The notes beneath the pieces were generated by a model. That model did no database searches, was not told the origin of the DNA, and saw nothing but the letters and a program-made list of their open reading frames with translations. Below are positions 1 to 64,000 of a stretch of DNA of 64,000 nt, piece after piece; position 1 is the stretch's first letter, and each line of letters opens with the position of its first letter. A program made the position numbers and the translations under genes. Location: assembly GCF_044704955.1 (NCBI RefSeq), contig NC_091999.1, forward strand, positions 23,064,001 to 23,128,000, in the 5' to 3' direction. The stretch comes from Pristiophorus japonicus (lineage: Eukaryota).

Positions 1-523
1 ACATATAGAGAGAATTGTTGATATAAGTTAAGAAATTAAGACAAATAGAGCTATATGTAGATTATAGGGCAGACTGATAGATAGAAAGATATTGATGCAA
101 TGAACAATTTGGTAGATTGATAAAATTCAATCTGAAAGAGTAGAACAAGAATCTGAATGGACGGATATTGAATTATTTTGAATGAAACCCTATATCTTTT
201 TCAGTTCGACTTAAGAATGTGGAAAATGCTGAGCTTTATCTTGAGGGTATGGAAATCTTATTGTGTACTGACAGCTGATCTACTGCACCGTGGCAGTGTG
301 GACCAGTCATGTACAAATGTAGTGAGAGGAATTCACTGCTGAAAATCTCTGTGTTGACTGACACCTGATCTAATATGAATAGTTGTCGCACTGTAATAAC
401 ATAGCTCAGGACCATTGGCCTACCCAGTTCCCCAATAGATGGAGGACAACTGTACCCCGTCTATCTCTATAGAATTTTACCCCAGAAATCATATCCAATT
501 GGGGTGGCGGGAGGAAATGGGAG

Positions 524-722
524 ATAGAAACATAGAAACACAGAAAATAGGTGCAGAAGTAGGCCATTCGGCCCTTAGATCCAAACCACAATTCAATAAA
601 ATCATAGCTAATCATTCACATCAGAACCCCATTCCTGCTTTCTCTCCATACCCCTTGATCCCTTTAGCCACAAGGGCCATATCTAACTCCCTCTTGAATA
701 TATCCAATGAACTGGCATTAAG
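524..722 (-). mobile_element. CR1 LINE 3' end, truncated by assembly gap
   Basis: ORF2 C-terminus ASSLDIFKRELDMALVAKGIKGYGEKAG plus (TTTCTATG)n-type tail, matching the full-length copy at 7607. Confidence 0.9.
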
Positions 723-1077
723 NNNNNNNNNNNNNNNNNNNNNNNNNNNNNNNNNNNNNNNNNNNNNNNNNNNNNNNNNNNNNNNNNNNNNNNNNNNNNN
801 NNNNNNNNNNNNNNNNNNNNNNNNNNNNNNNNNNNNNNNNNNNNNNNNNNNNNNNNNNNNNNNNNNNNNNNNNNNNNNNNNNNNNNNNNNNNNNNNNNNN
901 NNNNNNNNNNNNNNNNNNNNNNNNNNNNNNNNNNNNNNNNNNNNNNNNNNNNNNNNNNNNNNNNNNNNNNNNNNNNNNNNNNNNNNNNNNNNNNNNNNNN
1001 NNNNNNNNNNNNNNNNNNNNNNNNNNNNNNNNNNNNNNNNNNNNNNNNNNNNNNNNNNNNNNNNNNNNNNNNNNNNN
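723..1077. other. Assembly gap (N run); other gaps at 5952-6185, 26984-27129, 28156-28284, 57856-58121
   Basis: Runs of N. Confidence 1.
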
Positions 1078-1679
1078 CATCTCCCATTGCAAATTGCTAC
1101 ATTAACATTTTTCATTCAATTGTGCATTATTAATATAGCTGTAGTTGCTGTGACTCAATACGAGGCCACTTCATTTCTACTGTCTCGATCCCAAATGTGT
1201 TGCCATTTTGAGTATATGAAAACAAATAGCATGCATCAATTTAACCTGGGCAACGCCACGAGCAATCTACTGCTGAATATCGGAAGTCACGAGCGAACCT
1301 CAGACTACTGGACCTCATTGCTGGTGACTTACTATAACGTTTCCGGCGACTCCAAGCCAGCAGTCGTGCTTCACATGCAGTTTGCAAACGGTTGATCTAG
1401 TTATGGGAACAAATAATTCCCTGATGGAAGACGATAACATTTAAGACATGCTGTGTGTAGACAGGGCGGGGAGGCAATAGGAAGGCTTAAGTCTTTCGGG
1501 ATGAAATATGGTTAGAATTGATGTGGGGACTTGATTTTACCGAGTCTCAACCCATGTTCCTCAATTGGAAAATAGCGACTGCATGGAGCATGTCCATATG
1601 CTTTTTCCCTTCCTTCATGATGGATCAGTGGGAATTGTTTGGGATTGAAAGAAGGCTACATGAAGAGAGCCAGGAGAGA

Positions 1680-2990
1680 GCATGGCAGTGGAATTAGTTT
1701 GGGCTTCATACACGACTATAGGGAGAGAGTGGGGTACTGAGGTTAGTTTCGGATGGATAAAGGCTATGGTGCTTGGGTGGGCAGTGTGATTAGTGTGGGA
1801 TTGATACAGGGCTATGGTGCGTGGTGTGGCATTGTGATTGTTGTGGCATTGATCAAGGGCTATGGTGCGTGGGTGTGGTAGTGCAGTGTTATTAGTGAGG
1901 GATTGATACAGGGCTATGTTGCATGGGTGTGGCAGTGTGATTAGTGTGGGATTGATACAAGGCTATGGTGCATGGGTGGGGCAGGGTGATTAGTGTGGGA
2001 TTGATACAGGGCTATGGTGCGTGGGTGTGGCAGTGTGATTAGTGTGGGAATGATACAGGGCTATGGGGAGAGAGCGGGGCCATGCGATTAGTTTGGGATT
2101 GATACAGGGTTATGGGGAGACAGTGGGGCAGCAGTATCAGTTTGGGTGAGATTGAGGGCTGTGGGGAGAGAGACGGCTGTCGGATTAGTAAGGGATTTGT
2201 ACAGGGCAATGGGGAGTGAGCTGGACAGTGGGATTCGTTTTGAATTGATTCAGAAATATGGGGAAAGAGCAAGCAGTGGGATCACTTTCGTGTTGGTAAA
2301 GGGCTATGCGATGGCGGTAAGGACAGTGTGGTTCGTTTGCGAATGGTGGAGGGCCATGGGGAGCGACGGGCTGTGGGATTAGTTTGGGATTGAAACAGGA
2401 CTATCGGGAGTGAGCAGGGCAGTAGAATCACTTTGAGATTAATACATGCCTATGGGGAAGGAGCCGGGCAATGGGATTACTTTGGGAATGATGCACGGCT
2501 TTGGAAAGAGAGCGAGGCAATGGGATTAGTTTGGAATTGATAACGGGCAATGAGGAGAAAGGGCCTCTGAGATTAAGTTGGGTTTCATACATGGATATGG
2601 GCGAAATGGGTAGTAGGATTAGTTTTGGATTGATGCAGAAATATGGGGAAAGAGGCGAAAGAGGACTTTGTTTTTCATTAATAAAGAGCTTTGTGGAGAG
2701 TATGCAGTGGATTAGTTCGACGAATATAGGGAAATAGAAGAAAGCATACTTAGTTTGGGATTGTAACTGGGGTATAGGCAATGAGCGAGGCTGTGGGATT
2801 AGATTAGAATTCCTACATGAATCTGGGGAAAGAGGCGCATTGGTGTTAATTTGCGATTGGTATCGGGCTCCCTAGACGGAGTGGCTGTATGATTAATTTC
2901 GGTTTATACAGCACTATGAGGAATGAGCGCGGCTGTGGGATTAGATTGATATTTATATACGGCTCTGGAGAGAGAGGGGACAGGATCACA
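1680..2990 (+). repeat. ~49-bp G-rich degenerate minisatellite
   Basis: Unit ~GGCAGTGTGATTAGTGTGGGATTGATACAGGGCTATGGTGCGTGGGTGT; most homogeneous at 1760-2060. Confidence 0.9.
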
Positions 2991-3364
2991 CAAGGGGCAA
3001 AATTGCAATCAGTAATTTCGATCTGAATGAATGGCTTCAGTTTGTGTCGCTATAAAACTTTGGTTCATATCACAGATTCTATATGTGGACACTTGCATAT
3101 GATCAATGTAAACAATTTATTAATTAGTTGCTTCATCAAGGAGAAACCCGAACAGGTTCTCAACATAGATACTAATTCTCATTGTCTGTTTCTTTACCTG
3201 ATGTTTGCTGCGAAATGTTTGAATCTGTGAATGTTGTAATTCTAAAATTGCCAGTCAATAAATTGTGAATATATATGTTAAAGAGCCGAACCATTTAATT
3301 TTTAAAAAACACCACAATCTACTAATCCAAGGTTATAGCAATGCGTTCCTCGTCTGTCAACACC

Positions 3365-4400
3365 AACAAGAACTTGTGTCTATGTAGCGCCATTAACCAA
3401 GAAAAACCTCCCAAGGTGCTACACAGGAGAGGTTTTAAACAAAATCTGACACCGAGCCTCAAAAGGGGAAATTAGGATGGATGAGAAAAAGCTTGGTCAA
3501 AGATGTACGTCTGAAGGAGCGTCTTAAAGACTGAGAGAGAGGTCGAGAGGTGGCGAAGTTTAAGGAGGAAATATTTTGCTGAGGAACTAGGCAGCTATAT
3601 GTACGGCCACCAATGTTGAGTGATTAACAAAGAGGATGCTCAAAAGGGCGGGATTTAGAGGTGTGCACAGATGGCGGTGGGTTGTTGTATTGGAGAATGT
3701 TACAGAGCTTAGTGAGAAAGGGAAGAATTAAAAAAATAATGAGAGTTTTAAATGGAGATTTTTCCGTAACGAGAACCAATGAAGGTCAGTGATGGAGGAA
3801 CGGGTCAGTGTGAGTTAGGACACGGGCAGCCGAGCTTTGGATATGGTAAAGTTTGTAGAGGGTGTAAGATGGGAGCCCATCCATCTGAGCGTTGAAATAG
3901 TGAAGTCTATATGTAACAAAGGCATGGATGAGGGTTTCCGCAGCAGATGAGCTGAGGTTGGAGTGGTAAATAGCGAGGTTACTGAGGTTAAAATAGGCAA
4001 TCTTGGTGATGGAGCGCCTATGTGGTTGGAAGCTCATCTCGGAATCAAATACGATCCCAAGATTGCAGATAGACTGGTTCAGCTTCAGTCAGATGCCAGC
4101 GAGAGGGACGGAGTCGGTGGCTATGCAATGGCGTTTGTGACGAGAGCAAAGACGCTGGCTTCAGTACTCCCAATATTTTGTTGGAGAACATTTCTGCTCA
4201 TCCAATACCGTATGTCACAAAAGCAGCCTGACAAATTAGAGAAACTGGTGGGGTGGAGAGAGGTAGTGGTGAGGTCGAGCTCGGTCTCGTTAGCATATAT
4301 GTGAAACCTGATATTGTGTTTTTGGATGACGGCCCCGACGGGCGCCGTTTTGATGAGAAATATCTGGGGGCCAGGGATAGATACTTATGGGACACCAGTT
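3365..4400 (-). mobile_element. L2-clade LINE 3' fragment, decayed
   Basis: Minus-strand translation SSAAETLIHAFVTYRLHYFN...HIQSSAARVLT resembles the L2 RT C-terminal motif (AETLIHAFVTSRLDYCN...QNSAARxLT). Confidence 0.8.
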
Positions 4401-4569
4401 AACAGCGTGAGACCGCGAAGAGTACCCCTGGCTCTTAGCAGTGTGCGGAAAGAGGTTTCTACTCAAACCAATGGGTAGGCCCTGATGGAGAGGAGGAAGG
4501 GTGAAGGGAAGGAGATTTTTTCTTGTTTGCTTGTGGAAAGGATTAAATAACGAATTAATTTAGCGCGCT

Positions 4570-4990
4570 TGATGACCTCAGAACGTCACAAAACGCTTTC
4601 GAGTCAATGAAGTACTTTTGAAGTGAAGCCACTGTTCATTGTAGAGCACGTAGCAGCCAATCGATGCATTGTAAGACCCCACAAACAGCAATGAGATAAA
4701 TGAGCATATCATGTACTTTAATGATGTTGGGTGAGGGATAAATATTAGCCGGAGCACCAGGAAAATTTCCCTGCCATGGGTTATTTTGTATTCACATCAG
4801 AGAGCAGGGAAAACCTCAGACCAACATCTCATTAGAAAGACGGCACGTTCGACAGTGCAGCACTCCCTGAGCAAAGCATGGGGGTGCCAGACTACATTAT
4901 GTGCTTAAATCGTTGTAGCGGTACTTGAACCCACAACCTTCTGATGTCAGAGGTGCGGGTGCGACTGCTGAGCAAACGCTGACGCCTTGA
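4570..4990 (-). mobile_element. tRNA-derived SINE (DeuSINE-like), decayed
   Basis: Minus strand B-box-like GGTTCAAGT, core TGCACTGTCG..GTGCCGTCTTTC shared with 47975-48390, L2-like tail. Confidence 0.65.
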
Positions 4991-5270
4991 GCAGAGAAGA
5001 TTTGATAGTGGTCTTCAATATTAGACAAAATAGCGATAGAGTAAATAAAACTGAACTGTTTCCACTGGAGGAAGGATCGTAACCAGACAATATCGATTTA
5101 AGTTAATCGGTATTAAAAGAGATTGCAAATTAGGAGGCATTTTTGTGCAGCGCGATATTGTGACAGGGTATGCACTGTCTGAGAGGGAGGTGGAAGCAGA
5201 TTTTATTAGTAACCTTCATAATTACCTTGATATAAAGATGTAAATGGCTATGGGGCAAGATTAGTACTAA
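4990..5270 (+). mobile_element. Old CR1 3' fragment
   Basis: Degenerate R.DLI.VF...LFPL...GYGA motif order. Confidence 0.55.
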
Positions 5271-6249
5271 TTGAACTGCCCCGTAGTAGTTCAGTATTCA
5301 TTAAGATTTCCATCTCCTGACATTATATTATTACAGACTCTGGCACCCTGTCCCAACCTTCAGTAGTTCAAGTGTCTGTACTCACTGATATTCAATTCTC
5401 TGCCCCACCCCCTCCCACCACCATGATTTGTCTACATATTTTAGTCAAATCGCTCACTACTTTTTATCAGGTTTCACTACACAAGGCAACCCCCCCCCCC
5501 ACCACTCCACCCCTTCCGCCTTATATTATAACGGTCCCGGGACCAGTTCTAAACTGCTGTAGATCAGACGTCAGTACAGAGGGAGATCTCCAGCTCCTGT
5601 CCCCCTTTCTCAATTATACTATTACAGACTCTGGTACCCAATGCCACATTGCTATAGATCAGATGCCACTGCACGTTGAGATTTCCATACTCTCATGTTG
5701 ACAAAGAGCCTTTTCGATTTTCTTAACACGAACAGCAAACAAACATTTATTCACCATGGCAATCTATCCATCTGTACTCAAGGCTACTCATTATTCTCTT
5801 AAAATATTAAATTGATTTGTGAAAAGTAATATCGATCTCTCTGCATCACTGCACCGTTCTCTATATCTGACTGACTGCCTGTCTACATGTCTACCTATAT
5901 ATTGCTCTATCTGTCATAATTTATATCAACAACACTCACTATATGTTTGTANNNNNNNNNNNNNNNNNNNNNNNNNNNNNNNNNNNNNNNNNNNNNNNNN
6001 NNNNNNNNNNNNNNNNNNNNNNNNNNNNNNNNNNNNNNNNNNNNNNNNNNNNNNNNNNNNNNNNNNNNNNNNNNNNNNNNNNNNNNNNNNNNNNNNNNNN
6101 NNNNNNNNNNNNNNNNNNNNNNNNNNNNNNNNNNNNNNNNNNNNNNNNNNNNNNNNNNNNNNNNNNNNNNNNNNNNNNNNNNNNNACTGTCTATCTATCG
6201 ATATGTCTGTCTGTCCATTTACGATCGGAATAAAATGCTGAATATTCAT

Positions 6250-6830
6250 AATTGCCCGGATTTAGCTGGGCTGATGATGGTGTCTGCACAGCGTGCGCCG
6301 TCGTAAGTCCTCAGAATGGGTCCGCAACTTCTGACTTTCCATATGCGCTGCGCATGCACGTAAAACCCGGAAGTTCCGATCTGTCAAGATTCATCTTGAT
6401 TGATCATCTGCGATCACCCCGAAAACACTCTTCCTTGTGCAGGGCCCAACTGCGCCCCACCGACTGCCCCTGAAACATTTTAAATGCTTAATAAAAGGGT
6501 CTTTTCATTCATTTTGAACAGGGGATTCGATATTTTTATTAGAATTGTGTTTTATTGAGAGAATTCTCTCAAGCTTATGGGAATTTAATTCGTAATTGGA
6601 AGCCCATAAGGTAATGGTGAATCCCTCTATTTCATTGGTTGGGCTGGCCCAGCCAGGTGATCCCAGGGATGCTTCCGAACCGCCTGCTTCCCTGGGATCC
6701 ATTGGCCTTTATGCAGATATATGCATTGAGTCCCAAGACGTGAAGACTCCAAAGCTCCAGAGACACCAATTTCTTTTCGTGCCGGTGGCGTACTCCGGGA
6801 GTATGCCTCAGACTTCAAATTCAGGACCCA
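6250..6830 (+). repeat. Unclassified interspersed repeat with internal hairpins; partial copies at ~13145-13450 and ~20370-20640
   Basis: TGCGCATGCA..AAAACCC.GAA.TT....ATCTGTCAAGATT shared with 13230-13290; ATTGGT...TGGCCC...TGATCCCAGGG...CCCTGGGAT...CCTTTATGCA shared with 20440-20525. Confidence 0.6.
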
Positions 6831-7705
6831 TATATCTATCTATAATATCGTAGAAATCTTATATCTTTGCGATCTTTGTGCGAACTTCTCGCATTTTATA
6901 TTCCGATCTCTACATTTATAATGGAAACTGCCTATGCAAACTGACAAGCTTTGATTACACTCTCCCGATAGCGGTGGCGCTGGAGTGCCTCAGTTTTGCA
7001 TCTCTAGCCTTCCCCGCCTCCACAGCAAGTGATGCCCGATGTTCGATCCAAATCTACTTCTCTGCTTCCCAAAATACACTAACTCTTGTTATTTACCTAA
7101 AGCTAATAACATGAAACCGAAACATTATATTGAAACGAATGCAGCATGTATAACTTTAAAATGGAGAAGAATTATTTCTGCAATTATTTCTGGTCAATTC
7201 TCCCTCAGCTTTCAAACCCCATTTAAACTGAGCACTACACTTGTTTTTTGCGCCCTATATAAAATGTCAGGTGAGTTCCACTTGTAATCATCGAAAGCAA
7301 AATAATGCTTGTATCAGACAGTAAAATATACAAAAATTTACAATTCTGGTGTAGTCGTGTCCCACAAATCCAGAGTCCAATTAAAAGGACTTCAAAAACC
7401 CAATTTCCTGTATTATACGGCAGGCGCATTGGCAGCATGCTTCAAGAGTAAAAAACAATCTCGGGGTCCTGGTTGATAGTGGCTGCTGATTTTTGTTTTA
7501 CATCATTCCAATTGCTCCACCTCATCCTACCTCACAGTACTCCTCAGTTGTTGATGTGGAAAGAAACTACCCTGGGTCGTGGGCAGGCTATGATGTGAGA
7601 AACGTTATAGAAACATAGAAACATAGAAAATAGGTGCAGGAGTAGGCCATTCGGCCCTTCTAGCCTGCACCGCCATTCAATGAGTTCATGGCTGAACATT
7701 CAACT

Positions 7706-10612
7706 TCAGTACCCCATTCCTGCTTTCTCGCCATACCCCTTGATCCCCCTAGCAGTAAGGACCTCATCTAACTCCTTTTTGAATATATTTAGTGAATTGG
7801 CCTCAACAACTTTCTGTGGTAGAGAATTCCACAGGTTCACCACTCTCTGGGTGAAGAAGTTCCTCCGCATCTCGGTCCTAAATGGCTTACCCCTTATCCT
7901 TAGACTGTGACCCCTGGTTCTGGACTTCCCCAACATTGGGAACATTCTTCCTGCATCTAACCTGTCTAACCCCGTCAGAATTTTATATGTTTCTATGAGG
8001 TCCCCTCTCATTCTTCTGAACTCCAGTGAATACAAGCCCAGTTGATCCAGTCTTTCTTGATAGGTCAGTCCCGCCATCCCGGGAATCAGTCTGGTGAACC
8101 TTCGCTGCACTCCCTCAATAGCAAGAATGTCCTTCCTCAGGTTAGGAGACCAAAACTGTACACAATACTCCAGGTGTGGCCTCACCAATGCCCTGTACAA
8201 CTGTAGCAACACCTCCCTGCCCCTGTACTCAAATCCCCTTGCTATGAAGGCCAACATGCCATTTGCTTTCTTAACCGCCTGCTGCACCTGCATGCCAACC
8301 TTCAATGACTGATGTACCATGACACCCAGGTCTCTTTGCACCTCCCCTTTTCCTAATCTGTCACCATTCAGATAATAGTCTGTCTCTCTGTTTTTACCAC
8401 CAAAGTGGATAACCTCACATTTATCCACATTATACTTCATCTGCCATGCATTTGCCCACTCACCTAACCTATCCAAGTCGCTCTGCAGCCTCACAGCATC
8501 CTCCTCGCAGCTCACACTGCCACCCAACTTAGTGTCATCCGCAAATTTGGAGATACTACATTTAATCCCCTCATCTAAATCATTAATGTACAGTGTAAAC
8601 AGCTGGGGCCCCAGCACAGAACCTTGCGGTACCACACTAGTCACTGCCTGCCATTCTGAAAAGTACCCATTTACTCCTACTCTTTGCTTCCTGTCTGACA
8701 ACCAGTTCTCAATCCATGTCAGTACACTACCCCCAATCCCATGTGCTCTAACTTTGCACATCAATCTCTTGTGTGGGACCTTGTCGAACGCCTTCTGAAA
8801 GTCCAAATATACCACATCAACTGGTTCTCCCTTATCCACTCTACTGGAAACATCCTCAAAAAATTCCAGAAGATTTGTCAAGCATGATTTCCCTTTCACA
8901 AATCCATGCTGACTTGGACCTATCATGTCACCTCTTTCCAAATGCACTGCTATGACATCCTTAATAATTGATTCCATCATTTTACCCACTACCGATGTCA
9001 GGCTGACCGGTCTATAATTCCCTGTTTTCTCTCTCCCTCCTTTTTTAAAAAGTGGGGTTACATTGGCTACCCTCCACTCCATAGGAACTGATCCAGAGTC
9101 AATGGAATGTTGGAAAATGACTGTCAACGCATCCACTATTCCCAAGGCCACCTCCTTAAGTACTCTGGGATGCAGTCCATCAGGCCCTGGGGATTTATCG
9201 GCCTTCAATCCCATCAATTTCCCCAACACAATTTCCCGGCTAATAAGGATTTCCCTCAGTTCCTCCTCCTTACTAGACCCCCCGACCCCTTTTATAACCG
9301 GAAGGTTGTTCTTGTCCTCCTTCGTGAATACCGAACCAAAGTACTTGATCAATTGGTCCGCCATTTCTTTGTTCCCCGTTATGACTTCCCCTGATTCTGA
9401 CTGCAGGGGACCTACATTTGTCTTTACTAACCTTTTTCTCTTTACATATCTATAGAAACTTTTGCAATCCGTCTTAATGTTCCCTGCAAGCTTCTTCTCA
9501 TACTCCATTTTCCCTGCCCTAATCAAACCCTTTGTCCTCCTCTGCTGAGTTCTAAATTTCTCCCAGTCCCCAGGTTCGCTGCTATTTCTGGCCAATTTGT
9601 ATGCCACTTCCTTGGCTTTAATACAATCCCTGATTTCCCTTGATAGCCACGGTTGAGCCACCTTCCCTTTTTTATTTCTATGCCAGACAGGAATGTACAA
9701 TTGTTGTAGTTCATCCATGCGGTCTCTAAATGTCTGCCATTGCCCATCCACAGTCAACCCCTCAAGTATCATTCGCCAATCCAACTCAGCCAATTCACGC
9801 CTCATACCTTCAAAGTTAGCCTTCTTTAAGTTCTGGACCATGGTCTCTGAATTAACTGTTTCATTCTCCATCCTAATGCAGAATTCCACCATATTATGGT
9901 CACTCTTCCCCAAGGGGCCTCGCACAACGAGATTGCTAATTAATCCTTTCTCATTACATAACACCCAGTCTAAGATGGCCTCCCCCCTAGTTGGTTCCTC
10001 GACATATTGGTCTAAAAAACCATCCTTTACGCACTCCAGAAAATCCTCCTCCACCGTATTGCTTCCAGTTTGGTTAGCCCAATCTATGTGCATGTTAAAG
10101 TCACTCATTATAACTGCTGCACCTTTATTGCACGCACCCCTAATTTCCTGTTTGATGCCCTCCCCAACATCACTACTACTGTTTGGAGGTCTGTACACAA
10201 CTCCCACTAACGTTTTTTGCCCTTTGGTGTTCTGCAGCTCTACCCATATAGATTCCACATCATCCAAGCTAATGTCCTTCCTAACTATTGCCTCAATCTC
10301 CTCCTTAACCAGCAATGCTACCCCACCTCCTTTTCCTTTTATTCTATCCTTCCTGAATGTTGAATACCCCTGGATGTTGAGTTCCCAGCCCTGCTCATCC
10401 TGGAGCCACGTCTCCGTAATCCCAATCACATCATATTTGTTAACATCTATTTGCACAGTTAATTCATCCATCTTATTGCGGATACTCCTTGCATTAAGAC
10501 ACAAAGCCTTTAGGCTTGTTTTTTTAACACCCTCTGTCCTTTTAGAATTTTGCTGTACAATGGCCCTTTTTGTTCTTTGCCTTGGGTTTCTCTGCCCTCC
10601 ACTTTTCCTCAT
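7706..10612 (-). CDS. CR1 ORF2: APE endonuclease + reverse transcriptase (968 aa)
   Basis: NARS, ITETW, GGGVALLV, YRPP, DFN, SDH (APE); [35 protein letters not shown] (RT); RPHLEYCVQFWSP. Confidence 0.97.
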   Translation of the reverse strand: MRKSGGQRNPRQRTKRAIVQQNSKRTEGVKKTSLKALCLNARSIRNKMDELTVQIDVNKYDVIGITETWLQDEQGWELNIQGYSTFRKDRIKGKGGGVALLVKEEIEAIVRKDISLDDVESIWVELQNTKGQKTLVGVVYRPPNSSSDVGEGIKQEIRGACNKGAAVIMSDFNMHIDWANQTGSNTVEEDFLECVKDGFLDQYVEEPTRGEAILDWVLCNEKGLISNLVVRGPLGKSDHNMVEFCIRMENETVNSETMVQNLKKANFEGMRRELAELDWRMILEGLTVDGQWQTFRDRMDELQQLYIPVWHRNKKGKVAQPWLSREIRDCIKAKEVAYKLARNSSEPGDWEKFRTQQRRTKGLIRAGKMEYEKKLAGNIKTDCKSFYRYVKRKRLVKTNVGPLQSESGEVITGNKEMADQLIKYFGSVFTKEDKNNLPVIKGVGGSSKEEELREILISREIVLGKLMGLKADKSPGPDGLHPRVLKEVALGIVDALTVIFQHSIDSGSVPMEWRVANVTPLFKKGGREKTGNYRPVSLTSVVGKMMESIIKDVIAVHLERGDMIGPSQHGFVKGKSCLTNLLEFFEDVSSRVDKGEPVDVVYLDFQKAFDKVPHKRLMCKVRAHGIGGSVLTWIENWLSDRKQRVGVNGYFSEWQAVTSVVPQGSVLGPQLFTLYINDLDEGIKCSISKFADDTKLGGSVSCEEDAVRLQSDLDRLGEWANAWQMKYNVDKCEVIHFGGKNRETDYYLNGDRLGKGEVQRDLGVMVHQSLKVGMQVQQAVKKANGMLAFIARGFEYRGREVLLQLYRALVRPHLEYCVQFWSPNLRKDILAIEGVQRRFTRLIPGMAGLTYQERLDQLGLYSLEFRRMRGDLIETYKILTGLDRLDAGRMFPMLGKSRTRGHSLRIRGKPFRTEMRRNFFTQRVVNLWNSLPQKVVEANSLNIFKKELDEVLTARGIKGYGEKAGMGY

Positions 10613-10689
10613 CTCCTTTCTGTCTTTTGTTTTTGCCTCCTTTTTGTTTCCCTCTATCTCCCTGCATTGGTTCCCATCCCCCTGCCATA

Positions 10690-11637
10690 TTAGTTTAACT
10701 CCTCCCCAACAGTACTAGCAAACACTCCCCCGAGGACATTGGTTCCGATTCTGCCCAGGTGCAGACCGTCCGGATTGTACTGGTCCCACCTCCCCCAGAA
10801 CCGGTTCCAATGCCCCAGGAATTTGAATCCCTCCCTGCTGCACCATTGCTCAAGCCACGTATTCATCTGAGCTATCCTGCGATTCCTACTCTGACTAGCA
10901 CGTGGCACTGGTAGCAATCCCGAGATTACTACTTTTGAGGTCCTACTTTTTAATTTAGCTCCTAGCTCCTTAAATTCATTTCGTAGGACCTCATCCCTTT
11001 TTTTACCTATGTCATTGGTACCAACGTGCACCACGACAACTGGCTGTTCTCCCTCCCTTTTTAGAATGTCCTCCACCCGCTCCGAGACATCCTTGACCCT
11101 TGCACCAGGGAGGCAACATACCATCCTGGAGTCTCGGTTGCGGCCGCAGAAACGCCTATCTATTCCCCTTACAATTGAATCCCCTATCACTATCGCTCTT
11201 CCACTCTTTTTCCTGCCCTCCTGTGCAACAGAGCCAGCCACGGTGCCATGAACTTGGCTGCTGCTGCCCTCCCCTGATGAGTCATCCCCCTCAACAGTAC
11301 TCAAAGCGGTGTATCTGTTTTGCAGGGGGATGACCACAGGGGACCCCTGCACTACCTTCCTTGCACTACTCTTCCTGCTGGTCTTCCATTCCCTCGCTGG
11401 CTGTGGACCCTTCTCCTGCAGTAAGACCAACTCGCTACACGTGATACTCACGTCATTCTCAGCATCGTGGATGCTCCAGAGTGAATCCACCTTCAGCTCC
11501 AACTCCGCAACGCGGACCGTCAGTAGCCGGAGGTGGACACACTTCCCGCACATGTAGTCGTCAGGGACACTGGTGTTGTCCCCGTGTTCCCACATGGTAC
11601 AGGAGGAGCATATCACGTGACCGAGCTGTCCTGCCAT
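10690..11637 (-). CDS. CR1 ORF1: zinc finger/coiled coil + SGNH (GDSL-like) esterase (315 aa)
   Basis: CSSC..CGKC, heptad leucines, IGDS, PGA, HVGTND, DGLHL blocks. Confidence 0.95.
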   Translation of the reverse strand: MAGQLGHVICSSCTMWEHGDNTSVPDDYMCGKCVHLRLLTVRVAELELKVDSLWSIHDAENDVSITCSELVLLQEKGPQPAREWKTSRKSSARKVVQGSPVVIPLQNRYTALSTVEGDDSSGEGSSSQVHGTVAGSVAQEGRKKSGRAIVIGDSIVRGIDRRFCGRNRDSRMVCCLPGARVKDVSERVEDILKREGEQPVVVVHVGTNDIGKKRDEVLRNEFKELGAKLKSRTSKVVISGLLPVPRASQSRNRRIAQMNTWLEQWCSREGFKFLGHWNRFWGRWDQYNPDGLHLGRIGTNVLGGVFASTVGEELN

Positions 11638-11818
11638 GACTTAACCCTTAGATACACTTAAATTGCCGACAACAATGTTAAAAGTTACTGACTAATAAAG
11701 AAAAAGAAAAACTACTCACCAATCAGCAGCCAATCACTTACCACGTTGGCTGTGACGTCACCTTTTGATTTCCTTCTACTTCTTTTTTGCCTTCTCTCCC
11801 AGCTGGAGCTGCACCGCT

Positions 11819-12093
11819 ACGCCTCTCTCGACTCCCGCCTCTCTCGACGCTCCCCGGACTGCTGAGCCTTTTATAGGCCGCTGCCTCTCTGGACTCCCGC
11901 CTCTCTCGACGCTCCCCGGACTGCTGAGCCTTTTATCGGCCGCTGCCTCTCTGGACTCCCGCCTCTCTCGACGATCCCCGGACTGCTGAGCCTTTTATCG
12001 GCCGCTGCCTCTCTGGACTCCCGCCTCTCTCGACGCTCCCCGGACTGCTGAGCCTTTTATAGGCCGCTGCCTCTCTCGACTCCCGCCTCTCTC
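11819..12093 (-). promoter_or_regulatory. CR1 5'UTR array of ~4.4 x 62-bp GC-rich monomers (putative internal promoter)
   Basis: Units start ~11819, 11881, 11943, 12005, 12067; minus strand TATAAAAG or GATAAAAG in each full unit; CRE TGACGTCA 11753-11760 and two CCAAT (11719, 11730) nearby. Confidence 0.7.
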
Positions 12094-13624
12094 AAGCATG
12101 CAGGGGAGAGAATATTAGCAAAGACTCTCTCCGATAAACAATTACATCAGGTTTTATAAATGATTGTGCGGAAGCGTAAGCTTGACAATTTACAATGATA
12201 AAAAACATCCATATATGTCTGTGACTAGCAGCTGTTCAACCGTTGGCTCTGCCCATGTGACTGGGTAATATCTACGCCCATGTCTCTTCCAAAGCAAGAT
12301 CAGAGTCTCGCACGTAGGCTTTGGAAGATGCTTTCCATTATCTTAAATGTTTCAGTGCCAAGACATTTACATCTCACGTTCTGTGGTTCTTCAACCACCA
12401 TATCTGAAGTCACAAGTTGAACTTTCTGTCCTTTGTTCTAAACTGCTAAGCCTGCAGCTTTAACATGTTTAGCTTTCAAATGGCCAAACGAAACGTCATG
12501 CCTTACGATGACAATAGCTTGTTACTAACATAGCTACAGCATCCATTAAAATGTCATTCTGACTTGCACGTGATGGAATAATCACAGGTTCTCAACACAT
12601 CAGCACAGTAAGAAATGCTACTATCCTATTAGCGCCTTATGGCAGCTCCAGACCCTCCAGGTCGCCACATCAGCTTTTTCTCAACATGCATATAATACAT
12701 TACAATCATCGTAAGTTACATTTATTCTGAAACTCCAACAATTAATTTTGAATTTGCATCAATTATCATACTGATCAAAAAAATTAATATTGAATTTGTA
12801 AAATTTACGACACAATTTAAGAAAGTGGACATTGTATAGTCAACAAACTCTACAACGTAGAACAGCTGCTGTAAAGCTGATGGACTGATGGTCGTTGTAG
12901 GTTCTTTCAATTCCTCCATTTCAGTTCTTGCATTTTGCCCATATCCGACAGTGTACAGCCCTGCTTTGGTTTCAAAGTGACAAGAGAATATTCCAGAACA
13001 AGTCCCATTTGTGAATCCCTCTCCATTCCCCTGCCCAGTGTCCAGTACGGCAAGTTGGTGATTGGTTCGCAAGAATAATGAGCATCATAACAGTGGGAAT
13101 ATCTCCAACAAGGTTTAGACATATATAAAGTTCCATAAATATAATGGCCAGGAATTTCCGTGGCATTTAATGCATACATGGTGCCTATGTGGCCATACGT
13201 GCCACGCAAGTTCCAGCTTTCTGGGAGTGATGCGCATGCATGAAAACCCAGAAATTGCAATCTGTCAAGATTTTGCTTGACAGATCGGCTGCATCCATGG
13301 GAAATGGACATTTGATGGTGGAGATTTTGGCTATTTGCCTAGCGAATGCCCATGAAAATCTTGCACCTGTTAAAAGGAGGCAGTGTGTTTTATTTTACCA
13401 GCGTAAGATTGCAGTTAATACTCAAATATATTTTAATCATTGAAACATAATAAAATCATTAAAAGTAATTATGTTAACTTAATTCTTGAAAACGTTTACA
13501 TTTATTTTTCAAAAAGTTAAATATTTGTTTAAAATGTTTACTTTAATTTTATTTTTATTCATTCTTATGTATTGCTTGATTTATAATTAACAGTATGTAG
13601 TTCTGTTTTTAGCGGCTTCCTATT

Positions 13625-16600
13625 ATCTTCTCTTAGGCAGGCCCCAGAGTTGAGGATGACTTGCTTCCAAACTGAAATGGGTTCTAAGGTGACTGCTGAG
13701 AACAATGCTGGATTTAGAGTCTCTTTCACAGGTAGGGCAGAGGGTTTTTGGAGGGACTGGTGGATGGGGTGCTTGATTTGTCGTTCACTCCTTCCGCTCT
13801 TTATACTTGGCTTCTACTTGATCACGGCGGAGAAACTTGAAGTCCTTGGTGCCTTGTAGGATTCTTCTGATCCACTTGGGCCAGGGATTTCCACGGGTCA
13901 GTCGGGATGCTAATTTTTTTCAAGGAGGGTTTGTCGGTGTCGAAGAAGCGTTTTCTCTGCCCTCCTCGACCTCGCCTGCTGTGACATAGCTCAGAGTAGA
14001 ATGCTTGTTTCGGAACTCTAGTATCGGACATGCAGACAATGTGTCCCGTCTATCGGAGCTAATCGAGCATATTAAATGCCACGATGCCAGGCAATTTGGC
14101 CTCAGAGAGAACCCTGATGTTGGTGCGCTTATCCTGCCAATAAGTTCGCATGATCTCGCGGAGGAAGCGTTGGTGCTACTTCTCCAGTGCTTTGAGGTGC
14201 CTACTGTACATAGTCCATGTCTCTGAAGCATAGAAGAGGGCGGATACCACGACTGCATTTTACTCCATTTGACTGGTGCTGGGATTGAGATCTTGGTGTT
14301 TGAACACTCTTTTCCTCAGATGACCAAAGGCTCCACTGGCACATTGAATAATGTGATGGACTTCGTCATCGATGTCTGTCCTTGCTGATAGCAGGCTCCC
14401 AAGTTATGGGAAGTTGTCCCGATTGTCAAAGATCCCGACATGGATCTTGATAATCGACGAGCAGTACTGTGTAGCGGGGTCGGGCTGCTGGAGAACATAT
14501 GTCATACTGATGCTTAATGAAAGGCCCACACTCTCGTATGTTCCAGTGAAAGTGTCAATAATGGTTTGGTGTATGGGCTCCGAATATGCACAAACGCAAG
14601 CAACGTCTGAATACTGTAATTCAATGAAAGAGCCTGGACCTACCTTGGATCTGTACTGGACGTGTCACAGGTTGAACAATGTCCTGCTTGTCCATTAGAT
14701 TAACTACACACCAGTGGGGAGATTTTTAAAGGTGATTTGAAGCATTGTAGCGAGGAAGATTGAGAAGAGCGTCCTTGTGATGACACAGCCTTGCTTAACC
14801 GGTTTTTCACTTATATTGTGTTTGTAGTAGATCCTTTGGTGACAAATTTCCGAGGAGATCCAAATTTGAGAATGACTGATGTGGAGTATTAAAAAAGATA
14901 CTCGACACAAGTCTAATCTGGAGAAAATAGTTCTTAATTAAGTACTCGATCGAGGGAGAGACAGCTTCGACACGAGTTCAGTAACTCGGTGACCCAAACC
15001 ACCTGATCTCTCTGAACAATCGGCGGGTTACTGTTTTTATACAGTCAAAATACATACAAAATCATAAAGTTCCATGTGGAGGCTTTTCATTTGTTGTTTC
15101 CCTGCCGCGTCACAAAATTTTCGCCTACCTACTACGATTACAAATATTAATTGGTTAATTCAATTACTTTGAAAGCAAGCTTTGTTACGTCCTCTGTGCA
15201 CTTTTTATCTGCTAAGTTAAGTGTCACATCATTCTTAGCTCTTCTCCTCTTGGCTTAACTGCTTTGAATCAGGTGAGATATTCTTCAATCATCTTTTGTT
15301 TCCCCTAATCTCTTACTACCCCATCTAACCTAGCCTTGGAATGTATTTTTCCCAACTGTCTAGTTTATACTGTGATTTGATGATCTATTTTCCTGAGCGT
15401 TCCAGTTCTATCATTTTCCCTTTGTTCGTAGCACATATTTTTTTCTCTTACAAACTTGTTTTTAATTTTTAGCTTTACTTAATTAGGTCCCCTTATTAAC
15501 CAATTAGGTTCCAACTACATATTTTTTTCTGCAATGACACTCCATAATCCTTCGTGGTTGACAGATTCGGAGACTTTTGTGAGAGCAAAGTAAGCCATGT
15601 ACAGAGATTGATGTAGCTCCATACATTTTTCGTGGAATTGTCACACGGTGAATATCATGTCCATCGTGCCCCTTAGTTTGTGGAATTCGCATTTCGACTG
15701 TGGGAGGAGCTCTTCAGTCATTGGGAGGAGATAATTGAGGATGACTTGTGCGATAATTGTTCCTGCGGTTTTCTGTAATTACTGCAATCGGTCTTGTCAC
15801 CTTTCTTGAAGATGGGCACGATTACGGCATCTCTGAGAGGCCCTGGTATGCTCTCCTCCTTCCAGATAAGGGATATGAGGACATGAATTCGCACCGTGTA
15901 TTACTCCACCATGTGTTAGTGCTTCGGCGGGGATTCCTGAGGCTTTGTTGTTCTTTAGTTGTCAGATAGCCTTTTCACTCTCGTGCTGGGCCAGGATTTT
16001 ACCGATGTGGTGACGGGTTATATGTTGTGGGATGGGATCATGGACACTCACATAAAAGACAGAGGCTTGGTTGAGGAGATCCACGAAGTGCTCCTTCCAG
16101 CGGCTAATGACTGCCTCTCTGTCCATGAAGAGCACTCCTCCATTCTCGGCTCTCAGGAGAATGGGACAGTGTGCTTGGGCCGTAGGTGATCTTGATTGTG
16201 CTAAAAAAAATCCACGCACTTCATGATTGTCAGCTAATTGCTGGATCTCCTGCGCGTTTTCCACCCACCATCTGTTCTTATGTCACGAGTTTTTTGTTGT
16301 ACCTCAGCCTTTAGTTGTCTCTAGAACTGCTTGCTTTCACTCGAGTTGTGGTGTTGTTTCCAATTCACTAATGATTTGCGTTCGCGGTTTATTAGCTCCT
16401 GGATCTCTTAGTCATTCGCATCGAACCAGTTTTGATATTTTCTGGTATTGTAGCCAAGAGTTTATTCGCAGATGCTAATTTTAGTGGATTTAGGGCAGAA
16501 CAGGCACTATGGACACTCTGCGGCTTTGGTTGATTGGAAGTCGTTAGTTTGGCTGTGAGCAGTTGGCTGATTAGGACTTTCTTTGCAGGGTCTTTGAGAG

Positions 16601-17450
16601 CTGCAATGTTGATTTTTAAATGCAGCATTTATGTCGCCCCTGATGATTTGAGGCTATATTGAAGGAGATAATAGAGCGGATTAGGCGGTGGTCAATCCAG
16701 CAGTCAGCAGCTCCTGTCATGTCATGAGTGATGCGGACATTCTTGTGGTCCCTCACTCGGATGCCAGTGCCTAGAGCGAGGGTGTTCCCATGTGGCCTTG
16801 TAGTTGTCATTCTGAGGAGACATAGTGTTGGATATGACAAGACCATGTTATAAGCAATTCCTCAGGAGGAGGATCCGATTCGAGTTGGTTTTCCCTACTC
16901 CTTCCCTGGCAATTACCCCTCTCATGAAGTCTGTGTCCTTTGCAACTCTGCCGTTAAAGTCATCAAGGAGAATCAGCGTGTTGCCTGTTGGGAGTCGGGA
17001 CAGGGATTGTTCCAGTCTGGAGTAGAATTCCTCTTTGTCCGTGTCCGTAGTTTCCAGGGTTGGTGCGTATGCCCCATTGAGAAGGTGTTCTTCTTCTGGT
17101 GTGCCGTTTGAAAATGTGTATCAACCACCTTGTTCTTTGAGCTGACCTTGTCCTGCCCACTGTCTATCGCTCAGGGCAGTGTTGTCGATTTCGAAGCATC
17201 TGAGTTCCCAGAAAATGGCAGCAGTATGACGTTCTGGTCTGTTAATGTTGGGATTGTCCATGAGGGTCCTAAATTTTTCAGGTCCCGAACTTCATTTTAA
17301 AGGTTAGAAGATGCCCCTGCATGAATTATATTACTGAGGGGTGGCCGTTGCACACGAGCTACCACCAAACTTGACAGACTAAGTCTTGGTACAATGGCAA
17401 GGGGATGCAAGATGATTGGAGACGAGGCTCTGCTGCATGGGTGTCAAGAT
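13625..17450 (-). mobile_element. RTE-clade LINE, near full length, heavily decayed and interrupted
   Basis: Minus-strand fragments: YAPT and CWIDHRLI (APE), ISRWKEHFVDLLNQ, DAVIVPIFKKGDK..C.NYR, VKQGCVI..TLFSIFL, MSDTRVPKQAFYSEL...RGGQRKRF. Confidence 0.85.
14840..15519 (-). mobile_element. Putative LTR nested in the RTE
   Basis: Non-RTE block; minus strand reads TGTAG...TATAAAA (~15035-15041)...TTTGTCA; no TSD confirmed. Confidence 0.35.
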
Positions 17451-17599
17451 GTGTGTGGCGCAAACACCGGGTGTCTCCAATCCATCCAAGTCGGGCAGCG
17501 ATTGGCAAGAAAACGGATAAAACCCCGGTAAAAATACGTGGCACCAGTTGCTGTGTGACCGCGGGTATGGAGAATCGGAGGACCTGTGGGAATCGATGG

Positions 17600-18130
17600 C
17601 CGGCGAGGATCGGAGGACCCATGAACGGTTTAGCAGGGATCAGCAGCGAGGACGGAACCCAGGGATGGTACAGCACAGACCAGCAGCTAGGTCCGGAGAC
17701 CGAGTGCAGGAGCGAGGTCGGGAAGCCAAGGCCAGCAGTAAGGTCGGAACCCTGGGAAGATACAGCACAGACCAGCAGCAGGGTCGTGAGGCACAGCGCA
17801 GAAGCGAGGTCGGGAAGCCAAGACAGGCAATAAAGTTGGGATCCAGGGAAGATTCATCACAAACCAGCAGTGAGGTCGGTGGCTGAGGCCAACAGCAAGG
17901 TCGGTACTCGAGGAAGGTAAGGTACAGAACAACAGGGTGATCGGGACCAAGGGGAGGGACAGCACGGTCCAACAGGTAAGTTGCGACCAGGAAAGGTACA
18001 GCACGGACCAACAAGGAGGTCGGGACACAGGGAAGATACAGAAAATACCAGCAGGGAGGTCGTCACAGGTGGCTAGCAGCATGGCCGGGACCCGAGACGA
18101 GCAGCGAGGTCGAGACACGAGGCCAGAATA
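17600..18130 (+). repeat. GC-rich ~46-bp tandem repeat
   Basis: Recurrent ACCAGCAGCGAGGTCGGGA..CCAGGGAAGGTACAGCACAG. Confidence 0.75.
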
Positions 18131-18372
18131 TACGTGGTCACTAGAAAACAACCAACGACAAAAGTGTGAGCTGTTGGAGAGACAATCGGAAAGCGCAGGA
18201 GAGTCACGTGCTGGAGCTGGTGCCGGGGTGGGGGGCGGGGGGCGGGGCACTGTGTTAGTATACTATGCACAAGTCTGCAAACTGCTCCACGATTAAGGTG
18301 CTCACCTACACTGTGATCTCTGAAAACCAGGTAGAGAGGACCTGATAGATCAGGTCAGCAGGAACTTCGAAG

Positions 18373-20356
18373 CATAGAAACATAGAAAATAGCTGCAGGA
18401 GTAGGCCATTCGGACATTCGAGCCTGCATCACCATTAAATAAGATCATGGCTGAACATTCACCTCAATACCCATTTCCTGCCTTCTCTCCATACCCCTTT
18501 CTCCCTTTAGCCATAAGGTCCATATTCAACTCCCACCTGAATATATCTAACGAACTGGCATCAACAACTCTCTGCGGAAAATAATTCCACAGGAGAACAA
18601 CTCTCTGAGTGAAGTAGCTTCTCCTCATCTCGGTCCTAAATGGATTACCCCTTAATCTTAGACTCTGACCTCTGGTTCTGAACTCCCCCAACATCGTGAG
18701 CATTCTTCCTGCATTTAACCTGTCCAGTCCCGTCAGAATTGTGTATGTTTGTATGAGATCCCCTCTCATTCTTCTAAACTCCAGCGAATAGACGCCCAAT
18801 CGATCCAGTCTCTCCTCAGATGTCAGTCCTGCCATCCAGGGCATCAGTCTGGCGAACCTGCGCTGCACTCCCTCAATAGCAAGAACTTCCTTCCTCAGAT
18901 TAGGAGACCAAATGTGAACACAATATTCCAAGTGAGGCCTCACCAAGGCCGTGTAGAGCTGCAGGAAGACTTCCCTGTTCGTATAGTTAAATCCCCTAGC
19001 TATGAACACCACAATGCCATTTGCCTTCTTCACCACTTGCTGCACTGCATTTCAAGCTTCAATGACTTATGTAACATGACATGCAGGTCTCGTTGCACCT
19101 CCCCTTTACATAATCTGCCACCATTCAGATAATATTCTGGCTTCAAGTTTCTGCCACCAAATTGGATAACCGCACATTTATCCACATTATAATGCATCTG
19201 TGATGCATTTTCTTACTCGCCTAACCTGTCCGAGTCATCCTGCAGTCTGTTAGCATCCTCCTCACAGGTCACACCACCACCCAGCTTAGTGTCATCTGCA
19301 AGGTTGGAGATATTACTCTCAATTCCTGCATCTAAATCATTGATGTATGTTGTAAATATCTGGGATCCCAGCACTGACCCCTGTGGCACCCCACTAGTCA
19401 CTGCCTGCAATTCTGAAAAGGACACGTTTAACCCGACTCTCTGCTTCCTGTCTGCTAACCATTTCTCTATCCTCGTCAAGACATTGCCCCCAATACCATG
19501 TGCTTTACTTTCGCACACCAATCTCTTGTGTGGAACCTTGTCAAAAGCCTTTTGAAAGTCCAAATACATCACATCCACTGGTTCACCCTTGTCCACGCCA
19601 CTAGTTACTTCCTTCAAAAGTCTAAAAGATTCTTCAAGCATGATTTCCCTTTCCTAAATCCATGCTGACTTGGAGCGCTCCTTTCACTGATTTCCAAATG
19701 CCGCTAATTCATCTTTAACAATTGATTCCAACATTTCCCCCAGTACTTATGTCAGGCTAACTGGTCTATGATTTCCCCTTTTCTCTCTCCCTCCATTTTT
19801 AAAAAGTGGTGTTACATTAACTACCCTCCAGTCCATAGGAACTAATCCAGAGTCGATAGACTGTTGGAAAATTATCATCGATGCATCCATTATTTCTAGG
19901 GAACACTTCCGTAAGTACTCTTGGGATGCAGACTATCAGGCCCTGGGAATTTATCGGCCTTCAATCACGTCAATTTTCCTTACACAATTTCCTGACCAAT
20001 AAGAATTTCCTTCAGTTCCTCCTTCTCACTAGACCATCGAGAAGGAGGAACTAGTATTTCTGAAACGTTATTTGTGTCTTCCTCAGTGAAGACAGAACAA
20101 AAGTATTTGTTCAATTGGTCTGCCATTTCTTTGTTTCCCATTATAAATTCACTTGATTCTGATTGAAAGGGGCCTACGTTTGTTTTCACTAATCGTTTAC
20201 TCTTTGCATATCTATAGAAGCTTTTGCAGTCAGTTTTTATGTTCCCAGAAAGCTTCCTCTCACAATCTATTTTCCCCGTCCGAAATTGACCCTTTGTCCT
20301 TCTCTGCTAAATTCTAAATTTGTCCCAGTCCTCAGGTTTGCTGCTTTTTCTGGCCA
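18373..20356 (-). mobile_element. 5'-truncated CR1, decayed
   Basis: ORF2 fragments 18464-19045, 19213-19641, 19980-20189; tail at 18373. Confidence 0.95.
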
Positions 20357-20649
20357 TGTCCAACAGGCACATTGCTATTTATGCTTTTGGTGATTCCATA
20401 AGTTAGTGGAATCTCCATGAACATAACTGGGATTCACCTTTTGATTGGTCGCCCTGGCCCAAATGATCCCAGGGTCACATGCTAAACGCTTGCACCCCTG
20501 GGATATGTGGACCTTTATGCATGCGTACCTGTAGAGGCCGTGAGCGCCAGTGTTCGAACTACCGTGACCATCAGCTAGGTTCGTATTTTCTTGTGGTTCA
20601 GAGGCATTCGACCATGGGAAAGCTCTGACCGCAAATTCAGGCCAATATT

Positions 20650-20880
20650 ATTCGATAGAGACAGATCGATAGAAGGAGTGATGGAGACAGATAGATGGAG
20701 AGATAGATAGATTTAGATAGCAACATATAAATAAAGTTAGATAGAGAGATACATAGATTATGGAGATACATAAATATGTAGATAATGGTAGAAGGATTCT
20801 GTGATAGAGATATTAATCGATGTATCAACAGAAACATACATAGAAAGATGGAAAGTGATGGATGGTTGGATAGATATGCA
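20650..20880. repeat. Degenerate (GATA)n tract; similar tracts at 1-130, 5860-5950 and 27900-28155
   Basis: GATAGA-rich low-complexity sequence. Confidence 0.75.
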
Positions 20881-21199
20881 TATGGTTAAACGGTACTTTT
20901 AGTGATACGCGGAAAGATAAATCAACAGAGAACAAATTTATGACTAAGTAACATTGATAGATAAATGTAATCATTCGTTCTTGATAGACACACAAGCTAA
21001 GTTTGGAATGATTTCACATCAGGCAAGTTCAATATGCTATAATTTGTATCATATTTGCTCAGCCGCAACTACTGGCCCAAACAGTGTTGCTCCTGATGTC
21101 CGTGTCTTCAGCACATTCTCTCCGAACTTAATGTGGAAAAGCAGATTGTGAGTTCTTACACTCTAACCCAGACCCTCCTGATGTGAGCGTGTGGGTTAC

Positions 21200-24100
21200 T
21201 GTTTCGAGCACGTTACAGAGTGCAGCAGCGCTATCGCCATTCAAAGCTCTGTGACCTGAAAATGTACAGCAAGGGATTGAGGAAGGCAATGAATGAAGTG
21301 AGGGTTCATGATTTAAAATTTGCAATTGCCCCTGTAAAAAAACTGAGAATGGATCCGCTGGATCTAGCAAATCCTTAATCTCAAAATACAATCAAAATAC
21401 AGTTCAGGGATGTGATAAGGTTCAAAGCAGAAAAGAAGAACCAAAATTACACGAATGTACTTCAGCACTTTCTTCTTCATCAGCTCCATAGATTCCTTCT
21501 CAGCTCCCACTTCTATCATTATTTTTGTGGTTAGGGTATAGCAGATCAACAACATCAGGATTGGAAATAATTTAATTTCAAAAAATTGCATGAAAATTTG
21601 CCACGATAATTGCATATACTTGCATGAAACATTATAGGCTAGTTCTCATTATGAAAAGGCTATCAGGCTCAGGGCCAACACTGCCACCCAAATTGCATAG
21701 GCTAGAATGAGGTAGCATCGAGGCCTTCTCCAGACATGGGACCTAATGTGGTGGACAAAAAAATATATTGGTCAAGGAGATGGGGTAGCGTTGCTGGTAA
21801 AAGAGGATATTAAGGCAATAGTAAAGAAGGACATTAGCTTGGATGATGCCGAATCTGTATGGGTAGAGCTGCGGAACACCAAAGGGCAGAAAACGCTAGT
21901 GGAATTTGTGTACGGACCACCAAACAGTCATAGTGAGGTTGGGGTGGCATCAAACAGGAAATTAGGGATGCGTGCAATAAAGGGACAGCAATTATCATGG
22001 GTGACTTTAATTTACATATAGATTGGGCTAACCAAACTGGTAGCAATATGGTGGAGGAGGATTTCCCGGAGTGTATAAGGGATGGTTTTCTAGACCAATA
22101 TGTCGAGGAACCAACCAGAGAGCTGGCCATCCTAGATTGTGTAATGAGAGAGGATTAATTAGCAATCTTGTTCTGCGAGGCCACTTGGGGAAGAGTGACC
22201 TTAATTTGATATAATTCTTCATTAAGATGGAGAGTGACACAGTTAATTCAGAGACTAGAGTCCTGAAATTAAAGAATGTTAATTTCGATGGAATGAAACG
22301 TGGATTGGCTAGGATAGATTGGTGAAAGATACTTAAAGGGTTGACGGTGGATAGGCAATGGCAGACTTTTAAAGATCACATGGATGAACTTCAATAATTA
22401 CACATCCCTGTCTGGCATAAAAATAAAACGGGGAAAGTGGCTCAACCGTAGCTATCAAGTGAAATTCGGGATTGTGTTAAATCCAAGGAAGAGGCATATA
22501 AACTGGCCAGAAAAGCAGCAAACCTGAGCACTGGGAGAGAAATTTAGAATTCAGCAGAGTAGGGCAAAGGATTTAATTAGGAGGGGGCAACTAGAGTATG
22601 AGAGGAAGCTTGCCGAGTACATGAAAACTGACTGCAAAGCTTCGATAGATATGTAAAGAGTAAAAAATTAGTTAGCACAAATGTATGTCCCTTGCAGTCA
22701 GAATCAGGTGTTAGGGAAATTGATAGGATTGACGGCCGGTAAAACCCCAGGGACTGATAGTCTGCATCCCTGAGTATTTAAGGATGTGGCCCCAGAAATA
22801 ATGGATGCATTGGTGCTCATTTTCCAGCATTCTATAGATTCTAGATCAGTTCCTATGGATTTGGAGGATAGCTAATGTAACCCCACGTTTTAAAAAGGTG
22901 GGAGAAAGAAAACAGGGAATTATAGACCGGTTAGCCTGACATCGGTACTGGGGAAAATGTTGAAATCCATCATTGAAGATGTAATAGCAGCGCATTTGGA
23001 AAGCAGTGACAGGATCGGTCCAAGTCAGTATGCATTAATGAAAGGGAAATCATGTTTGCCAAATCGTCTAGAAGTTTTTTAGGATGTAACCAATAGCGTG
23101 GACATGTATTTGGACTTTCAAACGGCTTTTGGCCAGGTCCCACATCAGAGATTAGTGCGTAAAAATTAAAGCACATGGTATTGGGGGTAATTTATTGACG
23201 TAGATAGAGAACTGATTGGCAGACAGGAAGCAAAGAGTAGGAATAAACGATTGATTTTCAGAATTGCAGACAGTGACGAGTGGGGTACCTCAAGGTTCAG
23301 TGCTGGGACCTCAGCTAGTTACGATATACATTAATGATTTAGACGAAGAAATTGAATGTAATATTTATAAGTTTGCAGATGACACTAAGTTGGGTGGCAG
23401 TGTGAGCTGTGAGGAGGATGGTAACAGGCTGCAGGGTGATTGGACAGGTTAGGTGAGTGGGCAAATGCATGGCAGATGCAGTATAATATAGATAAATGTG
23501 AGGTTATCCACTTTGGAGACAAAAACAGGGAAGCAAAATATTATCTGAATGGTGACAAATAAGAAAAGTGGAGGTGCAACGAGACGTGGGTGTCATGGCA
23601 AATCAGTCATTGAAAGTTGGCATGAAGGTTCAGCAAGCGGTGAATGGCATGTTGGCCTTCATAGCGAGAGTTATTGAATATAGGAGCAGGGAGGTCTTAC
23701 TGAAGTTGTACAAGGCCTTGGTGAGGCCACACCTTGATATTTGTGTAGAGTTTTGGTCTCCTTACCTGAGGAAGGACATTCTTGCTATTGAGGGAGTGCA
23801 GCGGAGGTTCAAAAGTTAGATTTGCGAGATGGCAGAACTGACATATGAAGAAAGACTGGATCGACTAGGCTTATATTCACTGGAATTTAGAAGAATGAGA
23901 GGGGATCTCACAGAAACATGTAAAATTCGGACGGGATTGGACAGGTTAGATGCAAGAAGAATGGACCCTAATTTGTGGAAGTCCAGGACCATGAGTCTAA
24001 AGATAAGGGGTAAGCCAATTAGGACCGAGATGAGGAGAAACGTCTTCACTCAGAGAAATGTGAACATGTGGAATTCTCTTCCACAAAAAGTTTTTGAGGC

Positions 24101-24663
24101 CAGTTCGTTAGATATATTCAAAAGGGAGTTCGATGTGGCAGTTGCAGCTAAAGGGATCAAGGGGTATGGAGAGAAAGCAGGAATGGGTAATGAAGTTTCA
24201 TGATCAGCCATGATCATATTGAATGGTGGTGCAGGCTCGAAGGGCCGAATGGCCTACTTTTGCAACTATTTTCTATGTTTCTATGTAATAGCAATGCAGG
24301 TCATGAAAAGTGCGTTGCCATAAAGATTGATTAGACGCAATAGGGCACTGACATCACGGAATTACTCCATAATCTGCTTCCAAGGATAAATTGAATAAGG
24401 GAAAGTATAGAGACCAGGATAATCAAGAAGTCGGTGATTATTAAATCCAGAAGGAGGACATCACTTGCTTGTGAGACCTTCTTCATTCGTATGATGTGCC
24501 ACAGTGCACTTGAAGTCCCGGTAATGCCCGATACAAGCACTAATGCAAGGAAAAAGGGAAGGGCGATGATTTTAATCTGAGCCACTTCGTCATAGGCGTT
24601 GTCCATCGAGGGTCCAGTCTGATTGGATGAGTTGATCTCCGACCAGGATCTGTTGACTTGCGT
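21200..24663 (-). pseudogene. P2Y/LPAR-like (rhodopsin delta-group) GPCR pseudogene split by a CR1
   Basis: 24663-24288: N-glycosylation sequons, TM1 FFLALVLVSGITGT, TM2 LLLDLIITD, TM3 INLYGNALFMTCIAI; resumes at ~21771 DQY..VHHIRSHVWRRPR..AIWVAVL (TM4), FPILMLLICY (TM5), CFEPYH (TM6), FLNPLLYIF (TM7, NPLLY 21264-21278); stops and frameshifts. Confidence 0.85.
21772..24286 (+). mobile_element. 5'-truncated CR1 with internal deletions, inserted in the GPCR
   Basis: Starts at the APE G.GVALLVKE motif, ends with TTTCTATGTTTCTATG. Confidence 0.95.
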
Positions 24664-24814
24664 TCCAACTCTCAAAACTAACCATTTGATGTTGTGGCAA
24701 ATAATAAAGAGCAACCGATCAAAATATGGGGTAAATTAAAGATAGATTCTCGAAAAACAGTTGGTACTGCCCTGTAAGGTTATTTGTTGTTGATGTTATC
24801 AGTTGCTTCTCCAC

Positions 24815-26105
24815 CATGTTAATCCGATGTCACTTGGTTTGACTGGTTGAAGTTACCTCCTTTTTGAGGAATTAACCAGGTGGGTCGATGAGGGCCAACC
24901 ATATGAAGTAGTGTATATGGATTTTCGCAAAGCTTTTGATAAGGTCTCACATGGCAAACTGATCACAAAAGTAAAAACTCTTGCGATACAGGGCAAAATG
25001 GCAAGTTGGACCAAAAATTGGCTCAGAGTCAGGAAGCAATGGGTAACGGTTGATGGGTGTTTCTGTGGCTGGAAGGATCTTTCCAGTGGGGTTCCACAGG
25101 GCTCAGTACTAGATCTCAACTTTTTGTGATATACATCAATGATCTCGAATTGAATATAGGGGGTATGATTGAGAAGTTTGCAGATGATACTAAAACTGGC
25201 TATATGGTTGATAATGAAGAGGAAAGTTGCGTAATGCAGGAAGATATCAATCAACTGGTCAGGGGTGCAGAATAGTGCAAATTTGAATTTAATCCAGAGA
25301 ACTGTGAGGTAATGCATTTGGGGATGGCTATCAAGGAACGGGAATACACTTTAAATGGTTGGAAACTGAGAAGTGTAGAAGAACAAAGAGACTTTGGATG
25401 TCCAAAGTGCATGTCCGCAGATCCCTGAAGGTAATAGACGAGGTAGATAAGCTGGTTAAGAAGGCATACGGAATGCTTGCCTTTATTAGGCAAGGCATAG
25501 CATACAAGAAAGGTGGTTTATGTTTGAACTGTATAAAATACTGGTTAGGCCACAGCTGTAGTACTGAGTGCAGTTCTGGTCACTACATTACAGGAAGGAC
25601 GTGATTGCACTCGAGAGGGTATAGAGGAAATTTTGGAGGATGTTGGCAGCAGTGGAGAATATTAGCTGTGAGTACAGGTTGAATAGGCTAAATTTGTTTT
25701 CCTAGGAACGGACGAGGCTGAGGGGAGAACTGATTGAGGTGTATTCAATTATGAGGGGCGAAGATAGAATAGATAGAAAGGGTCTATTTCCCATAGCAGA
25801 GGGGTCGACTTACAGCGGGCATAAATTGAAAGTAATTGGTAGAAGGTTTAGAGGGCAGTTGAGGGCAATTTCTTAACGCAGAGCGTTACGGAGGTCTGGA
25901 ACTCACTGGCTGAAAGGATGGTATATGGAGAAACCCTCACCACATTTACAAAGTACTTGAATGTGCAGTTGACGTATCGTAACCTGCAGGGTTACGGACC
26001 AAGGCTGGGAAGTGGGATCTGGCTGGTTTGCCGCTGATTGACCGGCATAGTCACGATGGGAGGAAATGGCCTCCTTCCGTGCTGTAAACTTTTGTGATTC
26101 TATGA
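24815..26105 (+). mobile_element. CR1, different subfamily, 5'-truncated
   Basis: YMDFRKAFDKV, SGVPQGS, FADDTK, KAYGMLAFI; ATTCTATG tail. Confidence 0.9.
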
Positions 26106-26269
26106 TGTTCCTCTCTGAAATCTTTGGAAACCAGTAGATACGAGAGATCCCTGAGGTTCCAGCATGCATAATTTCACACATCAAGGAGGAAACTGCATCC
26201 TGTAAATGGACGGATATGATTAAAGTTATTGAAATGCTGAAAATAATGTCATCCTATACGTGAGAAAGC

Positions 26270-26983
26270 GAGATATCTGTGCACTGACTAATGTCTCAGT
26301 CCCTCTCCCTCCCGATGTTAACTGTATATTTACAGATGTCTCGATGCCCCCCACCCCTCTCGCAGGAAAAGATATTTACATTGGCTGGTGTCTCCCAGTC
26401 TCTTGTCACTCCAGAAATGTTTGTACACTGCTGGTATCTCTCAGTCCCTTCCCAACTCAGGGAGATTTCTGTGGACTGGCTGGTGTCCCTTAGTGCCTGC
26501 TCGAACAAGAGTTATCTGTGCAGTGCCTGGTGTCTCAGTCTCCTCTCGCTGAGGGAGATAGCTCTGCACTGGCTAGTGTCTCTCCGTCCCTTTCCAGCAT
26601 GGAGGTATCAATATATCGACTGTTGTCCTCATTCTCCTATCCCTCATGGCTATAACTGCATATTCAAGAGATATCTGGACACTGACGGGTGTCTCTGTCT
26701 CATGTCCTGAGGAGCTATCTGTACAATGGACGGTTTATCTCTGTCCCTCTCCTTCATGGAGATATCAGAATATTGACCGATGTCCCTCAGTTCCACTCCA
26801 CAGGGAGATATCTGTACATTGACTGATTTCTCTCACTCCCGCTCCATCAGGAAGAGATCCAGGCATTGATTGGTATCCATATGGCTTCCTTCCTCAGGGA
26901 CATATCAGTAAATCGACTGGTGTCTCAGTCTGTAACCCTCATGGTAATATCTGCACAATGACGGGTGCCTCATAGTCCCTGCT
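26270..26983 (+). repeat. ~46-47-bp degenerate minisatellite running into a gap
   Basis: Recurrent GGAGATATCTGTACACTGACTGGTGTCTCAGTCCCTCTCC. Confidence 0.8.
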
Positions 26984-27129
26984 NNNNNNNNNNNNNNNNN
27001 NNNNNNNNNNNNNNNNNNNNNNNNNNNNNNNNNNNNNNNNNNNNNNNNNNNNNNNNNNNNNNNNNNNNNNNNNNNNNNNNNNNNNNNNNNNNNNNNNNNN
27101 NNNNNNNNNNNNNNNNNNNNNNNNNNNNN

Positions 27130-27535
27130 GATTGAGTAGACTAGTCCTATATCCTCCAGAGTTACGAAGAATAAAATGTCATATACAATTCTTCCAGAGC
27201 TTTACAGGGTAGACGCAGGAAAGATCTGGCAGGAGAGTCTAGAACGAGGCTTTCACTATCTCAGGATAAATCAGGACTTAGATGAAGAGAAATGTCTTCA
27301 CAGAGGGGGGTGATTCTTTGGAATTCTCTGCTCAAGAGGGCAGTGGAGGCATACTCGTTCAGTATATTCAAGGCAGATATCGATAGATTGTCGAATAATA
27401 ACTGAATCAAGGGATTCTTGATAGTGCTGGAAAGTGTAGTTGAGGTACAAGATCAGCCATTACCTTACTGAAGGGCGGAGCAGGCTCACGGGGCCAAATG
27501 GCCTCTTCCTGCTCCTATATTTTATGTTATTATGT
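27130..27535 (+). mobile_element. CR1 3' fragment
   Basis: RNVFTQR..LWNSL..RAVEA..IFKADIDR and 3'UTR GGGCCAAATGGCCT. Confidence 0.8.
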
Positions 27536-28519
27536 ATCCCTGCATTGTGCCTCACTGATTTCCAATTGAACATGATTTCTGATGTGACTCGTAATGTACT
27601 TCCACGGTTTCAAGGACTGTTGAGATAGTGGCCACTTGATCCTGAGACATAGCGTCACTACCAGCAACAAGCAAAGGAGATGAAGGTCGGTCTGATTCAG
27701 ACTGGATGGGGAAGTTGTTTACATTCATTAATTACAGTGTGTCAAATGTACATTTATCAAGTGTCAGTACAAAATGAGATTTCCATAACTTGATTTTGAA
27801 AGTGTAACTTTTCCACACACACAACTCGAACTGCAAACAGCGCTCATTTTCTCTTCAAGGACATTCCTTTAATTAATATTTTGTTTTCAACATGATATTT
27901 ACCTATCTACCGAGCTATCTGTGCAACCTATAAATATCTATCTTTCAGTCTGTCTATATATCTATAGATTCTTCTAGCCCTCTCTGTCTATCTGTCTAAC
28001 TATATATCTGTTAGTCTTTCTGTCAGTCTGTCTATCAGTCTGTCTGTCGGTATGTCTGTCTATCTATCCATATATGTATCAGTCGATCTATGTAACTGTC
28101 AATCTATTCGGCTGTCTGTCTATCTTTCTATCTGCCTATCTGGCAGATTATCCCTNNNNNNNNNNNNNNNNNNNNNNNNNNNNNNNNNNNNNNNNNNNNN
28201 NNNNNNNNNNNNNNNNNNNNNNNNNNNNNNNNNNNNNNNNNNNNNNNNNNNNNNNNNNNNNNNNNNNNNNNNNNNNNNNNNNNNATCTCTTTTTCAATAT
28301 CATTATTCGTTTATAATTGTAGCGCCCCCTACTGCTTTCTTAATTTTTTAACGCATGGAATGTCATCATCTTTAATAATTGTTGCGCCCCCTGCTGCCCT
28401 CTGACTGATTTGCCGCAAGACAAACGATGCTCTGTGTAAATTTAGCACCGCCGACTGCCATCTGACAGATTTACTGCAAGAGAACGGACACTCTACAAAC
28501 AAAGATACGAGCATACATA

Positions 28520-30560
28520 TAATGATGGACAGGTTAAGACCATCTGGTCCATTGAGCCTGTCCCACGCCGCCCGAAACCATGTGATCTCCTGGAAGTAGC
28601 AAAAGTCTGATTAAAAACCCAGGCCAATTTGGGGGAAGAAATTTGGCAAATTCTTCTCTGATCCATCTAGGTGATCGAAACTAGTCCAGGTGATCACTCT
28701 GGCCTTGAATTCCCTGCAGTACCTACCTTCTGTAACATGTGATCTCTACTGCAGCCAGAAACAAATCCAGCTTTCACTTGAGGAATTCAGTGAGTCTGCA
28801 TTCATTACATGAAACGACAGATTGTACAGTGGTCCTCTATCTTCTGGGAAAAGATCCACCTCCTGACATCTAACCTAGATCTCGTCCTATACAACTTAAA
28901 TGTGTGATACCTGGTCCTACCTAACCTATTTAATTGAAATAAACTATTGGTTGGAAAACCTTCTATTTTCTTCATTATTATATAAACCTCAATCAGATCC
29001 CCCCTAAGTCTACGCTGATCTAAGGAATTGAGTACCATCTCTTTCAACCTATCTTGGTAATTAAAATGCTTTATACTTTTCAAGAGCGTCAATATCACCT
29101 ATCATGTGAGGAGGACAAAACTGGACACAGTATTCAAAGCTCAGTCTGACTAAGGTCTTGTTCAAGGACAAAACAGTATACGTCCTATTATAATCAAATG
29201 TCCTTTGGATACACCCCGATGTCTTATTTGCTGTAACTATCACTGCACGGCATTGCTCATGTACCTTTAAGGATGTATGCACTAGAATACGCAATTCTAT
29301 TTCTATCTGCGCCAACTTTAATACCTTTCCCTGGAGTGTGTAAGAATGTAAACATTTGCCCTACCCACATGCATAAGTTGTACATAGTTTTCCAGTCTTG
29401 AGCATAATCGACCAGCACATTAAGATCTGCCTGAAGCAGTCGAGCATCTGCTATAATTCAAAATCTCACTCAGATCTTGGTATCATCTGCAAATTTAAAA
29501 GTTTTGCACTCAATCCCAAAATCTAGATCATTAATAAAAATAGTAAAACACAATAGTCCCAACACTGACACCTGCGGGACACCACGGGTGACTAGTCTAC
29601 AATCAGATTCAAATCCATCAATTATTACTTTTTGCCTGTGTCCTGTCAGCCAGTTCTGAATCCAACTCAATATATTTCAACCTATACCAGAGGCTCCGAT
29701 CTTATACAAAAGCCTTTTGTGCGGTACTTGTTCTAAATATTTTGGGAAATCTGAGTAGACAATGTCTACTGGGCTTCCCTGATCCACAGACTTCGTAACT
29801 GTTTCAAAAAATACAATTAGATTTGTGAGATATTACCTCTTTTTTATGAAGTCATGTTGGTATGCCTAAAATGTCCCTCCCTATCCAAATATTCTTAAAT
29901 CCCTTATGGTTGCTTCAAGCATCTTACCTATTACTGATGTTAAACTGATGGGCCTATAGTTGCCCGAGTCTGCCTTGTCACCTATTTCAAAAATGGGGTC
30001 TGCATTAGTCTCCATCCAATCTGTAGGAACCATTCAAGAGAGAAGTTTGCTATTAAAAATACAGACCAAGAGCTCTCACAGCTCATGTCCTATGTCCCAG
30101 AGGACCATCAGGCGGATATCATCCAGCGCGGCTGCTCTATTTTTTTCAAGTTCTTAATTATTTTGACCCTAACGGTTTTATCCTTGGTAATGCTGCTAAC
30201 AAAACTAGTAGAAATAAATTCTAATATTCGAGCATCATTTTCAAGGGTGAAGACTGATGCAAAGTACAAATGTAATATTTCCACCATTCTTAGTGAATCT
30301 TTTGTAACCTGCCCTTGAACACCTTCCAGTGGCCCAATACAATCTTTGATAAGTCTCTGATTCAACACGTAAAGAAAAATGCTGATCCCATTACTGCCAC
30401 AGTTGTCTACAAACCATTGGTCCATTAGTGTTTGATGATGTAACAGCAGCGATCATTTTCTTTAGCTGTTTCCTGTATTCAACCCTGTTTATTTGAGTAT
30501 TACATGTTTTAATTGATAAAAAAAATGTTTCTGTTTACATCTTATTTGTCTGTCGAGTTG
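28520..30560 (-). mobile_element. Old CR1 (third subfamily), decayed
   Basis: WIQNWLTGHRQKV..RGVPQVSVLG..FADDTK, FEYCVQFCPP, RRLRGDLIEVY. Confidence 0.85.
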
Positions 30561-30784
30561 TACCATCCCGATTATTGATTTATCGGATGATGAGGGATGT
30601 GGTTTATAATTTTAGCACCCCTTCTGCCGTATGACGGGTTGCTGCAGAACAAGGGGTGCTCTTTCGAATGATAGCACCACCTACTACCCTATGACTGCTT
30701 TATTGCAGGATGGGAGACAAAAGTTATCATTAGATCGCAACAACTGCGTTCTCCCATTGAGATAATTTGCGTCCGATTAAGGAA

Positions 30785-31090
30785 CATAACAAACCATTAG
30801 AAATAGGAGCAGGAGTAGGCCCTATGCCTCTCGAGCCTGCTCTGCCATTCAATAAATTCATGATTGATCATCGAACTCAACTCCACTTTCCTGCACAATC
30901 TTCATATCCCCAGATTCTCCATAGACTCCAAAAATCTATCTACCTCAGTCTTGAATATATTCAGAGATCCGGGATCCACAGCCCTATGAGGCCGAGAATT
31001 CAAAAGATTCACAACCCTCTGAGTGAAGAAATTCCTCCTCATCTCGATGCTAAATGGGCTTCCCCTTATCCTGAGACTGTGCCCCATAGT
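30785..31090 (-). mobile_element. CR1 3' fragment
   Basis: GHSLRIRG.PF..EMRRNFFTQRVVNL. Confidence 0.85.
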
Positions 31091-31440
31091 TCTAGAGAAA
31101 ACACCAGGAATTGAACTCGGACCTCTATGCTGTGCATGGTTTTATGGCATCTTCGAATGTCCAGATGGAGATTTTCATTGTATTTTCCTCAGAAAGATAC
31201 AGAAGTCTTTTTTCCCCTTCCACATCGTGCAATATTCATTGGAAGTTATTCTAATGTAGAAAAGGTGAGCTCGAAAATGGCTGCCTTAATTTGTTTGTTT
31301 CAATGACCTTAGCTAACAATAAAATTGCACAATCTGATTGGCTCACAAGGGATTAACATTCGGTATAACTAAGGGATCATTAGAATGAGCCACAACTCAT
31401 ATTGGAGCTACTGTCTCCAGCAATTCGTTTCTCACTGAGA

Positions 31441-34332
31441 ATGCACGCTCCTGGAAACAGTCCAATACTTGCCATTTACTATCCGCTTCTCGCTGCTGTC
31501 GGTGTCCCAGGTAAGGTATTACAGCAAGTCATTGGTTGTTAAGGATATCACGGTTTCTGCTGATGATCTGCGTCTTTACCCGATTTGACACTTTGTGTTT
31601 CGAGATTTTGCTTCACAGCCGCTTTGTTCATTGTGTTCTGAGGAAAGATCACTGATCTGATGCATTAACTCATTTTCTCTCTCCACAGATGTTGCTTGAC
31701 CTTCCAGGTTTTCTGGTCTCATTTCAAATCTCCCTGAGTCAGAGTATGTGTCTTTTCTATCCCTGTTCAGTGTGACATTTCATTGGAATTGTAAAGTTCC
31801 CCGGGTGTCCAAAGCAAAATTCATGACAACATTATTCTGCATCAGCATGACTTCCTGTCCCAGATCTATATTCGCACTGCCTTCAGCTAATAATCTCTGT
31901 TCAAGTCCAAAAGTCGTTATTTTTAAAAAGTAAGAATCGTGTGACTAATGCAAAAATATGAAGTGAACCGATGCGACAATGATCGGTCAATAATGTGTGT
32001 CTTGATATGTATTTCCCGCCACTTTTCATCAGTGCAGTTAATTCTGGTGATCAAGCACAGGTTCACAAATGCTGTCTCTTGACAAATGTCCAGAAATGGT
32101 GCGTGTGAAGGTTTATTAAAATGCATCTATTTCTGACTATTGCGTTGAAACGATACTAAAATCAGCTGTGTGGTTGATAATGAAGAATAAAGGTGGGGAC
32201 AGCAGGAAAATGTCTATCAACGGGTCAGGTGGGCAGAACAGTGGCAAATTGAATTTAATCCAGAGGTTTGTGAGGTAATGCATTTGGGGAAGGCTGACAA
32301 GGAAAGGGAATACACATTAAATGGTACACTGAGAAGTGTTGAGGGACAAAGAGACGTTGGAGTGCATGTCCACATATCCCTGAAGTTAGCAGGACAGGTA
32401 GATAAGTTGATTAATAAGGCATAATTAATGCTTGCATTTATTAGCCGTGGCATAAAATACAAGAGCAGGGGGGTCTTATGCTTCAACTGTATAAAACACT
32501 GGTTAGGCAACAGCTGAAGTTCTGTTCACCGCATTGCAGGAAGGAGATGATTGAACTGGAGTTTTACGAACATGTTGCCGGTAGTGGGGAATATTAGCCA
32601 CGAGGACAGATTGGATAGGCTAGATTTGTTTTTCTTGGAACAGAGGGGAAACTTCATTGAGGTGTATAAAGTTATGACGGGCCTAGATATAGTTGATAGA
32701 AATGGTTATTGCCATTAGCAGAGGGATCAACAACCAGATACATCAATTTAAAATAATTATTAAAAGTTTTAAAGAGGATTTGAGGGGAATTTCTTCATGC
32801 AGAGTGTTGTGGTGGTCTGGAACTCATTGCCTGAAATGATGGTAGAGGCAGAACCCCTCATCACTTTTAAAATGTACTTGGATATGCACCATATGTGCCG
32901 TAACCTGCAGGATTACAGACCTCGAGCTGCAACGTGTGATTAAGCTGGATAGCCTCTTGTTGGTCGAGGGCCTTAAATGGCCTCCTTCCGTGGTGTAAAC
33001 TTCTATGAATCTATGAGTCTATATGATCGAATTTCTGAACTGATTTAATGATTGCATGATTGACGTGTGATTTTAGCCATGCATTTATTGAAGGGATATT
33101 CTGAGTCATTAAATGGATGACAATCATTGAACGATAAACGGTTTTAGTCACGAAGCTGCACCTAAAACTCCTTGGCCTGTTCTCAGTGTCCTGCTCCTCG
33201 TTCATTGCTTCAGTCCACCCACGCTTGGTCACATTCACTGTTCCCGCTTCCCTTCCTCAAACATTATTCAAATCTTAACAGATCAATCTCTGCCGACTGG
33301 TAACTGAATCATTCCCATCGCGGGGTGAAGTATCTAAGACTGAAATATGATCAAAATAAATAAACATCAAGGAGGAGTGATACATAATGTTACTGTTTTC
33401 TTTTCTGTCTCTTTCTTGCAGCTAACTTGGTGACAATTGTGATCCTGTACCGAGGAAAGTGTGGTCTTTCCAGATGTATCACTTGATACCTGCTGTCCAT
33501 GGAAGTGGCAGATCTCCTGGTCATTATCACCGCTGTGATATTAAACCAGATCAGTGGAATTTATTTTCAATTTAGTCGGCTGTCCACCACTCCAGGCTGT
33601 ACTATAACATCTATCCTAATTTATGTAGCCATGGATAGTTCCGTCTGGTTAACGGTCGCTTTCACTTTCGATCGATTTGTGGCCATATGATGCCAGAAAC
33701 TGAAAACAAAATATTGCACTGAGAAAAGTGCGGCTATTATTATAGTCATGGTCGGTGCCCTGGCTGTTTAAAAAAACATCCCTTCTTATCTCACTTATGA
33801 ACCGATGATCATAACTGACAATGTCCCGTGGTTATGTAACATCAAAGTAATATTTTATACTTCTCCTCTATGGATAGTATATGACTGGCTTGACAGAATT
33901 TTAACGCCATGACTCCCCTTTCTCCTGATATTGCTGCTCAATGCTCTGACCGTCAGACATATTCTAGCGACCAGCAGAGCCCGCAGGAGGCTCCGGTCCC
34001 ACAGCAATGGAGAGAATCAAAGCGACCCAGAGATGGAGAGCCGGAGAAAGTCCATCGTTTTACTCTTTACCATCTCAGGCAGTTTCATCCTATTATGGAC
34101 AGTGTACGTTGTAAATTTCTTGTATGTCCGAATTACAAAGAATAATTATTTCTCAGGTTCCAATTTCAAAGACCCAAAATGTATTCTCCAAGAAACCGGA
34201 AATAGTCTTCAGCTTTTGAGTTCCTGCACAAACACGTGTATTTATGGAGTGATCCAGAGTAAATTCAGAGAGGAGTTAATGGATGCGCTGAAATATCCAA
34301 TGAATCTCATTATAAAGTTAATCAAATTATAA
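31441..34332 (+). pseudogene. Two-exon GPR139/GPR142-like orphan GPCR pseudogene
   Basis: Exon 1 31441-31510 MHAPGNSPILAIYYPLLAAVGVP, G|GTAAG; exon 2 from 33422 after TTTCTTGCAG (phase 1): ANLVTIVILYRGKCGLS..ADLLVII..SVWLTVAFTFDRFVAI..ILLLNALTVRHIL..LLSSCTNTCIY; TGA at 33484, 33688, 33910 and a frameshift near 33762. Confidence 0.9.
32165..33020 (+). mobile_element. CR1 3' portion inside the GPCR intron
   Basis: WAEQWQIEFNPEVCEVMHLG...; ATCTATG tail. Confidence 0.85.
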
Positions 34333-34959
34333 AAATGTATTTTCGTGTTAATTCTGCATTACATCACACCCAGTGGGCCATCCTGTCCTGTCAGTTCTGA
34401 ACCAGCTTAGTCCAGCTCCATCAGCCCCAATAACATGGTCCATCGCGACATCCAATTCTGAGAAATCGAATATCTCGACATCCACATGCGCGATATCGTA
34501 CATCTTGACATCCATGTGTGAGAAATCGTACAACTGATTTGCGTGTAGTTAAGATTATATTTTATCAGAGGGCTTTATTTCAGTACTGCCGGCGGTTTGT
34601 TTCCTCAGAGTAGTATTATCATACCAATGCTAACAGATACTATGCCATTCTATCGTGCTCTGAAAATCACCATCGGCTCACTGCATTACAACAGTGACTA
34701 CACTTTCAAAAAGTATTTCACTGGCTGTAAAGCGCTTTGAGACATCCACTCGTTGTGAAAGATGCTATATAAATCCAGTACTTCCTTTCTTTCCTTCTTT
34801 GAGTCAGGATTATGAGACTATGTGACAACCAGTTGTTATCCTGTCGAGACCGCTCTGAATACCCTTGATCCATAACTCTCAGGAATATTGCGAGTGGTGG
34901 ATCATGGCAGCAGTCTCTGTGATCCTGCGCAAAATAGAGACAAAATTAACAGTCACTTG

Positions 34960-36270
34960 GACAATATGTATTAATTAAAGGAAGCCAGTATGCAGTTGTT
35001 AAATGTAAATTGTGTTTAAATAACTTGATTGAGTTTTTTTACGTTGGTAGCAGAGAGGGTAGATGAGGGCAATGCGGTTTATGTGGTATACATGGACTTC
35101 CAAAAGGCATTTGTCGAAGTGCCAGCTAATACGTTTGCCAGCAAAGTAGAAGCCCATAGATTAAAAGGGAAAGTGACAGCATGGGTACCAAATTAGCTGA
35201 ATGACAGGAAAGAGGGATTAGTGATGAATGGTATGTGTTTCTGACTGGAAGCTGTTTTTCAGGTATCAGTGTTACCCAGGGGTCTTTATCAGGAACTTTG
35301 CTTTTCTTGATATATATTGATGAATTGGACTTGGGTGTACATGTCTCAATTGCAAAATTTACAGATGACACAAAACTTAGAAGTATGGTGAACATTGATG
35401 CGGACAGTGATAGACTTCAAAAGGGCACCACAGTCTGTTGGAATGGGCGGACCAGTGGCAGATGAAATCCAATGCAGATAAGTGTGAAGTGTAACATTTT
35501 GGTAGGAAGAACGAGGAGAAGCAGTATAAATTAAAGGGTACAATCCTAAAGGGCGTGCATGAACAGAGAGACCTGGGATACACGTTCACAAATCGTTGAG
35601 AGTGGCAGGTTGAGAAAGCAGTTAAAACAACAATCGCCATCCTGGGCTTCATAAATAGAGGCATAGCGTACCAAAGCATGGAAGTTAAGATAATCCTCTA
35701 TAAAACACTGTTTCATGCTCAACTGGAGTGTTGTATCCAATGCTGTGCATCACACTTTAGGAAGGATGTGAAGGCCTTCGAGAGAGTGCAGAAAAATTAG
35801 AAGAATGGTTCCAGGGATGAGATATTTCATTTACGTGCATAGACTGGAGAAGCTGGAATTGTTCTCTGGAGCAGTGAACCTTGAGAGGACATATGATAGA
35901 GGTATTCAAAATCATGAGTGTTCTGGACAGAAAAGACAGGTCGAAATTCTTCTCATTGGCGGAAGTTTCGAGAACAAGAGGACACAGATTTAAGTGTACT
36001 GGCATAAGAACCAAAGGCGACATGAGGAATAACTTTTTTATGCAGCGAGTGGTTATGATCTGGAAAGCACTGCCTGAAAGGATGGTGGTGGCAAGTTCAA
36101 TCGTGGTTTTCAAAAGTATGTTGGATAGCTACCTAAAGGGGAAAAGTGCGGGGCTATGGGGAAAAGGTGGGGAGTGGGAATAGCTGAGGTGCTCTTGCAG
36201 AGTGCGGACAGGGGCTCCACAGGCCGAAATGTGTCCATTTATGCTGTAACCCATTCTATGATTCTATGAT
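34960..36270 (+). mobile_element. 5'-truncated CR1
   Basis: YMDFQKAF, FTDDTKL, SRTRGHRFK; (ATTCTATG)2 tail. Confidence 0.9.
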
Positions 36271-37139
36271 CCTGCACCAGCCACAATATAATGATATGAT
36301 GGTACGATATGGGCGCTATTACAATGTCACCAACAACACCTTAAAATTGAAATTCTATTTCCCATTGCAAGCTGCTATACTCAGTAAAGTGAGCAACTGT
36401 TTGGCAGGGAGGTATAACAGAAAGTAAAGAAGCATTGCATGCAATTCTTCTCCTGGTAAAAGGCACCAAATTCTTTAATTGGGTAACAGCATTTGAATAG
36501 GATTGACGAATCGCCACGATGCAGTTACTCTACTCCCTCTCATGTGAATTTGGCGCATCACTCAGAATGCCATTCAGTAACAATAAAGGAGGAGATACAC
36601 AGATTTTGGAGGAGCATTGCTCTGGGTAGTATTTCTGAATGGTAATTCAAGCCTCCCTCCCAACTGCACTCCACTTGTTCAAAATAAGAAAATATTCGGG
36701 GATGCAATTTAACTATTCAACTTTATGAATATTGCAAAAGAAGAAATTGGAATCAGTAAATAGAGTGAAAGAGAGAAAGTGTGAGAGACGAGAGAAAGAT
36801 TGAAATGGATAAAGAACAAGAAGCGTAAGAGAATAAAATAAGGTAATAGTAAAAGAAAGCAAAAATGGCAGAAACCAAGAAATGTTTAACTTGGTGATTG
36901 TCCTTCTATACCCGCTGTTTCTCTTAGATGTTTGTATCTATTCTCGAGATATAGGCGTAGATGGCAAGGCCGGAATTTATTGTGCATTACTGGCTGCCCT
37001 TGAAAAAGTGTTGGTGAGTTTTCTCCTTGCACCGCTGCAGTCCATGTGGTGAATGTGGTGTCACGTAGGATGTTCCAGTATTTCAACCCATGGACAATAA
37101 AGTAACAACGATAAATGAAAATTCCGGATGGTGCTTGAC

Positions 37140-37810
37140 TTATAGAATCACACAATAATACAGCATTGAAGGAGGCCGTCTGACCAATCTTGTCTGTGCT
37201 CGCTCTGTGAAAGATTCTTCTCCAACCTACTCCTGCCATTAACCCCGCTGTTTTTTGGTCGACACGAATAAGCTTCTTCTTATGAGTTGCAGTGAAGAGA
37301 CTTGCAGCATGATTCAAGGGGAATTAGTGGAGCATTGCTTTGGGACAACGGTCCCGTACGGAGAATGATACAACGACTAAGTATGCCGTTATGACCCTTT
37401 GTGCCTGTGCCTCCTCTTTGCAAGAGTTTTTTAATTAGTCCCACACCTTTGCATTCCGCCATAGAACTGTTCGTTTATTCGTTCAAGTGTTTACACAATT
37501 CGATTTTGAACGTTGCTACTGACTCTGCTTCCTCCACCCTTTTCAGGCTCTGCATTGCGGATCAAAGCAACTCGCTGGGTAAAATAATGTTTCCTCGTGT
37601 CATCTGTGGTTCCTTTCCCAATTACCTTATATCTTTGTCCTTTGGTTACCGACCCTTCTGCTAGTGGAAACAGTTTCCCGAATTTAATCTCTCAAAACTC
37701 TTCATAATTTTGAACATCTCTAGTAAATCACTTCTTAACCTTCTCTGTTTTAATGAGATCAATGCCAGCTTCTCCAGTCCCTCCACAGAATCCCCTCATC
37801 CCTGATATGA
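37140..37810 (-). mobile_element. Decayed CR1 3' fragments
   Basis: Tails ATAGAATCAC and ATAATACA; GGAAACAGTTTCCC; CCAGCTTCTCCAGTC. Confidence 0.6.
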
Positions 37811-37914
37811 AAAAAAATTAAACATGTTGTTTTAAAAGTTCCCTCAATGACAGATATTGCTTTATTGAATCGCTTGATGACAGATATCTTCTTGGTTTGG
37901 TCTGTGGTTCCCCT

Positions 37915-37952
37915 AGAATTTATTACATAGTCGATCAGTTTGAAGCACCGTG
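37915..37952 (-). other. Degenerate RSS with 22-nt spacer (TCR V, minus strand)
   Basis: CACGGTG-22 nt-ATAAATTCT directly after YFC*LR. Confidence 0.65.
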
Positions 37953-38253
37953 ATTCTCAATCAACAGAAATAGACGGCGCTGTATTCATTTTCTGCTACA
38001 AAAATTGACAAAGGAAAAATTAATATTCATTTAAATGACGAGCATCGAATTATCCTCTTGCAAAATCGGCACCAATTTCCCTGGTGTTATTGCGGTATAA
38101 GGTAAACTGCGTTGCCGGGATCAGGTGCAGGCGTACCAGTAACGATCTGGATCTTCGGAACTGGTGTTGTAAGTGCATTTATTTCAGGTTTATCTCCTTC
38201 ATATACCGTCATCTCATATTGAGGCTGCATTACCGAACTCCATTGGATTTTAC
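37953..38253 (-). pseudogene. TCR delta/alpha-type V pseudogene (TRDV3-like), same orientation as IgM
   Basis: After the TATACAG acceptor, stitched across frameshifts: SVMQPQYEMTVYEGDKPEI/CTYNTSSEDPDRYWY/..TQFTLYRNNTREIGADFARG*FDARHL../SAVYFC*LR; GTAAGT donor at 38324-38329 gives a 76-nt intron. Confidence 0.8.
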
Positions 38254-38334
38254 CTGTATAACTTATTTAAATCATCAGTTATTGTCCTTCTTAATTAGCA
38301 TAATTTAAACCAGCGCAGGGAACACTTACCACGA

Positions 38335-38505
38335 CGTACCTGCTACCGAGATTATTCTGGTGAAATACATCGGCTATTATGAAGGTAATATATTTTGCCA
38401 GAGATGTTTCTCTGCAGATCTTTAAATTGTGACTAAGTTTACCGGTTTAACCATCTCTGGGCTGCAGATGACCGAACCTGCAATTTATTAACGTGCCCTG
38501 GGACT
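38335..38505 (+). pseudogene. Second TCR alpha/delta-type V, 3' half only, inverted relative to IgM
   Basis: FSADL*IVTKFTGLTISGLQMTEPAIY*RALG matches FR3 (..LTISGLQLTDSAVYYCAL); possible CDR2 YLL.RDYSGE upstream. Confidence 0.75.
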
Positions 38506-38544
38506 CACAGTGATGGAACTCCGTTCAACCCTCGTACAGAACCT
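38506..38544 (+). other. 23-RSS of the inverted TCR V
   Basis: CACAGTG + exactly 23 nt (ATGGAACTCCGTTCAACCCTCGT) + ACAGAACCT. Confidence 0.85.
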
Positions 38545-39234
38545 CCCGCTACTTTGTAGATCTTGGCTCCGACTGTTGAAGTCGTATATAACGGCAGGCA
38601 GATCCTGCCACATTGGTTCCTGTGAGCCGACACACACTGAGATGGACCCAAAGGACAGTCTCCTGTAAGAAGGGCTCACAATAAACTGATTTCTTGATAC
38701 TCGGGGAAATGTCCTGCAGAGCCAATCAATTGGGCAGGTTGAGTATCTTAGCGACATACACGAAGCAGAAGCCAACTGGTTGCTGCTAAAGTTACTTGTG
38801 AGAACAGAATGACAACATTCGCTGGCATCGCCTCGGATCTAGAATCAGACTATTAAGCCTGTGCTGTCACTTTGAAAGAGCTATCGTATTAGTCCCATCT
38901 TTTGCGAAAGCCCTGCAATTTTCTCCCTTTAGATATTTAACTAATTCCCTTTTGAAAGTTAATATTAATCTTTCCCCCACTCTTTCACGTAGTATATTCC
39001 TGATCACAACTGCATCACTAAATTCGGCCCTTTTCACCTCAGGCTCCTTTTCCAATTTGCTTAAATCAGAAATCAAACATCAGGAAATATGTTTGTCGCT
39101 GGTACTAACTTCAACTGAGTTGCGTACCTGGATTCCGTGGATGACGCCATAATCCCTCGCATACATCATAGCACAATGATTGGCTGTTTCTTCGAAGGTT
39201 ACTGCCGTATCCGTAGGAGTTGTTCACTGATTTC

Positions 39235-39510
39235 ACGTTGATAGTATCAGAAGGAATGGCGCAGAGCAGGAAGACAGGATCCCCAGGGTGATGTTCAGTG
39301 AGTTCAGCGAGATGGTATCAAAGGGAATGAAGCAGAGCAGGGAGGCAGGATCCCTAGGAAGATGTTCAGTGAGTTCAGGGAGATGGTATCAGAAGGAATG
39401 GAGCAGAGCAGTGAGAACAATTCCGTGGGTGATGTTCAGTGAGTTAAGCGAGATGGTATCAGAGGGAACAGTGCAGTGCAGACAGAAAGGCAGTCCGGGG
39501 AAGAGGTGAC
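39235..39510 (+). repeat. ~70-bp tandem repeat (~4 copies)
   Basis: GATGTTCAGTGAGTT.AG.GAGATGGTATCA at ~39290, 39361, 39431. Confidence 0.8.
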
Positions 39511-39519
39511 AGCGGGTCG

Positions 39520-40330
39520 TGTTTAATGTGAGATCATGCACTTTGGCAGAAAAAATCAAGGAGCCAGTTATTATTTAAATGGAAAAAGATTGCAAAGTGC
39601 CGCAGTACAGCGGGACCTGGGGGTACTTGTGCATGAAACACAAAAGGATGATATGAATTTACAGCGAGTGATCAGGAAGGCCATTGGTATCTTGGCCATT
39701 ATTGTGAAGGGGATGGAGTATAAAAGCAGGGAAGTCTTGCTACAGTTATACAGGATATTGGGGAGGCCACACCTGGAACTGTGTGCGGTTTTGGTTTACA
39801 TATTTATGAAAGGATATACTTGCTTTGGAGGCAGTTCAGAGAAGGTTCACTCGGATGATTCCGGAGATGAGGGGGTTGACTTATGAGGAAAGGTTGAGTA
39901 GTTTTGGCCTCGACTCATTGGAATTCAGAAGAATGAGATGTGATCTTATCGAAATGTATCAGATTATGAGGGGGCTTGACAAGGTGGATGCAGAGAGGAT
40001 GTTTGCACTGATGGGGGAGATTAGAACTAGAGGACATGATCTTAAAATATGGGGCCGCACAATTAAAACAGAGATGACGAGAAATTTCCTCTCTAAGAGT
40101 GTTGTAAATCTGTGGACTTCGCTGCCTCAGAGAGCCGTGGAAGCTGGGACATTGAATAACCTTAAGATAGAAATAGACAGTTTTTTAAACGATAAGGGGC
40201 TATGGGGATCAGGCAGTGAAGTGGAGCTCAGTCCATTATCATATCAGCCATGATATTATTGAATGGCGGAGCAGGCTCGAGGTGCACTATGGCCGACTCC
40301 TGTTCCAATTTCTTATATTCTTATGTTTTT
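39520..40330 (+). mobile_element. CR1 3' portion
   Basis: MHFGRKN..QRDLGV..RPHLE..EFRRMR; TTCTTAT tail. Confidence 0.9.
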
Positions 40331-40759
40331 ACGTAAGTTCCTCATAATGGAGAACGGCTGGCAGTGATTACCCTACTCATTTCTGTCTGTGTGGACCATA
40401 TGCATTAAGGTCACCTTTAAAGAGTTGAATCGAAAACAAAACTTACATTCTACGAATGCCCTCCCAGAGAGGAGGATGTCAATCGCATATTTGGGCAGAA
40501 CAAAACGACAATGATTTTACATCATAAATTGATATTGCCCGTGCATCACACATTCTGTATGTAGGTGCCCAACGGGCACAAAGCTCCAAATGTACCTGCA
40601 GCTGCCGCGTGAACCCTCATCTCCTCTCTGTCAAAGAAAGTCTCTCCACCTGTCGTCTCTTTCTTGGCTTTATGTATGTGTATAACAGAAACATTGGAGC
40701 GCGTGTCTGTGTGTCAGTTAGGCCCCAGTCTTTGGGAATCATTCCAAGAGTTTTGCTCC

Positions 40760-41080
40760 CTAGTGTGTCTGGAAGTGTTTGATGGGACAGTGTAGAGGGA
40801 GCTTTAATCTGTATTTAACCCGTGCTGCTCCTGCCCTGGGTGCGTTTTTTGGGATGGTGTAGAGGGAGATTTATTCTATATTTAACCCGTGCTGTACCTG
40901 CCCTGGGAGGGTGTGGTGTGCAAGTGTAGATGGAGCTGTTCTCTGTATCTAACCCGTACTGCACCTGCCCTGGGAGTTTTTGATGGGACAGTGCAGAGGG
41001 AGCTTTACTCTGCATCTAACCCGTGCTGTACCTGCCCTGTGAGTGTTTGTTAAGACAGTGTAGAGGGAGATTTGCTCTGA
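40760..41080 (-). repeat. 67-bp satellite, reverse orientation to 51430-52590
   Basis: TTTGATGGGACAGTGTAGAGGGAGCTTTA.TCTGTATCTAACCCGTGCTGTACCTGCCCTGGG. Confidence 0.9.
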
Positions 41081-41857
41081 CACGTACTATACTGTATCGG
41101 ACTATGGTGCATCAGAGGCCTCCTCTTTAATTTAACATGGCACATGAAAGACCATAATATTAGAGGAGACCGCCTGGTCGCTGTGCAGTCATTCCGCCTC
41201 TGGTGCATGATGGAACAAGGCACGGGAAAATGTGCCATCACTCTGATGGGACACTAGGTGACGCAGTGGCTCCTTAACCGAAGCGACTTGGATTCAAACA
41301 CAAACAGGATAGGACGTGGGAAGAATACATTTCATGGAAATAAAACAACGTGTGATAGGGAAATGGAACAGTGTGAAGGAGCCTTGGAGTAAGGAGTTCA
41401 GCAAAGTCCAATTTATTCCATTTGCCATTCCAGTTTTATTAACAATTTCACAGAGAACAATTTACAGGGAAGGTTTTCAAAAGTTCACACAAATTGAATA
41501 TAACAAATGAGCGTCACATTAATACCAGCACGCAGTCGGTCTGAGCTGCCAGCTATCTGTACAACTCTAACAGACATCAGGGAGAGAGAAACAGATGTTC
41601 AACACCAAGGGAAGGGAATAATTGTGAATCATGAATGATAAAAGTGACTTATGTACACATGAGATATTCAAACAATTGTTTAACTCCGAGATACATTTAC
41701 ATTATAGCCACGGTTATCTCACACATTTCAAAGAGAGAAATGAAAAAATTGAAGGCAATTGACTCCGGGAATCACCAAGAGTACATAATTTATTTTCAGG
41801 ACAAAGTGATGTTAACAGCCAGAGGAGAAAAATCCACGGCGGCCGCAATTCAGTCAA

Positions 41858-41866
41858 TCACTTGAC
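41858..41866 (-). pseudogene. IgM TM2 exon (VK*)
   Basis: CTCTTTTACAG|GTC AAG TGA; AATAAA at ~41411 and ~41435. Confidence 0.9.
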
Positions 41867-42004
41867 CTGTAAAAGAGGGATAAAAGTTTGAAGCAGCGTT
41901 TTAGTGGTTTGGGGCATTAATTTCAAGGTTGTTATCAATGAAACATTTAGAAATTTGTCAAACCTCTTCAATCAACTCGAACTGAGTGCATTGAATCTTC
42001 TCAC

Positions 42005-42132
42005 CTTCACCAGAGTGATGGCAGCGCTGTAGGAAATGCTCAGGAAGAACAAGATGATGAATGTGGAAGCGGTTGTCCAGATGTTGCTGCTCTCGTCCTC
42101 ATACTCTTCAATCCACATGTGGTCTGAGGAAT
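42005..42132 (-). pseudogene. IgM TM1 exon, intact
   Basis: CCCATAG|DSSDHMWIEEYEDESSNIWTTASTFIILFFLSISYSAAITLVK|GTGAG (CART motif). Confidence 0.95.
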
Positions 42133-42769
42133 CTATGGGATGTCGGGGAGGAAATATATACAAATCGTTTGTTACTCCAAAATCTCATCTTATTATTACG
42201 TATTCTCTTTTCTTTTTTTAAGCTGTTAGTTTGTTCTCTATTTTAATGTTCAATGTATGTCCTGTGTTAAGTTAATCACGCTCAGTAATCTATCTGTGTT
42301 CATAATTCCACAGTCGTTCTTTCTTTATGATCCTTCTATAGTCGGTTTTGGAAAATATGACAGTTTTCCTTCAATGTCACAGGCTAATTGATTTTGCATC
42401 AATTTCAAAGGATTTACCATTCGGGAATAGTTTGATGTAATATCGAGGGAACTATACTGAATGATATCGATTAATTTAACAATAGCTTCAGATAGTTAAT
42501 TATTCGGAGACTGTCAAAGGGGCAGGGTAAGACATCAGATGTGAGTTATAATCTGGATTAATTTGTGGTAGTCAAGATTCTGAATATAATTAATGTGCAT
42601 GAGTTTCCAACTAAGAACTTTGATTTAGTTTGTGTGCAGGACCAGACTATAGGAATGTGAGATATTATGGTATCAGAAATGATTTATTTAATACAATCGT
42701 TGCAGACTGTCTGTTCAAAGAATTTATTTTAATTCTATATTCGTCTGTTACCTGACGTATTTTTTGCAC

Positions 42770-43400
42770 TTTAATGTTTGTGCATGTGTGTATGACTATC
42801 TCTTCTTTTGGTGTTGTCTGTGTTTGTGTGTTGATGTGTGTCGATATGTAAGTTTGAATGTTTTAATGTGTCATTCCATATATTTATATTTATGTGTAAG
42901 TGTTTGTGTATTTTTGTAAGTTTGTGTATGTTTACATGTAAGCCTTTGTGTGTATATATGCAATTGTTTGTGGTTATGTTTAAGTATGTGTGTTCTTTGT
43001 AAGTACGTTCATGTGTGTGTTTTAACGTGTTTGTGTATGGTTATGTGTAAGTGTTGTGTATGTTTATGGGTAAGAATGTGTGCATTTATGTGTAACTGTG
43101 TGTGTTCGCATGTAAATGTGTCTGTGTGTTATGCGTTAGTTAGTTTGTGTTGAATATGTGTTTTTGCAAGTTTAAGTGTTTGTGTTTGTGTGTGTGTGTG
43201 TTAGTGCTTCTATTTTATTTAAGGGTGTGTTTATTTTTGCTGTCATATTAATGGTGCTGTGGTTCTGACAATGACGGTGTGTATTATATTCTGGGTATGC
43301 GTAATATCTTGTGTCAGTGTGTCAATGTGTGTGTTTATGTGTAAGTCGCTGTGTGTTTATGTGTAAGTCCGTTTTGTGTTTATGTGTCAGTGTGAACTTC
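42770..43400. repeat. Degenerate (TG)n tract in the CH4-TM1 intron
   Basis: TG-rich low-complexity sequence. Confidence 0.85.
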
Positions 43401-43499
43401 CACAAAAACATACACTACTAACGTTTGCACGCATTCTTCCTCGCTCTGTGTAAATGTGTTCAGTGTGAGACACAATGTGACATCAGCCGACGGAATGTA

Positions 43500-44500
43500 A
43501 CAACTCAATCGATGGGCATCTCGCTCTGGTGGCATTGAGGGGTGCAATGAGTTAACAATTGCCCTTTGCCCTCTCGCTTGTGCGGAAGTCGGATACATTG
43601 GCTTAACAATTACAGATTCCCCTCACTATGCTGTGGTAATGGGCGGGACAGTAAGTTAACAATTGCCCTTTCCCCTCTCTCTCTGGTGGGGGAGAGGGTT
43701 TACATTATCATAGGCAGTCCCTCGCAATCAAGGAAGACTTGCTTCCACTCTTAGCATGATTTCTTAGGTGGCTGTACATTCCAATAGGGAAGCACAATCT
43801 CTGTCACAGGTGAGAAAGACCGTGATTTAGGGAAGGGGAAGATTTTACTGGTTTGCCGCACGTTCCTTCCACTGCCTGCGCTTGATGTCTGACTGCTCTC
43901 GGCGATGAGACACGAGGGGCTCAGCGCCCTCCAGGATGTACCTCCTCCATTTAGGGCGGTCTTTGGCCAGGAACTCTCAAGTGTCAGTGGAGATGTCGCA
44001 CTTTATCAGGGAGGCTTTGAGGTCGCTTGTAACGTTTCCCCTGCCCACCTTTGGCTCATTTGCCATGGACGAGTTACGAGTAGAGCGCTTGCTTTGCGAG
44101 TCTCGTGTCTGGCATGCAGACAATGTGGCCTGTCCAGAGCAGCTGATCAAGTGTGGTCAGTGCTTTGATGCTGGGATGTTGGCCTGGACGAGGACGCTAA
44201 TGTTGGCGCGTCTGTCCTGCCAGGGAACTTGTAGAATCTATCAGAGACGGAGTGAGGTTACAGTGGATTAACAATTGCCATTTTCCCTCACTCTGGTGGG
44301 GCAGTGGGAAGTACGGTTGGGTCAGAATTGCCATTTCACCACTCTTTGATAGGGCAATGGGGTTACAGTGGGTGAATAATTGCCCTTTCATCTCTCTCTG
44401 GTGGTGCAGTGGGAGGTACAGTTGGTTCAGAATTGCCCTTTCACCTCTCTGGTGGCGTAGCGGGAGGTACAGGCGGAAAACAATTGCCATTTCACCTCTC
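43500..44500 (+). repeat. ~52-bp minisatellite interrupted by an RTE fragment
   Basis: AACAATTGCC.TTTC.CCTCTCT..GGTGG units at 43550-43700 and 44250-44500. Confidence 0.75.
43705..44250 (-). mobile_element. RTE 3' fragment
   Basis: 3'UTR TAGGCAGTCCCTC..GAAGACTTGCTTCC matches 13632-13668; GHIVCMPDTRLAKQALYS on the minus strand. Confidence 0.85.
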
Positions 44501-44961
44501 TCTGGTGAGGCGATGGGAGATACAGTTCGTGTTCGTGTGTGGACCTCATTTCAGATCCCACAGTGTGCGATGCTGCCAAATAAAACTGGCCCCAAATCTG
44601 AAGGGATGGACAACACGAGAAACAAGGGCACTGGGATATAAATGTACAGCATTTGTTTATCGGGAAATAGAACAACTATGCAGATTCTCCCAGGGGGACG
44701 AAAGTTTCTGAAATGACTTTGAGGTATCCTGTCATTAAAGAGCTTCTCTTTGTCTCCAACCTGTGGTGTATATGAGCTGAGCGCGCTGAATGTACCAGCT
44801 TTGGCCACAAGTCCGACAAATATTCTGCTTCAGATTAACAGCCCACACCTTGGCTAAAATAGGAAACAAAATTAATTGAGCGGCTGTGTGTGTCACTCAC
44901 GATTGGAAGAAAAGGCCTTTATTGTTTTTTATTTAAGAACTGAAAGGCAATCGAGAGATTC

Positions 44962-45353
44962 TCATTGATAAGAGTTCATGTTGTCCATCAGAACAAGGGA
45001 AATATTCACAAAACTGGGTTTACCTCTGGATTTATTGACGGTTCTGTTGGTGATCTTCAAGGAGATCGCTTCATGTCCCACCACACAGGAGTAAGAGGCG
45101 CCGCGGGCCCACTCCTCGGCTGCAATGGATAGCAGGCTGTACACAAAGAATGATCTGCTGCCATTCTCCGCCATCACCTCGGTATTCTTGCAGTTGTCGG
45201 AATCCACCGGTTTGTCCTTGTCGATCCATTTGACGAAGTACTCTCGGGGGGAGAAACCTCTCACTAAGCAGGTGAGGCTGACCAACCTCTGAGCAGAGAC
45301 TTCTTCTGCCGAGGGCAGGAGGACAGACACGGCCGGTTCCCGTGGATCTTTCG
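44962..45353 (-). pseudogene. IgM CH4 + secretory tail exon (open)
   Basis: [32 protein letters not shown]...YSCVVGHEA...[19 protein letters not shown]; internal donor G|GTAAA at 45024/45023; AATAAA 44918-44923. Confidence 0.95.
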
Positions 45354-46249
45354 CTGTAGAACAGTTACAATAAAGGCCAATGAACTGGACAGTTCCAGGG
45401 ACAATGGTGGGAGATTTAATCTAATAAAGCAGGCGTGTTGAGGGTGTGGGGGTGATTAAATTGGTAAAAATCGGAATCCCGACATCAACACGACCACTCC
45501 TGGTTGTAATATTGTATTTGAATAATATATTTATAGGAGGCTGGAATCCTCTATTTTAACCTCCATTCGGTGATTAACTGTAGCTGGTCCGGTTTGACAC
45601 ACTATGTAAATCCCAGCAGTTACAGCGATGCGGGGACTGCTGCACCCAAGTGGTTATTGCCCTTACACCTCCCTCCTGGATCCAGGGTCCCTGCCTAACC
45701 CACCCCCCGCGATCCGAGAGCTCCTCACTAGGCTTCCAATCCTCCTCTTCTCCCGGGTGGCCTGTGAGACGACCACCACCAACTCGCCTTCTCCGTTTAA
45801 ATTCGCCAATGTCCCGTAGTTACACGTCAGAGAAATGTGCTCTTCGTTGACATTTAACGCTTTATTATTTCCCCTCTGTGACCTCTCTGGTTTACCATCC
45901 CGCAACAGAGTGAACATAATCTTTCTCTCTGAAATCTTTAAGGGTTGGACTTGAATTTACTGCACAGATCAAGGCGATTTGGCCAACCGGTCTATGCCTA
46001 TGTTTATGCTCCATACAAGCATCCACCTGACTCAGTTCATCTAACCCAAATAACATACCCTTGTATTCCTTTCTCGCTCATGGACTTATCCAGTTTCCCC
46101 TAAAACACATAACCTCAGGTCCAAGAGTGGGATTACCAAACTGAATGATCAGACTATTCCATTAAACACTTTATATAATGAATTGGCCCTTGCACAGGCA
46201 CCGTAAATAGTCACAGTATCTCACTTATTGCAACAATCTCCCCGCTCAC

Positions 46250-46558
46250 CCTTTGCCTTGTGGATGGAATCTCTGAGAGGAGTCGGCATATCCTGATGGC
46301 TCACCACGCAGTAGAACTTATCCCCACTCAGCCAGTCTTGTGTCGAGATGTCTAAGTTGCTGATCACGCTGCTGGGATCCTCTCCGTGTTGGACGGCAAT
46401 CTCTGATTTCAAAGCCTCCTTTTCTCAGGTCCAGGACACGGTGAGCCCATAAGGAGCGTCAGACACGACGAAGGTTAAGGTCACCGTCGCCTCCAGTAAG
46501 TCCTGTGCCAGTTACTGTGGGCGAAGAGTGATTTTTGAATCGCTGCATGGGACATCCA
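46250..46558 (-). pseudogene. IgM CH3 exon, inactivated
   Basis: TTTTGCAG|..LLEATVTLTF(C lost)[32 protein letters not shown]|GTGAG; TAA 46512-46514, TGA 46425-46427. Confidence 0.93.
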
Positions 46559-47267
46559 CTGCAAAACAGGAATGAAAGTCAGGAAAAGCTGCAGCTTCAA
46601 AATCAGGACACCAATATTTAGCCTTAACTCTTTCAAGGGGGATAAATCACTTTTGAGATATCAACCTCTCGCTGTTGCTTTAACACCGGCGTTATTGGAA
46701 GGACAATGAATTGGCACCGATTCCGGGAGATCTGTACCAATTCCTGTGTATTTGCAGCCAGAGCCACCTGGAATGGGCTGTGAAACAAATAACCGGTGTA
46801 AAATGGGAATACAATGTGGTGCAATTGTGCTAGGCACTGAATAGCGCTGTTGCTGAAATCCCTTGCTCCTTTATACTCATCTATAGATCCTTGCATCCAA
46901 AGGCATCTCCGCTGGTTATAATAGTGAAGCCCAAATAGCCCGAAGGTCAAGAGGTCTACACCAGCATTACTCTGGTTCAAAACAAGTGTCAAATTAATTT
47001 CAGGATTTATGGGACAACAGGAAACAAAGTTAAGTTTCTGGTCACTTGCTGTGATCTTTATTGCGGTGAAAATGTACAGGAACCAGTCACAGCCCCCGTC
47101 AGAGGAGAAGTGCAAGGTCAGGAGAATGAAGTTCCAAGGGGTCTTTTGTGGTGGGGCATCATTTGTAATGATGTGAGGTAGTTTGTTAATTTCTGTCATT
47201 ATTGAACATTTATCATGTCTGGTGAGAGAGAGTCAGAGTTAAATATGACCTCAGGGCATTACTAGCA

Positions 47268-47770
47268 ACATAGGAACAGGATGAGGCCATTCAGCCCATC
47301 CATCCTGTCCCGCAATCCAGTTAGATCAGGGCTGATCTACACTCAACGCCATCTTCACGCCTTGCTTCTGTTACCCTTGATAATCTTGCCTAACAAAAAT
47401 CTATCAATCTCAGTTTTCAACTTTTCAATTGAAACCAAGCTTCAGCAGCTTTTGGAGAGGGAAATCCAGACTTCCTGTGAAGAAATCCTTCCTGACATCA
47501 CTTCTGCACGATCCAGCTCTAATTTTAAGATTCTGCTATTTGTCCTGAACTTATCCATCAAAGGAAATAATTGTTCAACATCTACTTGATCAATTGTATT
47601 TATCTACTTGAACACCTCAATTGTATCACCTCTTAATATTCTCTACTCGTCTCCTCATCATTTTATTTTATTAGCCCCGGTATCATTCGGATAAACCTGC
47701 ACTTTACCGCCTCCATGACCAGTATGTCCTTCCTGAGCTGCGGAGCCCAGAATTGGGCTCGGTGCTGTGA
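47268..47770 (-). mobile_element. Decayed CR1 3' fragment
   Basis: QFWAPQLRKDILVMEAV; 3'UTR GAGGCCATTCAGCCC. Confidence 0.75.
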
Positions 47771-47974
47771 ATAGGGTAGATGCCCATTCCAACAGTGGGT
47801 TCCTGGACAGTTAGCAGTAAAGGGTTCCAGACTCCGACTGCCGCTCCGTATATGATCAGCCAACTCAGGATAAACCTGAGAATAAGGGCACATCACTCAC
47901 TGCCTGAAATCAGAGCAGGGGGAAAGCTTCGTTGGCGAGTTTATTAAATCCTGAACAATGAGGAATCCTGAACC

Positions 47975-48390
47975 AGAAGATCGTGGGTTGAAGTCCCACT
48001 CCAGATACTTGATCACAAAATGTAAGCTGAGTTTCCAGTGCAGTACTGGGGGCGTGGTGCACTGTCGGAGGTGCCGTCTTTCGGATCACGTGTTAAAGCG
48101 AGGATCCGTCTGGCCTCTTAGGTGGACGTAAATTATTCCCTGGAACTATTTCAATGAAAAGCCGAGGACTTTTCCTTAGTGGTCTGGGAATATTTATAGC
48201 TCCAAAAACACCACTAAGCAAAACGTAATCTGGTCATTATCACACTGCTGTTTGTGGGAGATTGCTGTGCACTAAATGATTGCTGCACGTTGTACATTAC
48301 AACTGTGACCACATTTCACAACTTAATTCATTGGCTGGCAAGCGATTTGGTTCAGACTAAGGTAGCTGAAGGCGCTGTTTCAAGGCAAGT
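47975..48390 (+). mobile_element. tRNA-derived SINE (DeuSINE-like)
   Basis: GGTTGAAGTCCC B-box-like, TGCACTGTCGGAGGTGCCGTCTTTCGGAT core, L2-type tail; same family as 4570-4990 and tail at 34680-34780. Confidence 0.7.
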
Positions 48391-48526
48391 TTGTAATCAC
48401 AAGAATACACAAACTGCATGATTGGAAATTAGGAATAGTTCGGTGCTTTTTACTAATTTCAATAAAAGTCCTGACTGAGATCAGCGCTCAGAATGGCCTG
48501 TAACCTCCCGGGATTGTGCCTCTTAC

Positions 48527-48844
48527 CCGGAGATCTGGTGAAGTTACGGCTTTGCTTGACCCCTTCATGACTGACCTGGCAGGTGTCGACCGAGCCGGTG
48601 AACAATTCCCCGTCGGGGACTGTCAGCCGACTGGCCGCCGAGAAGTTCCCGTTCACCTCAAAGACGGGAGAGGTGACAGAGCCCAAATCCAGGAGTTGTC
48701 CTCTCTCCAGCCAATTCACGGTCATTGATTTTGGTCGGAAATGGATGATTGAACACACGGCGCTTGCATATCTGCTGCTGGTGATTTGTTCAGTAGAACT
48801 CAGCGTGAGGAGAACAGTTGGAGGGATGCTGTCGCGTTCAGGAT
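48527..48844 (-). pseudogene. IgM CH2 exon (open frame)
   Basis: TTGAAG|..IPPTVLLT..SAVCSIIHFRPKSMTVNW..FSAASRLTV..TCQVSH..|GTAAG. Confidence 0.93.
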
Positions 48845-49029
48845 CTTCAAGAGAAGACAAATTATTGACATTGCTTGCAAAAGCAATCATTAAAAAATGC
48901 AAAGTGTCCTTATATTTTAACAAGTTCTTCGCTGTCAGCCTAACACTTAACTGGCATTTACAGAGAGCAGAACTGTGCACAGTCTTCTCAGTGTAATCTG
49001 CAAACCGGAACTGTGCATAATACTCTTAG

Positions 49030-49420
49030 TATGATCTGGAGACCAGAACTTTACACAGTATTCCAAGAGTGATTAGGAGACCAGAACTGTAAACAATATT
49101 CTTAGTATGATATGGAGACCTGAACTGTGGACAGTATTCTAAATGTGATATGGAAACCAGAACTGTGCATAATATTCTAAGTATGATAGGGAGACCAGAA
49201 CTATACACAGTATTTTAATTGTGATAGGGGAGACCAGAACGGTGCACAGTATTATAAGTGCGATAGGGAGACCAGAACTATACACAGTACTCTAAGTGTG
49301 ATATGGAGAACAGGACTGTACACAGCATTCTAAGTGTAATATAGACACCAGAACTGTACACAGCACTCTAAGAGTCGTCTAACCAAATGTCTGTACAATT
49401 TGAACATATCTTCTCATCTT
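49030..49420 (-). repeat. 38-bp minisatellite (~9 copies) amplified from CR1 ORF2
   Basis: GGAGACCAGAACTGTACACAGTATTCTAAGTGTGATAT units; compare CR1 8145-8178. Confidence 0.85.
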
Positions 49421-49453
49421 ATCACAGTTTGCCCTGTATCCCACATCACTAAC

Positions 49454-49641
49454 CTGGCATTGTGATGGCCCAGACCGACACACCACGTCAAACCTCGCAG
49501 TAGATTGTGCTGCTGCACACCTCTGACTCGGTGATGGTTAACCGGCTCTTTATCTTTCTTCCAGTAAAGGCTGGTGATTTTATCTTTCTTCCAGGAAAAG
49601 CTGGTGATTTTGGGGGAGTAGTCCATCGCCAAACAGCGGAA
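49454..49641 (-). pseudogene. IgM CH1 exon remnant
   Basis: FRCLAMDYSPKITSFSWKKDK-ITSLYWKKDK-EP / LTITESEVCSSTIYCEV*RG..|GTTAGT; 5' end and acceptor not found. Confidence 0.88.
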
Positions 49642-49809
49642 GCAGTTTCTCCCTACTCAGCGCACTTTGATCTGGGCTGTATTCCATCCTATTGAATGGA
49701 CGTCTCTTGTGTTTCCTCCTTCCTCCCACTCAATAAATAATCCGAATTAAATACCATTCCAAAATCCGGTTAACTGGAAGTTTCCCCTTAAAACGTCCCA
49801 TTTCAATTC

Positions 49810-50700
49810 GCATTGTTGTTCTTGTTATATAACAATGACGTGGACTTGGTTATAGGGATTCCATCTCGAAGTTCGAAGATGAAGCAAAACCTGGCAACGT
49901 AGCCAATAGTGAGCATGGTAGTAACAGACTTGAAGAGGAATCAGAGAGACGAGTGAAATGGGCCGGGACATGGCAGGTGCAATTTAATGCGGATAAGCGG
50001 TGCACTTTGGGTGGAACATGGCGAGGCAGTATCATCTAAATAGTATTGTTTTGAGCGGATACAAAAACATAAATATCTGTATATATATATTCACCAATCT
50101 TTGAAGGTGACAGGGCAAGCTGGTAAGGCTGTTATTAACCCGTATGGGATATTTGACTATGTAAATAGGGACATTGACTACAAAAACAAGGCGGTTATAA
50201 CAAACCTTTATAAATCATGGCTTAGGCCTCAGCTGGACTATTGCGTACAATTTTGTCACCACAATGCAGGAAGGATGTCAAGCTCTTGCGGCGTGTAGAG
50301 GGGAGGCTTTTACCAGGATGATGCCAGGGATGGGGTCTTCAGTTATGTGGAGAGATTGGAGAAGCTTGGATGATCTCCTTAGAGCAGAGGCTAAGAGGAG
50401 ACCTAAGAGAGATATTCAACGTTATGACAGGTTTTGATAGAGCAAGTAGGGAGAAACTGCTTCCGCTGGAAAGTAGGTGGGTAACCAAAGGTCACAGGTT
50501 TAAAATAATTGTCAAAAGATCAGTGGGTTGGTAATTTCAGGAATGCACCAGGCAGCTCATCACATATTTCAGGAGGACTCATTTGCACGTTTACAAGGAA
50601 AACCCTGCGGTGTTGGACTAAATTGGACAGCTCCTTCAGAGCCGGCACAGGCACAATGGCAGAATGGCCTTTTTCAATGCTGTGAGATGCTATCATTCTA
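49810..50700 (+). mobile_element. Decayed CR1 in the J-C intron
   Basis: SKFEDEAKPG, RPQLDYCVQF, LRGDL. Confidence 0.8.
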
Positions 50701-51429
50701 CACGAGAGAGTGAGATTAGTTCTTCTAGATTTAATGGACGGAAAAGCTTCATATTTCAACACCTCTACCAGATCTATTTTTATTGTTCGTTACAAAGGAA
50801 AGAGGATATTTAAAATGAAAGGATCTTATAAGTCTGATACAAGTTAGTCAATCGCATGCTGTTATAAAGGCTTAAAGTTCATTGCGAATGATGACTTATT
50901 GCAGGTTGACTCTATCTCTTTAAATGTTTCACAGAATTGCAGCTCAGTGATTGTGTTCCTTGTGTTGTGACCCAGGCCAATAGCTGCATCTCGTCATAGT
51001 TTGTCCCTGCCTTTACCCTTTCTCAGGAATAATTGCACAACATAATGTTTCTAAACATGAGGTCCCCATAACGGTTATTTGGAGCAGCAGTCTCGAAAAT
51101 CTCCATTTTAATTGTGGAAATAACATGTAGCCTGCCAACAGCTCAGAACAGGCGCTGCTTTCTCGAGCGTTATTCACGCCCTGAAACGGTTTGTTCTGAA
51201 AGTGAGCTGAGGATCAGGCCAATCGTGTTCAATAGTAACCTGATGCTCAAAATGTACAAACATTACTATATCATTAAAAATTGGCTATTTGACCAGAAAG
51301 AATGTAAATCAATGAATGTGCGTTGTTTAATCTGAACAATGGGACGATTTAGTGAATATATGTGGCTCGATCAGTTTATGTGTTATCTGTTAGATGCAGA
51401 TAACGGTTCCTTGAACACTGCCTAACCTA

Positions 51430-52590
51430 GACTCTCAGATCAGATACAGCACGTATAAGATAGAGCAAAGCTCCCGCTACGCTGCTGCGTGGGTCAGGAC
51501 AGGTATAGCAAGGGTTGAACACAGACTAATACGCTATCCATACTGTCCCCTCAAATATTCCCATCTAGAGTACGGCAGAGATGTGCTACCAAATGTCTTC
51601 CCATAAAATGCGTTAACAAATTGACCGGTTAGATTAAGCACAATTTTATACAAAGGAAAGCTTCCCATACACTGTCCCTTTAAAGCACCAGCTCAGCTAC
51701 AGCGCTGATTAAATAGAAGATCAATCTATATTGAACGTCCCAATTAAACTTCACGTATTTGTAAATAAGAGTTTAAATACTGATCAAAGCTCTCTCTCCA
51801 ATGCCCCATCAAACACTGCCAGATACGATAAAGGACGGGTTCGATGCAGAACAAAGCTCCCTCTTCACTGACATATCAAACTCTCCCAGAATAGGTACAG
51901 CATGGGTTAGATACAGAGTAAAGCTCTCTCATCTCAAAAAGTCCCAGTGCAGGTACCAAATGGTCAAAATAAATTGAAGCACCCATCAGATCAGACGAGG
52001 CGCTGCTTACCTGAAAGTGTTTGTTCTGAAAGTGAGCTTAGGATCAGATCAACCTAATTCAATAATTATCTGGCACTCAAAATGTTTAAACTTTACTGAT
52101 TTAATATCTTATTAGTTGGATGCAGATTGAGGATCCTTCAATATATTTGGAAAATCACTCAAATCAGATGCAGGATAGATACGATAGAGTAACTCTCCCT
52201 CTTCACTGACCTGTTTCGCTGTGAAGTCATGTATAGCAAAGGTTGAATTCAGACTAAACTACACTACCCTATTATACACTCCGTGTCAAATATAGCAAGA
52301 TATAAATTCCGAGTAAAATTATTTCTACAATGTGCCATCAATCCACACAGGGCAGCTACAGCATGGTCAGATACAGGGTAAAGCTCCCTCTACATTGTCC
52401 CATCAAACACTCCCAGGGCAGGTACAGCTTTGGTCAGATATAGCGTAAAGCTCCCTCTACACTGTCCCATCAAACAATCCCAGGGCAGGTACAGCACGGG
52501 TTAGATACAAAGTAAAGCTCCCTGTGCACTGTCCCATCAAACACTCCTAGGACAGGTGCAGCAAAGTTGCACCCCGATTAAAGCTCCTTC
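51430..52590 (+). repeat. 67-bp satellite in the J-C intron
   Basis: AAAGCTCCCTCTACACTGTCCCATCAAACACTCCCAGGGCAGGTACAGCACGGGTTAGATACA; best copies at 52381, 52448, 52515. Confidence 0.85.
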
Positions 52591-55170
52591 TACAGTCTCT
52601 CCGTGGTGTTTCTTAATGTCACAATCTGGGTTATTGATCTCATTTCTGAGGCGCCTCCTCAACCTTAAAGTCAATCTTTCAAGTTTCTTCCATATTCAGT
52701 TTCTTAAATAACTGAGTCAAATGACAATCCCCGCATTGCAGGATCACAACCTAGAAAGTTTACAACCAGTGAGCAGGACTCCTGATTCGCACAGTGTGCA
52801 GGCGCACAGAAACAGAACAGACACATACGCTGCAACAACGGTGCTCGAGGCAGAGAGACCAGTTCAACCTATTAATTTCAATGAAGCTGTTTGATTTCTA
52901 ATATATTTCTTGTCAATTTCCAACCACCTCAACTCTGCAGATTCTTTGAAATTAAACTGATATTAATTTGAGAAACATCCAGCCATTTCTCCCTCTCTGT
53001 CGACAATCTTGTAAATTGCATAAAAATTAATTTCCCTGAAAACAAGTATCTGGAAATGATTCACTTTCCACGGTAATTCGCTGCCCGTCACATGGGACTC
53101 AGTGACAGAATAAGAATGCTAAAATCCAGGAAACATCTACATTGAAATCTGACCACCCACTGATTTGATATATTTTCATCAGTAAATATAACCTATAAAA
53201 ATCTTCGAGGCAAAACACGAAGTTAATTCACTAAAATCTGCTGCAGCACCTTATCGAACTCAGCACAGCCGGGTTATAAATGCATTATTTTATAAATTAA
53301 TTTAGGAATTAATTAAACATTCTTTCCAACCATTGAGGTTTTGTAATAACTATAATACGGACCAGGATGCAAGAGATCGTTTATGTTTAATAAATTAGCA
53401 CTGATTTTACATTCTAAATTATGTTCATGTCAGTTGATTATGTAAAATAATCTGAGTGCCTGCCTGGCCTTTCCTCCTCAGAAGCACATGTACCTGGAAT
53501 TATTGAAATTAATTTAACGTGCTTGAATTTCAGCCTTACTAATACAATTAGTTAATAATAATTTTAAAGCCTTTTTCTGCCTGGTAACTTGTGAAGGAAT
53601 AACAAATTTCGTCTGCACGGTAAAGATTTCATACCCCCGAAGATAAATTAAATTGACAAAATGCAATTTACAACACGGCTTTAAGTTATAATTTAATACA
53701 TCCTGTTATTCATCTGTGTAAACTGGAGGTAGCAAGTAATTTAACATCCTAATCAAACTGAACCCAGCGGTGGAATCAGTATATTGTCAGTGAAATAATT
53801 GTACGCATAATTACTAACTGCATCCAGCCTCTAAAAGTTTCTGCTCCCGTTAATGGAGCACAGTGTACAGCAGGATTTTGCAAGTCGAATAATATTAAGT
53901 AAATTTACATTGATATTATAACATATTTTAATAATATTGAGAGATATTATCGCGTTATAATCGTTTGGTTAATATTAATTTAAAGCAACAACAACCTGAA
54001 CAAGTTAATTATATAGCTGTTAATTACAGTTTCATTTCACACTGTAAATATCAGCATGTAAACATAGATTAATATTTGAATACATAATTGTCACTTCAAT
54101 AATTGTTATGTTAAACTACCCATCAATGGTTTCTGATTTCTAAACCATCCTGATCTCTGCCTACAATCTGCTTTCCAACAGTTTCAAACATATATCGTGT
54201 TTGCATTGCATCAGAAACCTGCTGCTGCCCCCTGTCACCAACGTTAAACATTGTAGAAACGCCAAACAGTTTCACAAATTGTAGGTATTCTGAGTAACAG
54301 AGGCACAAACTCTCTGAGCAGATCGACACTAAATCACATCACTGAGGGGCGGAATCCCTCCACAGAACTTTTCATGGAGCAGACCCTTCATTCTATAAAC
54401 CCTTTCAGCAGAATCAAATGTATCATTGTAAAAAGTCTCATTAGAGAATCACTGAATCCGCCTAACACTGAAATAACCAATGATTGAATTCAACAGAAAT
54501 ATAAAAACAATGACAGCAGAATTGTTATTAGCCGAATCATGCTAAATAAATTAACGTTGAAATTATAGCATATTTTAATAATACTGCGTGATATTACTAC
54601 ATTATAGTAATGTTAATAATATTAATTTAAAACTGTTCCAGCTGCAAATGTATTAATGTTTTAGTTCTTAATTTCAGTAACACATCACCTATTGAATCTG
54701 AGCGTTTGGGAACATTCGCTCAGTAGAATACAATGTATTTTTTAGAAAACCTTTACAGTCCTTAAGATTATATACCGAGTTCTAAGCTTTCTGTTTCGTG
54801 CCTACAATGTTCTTTCAAACATATTTAAAAACAATGTTTGCATTCGATCAGAAAAACTGCAGCAATCAGAGGTCACCGAGATTAAACATTGCAGAAACGT
54901 CAGACAGTGTAACTACCGTTAGGTAGTTATAGTAACCCAGGCACACAGTCTCGACACCAGATCAACACCAAATCACATCAACAACATGTTCTGTGGAGAA
55001 ACTGTTGAATTATATAATCACGTTGTAGCAGAATTACGTGAAATTTGAAAAATTTCCATGGACAATCCAACAAAAACAAGATTCAGTGAACGAAATAATT
55101 ATTGAAATAAACAGAAATATAAAATAAAGACACATATACAACAGTTACTGAATGAGTGAATGTTCCTTAC

Positions 55171-55237
55171 CTGCAGTCACCGTCACCATAGTCCCTTGTC
55201 CCCAGTAGTCAAAATAGTTGTATCCTCTCCCGTAGTA
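55171..55237 (-). other. Germline-joined D(D)JH segment, open: YYGRGYNYFDYWGQGTMVTVTA
   Basis: WGQG motif, G|GTAAG donor, no RSS between the D-like 5' part and J. Confidence 0.88.
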
Positions 55238-55265
55238 CACAGTGATAGGAACCCGTACAAATACT
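55238..55265 (+). other. 12-RSS 5' of the joined DJ
   Basis: CACAGTG-ATAGGAACCCGT (12)-ACAAATACT. Confidence 0.93.
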
Positions 55266-55655
55266 GAACACTTTCTGTTCAGTACTGACTTTCAACATTC
55301 ACTTCAAATAGACATTCGCTTCAAATAGATATTAATTGCTGATCAAGTTTAGAATTGAACCAACAGTTTACACAACACAGTTCCAACCAGCTCCCTCCAT
55401 GAACCAGACACAGTGATTCGAGCATCATGTCCAGCTCTAAAATTGCTGATACTGTTAACATTAAACAGGAGCAAAACCAAAACCTCCCCGCAGTAGATCG
55501 GTTAGTGTGTTAGATTTTCACCATTGAATTCTCAGTGTCCTAGTTTTGTAAGAAGCGGTTTGTGGTCTGGTTCTGAACATTGCCGTTAACATTGCATTTG
55601 ATACAATTACTGACCGTCAGGTTATGATGGAAGTTTGTTGAATTACCGCTCGATC

Positions 55656-55694
55656 TGTTCTTGTATGGGTTCAGCCCTGATTCCTCTCGCTGTG
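55656..55694 (-). other. 23-RSS of VH
   Basis: CACAGCG-23 nt-ACAAGAACA. Confidence 0.93.
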
Positions 55695-55998
55695 GTCCCT
55701 GGCACATTAACAGATGGCGGTGTCTTCGCTCATCAGGTTCTTCATGTCCAACGCAAAGATGTTGCTTGAACTGTCTTTGGACGCAGTAAATCGGCTCTGA
55801 ATCCCTGGGGCGTAAATTTTGTTCGATGAACTGGAATATCTAATCAGCCAATCCAGCCCCTGTCCGGGAAACTGGCGGACCCAGTTCATGCCATAGCTGC
55901 CAAGATCGAAACCGCTGGTTTTACAGGTCAGTCTCAGAGAGCATCCGGAAATCCGGGTTTCTGCCTCGGGCTGAGTCAACACCACATCCGACTGGCAC
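55695..55998 (-). pseudogene. VH exon, inactivated
   Basis: [58 protein letters not shown]; TAA at 55707-55709; apparent 1-nt deletion just after the acceptor puts V out of frame with the leader. Confidence 0.95.
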
Positions 55999-56123
55999 CT
56001 ATAAAATTAAGCAAAGAACCCGAGGATTAATCCTGGTGAAATGATTCCTGACTCTTTAAAATTCCAGAGAGACTAACACTGAGAGAGTAATAGTAAGGGA
56101 CTTGGACAACAAAATCTACTCAC

Positions 56124-56169
56124 GGGAAAATAAAGCCACTAACAGACTGAGTGAAATCGCCGACCTCAT
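56124..56169 (-). pseudogene. VH leader exon
   Basis: MRSAISLSLLVALFS + C|GTGAGT, 46 nt, phase 1. Confidence 0.93.
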
Positions 56170-58259
56170 CCTCCTGACGATATGTGGTGAATAGTTCCAG
56201 CAAGAACTACTGAGGAAACCCACTCCCAGACTGTTGTATTGCGGTCCCAATGACCGGCAGTTGAATACCCGGGAGATGGGGACGAGGTTACAGGCGCCGC
56301 CCATTGATTCCCTGATAGAGGCGGTTTCTGGATCCACTTCACACGTTCCACATCACCAACAGAATGGACTCACATCTGGACTGTAAATTAAATCCCTTTA
56401 TTTCATCACTCCTTCACAGGGGATGTGAATCTCTGGGATTGAATTACATTATCACGGTCTAAAGATACGGCCAGTTTGTGTTTCTCCATCTCCCGCTATC
56501 TATCGAAGCATCTGCATCAATAAATTAACCCTGAAAATCTGAATTGTTATCACTCTATGTAACTGAGTGCGGGAGATGGGTAACGTGATTCTCCTAACAA
56601 TGGATGGCCATAGCTGCACAATTTGTGTCTGGAGATGATTTCACACACCTCACATTATACAAATGTCTCTCATTTCATTTCACTCACTGCCCCTGAGTCT
56701 TTGATCCTAAGTCATCCCTTTATAAAATTAGCTGTAGAATAAGTCCGCTTGCCTGATAATTAAGAAGTTAGTTGACGGAGACACATAAGACAGTTTGGCC
56801 CGCCTGCTTCATTTCAGCTTTTTATGAGTGAAGCTGGTGAATAAAAACCGATAATGCGATCAGCAAACCCCGGCATCCAAATCCTTGCAGCTAACTTTAA
56901 TAGTGACCGACTGTGTAACAGACACGGGTACCAGGAACACGGCATATCAGGAAATCACAGGAATAAATGCATCATCTCCCGCTGAAATAGATCACAATCT
57001 TGGCATTTCTCTACGCATTGTTAGCCGGGCTATGAGAGAGGTGGTTCAAGGATCTAAATCAGCTCAAATTACACCGCACAGTGCACGGCTACGAATGAGT
57101 AATAAGAGAGACTTTAGTATAATCCAGGCACAGAATTCTGAGAATATTCAAGGAAGTGCAGCGGGTTCAAAGCAATTTCATCTCTGTTTTATTTACTTTG
57201 CGATTCTCACTCATTTCTTACAGTTTGGGTATGGCGTCATTAAACCTCTTCCAGCACTCCATTCTTTACTGAATAAAGGAAGTGAATAACTTGAATGGTC
57301 TTTATTTGGAAATAGTTTTAATTCGACACCATTTGGATAAATTAATTATTTTCTTATCCTATTTTTTAATATTTGGCATGGAATTGACGGGAAATAATTC
57401 TTGAGATGTTATACCATCTAAAATGTTTCTTTTTTGTAAAAGGGCGAAGGAATTATTTAAAGTTCAAGTAGTTAAATCCCATCTTTCTCCCATATATGTT
57501 GACGCTAATCTGACCAGCACAGAATTAGCCAGCAACCAAGCCTAATGCCGTCAGCGAGCTTCGAACATCTAATGTAATTTACAGGAAGCATCTGTGGTTC
57601 TGTGCAGTACATCAAATATCTGTTTCCTCACTAATGACCGCTTGGCGGGAAGCCAACTTCAAACCCTTTACATTGTGAATCAGGCTTATTTATATACAAA
57701 TCTACCCATCAACAGTACTGGAGTTAAGTTTAATTTTGCAGTTGTGGAAATGTGTGTAACTTTTCTCATATCCTCGGAAAGGAAATATAAACAATGTCTC
57801 AGACATCATGTCAGCAGGAGCAGTCAGCTGAAGTTCCAGTCCAGCACATCACAACNNNNNNNNNNNNNNNNNNNNNNNNNNNNNNNNNNNNNNNNNNNNN
57901 NNNNNNNNNNNNNNNNNNNNNNNNNNNNNNNNNNNNNNNNNNNNNNNNNNNNNNNNNNNNNNNNNNNNNNNNNNNNNNNNNNNNNNNNNNNNNNNNNNNN
58001 NNNNNNNNNNNNNNNNNNNNNNNNNNNNNNNNNNNNNNNNNNNNNNNNNNNNNNNNNNNNNNNNNNNNNNNNNNNNNNNNNNNNNNNNNNNNNNNNNNNN
58101 NNNNNNNNNNNNNNNNNNNNNGGACCTCAGAGAGAGGATATATTCTGAAATAAGTAATTACACATGTTTCCATGGATGCAGGAATGATGGATATTTAGAT
58201 ATCTGAATGTTTATATTTATCAATGGAGCAATGAACGGGTTGATAGATGGATGAATGAC

Positions 58260-61200
58260 TGGATGGATGGGGGCTAAACAATGTTTTGTTAAGTTTTCGC
58301 ATAACTTCATTGCTTTTGTATTCTACGCCTCCATTTATAAAGGCACGGATCCGATGTTCCTTTTTAGCAGCCTTTATCAACTTGTCCTGCAACCTTCAAG
58401 GATTGTCCACGGACTCCAACAAGTCTCTCTGATCCTCTAAACCATTCACATTGTACCATTTGGTTTACATTACCATGGTCTTGTGTAATACAAAACAGAT
58501 GTGCGATCTCGTGTAAAATAAAGTCAAGGCCTTGCGTAATATTAACAGACATAATGTGCACTGCATTAATAACATATACATGGCCTCGAGTAATATAAAC
58601 AGAGAAAGAATCTAGTGTAATTTTAGGGAGCATTCCAGACCTTAGCCACTCGCTACATAATTGTTTTTTTTACGTCGCCTTTGGTTCTTTTGCCAATCAC
58701 CTTAAATCTATGTCCACAGGTTCTTAACCTTCCTGACAATGGGAAAAGTGTCTCTCTATCTACCATGTCCAGACCCCTCAGATATTGGTAAGAATGTAGA
58801 ACTCGGTATCACAGGGAACGATTGAGGGGAAGCATAGATACATTTAAGGAAGGTTCGATGAGCATCTGAGGATTGAGGGGAAAAGAACGTGATTTAAATA
58901 AGGAAATACGGGAGTGGGCTCGAGCGAAGCATAAACGCCGGCATGGACTGGTTGGGCCGAATGGCCTGTTTCTGTGCTGCATATTCTATGCAATTCTCCA
59001 TATTATCTATGCAATATTCCCTCTGGTTCTTTTGCCATTTACCTTAAATCTCTGAACACTAGTTAGTGACACTTGTGCCGCTGGAGACTCTTTAACATAA
59101 CATAATCTATGGAAACCCTTCATGATTTTGAAAACCTCTATCAGATCTCCCCTTAACCTTCTATGCATTCTCCTCAGGAGAACAACCCCAACTTCGCTAA
59201 TGTCGCCATGTAACTGAATTCTTTAATCGCTGGTACCATTCAAACACATTTTTTCTTCACCCTCTCCAAGCCATTATTCTTTGTAAAATGTGGTATCCAT
59301 AATTGGACACATTGTTTCATGAGCTTTGTACTCTATGCCTCCAACAAAGATCCAGTATTCAATTTAAGAACCATAAGAAATAGGAGCAGGAGTCCGCCAT
59401 TTGACCCCTCGAGCCTGCTCCTCCATTCAATAAGATCATGGCTGACCTGGTCTTTGGCTCAACTCCACTTCCCTACCCTCACCGCAAAACCGTTCACTCC
59501 CTATCATTCATAAATCTGTCTATCACCACCTTAACTATATTCAATGACCCAGCCTCCACGTCTCTCTGGGGTAGAGAATTCCACAGATTTACAACCCTCT
59601 GAGAGCAGAAATTCCTGCTCATCTTAGTTCTAAATAGGTGACCAACTGTTGGGAGGAGCAGAACTGCAGTGGTTCAAGTAGAAGGCCCACCACCGACTCC
59701 TCACGGAGCGACTGGGGATGGGCAATAAATACCGGCCTTTGCAGCCCTGCCCAGATTTCGGGAATTAATAAGAAAAGGCGGTGGCCTTCACTGCTGATGG
59801 TTTTCAGAGATTGATTGGTAGATTTGTGTTAGGAAAGGGTATTACGTTATGGAACCAAGGCTGAATGATGGAGCTGAGATACAGATCAGCCATGGTCTAA
59901 TTGAATGCATGATGAATCTTTGGAATTCTCTAAAACAGAAGGCTGTGGAAGCTCAATCTTTGAATATATTCAAATCAGAGATCGATAGATTTTTGGACAT
60001 TAATGGAATCAATCGATATGTGGATAGTGTAGAAAAGTGGAGTTGAGGTAGAAGATCATACATGATCCCATTGAATGACGGAGCAGGCTCAAGGGACCAT
60101 ATGGCCCACTCCTGCTCCCAGTGCTTATGTTCTTATGTTTTGATTTTCTAGGAAATATGGACGTTAGATACTCAATCTCTCCTCATATGACAGACCCCTC
60201 CCACCATCCCAGGAATCGGTCTGATGAAGATTGATGCACTCCGGTCAAAGGCAAGTATATCCTTCCATACGTAATTAGAACAAAACTGCACACAATACTA
60301 CAGGTGCAGTTTCAGCAGGGCCCTATGTAAGTGCATGAGGCGTCTTTACTCTAATACTGCAATCCCTAAGCAATGACATGTAATCTACCATTTGCTTTCC
60401 GAATTGCTTACTGTAGCTGCATGTTAAGTTTCTTTGATTCGTGTACGAGGCCATCCAGGTCTTTCTGAATAACAACATTGCCCAGTTTCTTAGCATTGAA
60501 AAGATATTCGGCCTTCCTATTTGTCCTGCCAAAGTGCGTAACTTCGCACTTCTCCCCATTATATCCAATCTGCCATGTTCTTTCCCACTCACTTAACTTG
60601 TCAATAGCCCTTTGCAGCCTCATTACTTCCTTCTCACTGTTTACTGTCCCACCGAACTTTGTATCGTAGGAAAACGTGGATACATTACACATGGTACGCT
60701 CAATTAAGTCATCATTCTGCACACGTGTAGAAGCTCTAACAATCTCTTTTTAGATTTTTGATAGTTTATTCCATTTTATATTTTCTCCCACTTTATCAGT
60801 TGCATGGTCATCTTTTCCTGAATTGTAAAATCCACCCAATCCTAGCGGTAACTGCTATTTTGACAACATTTTAAGCCTGTTCCTTTAATCTAATATTATC
60901 TTTAATTTCCCTTCTTAGCCATTGTTGGACCATTTTTCCTGTGAAGTTTTTATTCCTTATGGAAGTGTATCAAATCTGACGGCTCTCTATGATGAGCAGA
61001 AGATGAATTTGCAACAATAATTTTGCTAATTCCGTCCTTAATACTTAATTTGCACCTCTTGGTATTAGCTCTAAAAATCATCTGGGTAAACTTTCATGCA
61101 AGTTATTGTGGGTGGAATTATGAATCGCGTTTAAAGGAAATTCTGTGGCCTGCAGTAGATATCGTTTATCAGCAGGTGGCGAATATTGAACCATGAGTCA

Positions 61201-61750
61201 TGTAGAGGCCGATGTTGTTGAGCATTTCAGTCACTGTCTGCATTGTCAAAAGAAGAAACAGCATTTTTAACAATATAATTAATGCTCAGATTACTGCTCA
61301 GCCAGTCAAATGTGAGTTGGCATGGATCCTTAGAAATAATCTGAAGGACAAATAAAGATTGCGTTAATTTCAATCCACACATTAGGAACATTGTGGGGGC
61401 CTTGCCGAGGATGCAAATGAGTTTGGTACAAGGCATGAAGGAGTTCAGTTATGTGGAGATGAGAGAGGATGGGATTAGTCTTATTATACAGGGAATGCTT
61501 AGGTGAGAATTAACAGAGGTTTTCAAAATTGAGAAAGGATGTCATAGAGTTGATAGTAAGGTATCGTCAGGAGTATGGGTAAAGAGAGGACAAAAATTGA
61601 AGATGATTGATATAATACATCAAGATGGGAGATAAGGAGACTTTTTTATGCAGCTAATTGTAATAATCTGGAATGTATTGCCTGAGAGGGTGATGTCAGC
61701 AGGTTGTACAATAACTTTCAAAAACGGAAATGAATATATATATTAAAAGG
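58260..61750. mobile_element. Patchwork of decayed CR1 fragments in both orientations (e.g. 59370-59640 -, 59910-60140 +, 60170-60960 -, 61420-61750 +)
   Basis: Repeated ORF2 C-terminal and 3'UTR motifs; FSYDTKFGG, KCEVTHFG. Confidence 0.8.
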
Positions 61751-61759
61751 AACGATAAT

Positions 61760-62480
61760 CTGGTGTAATATAAAGAGTGACATTAGCGAGTGTAATATAA
61801 ACAGAGACAGTGCCTAGGTTAATATAAACAGAGACAGAGCCTAGTGTATTATAAGAGAGACATAGTCCAGTGTAATATAAACAGGGACAGGATCTACTGT
61901 AATATAAACCGAGACAGGGTCGAGTGTAATATAAACAGAGACAGAGTCTAGCTTAATATAAACAGCGACAGGGTCGAGTGTAATTTAAACGGAGACAGGG
62001 TCTAGTGTAGTATAAACAGAGACATAGTCTAGTGTAATAGAAACAAGAACAGGATCTACTGTAATATAAACCGAGAAAGGGTCTACTGTAATATAAAAAG
62101 GGACAGAAACTACTGTAATATAAACAGAGTCAGGGCCGTGTAATATAAAGTGAGACAGTCTATAGTGTAATATAAACAGAAACAGGGTCCAGTGTAATAT
62201 AAACAGAGACAGGGTCTAAAGTAATATAAAGAGAAACAGGGCCTAGTGTAATATAAACAGAGACAGGGTCGACTGTAATATAAACAGAGACAGGATCCAA
62301 TGTAATATAAACAGAGACAAGGTCGAGTGCATTATAAACAGGGACAGGATCTACTGTAATATAAATCGAGACAGCGTCTAGTGTAACATAAACGGAGACA
62401 GGGTCTAGGTTAATATAAAGAGCGACAGAGTATAGTGTAATATAAAGCGAGGCAGGGTATAATGTAGTTATAACTGAGAC
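61760..62480 (+). repeat. 27-bp satellite, left arm
   Basis: GTGTAATATAAACAGAGACAGGGTCTA units. Confidence 0.95.
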
Positions 62481-62879
62481 GGTGCATAGGAAAATGTTGA
62501 AAAAAATCCTAAGACGCTTAAACAAATTTATTATCGACACAAGCGGCCTTACCATTAAATACCACATCCCAAGCGGCTGGAATCCCGAACAATGCTTTCT
62601 GCAGCTGCAGGTATTGTCACTTGGCGATGCGGCAGAGGCCGGTTCTGAAGTTTGGATCCTAAGTGCTACTGGATCTCTGTGCTGTCTGATGATGTCATGA
62701 TCTTCGGCCGCAGGAGATCGTGGCGGTCGAGATTACTGCCGCCAGAAACCACCATGACAATTTCTCGGGCATTGCTACTCTCGCCACCCATATTGTACAG
62801 CCGGTAATGCCCATTATCGCCGTCTCCAGAAACGCTAATGAGAATCGTAAAGTATGTCCATTGTTGCTCATTTACCTGA

Positions 62880-64000
62880 GAGTAGACCTTCTCTCTATTT
62901 ATATTACGCTAGGATCTAGCTCTGTTTATATTACACTAAACCCTATCCCTGTTTATATTACACCAGATCCTGTCTCTGTATATATTACACGAGACCCTGT
63001 CTCTTTTTATAATACACTGGACCCTCTCTCTGTTTATATTACACTAGACCCTGTCTCTGTTTATATTACACTAGATCCTGTCTCTGTTTATATTCCCCAA
63101 GATCCTGTCTCTGTTTATATTACACTAGACCCTGTCCCTATTTATATTACACAAGATCCTGTCTCAGTTTTCATTACACTAGACCCTGTCTTATTTTATG
63201 TTACACACGGCCCTGTCTCTGTTTATATTACACGAATCTCTGCCTCTGTTTATATTACACATGGCCCTGTCTCTGTTTATATTACGCGATACCCTATCTC
63301 TGTTTATATTACACGAGGCCATGTCTCAGTTATTAATGCACGATACCCTTTGCTATATTATGTTGGACCCTGTCACTGTTTATATTACACTATCCCCTGT
63401 CTTTTTATGTTAGATTATACCCTGTCTCCGTTTATATTACACTAGACCCTCTTTCTTTTTAAATTACACTAGACCCTGTCGCTGTTTCTATTACACTAGA
63501 TCCTGTCTCTCTTTATATTACACGAGACACTGTCCCAGTTTATATTGTACTAGATCCTGTCTATATTTATCTTACACTGGACCCATTTTTAATTATATTA
63601 CACGAGACCCTGTCTCTGTAAACATTACATTGGACCCTGTCTCTCTATATTACACTGCTTTCTGTCCCTGTTTATATTACACTAGACCCTCTTGCTGTTT
63701 ATATTACACTAGACCCTGTCCCTGTTTCTATTACACTAGACCCTGTCTCTGTTTATATTACACTAGCCCCTATCTCTGTTAATATTACACTAGACCATGT
63801 CCCTGTTTACATTACCCTAGACCCTGTCTCTGTTTATATTACACTAGACCCTGTCCCTGTTTATATTACACTAGACCCTGTCCCTATTTATATTACACTA
63901 GACCCTGCCACTGTTTATATTACCATAGACCCTGTTTCTGTTTATGTTACACGGGACCCTGTATTTTATATATTACACAAGACGCTGTCTCTGTTTACAT
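62880..64000 (-). repeat. 27-bp satellite, right arm (inverted), runs off the window
   Basis: TAGACCCTGTCTCTGTTTATATTACAC units. Confidence 0.95.

Follow-up and report, generated by a model that had tools for sequence, protein, structure and literature searches.

Analysis of the 64-kb window, the whole stretch of DNA considered here, revealed a decayed elasmobranch IgM cluster with V left unjoined and a D unit already fused to J. We favor, as the reasonably probable reading, a coding joint that was inherited and for which RAG was probably responsible. Read along the minus strand, the elements are V, 23-RSS, 390 bp, 12-RSS, 18–19 nt, and J, in this order. The V coding end at position 55695 is flanked by a 23-spacer RSS (55656..55694, minus strand) with one heptamer and two nonamer mismatches, and a 12-spacer RSS with a perfect heptamer and two nonamer mismatches (55238..55265, plus strand) faces V as the 5' RSS of the D unit. 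The 390 bp between the two nonamers (55266..55655, minus strand) is most likely a V-D1 interval. The D unit of 18–19 nt (55219..55237, minus strand) runs directly into the JH segment (FDYWGQGTMVTVTA; 55171..55218, minus strand), which carries no RSS of its own and is followed by a GT donor at 55170. Two free D segments with a spacing of about 400 bp, as expected of an elasmobranch IgM minicluster, are absent here; as in partly germline-joined IgH clusters, the segments are fused and the inner RSS removed. V is not joined to D, as it is in the VD-J, VDD-J, VD-DJ, and VDJ germline forms, and keeps its 23-RSS.

The preliminary description had recognized two credible RSS between V and J, the 23-RSS of V and a 12-RSS about 390 bp away, and a D fused to J directly after the latter. 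The RSS scans agreed on both points: only these two credible RSS were found between V and J, with neither a J-RSS nor a second free D with its RSS left in that region. The 12-RSS was the sole match at two or fewer mismatches in the 64-kb window (shuffle mean 0.03; at least one match in 3 of 100 shuffles). The 23-RSS is by count alone not beyond chance, since two matches at three or fewer mismatches occurred in the window against a shuffle mean of 0.76, and 19 of 100 shuffles reached two; it is credible by its position exactly at the V end. Its letters also resemble those that flank V in a gene model of bamboo shark (P0009). One further RSS-like match from a looser scan, at 55537 (22-letter spacer, 2 + 2 mismatches), has the same orientation as the V RSS and no partner, and was not considered credible. 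The DJ was also described beforehand as in-frame; it is indeed open in the J frame (YYGRGYNYFDYWGQG), but this carries no weight while V is unjoined.

Canonical shark clusters are described as having two D segments at a spacing of about 400 bp (PMC2435157, available text), and the length of the interval between V and the 12-RSS fits this spacing. Contigs from paralogs align along it. Eight nurse shark primers were also compared with the window, and none of the six intersegmental ones was significant singly in the interval (null fractions 0.075–0.99). The V-D primer pair matched at 22 of 34 letters and lay 338 bp apart versus 352 bp, a score attained at 8 start positions over both strands of the window and weak only, since the match was spotted by eye before testing. 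The D-J primer pair matched at 12 of 17 and 12 of 18 letters, but 83 bp apart versus the 239 bp expected. The primer match at both ends weakly supports the interval being V-D1.

The surrounding exons identify the locus as an elasmobranch IgM heavy-chain minicluster. A 46-nt leader exon of phase 1 (56124..56169, minus strand; ATG at 56169, donor at 56123) is near-identical in kind to the leader of horn shark HV01 (P0010). The VH exon (55695..55998, minus strand) is an IgM-type pseudogene with a Pfam V-set match (E 5e-9) and 71% identity to Heterodontus HV01; among the 14 homologs returned, the best were proteins of bamboo shark, horn shark (HV01, 71%), and catshark. A PDB search with V returned generic antibody V domains only, and a metagenome scan with the V protein gave two loci among 238 candidate stretches, both 55–56% identical and bony-fish-like VH with no D-RSS close by, which were set aside. 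Downstream, and oriented alike, a short segment with an internal duplication and no intact exon (49560..49650, limits approximate, minus strand) is presumably a CH1 remnant, an assignment made partly from shark IgM motifs. It is followed by a CH2 exon with an open frame (48528..48842, minus strand; Pfam C1-set, E 7.8e-11), a CH3 exon (46248..46560, minus strand), and an open CH4 with secretory tail (44965..45345, minus strand; Pfam C1-set, E 7.8e-19) that shares 73% identity with a C mu 4 fragment of sandbar shark and 71% with a bamboo shark model. The open exon at 42005..42132 (minus strand), with no Pfam match above the cut-off, is a putative IgM transmembrane exon 1. The locus thus comprises a shark IgM-family VH with split leader and 23-RSS, one JH, C mu 1–4 with CH1 as a remnant only, a secretory tail, and a transmembrane exon.

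Several repeats were observed in and around the cluster. The J-C intron holds a diverged tandem duplication (53866–54340 and 54512–54979, 66% over 483 nt, about 645 bp apart). A 38-bp tandem repeat occupies window positions 48924–49410, between the CH1 remnant and CH2, and a 27-bp satellite array in both orientations lies at 61765–63990.

The cluster is dead, a pseudogene. VH lacks one base in the segment from the splice acceptor to the mature N-terminus, which shifts the frame: 10 nt separate the acceptor from the first mature codon and the leader is of phase 1, so that the spliced frame stops after 22 residues. The only in-phase AG farther upstream (56035) is likewise followed by a stop in its frame. 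In addition, VH contains a TAA at 55709–55707, just before the second cysteine, and V-D trimming could not remove it because the second cysteine would be lost too. At 55995, contigs from paralogs have one more base, and at 55707 and 55711 their letters differ from those of the window. The leader-V and CH1-CH4 frames are not open; with the V frameshift and stop, CH1 reduced to a remnant, and two in-frame stops in CH3 (46514 and 46427), a V-to-DJ step could yield no heavy chain. Thus, of the light-chain-like single-step locus proposed beforehand, the geometry stands, as the RSS allow one 12/23 step, and the working locus does not, with V, CH1, and CH3 broken.

A decayed V exon with stops and frameshifts lies tail to tail with the IgM cluster (window 38100–38544, plus strand) and has a good 23-RSS at 38506–38544 (plus strand). 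This RSS was examined as a second J-type RSS and ruled out, as it flanks the plus-strand V. All 14 of its weak PDB matches (E 0.28–0.99) were TCR chains, nearly all alpha/delta, so the exon is probably a TCR V alpha/delta pseudogene. Like VH, it carries a Tyr-to-TAA change before the position of the second cysteine. Its location at 38.1–38.5 kb fits the TCR alpha/delta-type V exons described between IgH clusters in the available part of PMC12227049.

To evaluate whether the joint is inherited, we turned to sequencing runs. DNA matching the stretch was present in 4 of 7 runs, all from one sample of one study and possibly the assembly's own source; the share of window words in these runs was 0.52–0.55, implying about 98% identity. 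No RNA run was among the four, which is no evidence on expression. A 370-nt contig from DNA runs X1 and X3 covers 55160–55529, joint included, with one other letter and no gap, at a depth of 5.57 in X1 and 12.9 in X3. Only one V contig keeps the window's V stop, at a depth of 5.93 in X1 and 11.3 in X3, and it differs from the window by 19 other letters and 10 gap letters in 662. In agreement with this, the window letter at the V stop position accounted for 5.9 of 309.6 depth units in X1 and 11.2 of 506.8 in X3. The spanning contig and the locus-specific V contig are equal in depth in both runs, which places the joint at the depth of the locus itself, although contig depth is a rough measure, not a copy number, and the two contigs are not physically linked (gap 55530–55602). 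The sequenced copy is probably another haplotype of the locus. A somatic V-DDJ would be clone-specific and far below genomic depth; by this weak measure, the joint stands at the depth of its neighboring V contig. From these contigs, the D-J joint is very probably inherited. The prior proposal that RAG joined D to J in the germ line accordingly keeps its first half, germline inheritance, as probable from contig depth, and RAG as the agent is something we infer from the join at the coding end together with the germline genes in the available text of PMC2193156.

Apparent related joined copies were seen in the same sample. A second contig, with a depth of 19 in X1 and 36.4 in X3, aligns to 55082–55263 with 24 other letters and 4 gap letters; it runs through J, the joint (where it lacks one base, at 55222), and the 12-RSS, and from 55342 it again follows the interval. 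The alignment counts suggest that the genome contains a small number of other, diverged joined copies. DNA run X3 also contains an in-frame V-J joint (55210–55704, depth 8.89) with a short CDR3, likely a candidate for a fully germline-joined VDJ in this species. As this fully joined VDJ occurs in DNA, the genome likely has other germline joins. In gene models derived from the genomes of whale shark (P0016), bamboo shark (P0014), and cloudy catshark (P0013), V runs into CDR3-like or J sequence; these models likely represent germline VDJ or VD joins.

The composition of the 18–19 nt was assessed with runs X5 and X6, which contain J spliced to CH1 and therefore look like RNA runs. One record from X5 and six from X6 aligned to the stretch, none of them 99% alike. 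An X6 contig (depth 6.38) has V joined to J, out of frame, over 30 letters. Aligned by eye, its junction is identical to window 55219–55236 at 15 of 18 letters, ungapped and central bases included. The chance of such a match is 1e-5 to 1e-3 (base-match rates 0.25–0.35, 13 offsets, 3 junctions), and the other two of the three junctions compared showed no such match to the D stretch. X6 contig 19 (depth 40) carries an unjoined J that is spliced to CH1 and preceded by its heptamer and by an in-frame stop, and represents a sterile J-C mu transcript. In this contig 8 nt separate the heptamer from the D-Y-W core, and the 15 spacer letters available contain no nonamer start at spacer 12; in the window, 27 nt precede the core, 19 more. 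Of these, the window J accounts for 8 nt, as many as in the unjoined J. Taken together, the stretch looks like one D unit, either a single germline D or an older D1D2 fusion, with the assignment of bases to D or J resting on one paralogous junction and one partial J flank. The simplest reading of these letters would be that D and J are both near-full and meet with 0–1 added bases, no P nucleotides being demonstrable. The 3' RSS of a canonical D1 has a 22/23 spacer. Such a D1 cannot join J directly, so the unit would have had 12/12 signals, as a single D or as an older D1D2 fusion like that of IgNAR type III (PMC4622739), or D2 would have been trimmed away. Germline light-chain joints described in PMC2193156 (available text) similarly show little N addition and scarce TdT activity. 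The preliminary split of the stretch into D1-like, N, and D2-like parts was not upheld, as its supposed N bases are shared with the X6 junction (15/18).

In the history that we favor, RAG would have cleaved the 3' signal of D and the 5' signal of J in an ancestor, either in one of its germ cells or at an early embryonic stage. A D unit with 12/12 signals may have joined J in one step, or D1 may have done so with D2 trimmed to about nothing. The joint would have been inherited and the joined cassette probably copied by duplication, leaving diverged copies elsewhere; the decay of the present copy may have come before or after the joining. The leftover 23/12 pair would permit one V-to-DJ step, the product of which could here encode no heavy chain.

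Other origins were weighed against this history. An inherited V-DDJ could have arisen by two RAG joins, in which case the letters from the 12-RSS to J would be what is left of D1 and of D2 with N bases between them. Joins of D1 to D2 and of D2 to J would give exactly the RSS layout observed, in keeping with the two D segments of canonical clusters and with V-DDJ as a real RAG product in shark lymphocytes (both in the available text of PMC2435157), and a five-letter D2-like word is common, by eye, to the joined VDJ of X3. However, that five-letter match is not significant, the supposed N bases recur in a paralogous junction at 15 of 18 letters, and germline joints are described as having little TdT activity (PMC2193156, available text), and we consider two joins unlikely. 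Highly unlikely, in our view, is the absence of any RAG coding joint, whether through a plain D-J deletion or through a J that naturally has a 12-RSS and a long 5' end, for example from an RSS-swapping hybrid joint. The locus is decayed and has other indels, hybrid-joint RSS swapping has been proposed for shark clusters (PMC2193153, available text), and the breakpoints can be placed only with an unjoined paralog. Yet a near-full D adjoins a near-full J at coding ends, the unjoined, spliced X6 J, which bears the same species label, is short on its 5' side and shows no spacer-12 nonamer in 15 letters, and the interval upstream of the 12-RSS behaves as V-D sequence, though the primer match behind this is weak.

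The assembly may also have captured lymphocyte DNA that carried a somatic V-DDJ intermediate. Nurse shark thymocytes commonly contain V-DDJ, prominently for Group 5 (PMC2435157, available text), and the stretch was seen in one sample only. Against this stand the contig that crosses the joint unbroken and in each run equals the locus-specific V contig in depth, the diverged second contig with the same layout, and the absence of nurse shark pseudogene rearrangement on Southern blots in that same source. A somatic origin thus seems very improbable indeed.

Germline joining in sharks has been known since the late 1980s. Reported forms comprise VD-J, VD-DJ, and VDJ (PMC5192425); V DD-J, VDJ, and V D1-D2J (PMC2193153); VD and VDD genes (PMC2193156); and VD-J and VDJ (PMC4279169), each in the available text of the source. 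The preliminary list of VD-J and VDJ was thus right as far as it went and incomplete, as VD-DJ and VDD are also published. In the literature searched, outside of which most subscription journals fall, germline V-DDJ was not found; V-DDJ appeared only as a somatic form, in the available text of PMC2435157. The term V-DJ in the available part of PMC7916673 refers to mammalian B cells, not to the shark germline, and was set aside. As far as this literature reaches, a germline V-DJ with a free V is an uncommon and apparently unpublished layout, germline joining itself being long known.

Comparison with known systems disclosed partial likenesses, each drawn from the available text of its source. 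As here, the partly joined IgM clusters of horn shark and little skate are miniclusters with fused segments, the RSS of the fused ends gone and one 12/23 pair left (PMC5192425, PMC2193153, PMC2193156). In those forms V is joined, whereas here V is free, all joining is on the J side (V-DJ or V-DDJ), and the cluster is a pseudogene. The somatic V-DDJ intermediate of nurse shark (PMC2435157) has an identical segment and RSS layout, but that intermediate is specific to single clones, missing from red cell DNA, and diversified by N/P additions, whereas the joint here appears fixed and has an ordinary genomic depth. The IgNAR type III cluster of nurse shark (PMC4622739) has a germline D1-D2 fusion, a free V, and fewer somatic steps; unlike the IgM cluster here, it is functional, expressed in neonates, and has J unjoined. 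The germline-joined NS4 light chains of nurse shark (PMC2193156), with clean RSS removal and little N addition, offer a model for germ-cell RAG. They differ in being complete VJ joints whose bases were assigned through unjoined 99%-identical paralogs.

VD and VDD genes were used to argue that germ-cell recombination differs from lymphocyte recombination (PMC2193156, available text). An inherited V-DJ would fill a missing class, the germline forms in the available text of the papers examined all having V joined, and would fit the 'any order' rule of shark lymphocytes. As a dead copy, the value of this cluster is as a fossil of germ-line RAG activity. More speculatively, and decidedly unlikely in our estimate, there may be a family of V-DJ IgM clusters descended from one germline D-J join by duplication, some of them intact and making a heavy chain by a single V-to-DJ step with a semi-invariant CDR3. 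If so, these heavy chains would be put together in the manner of light chains, their CDR3 having a D-J half that is fixed and a V side that varies. Germline joining would then have proceeded stepwise, D1D2 and then DJ, and germ-cell RAG would not be biased to V-side joins. The finding would gain greater weight if intact paralogs use the remaining step for antibodies with a half-fixed binding loop.
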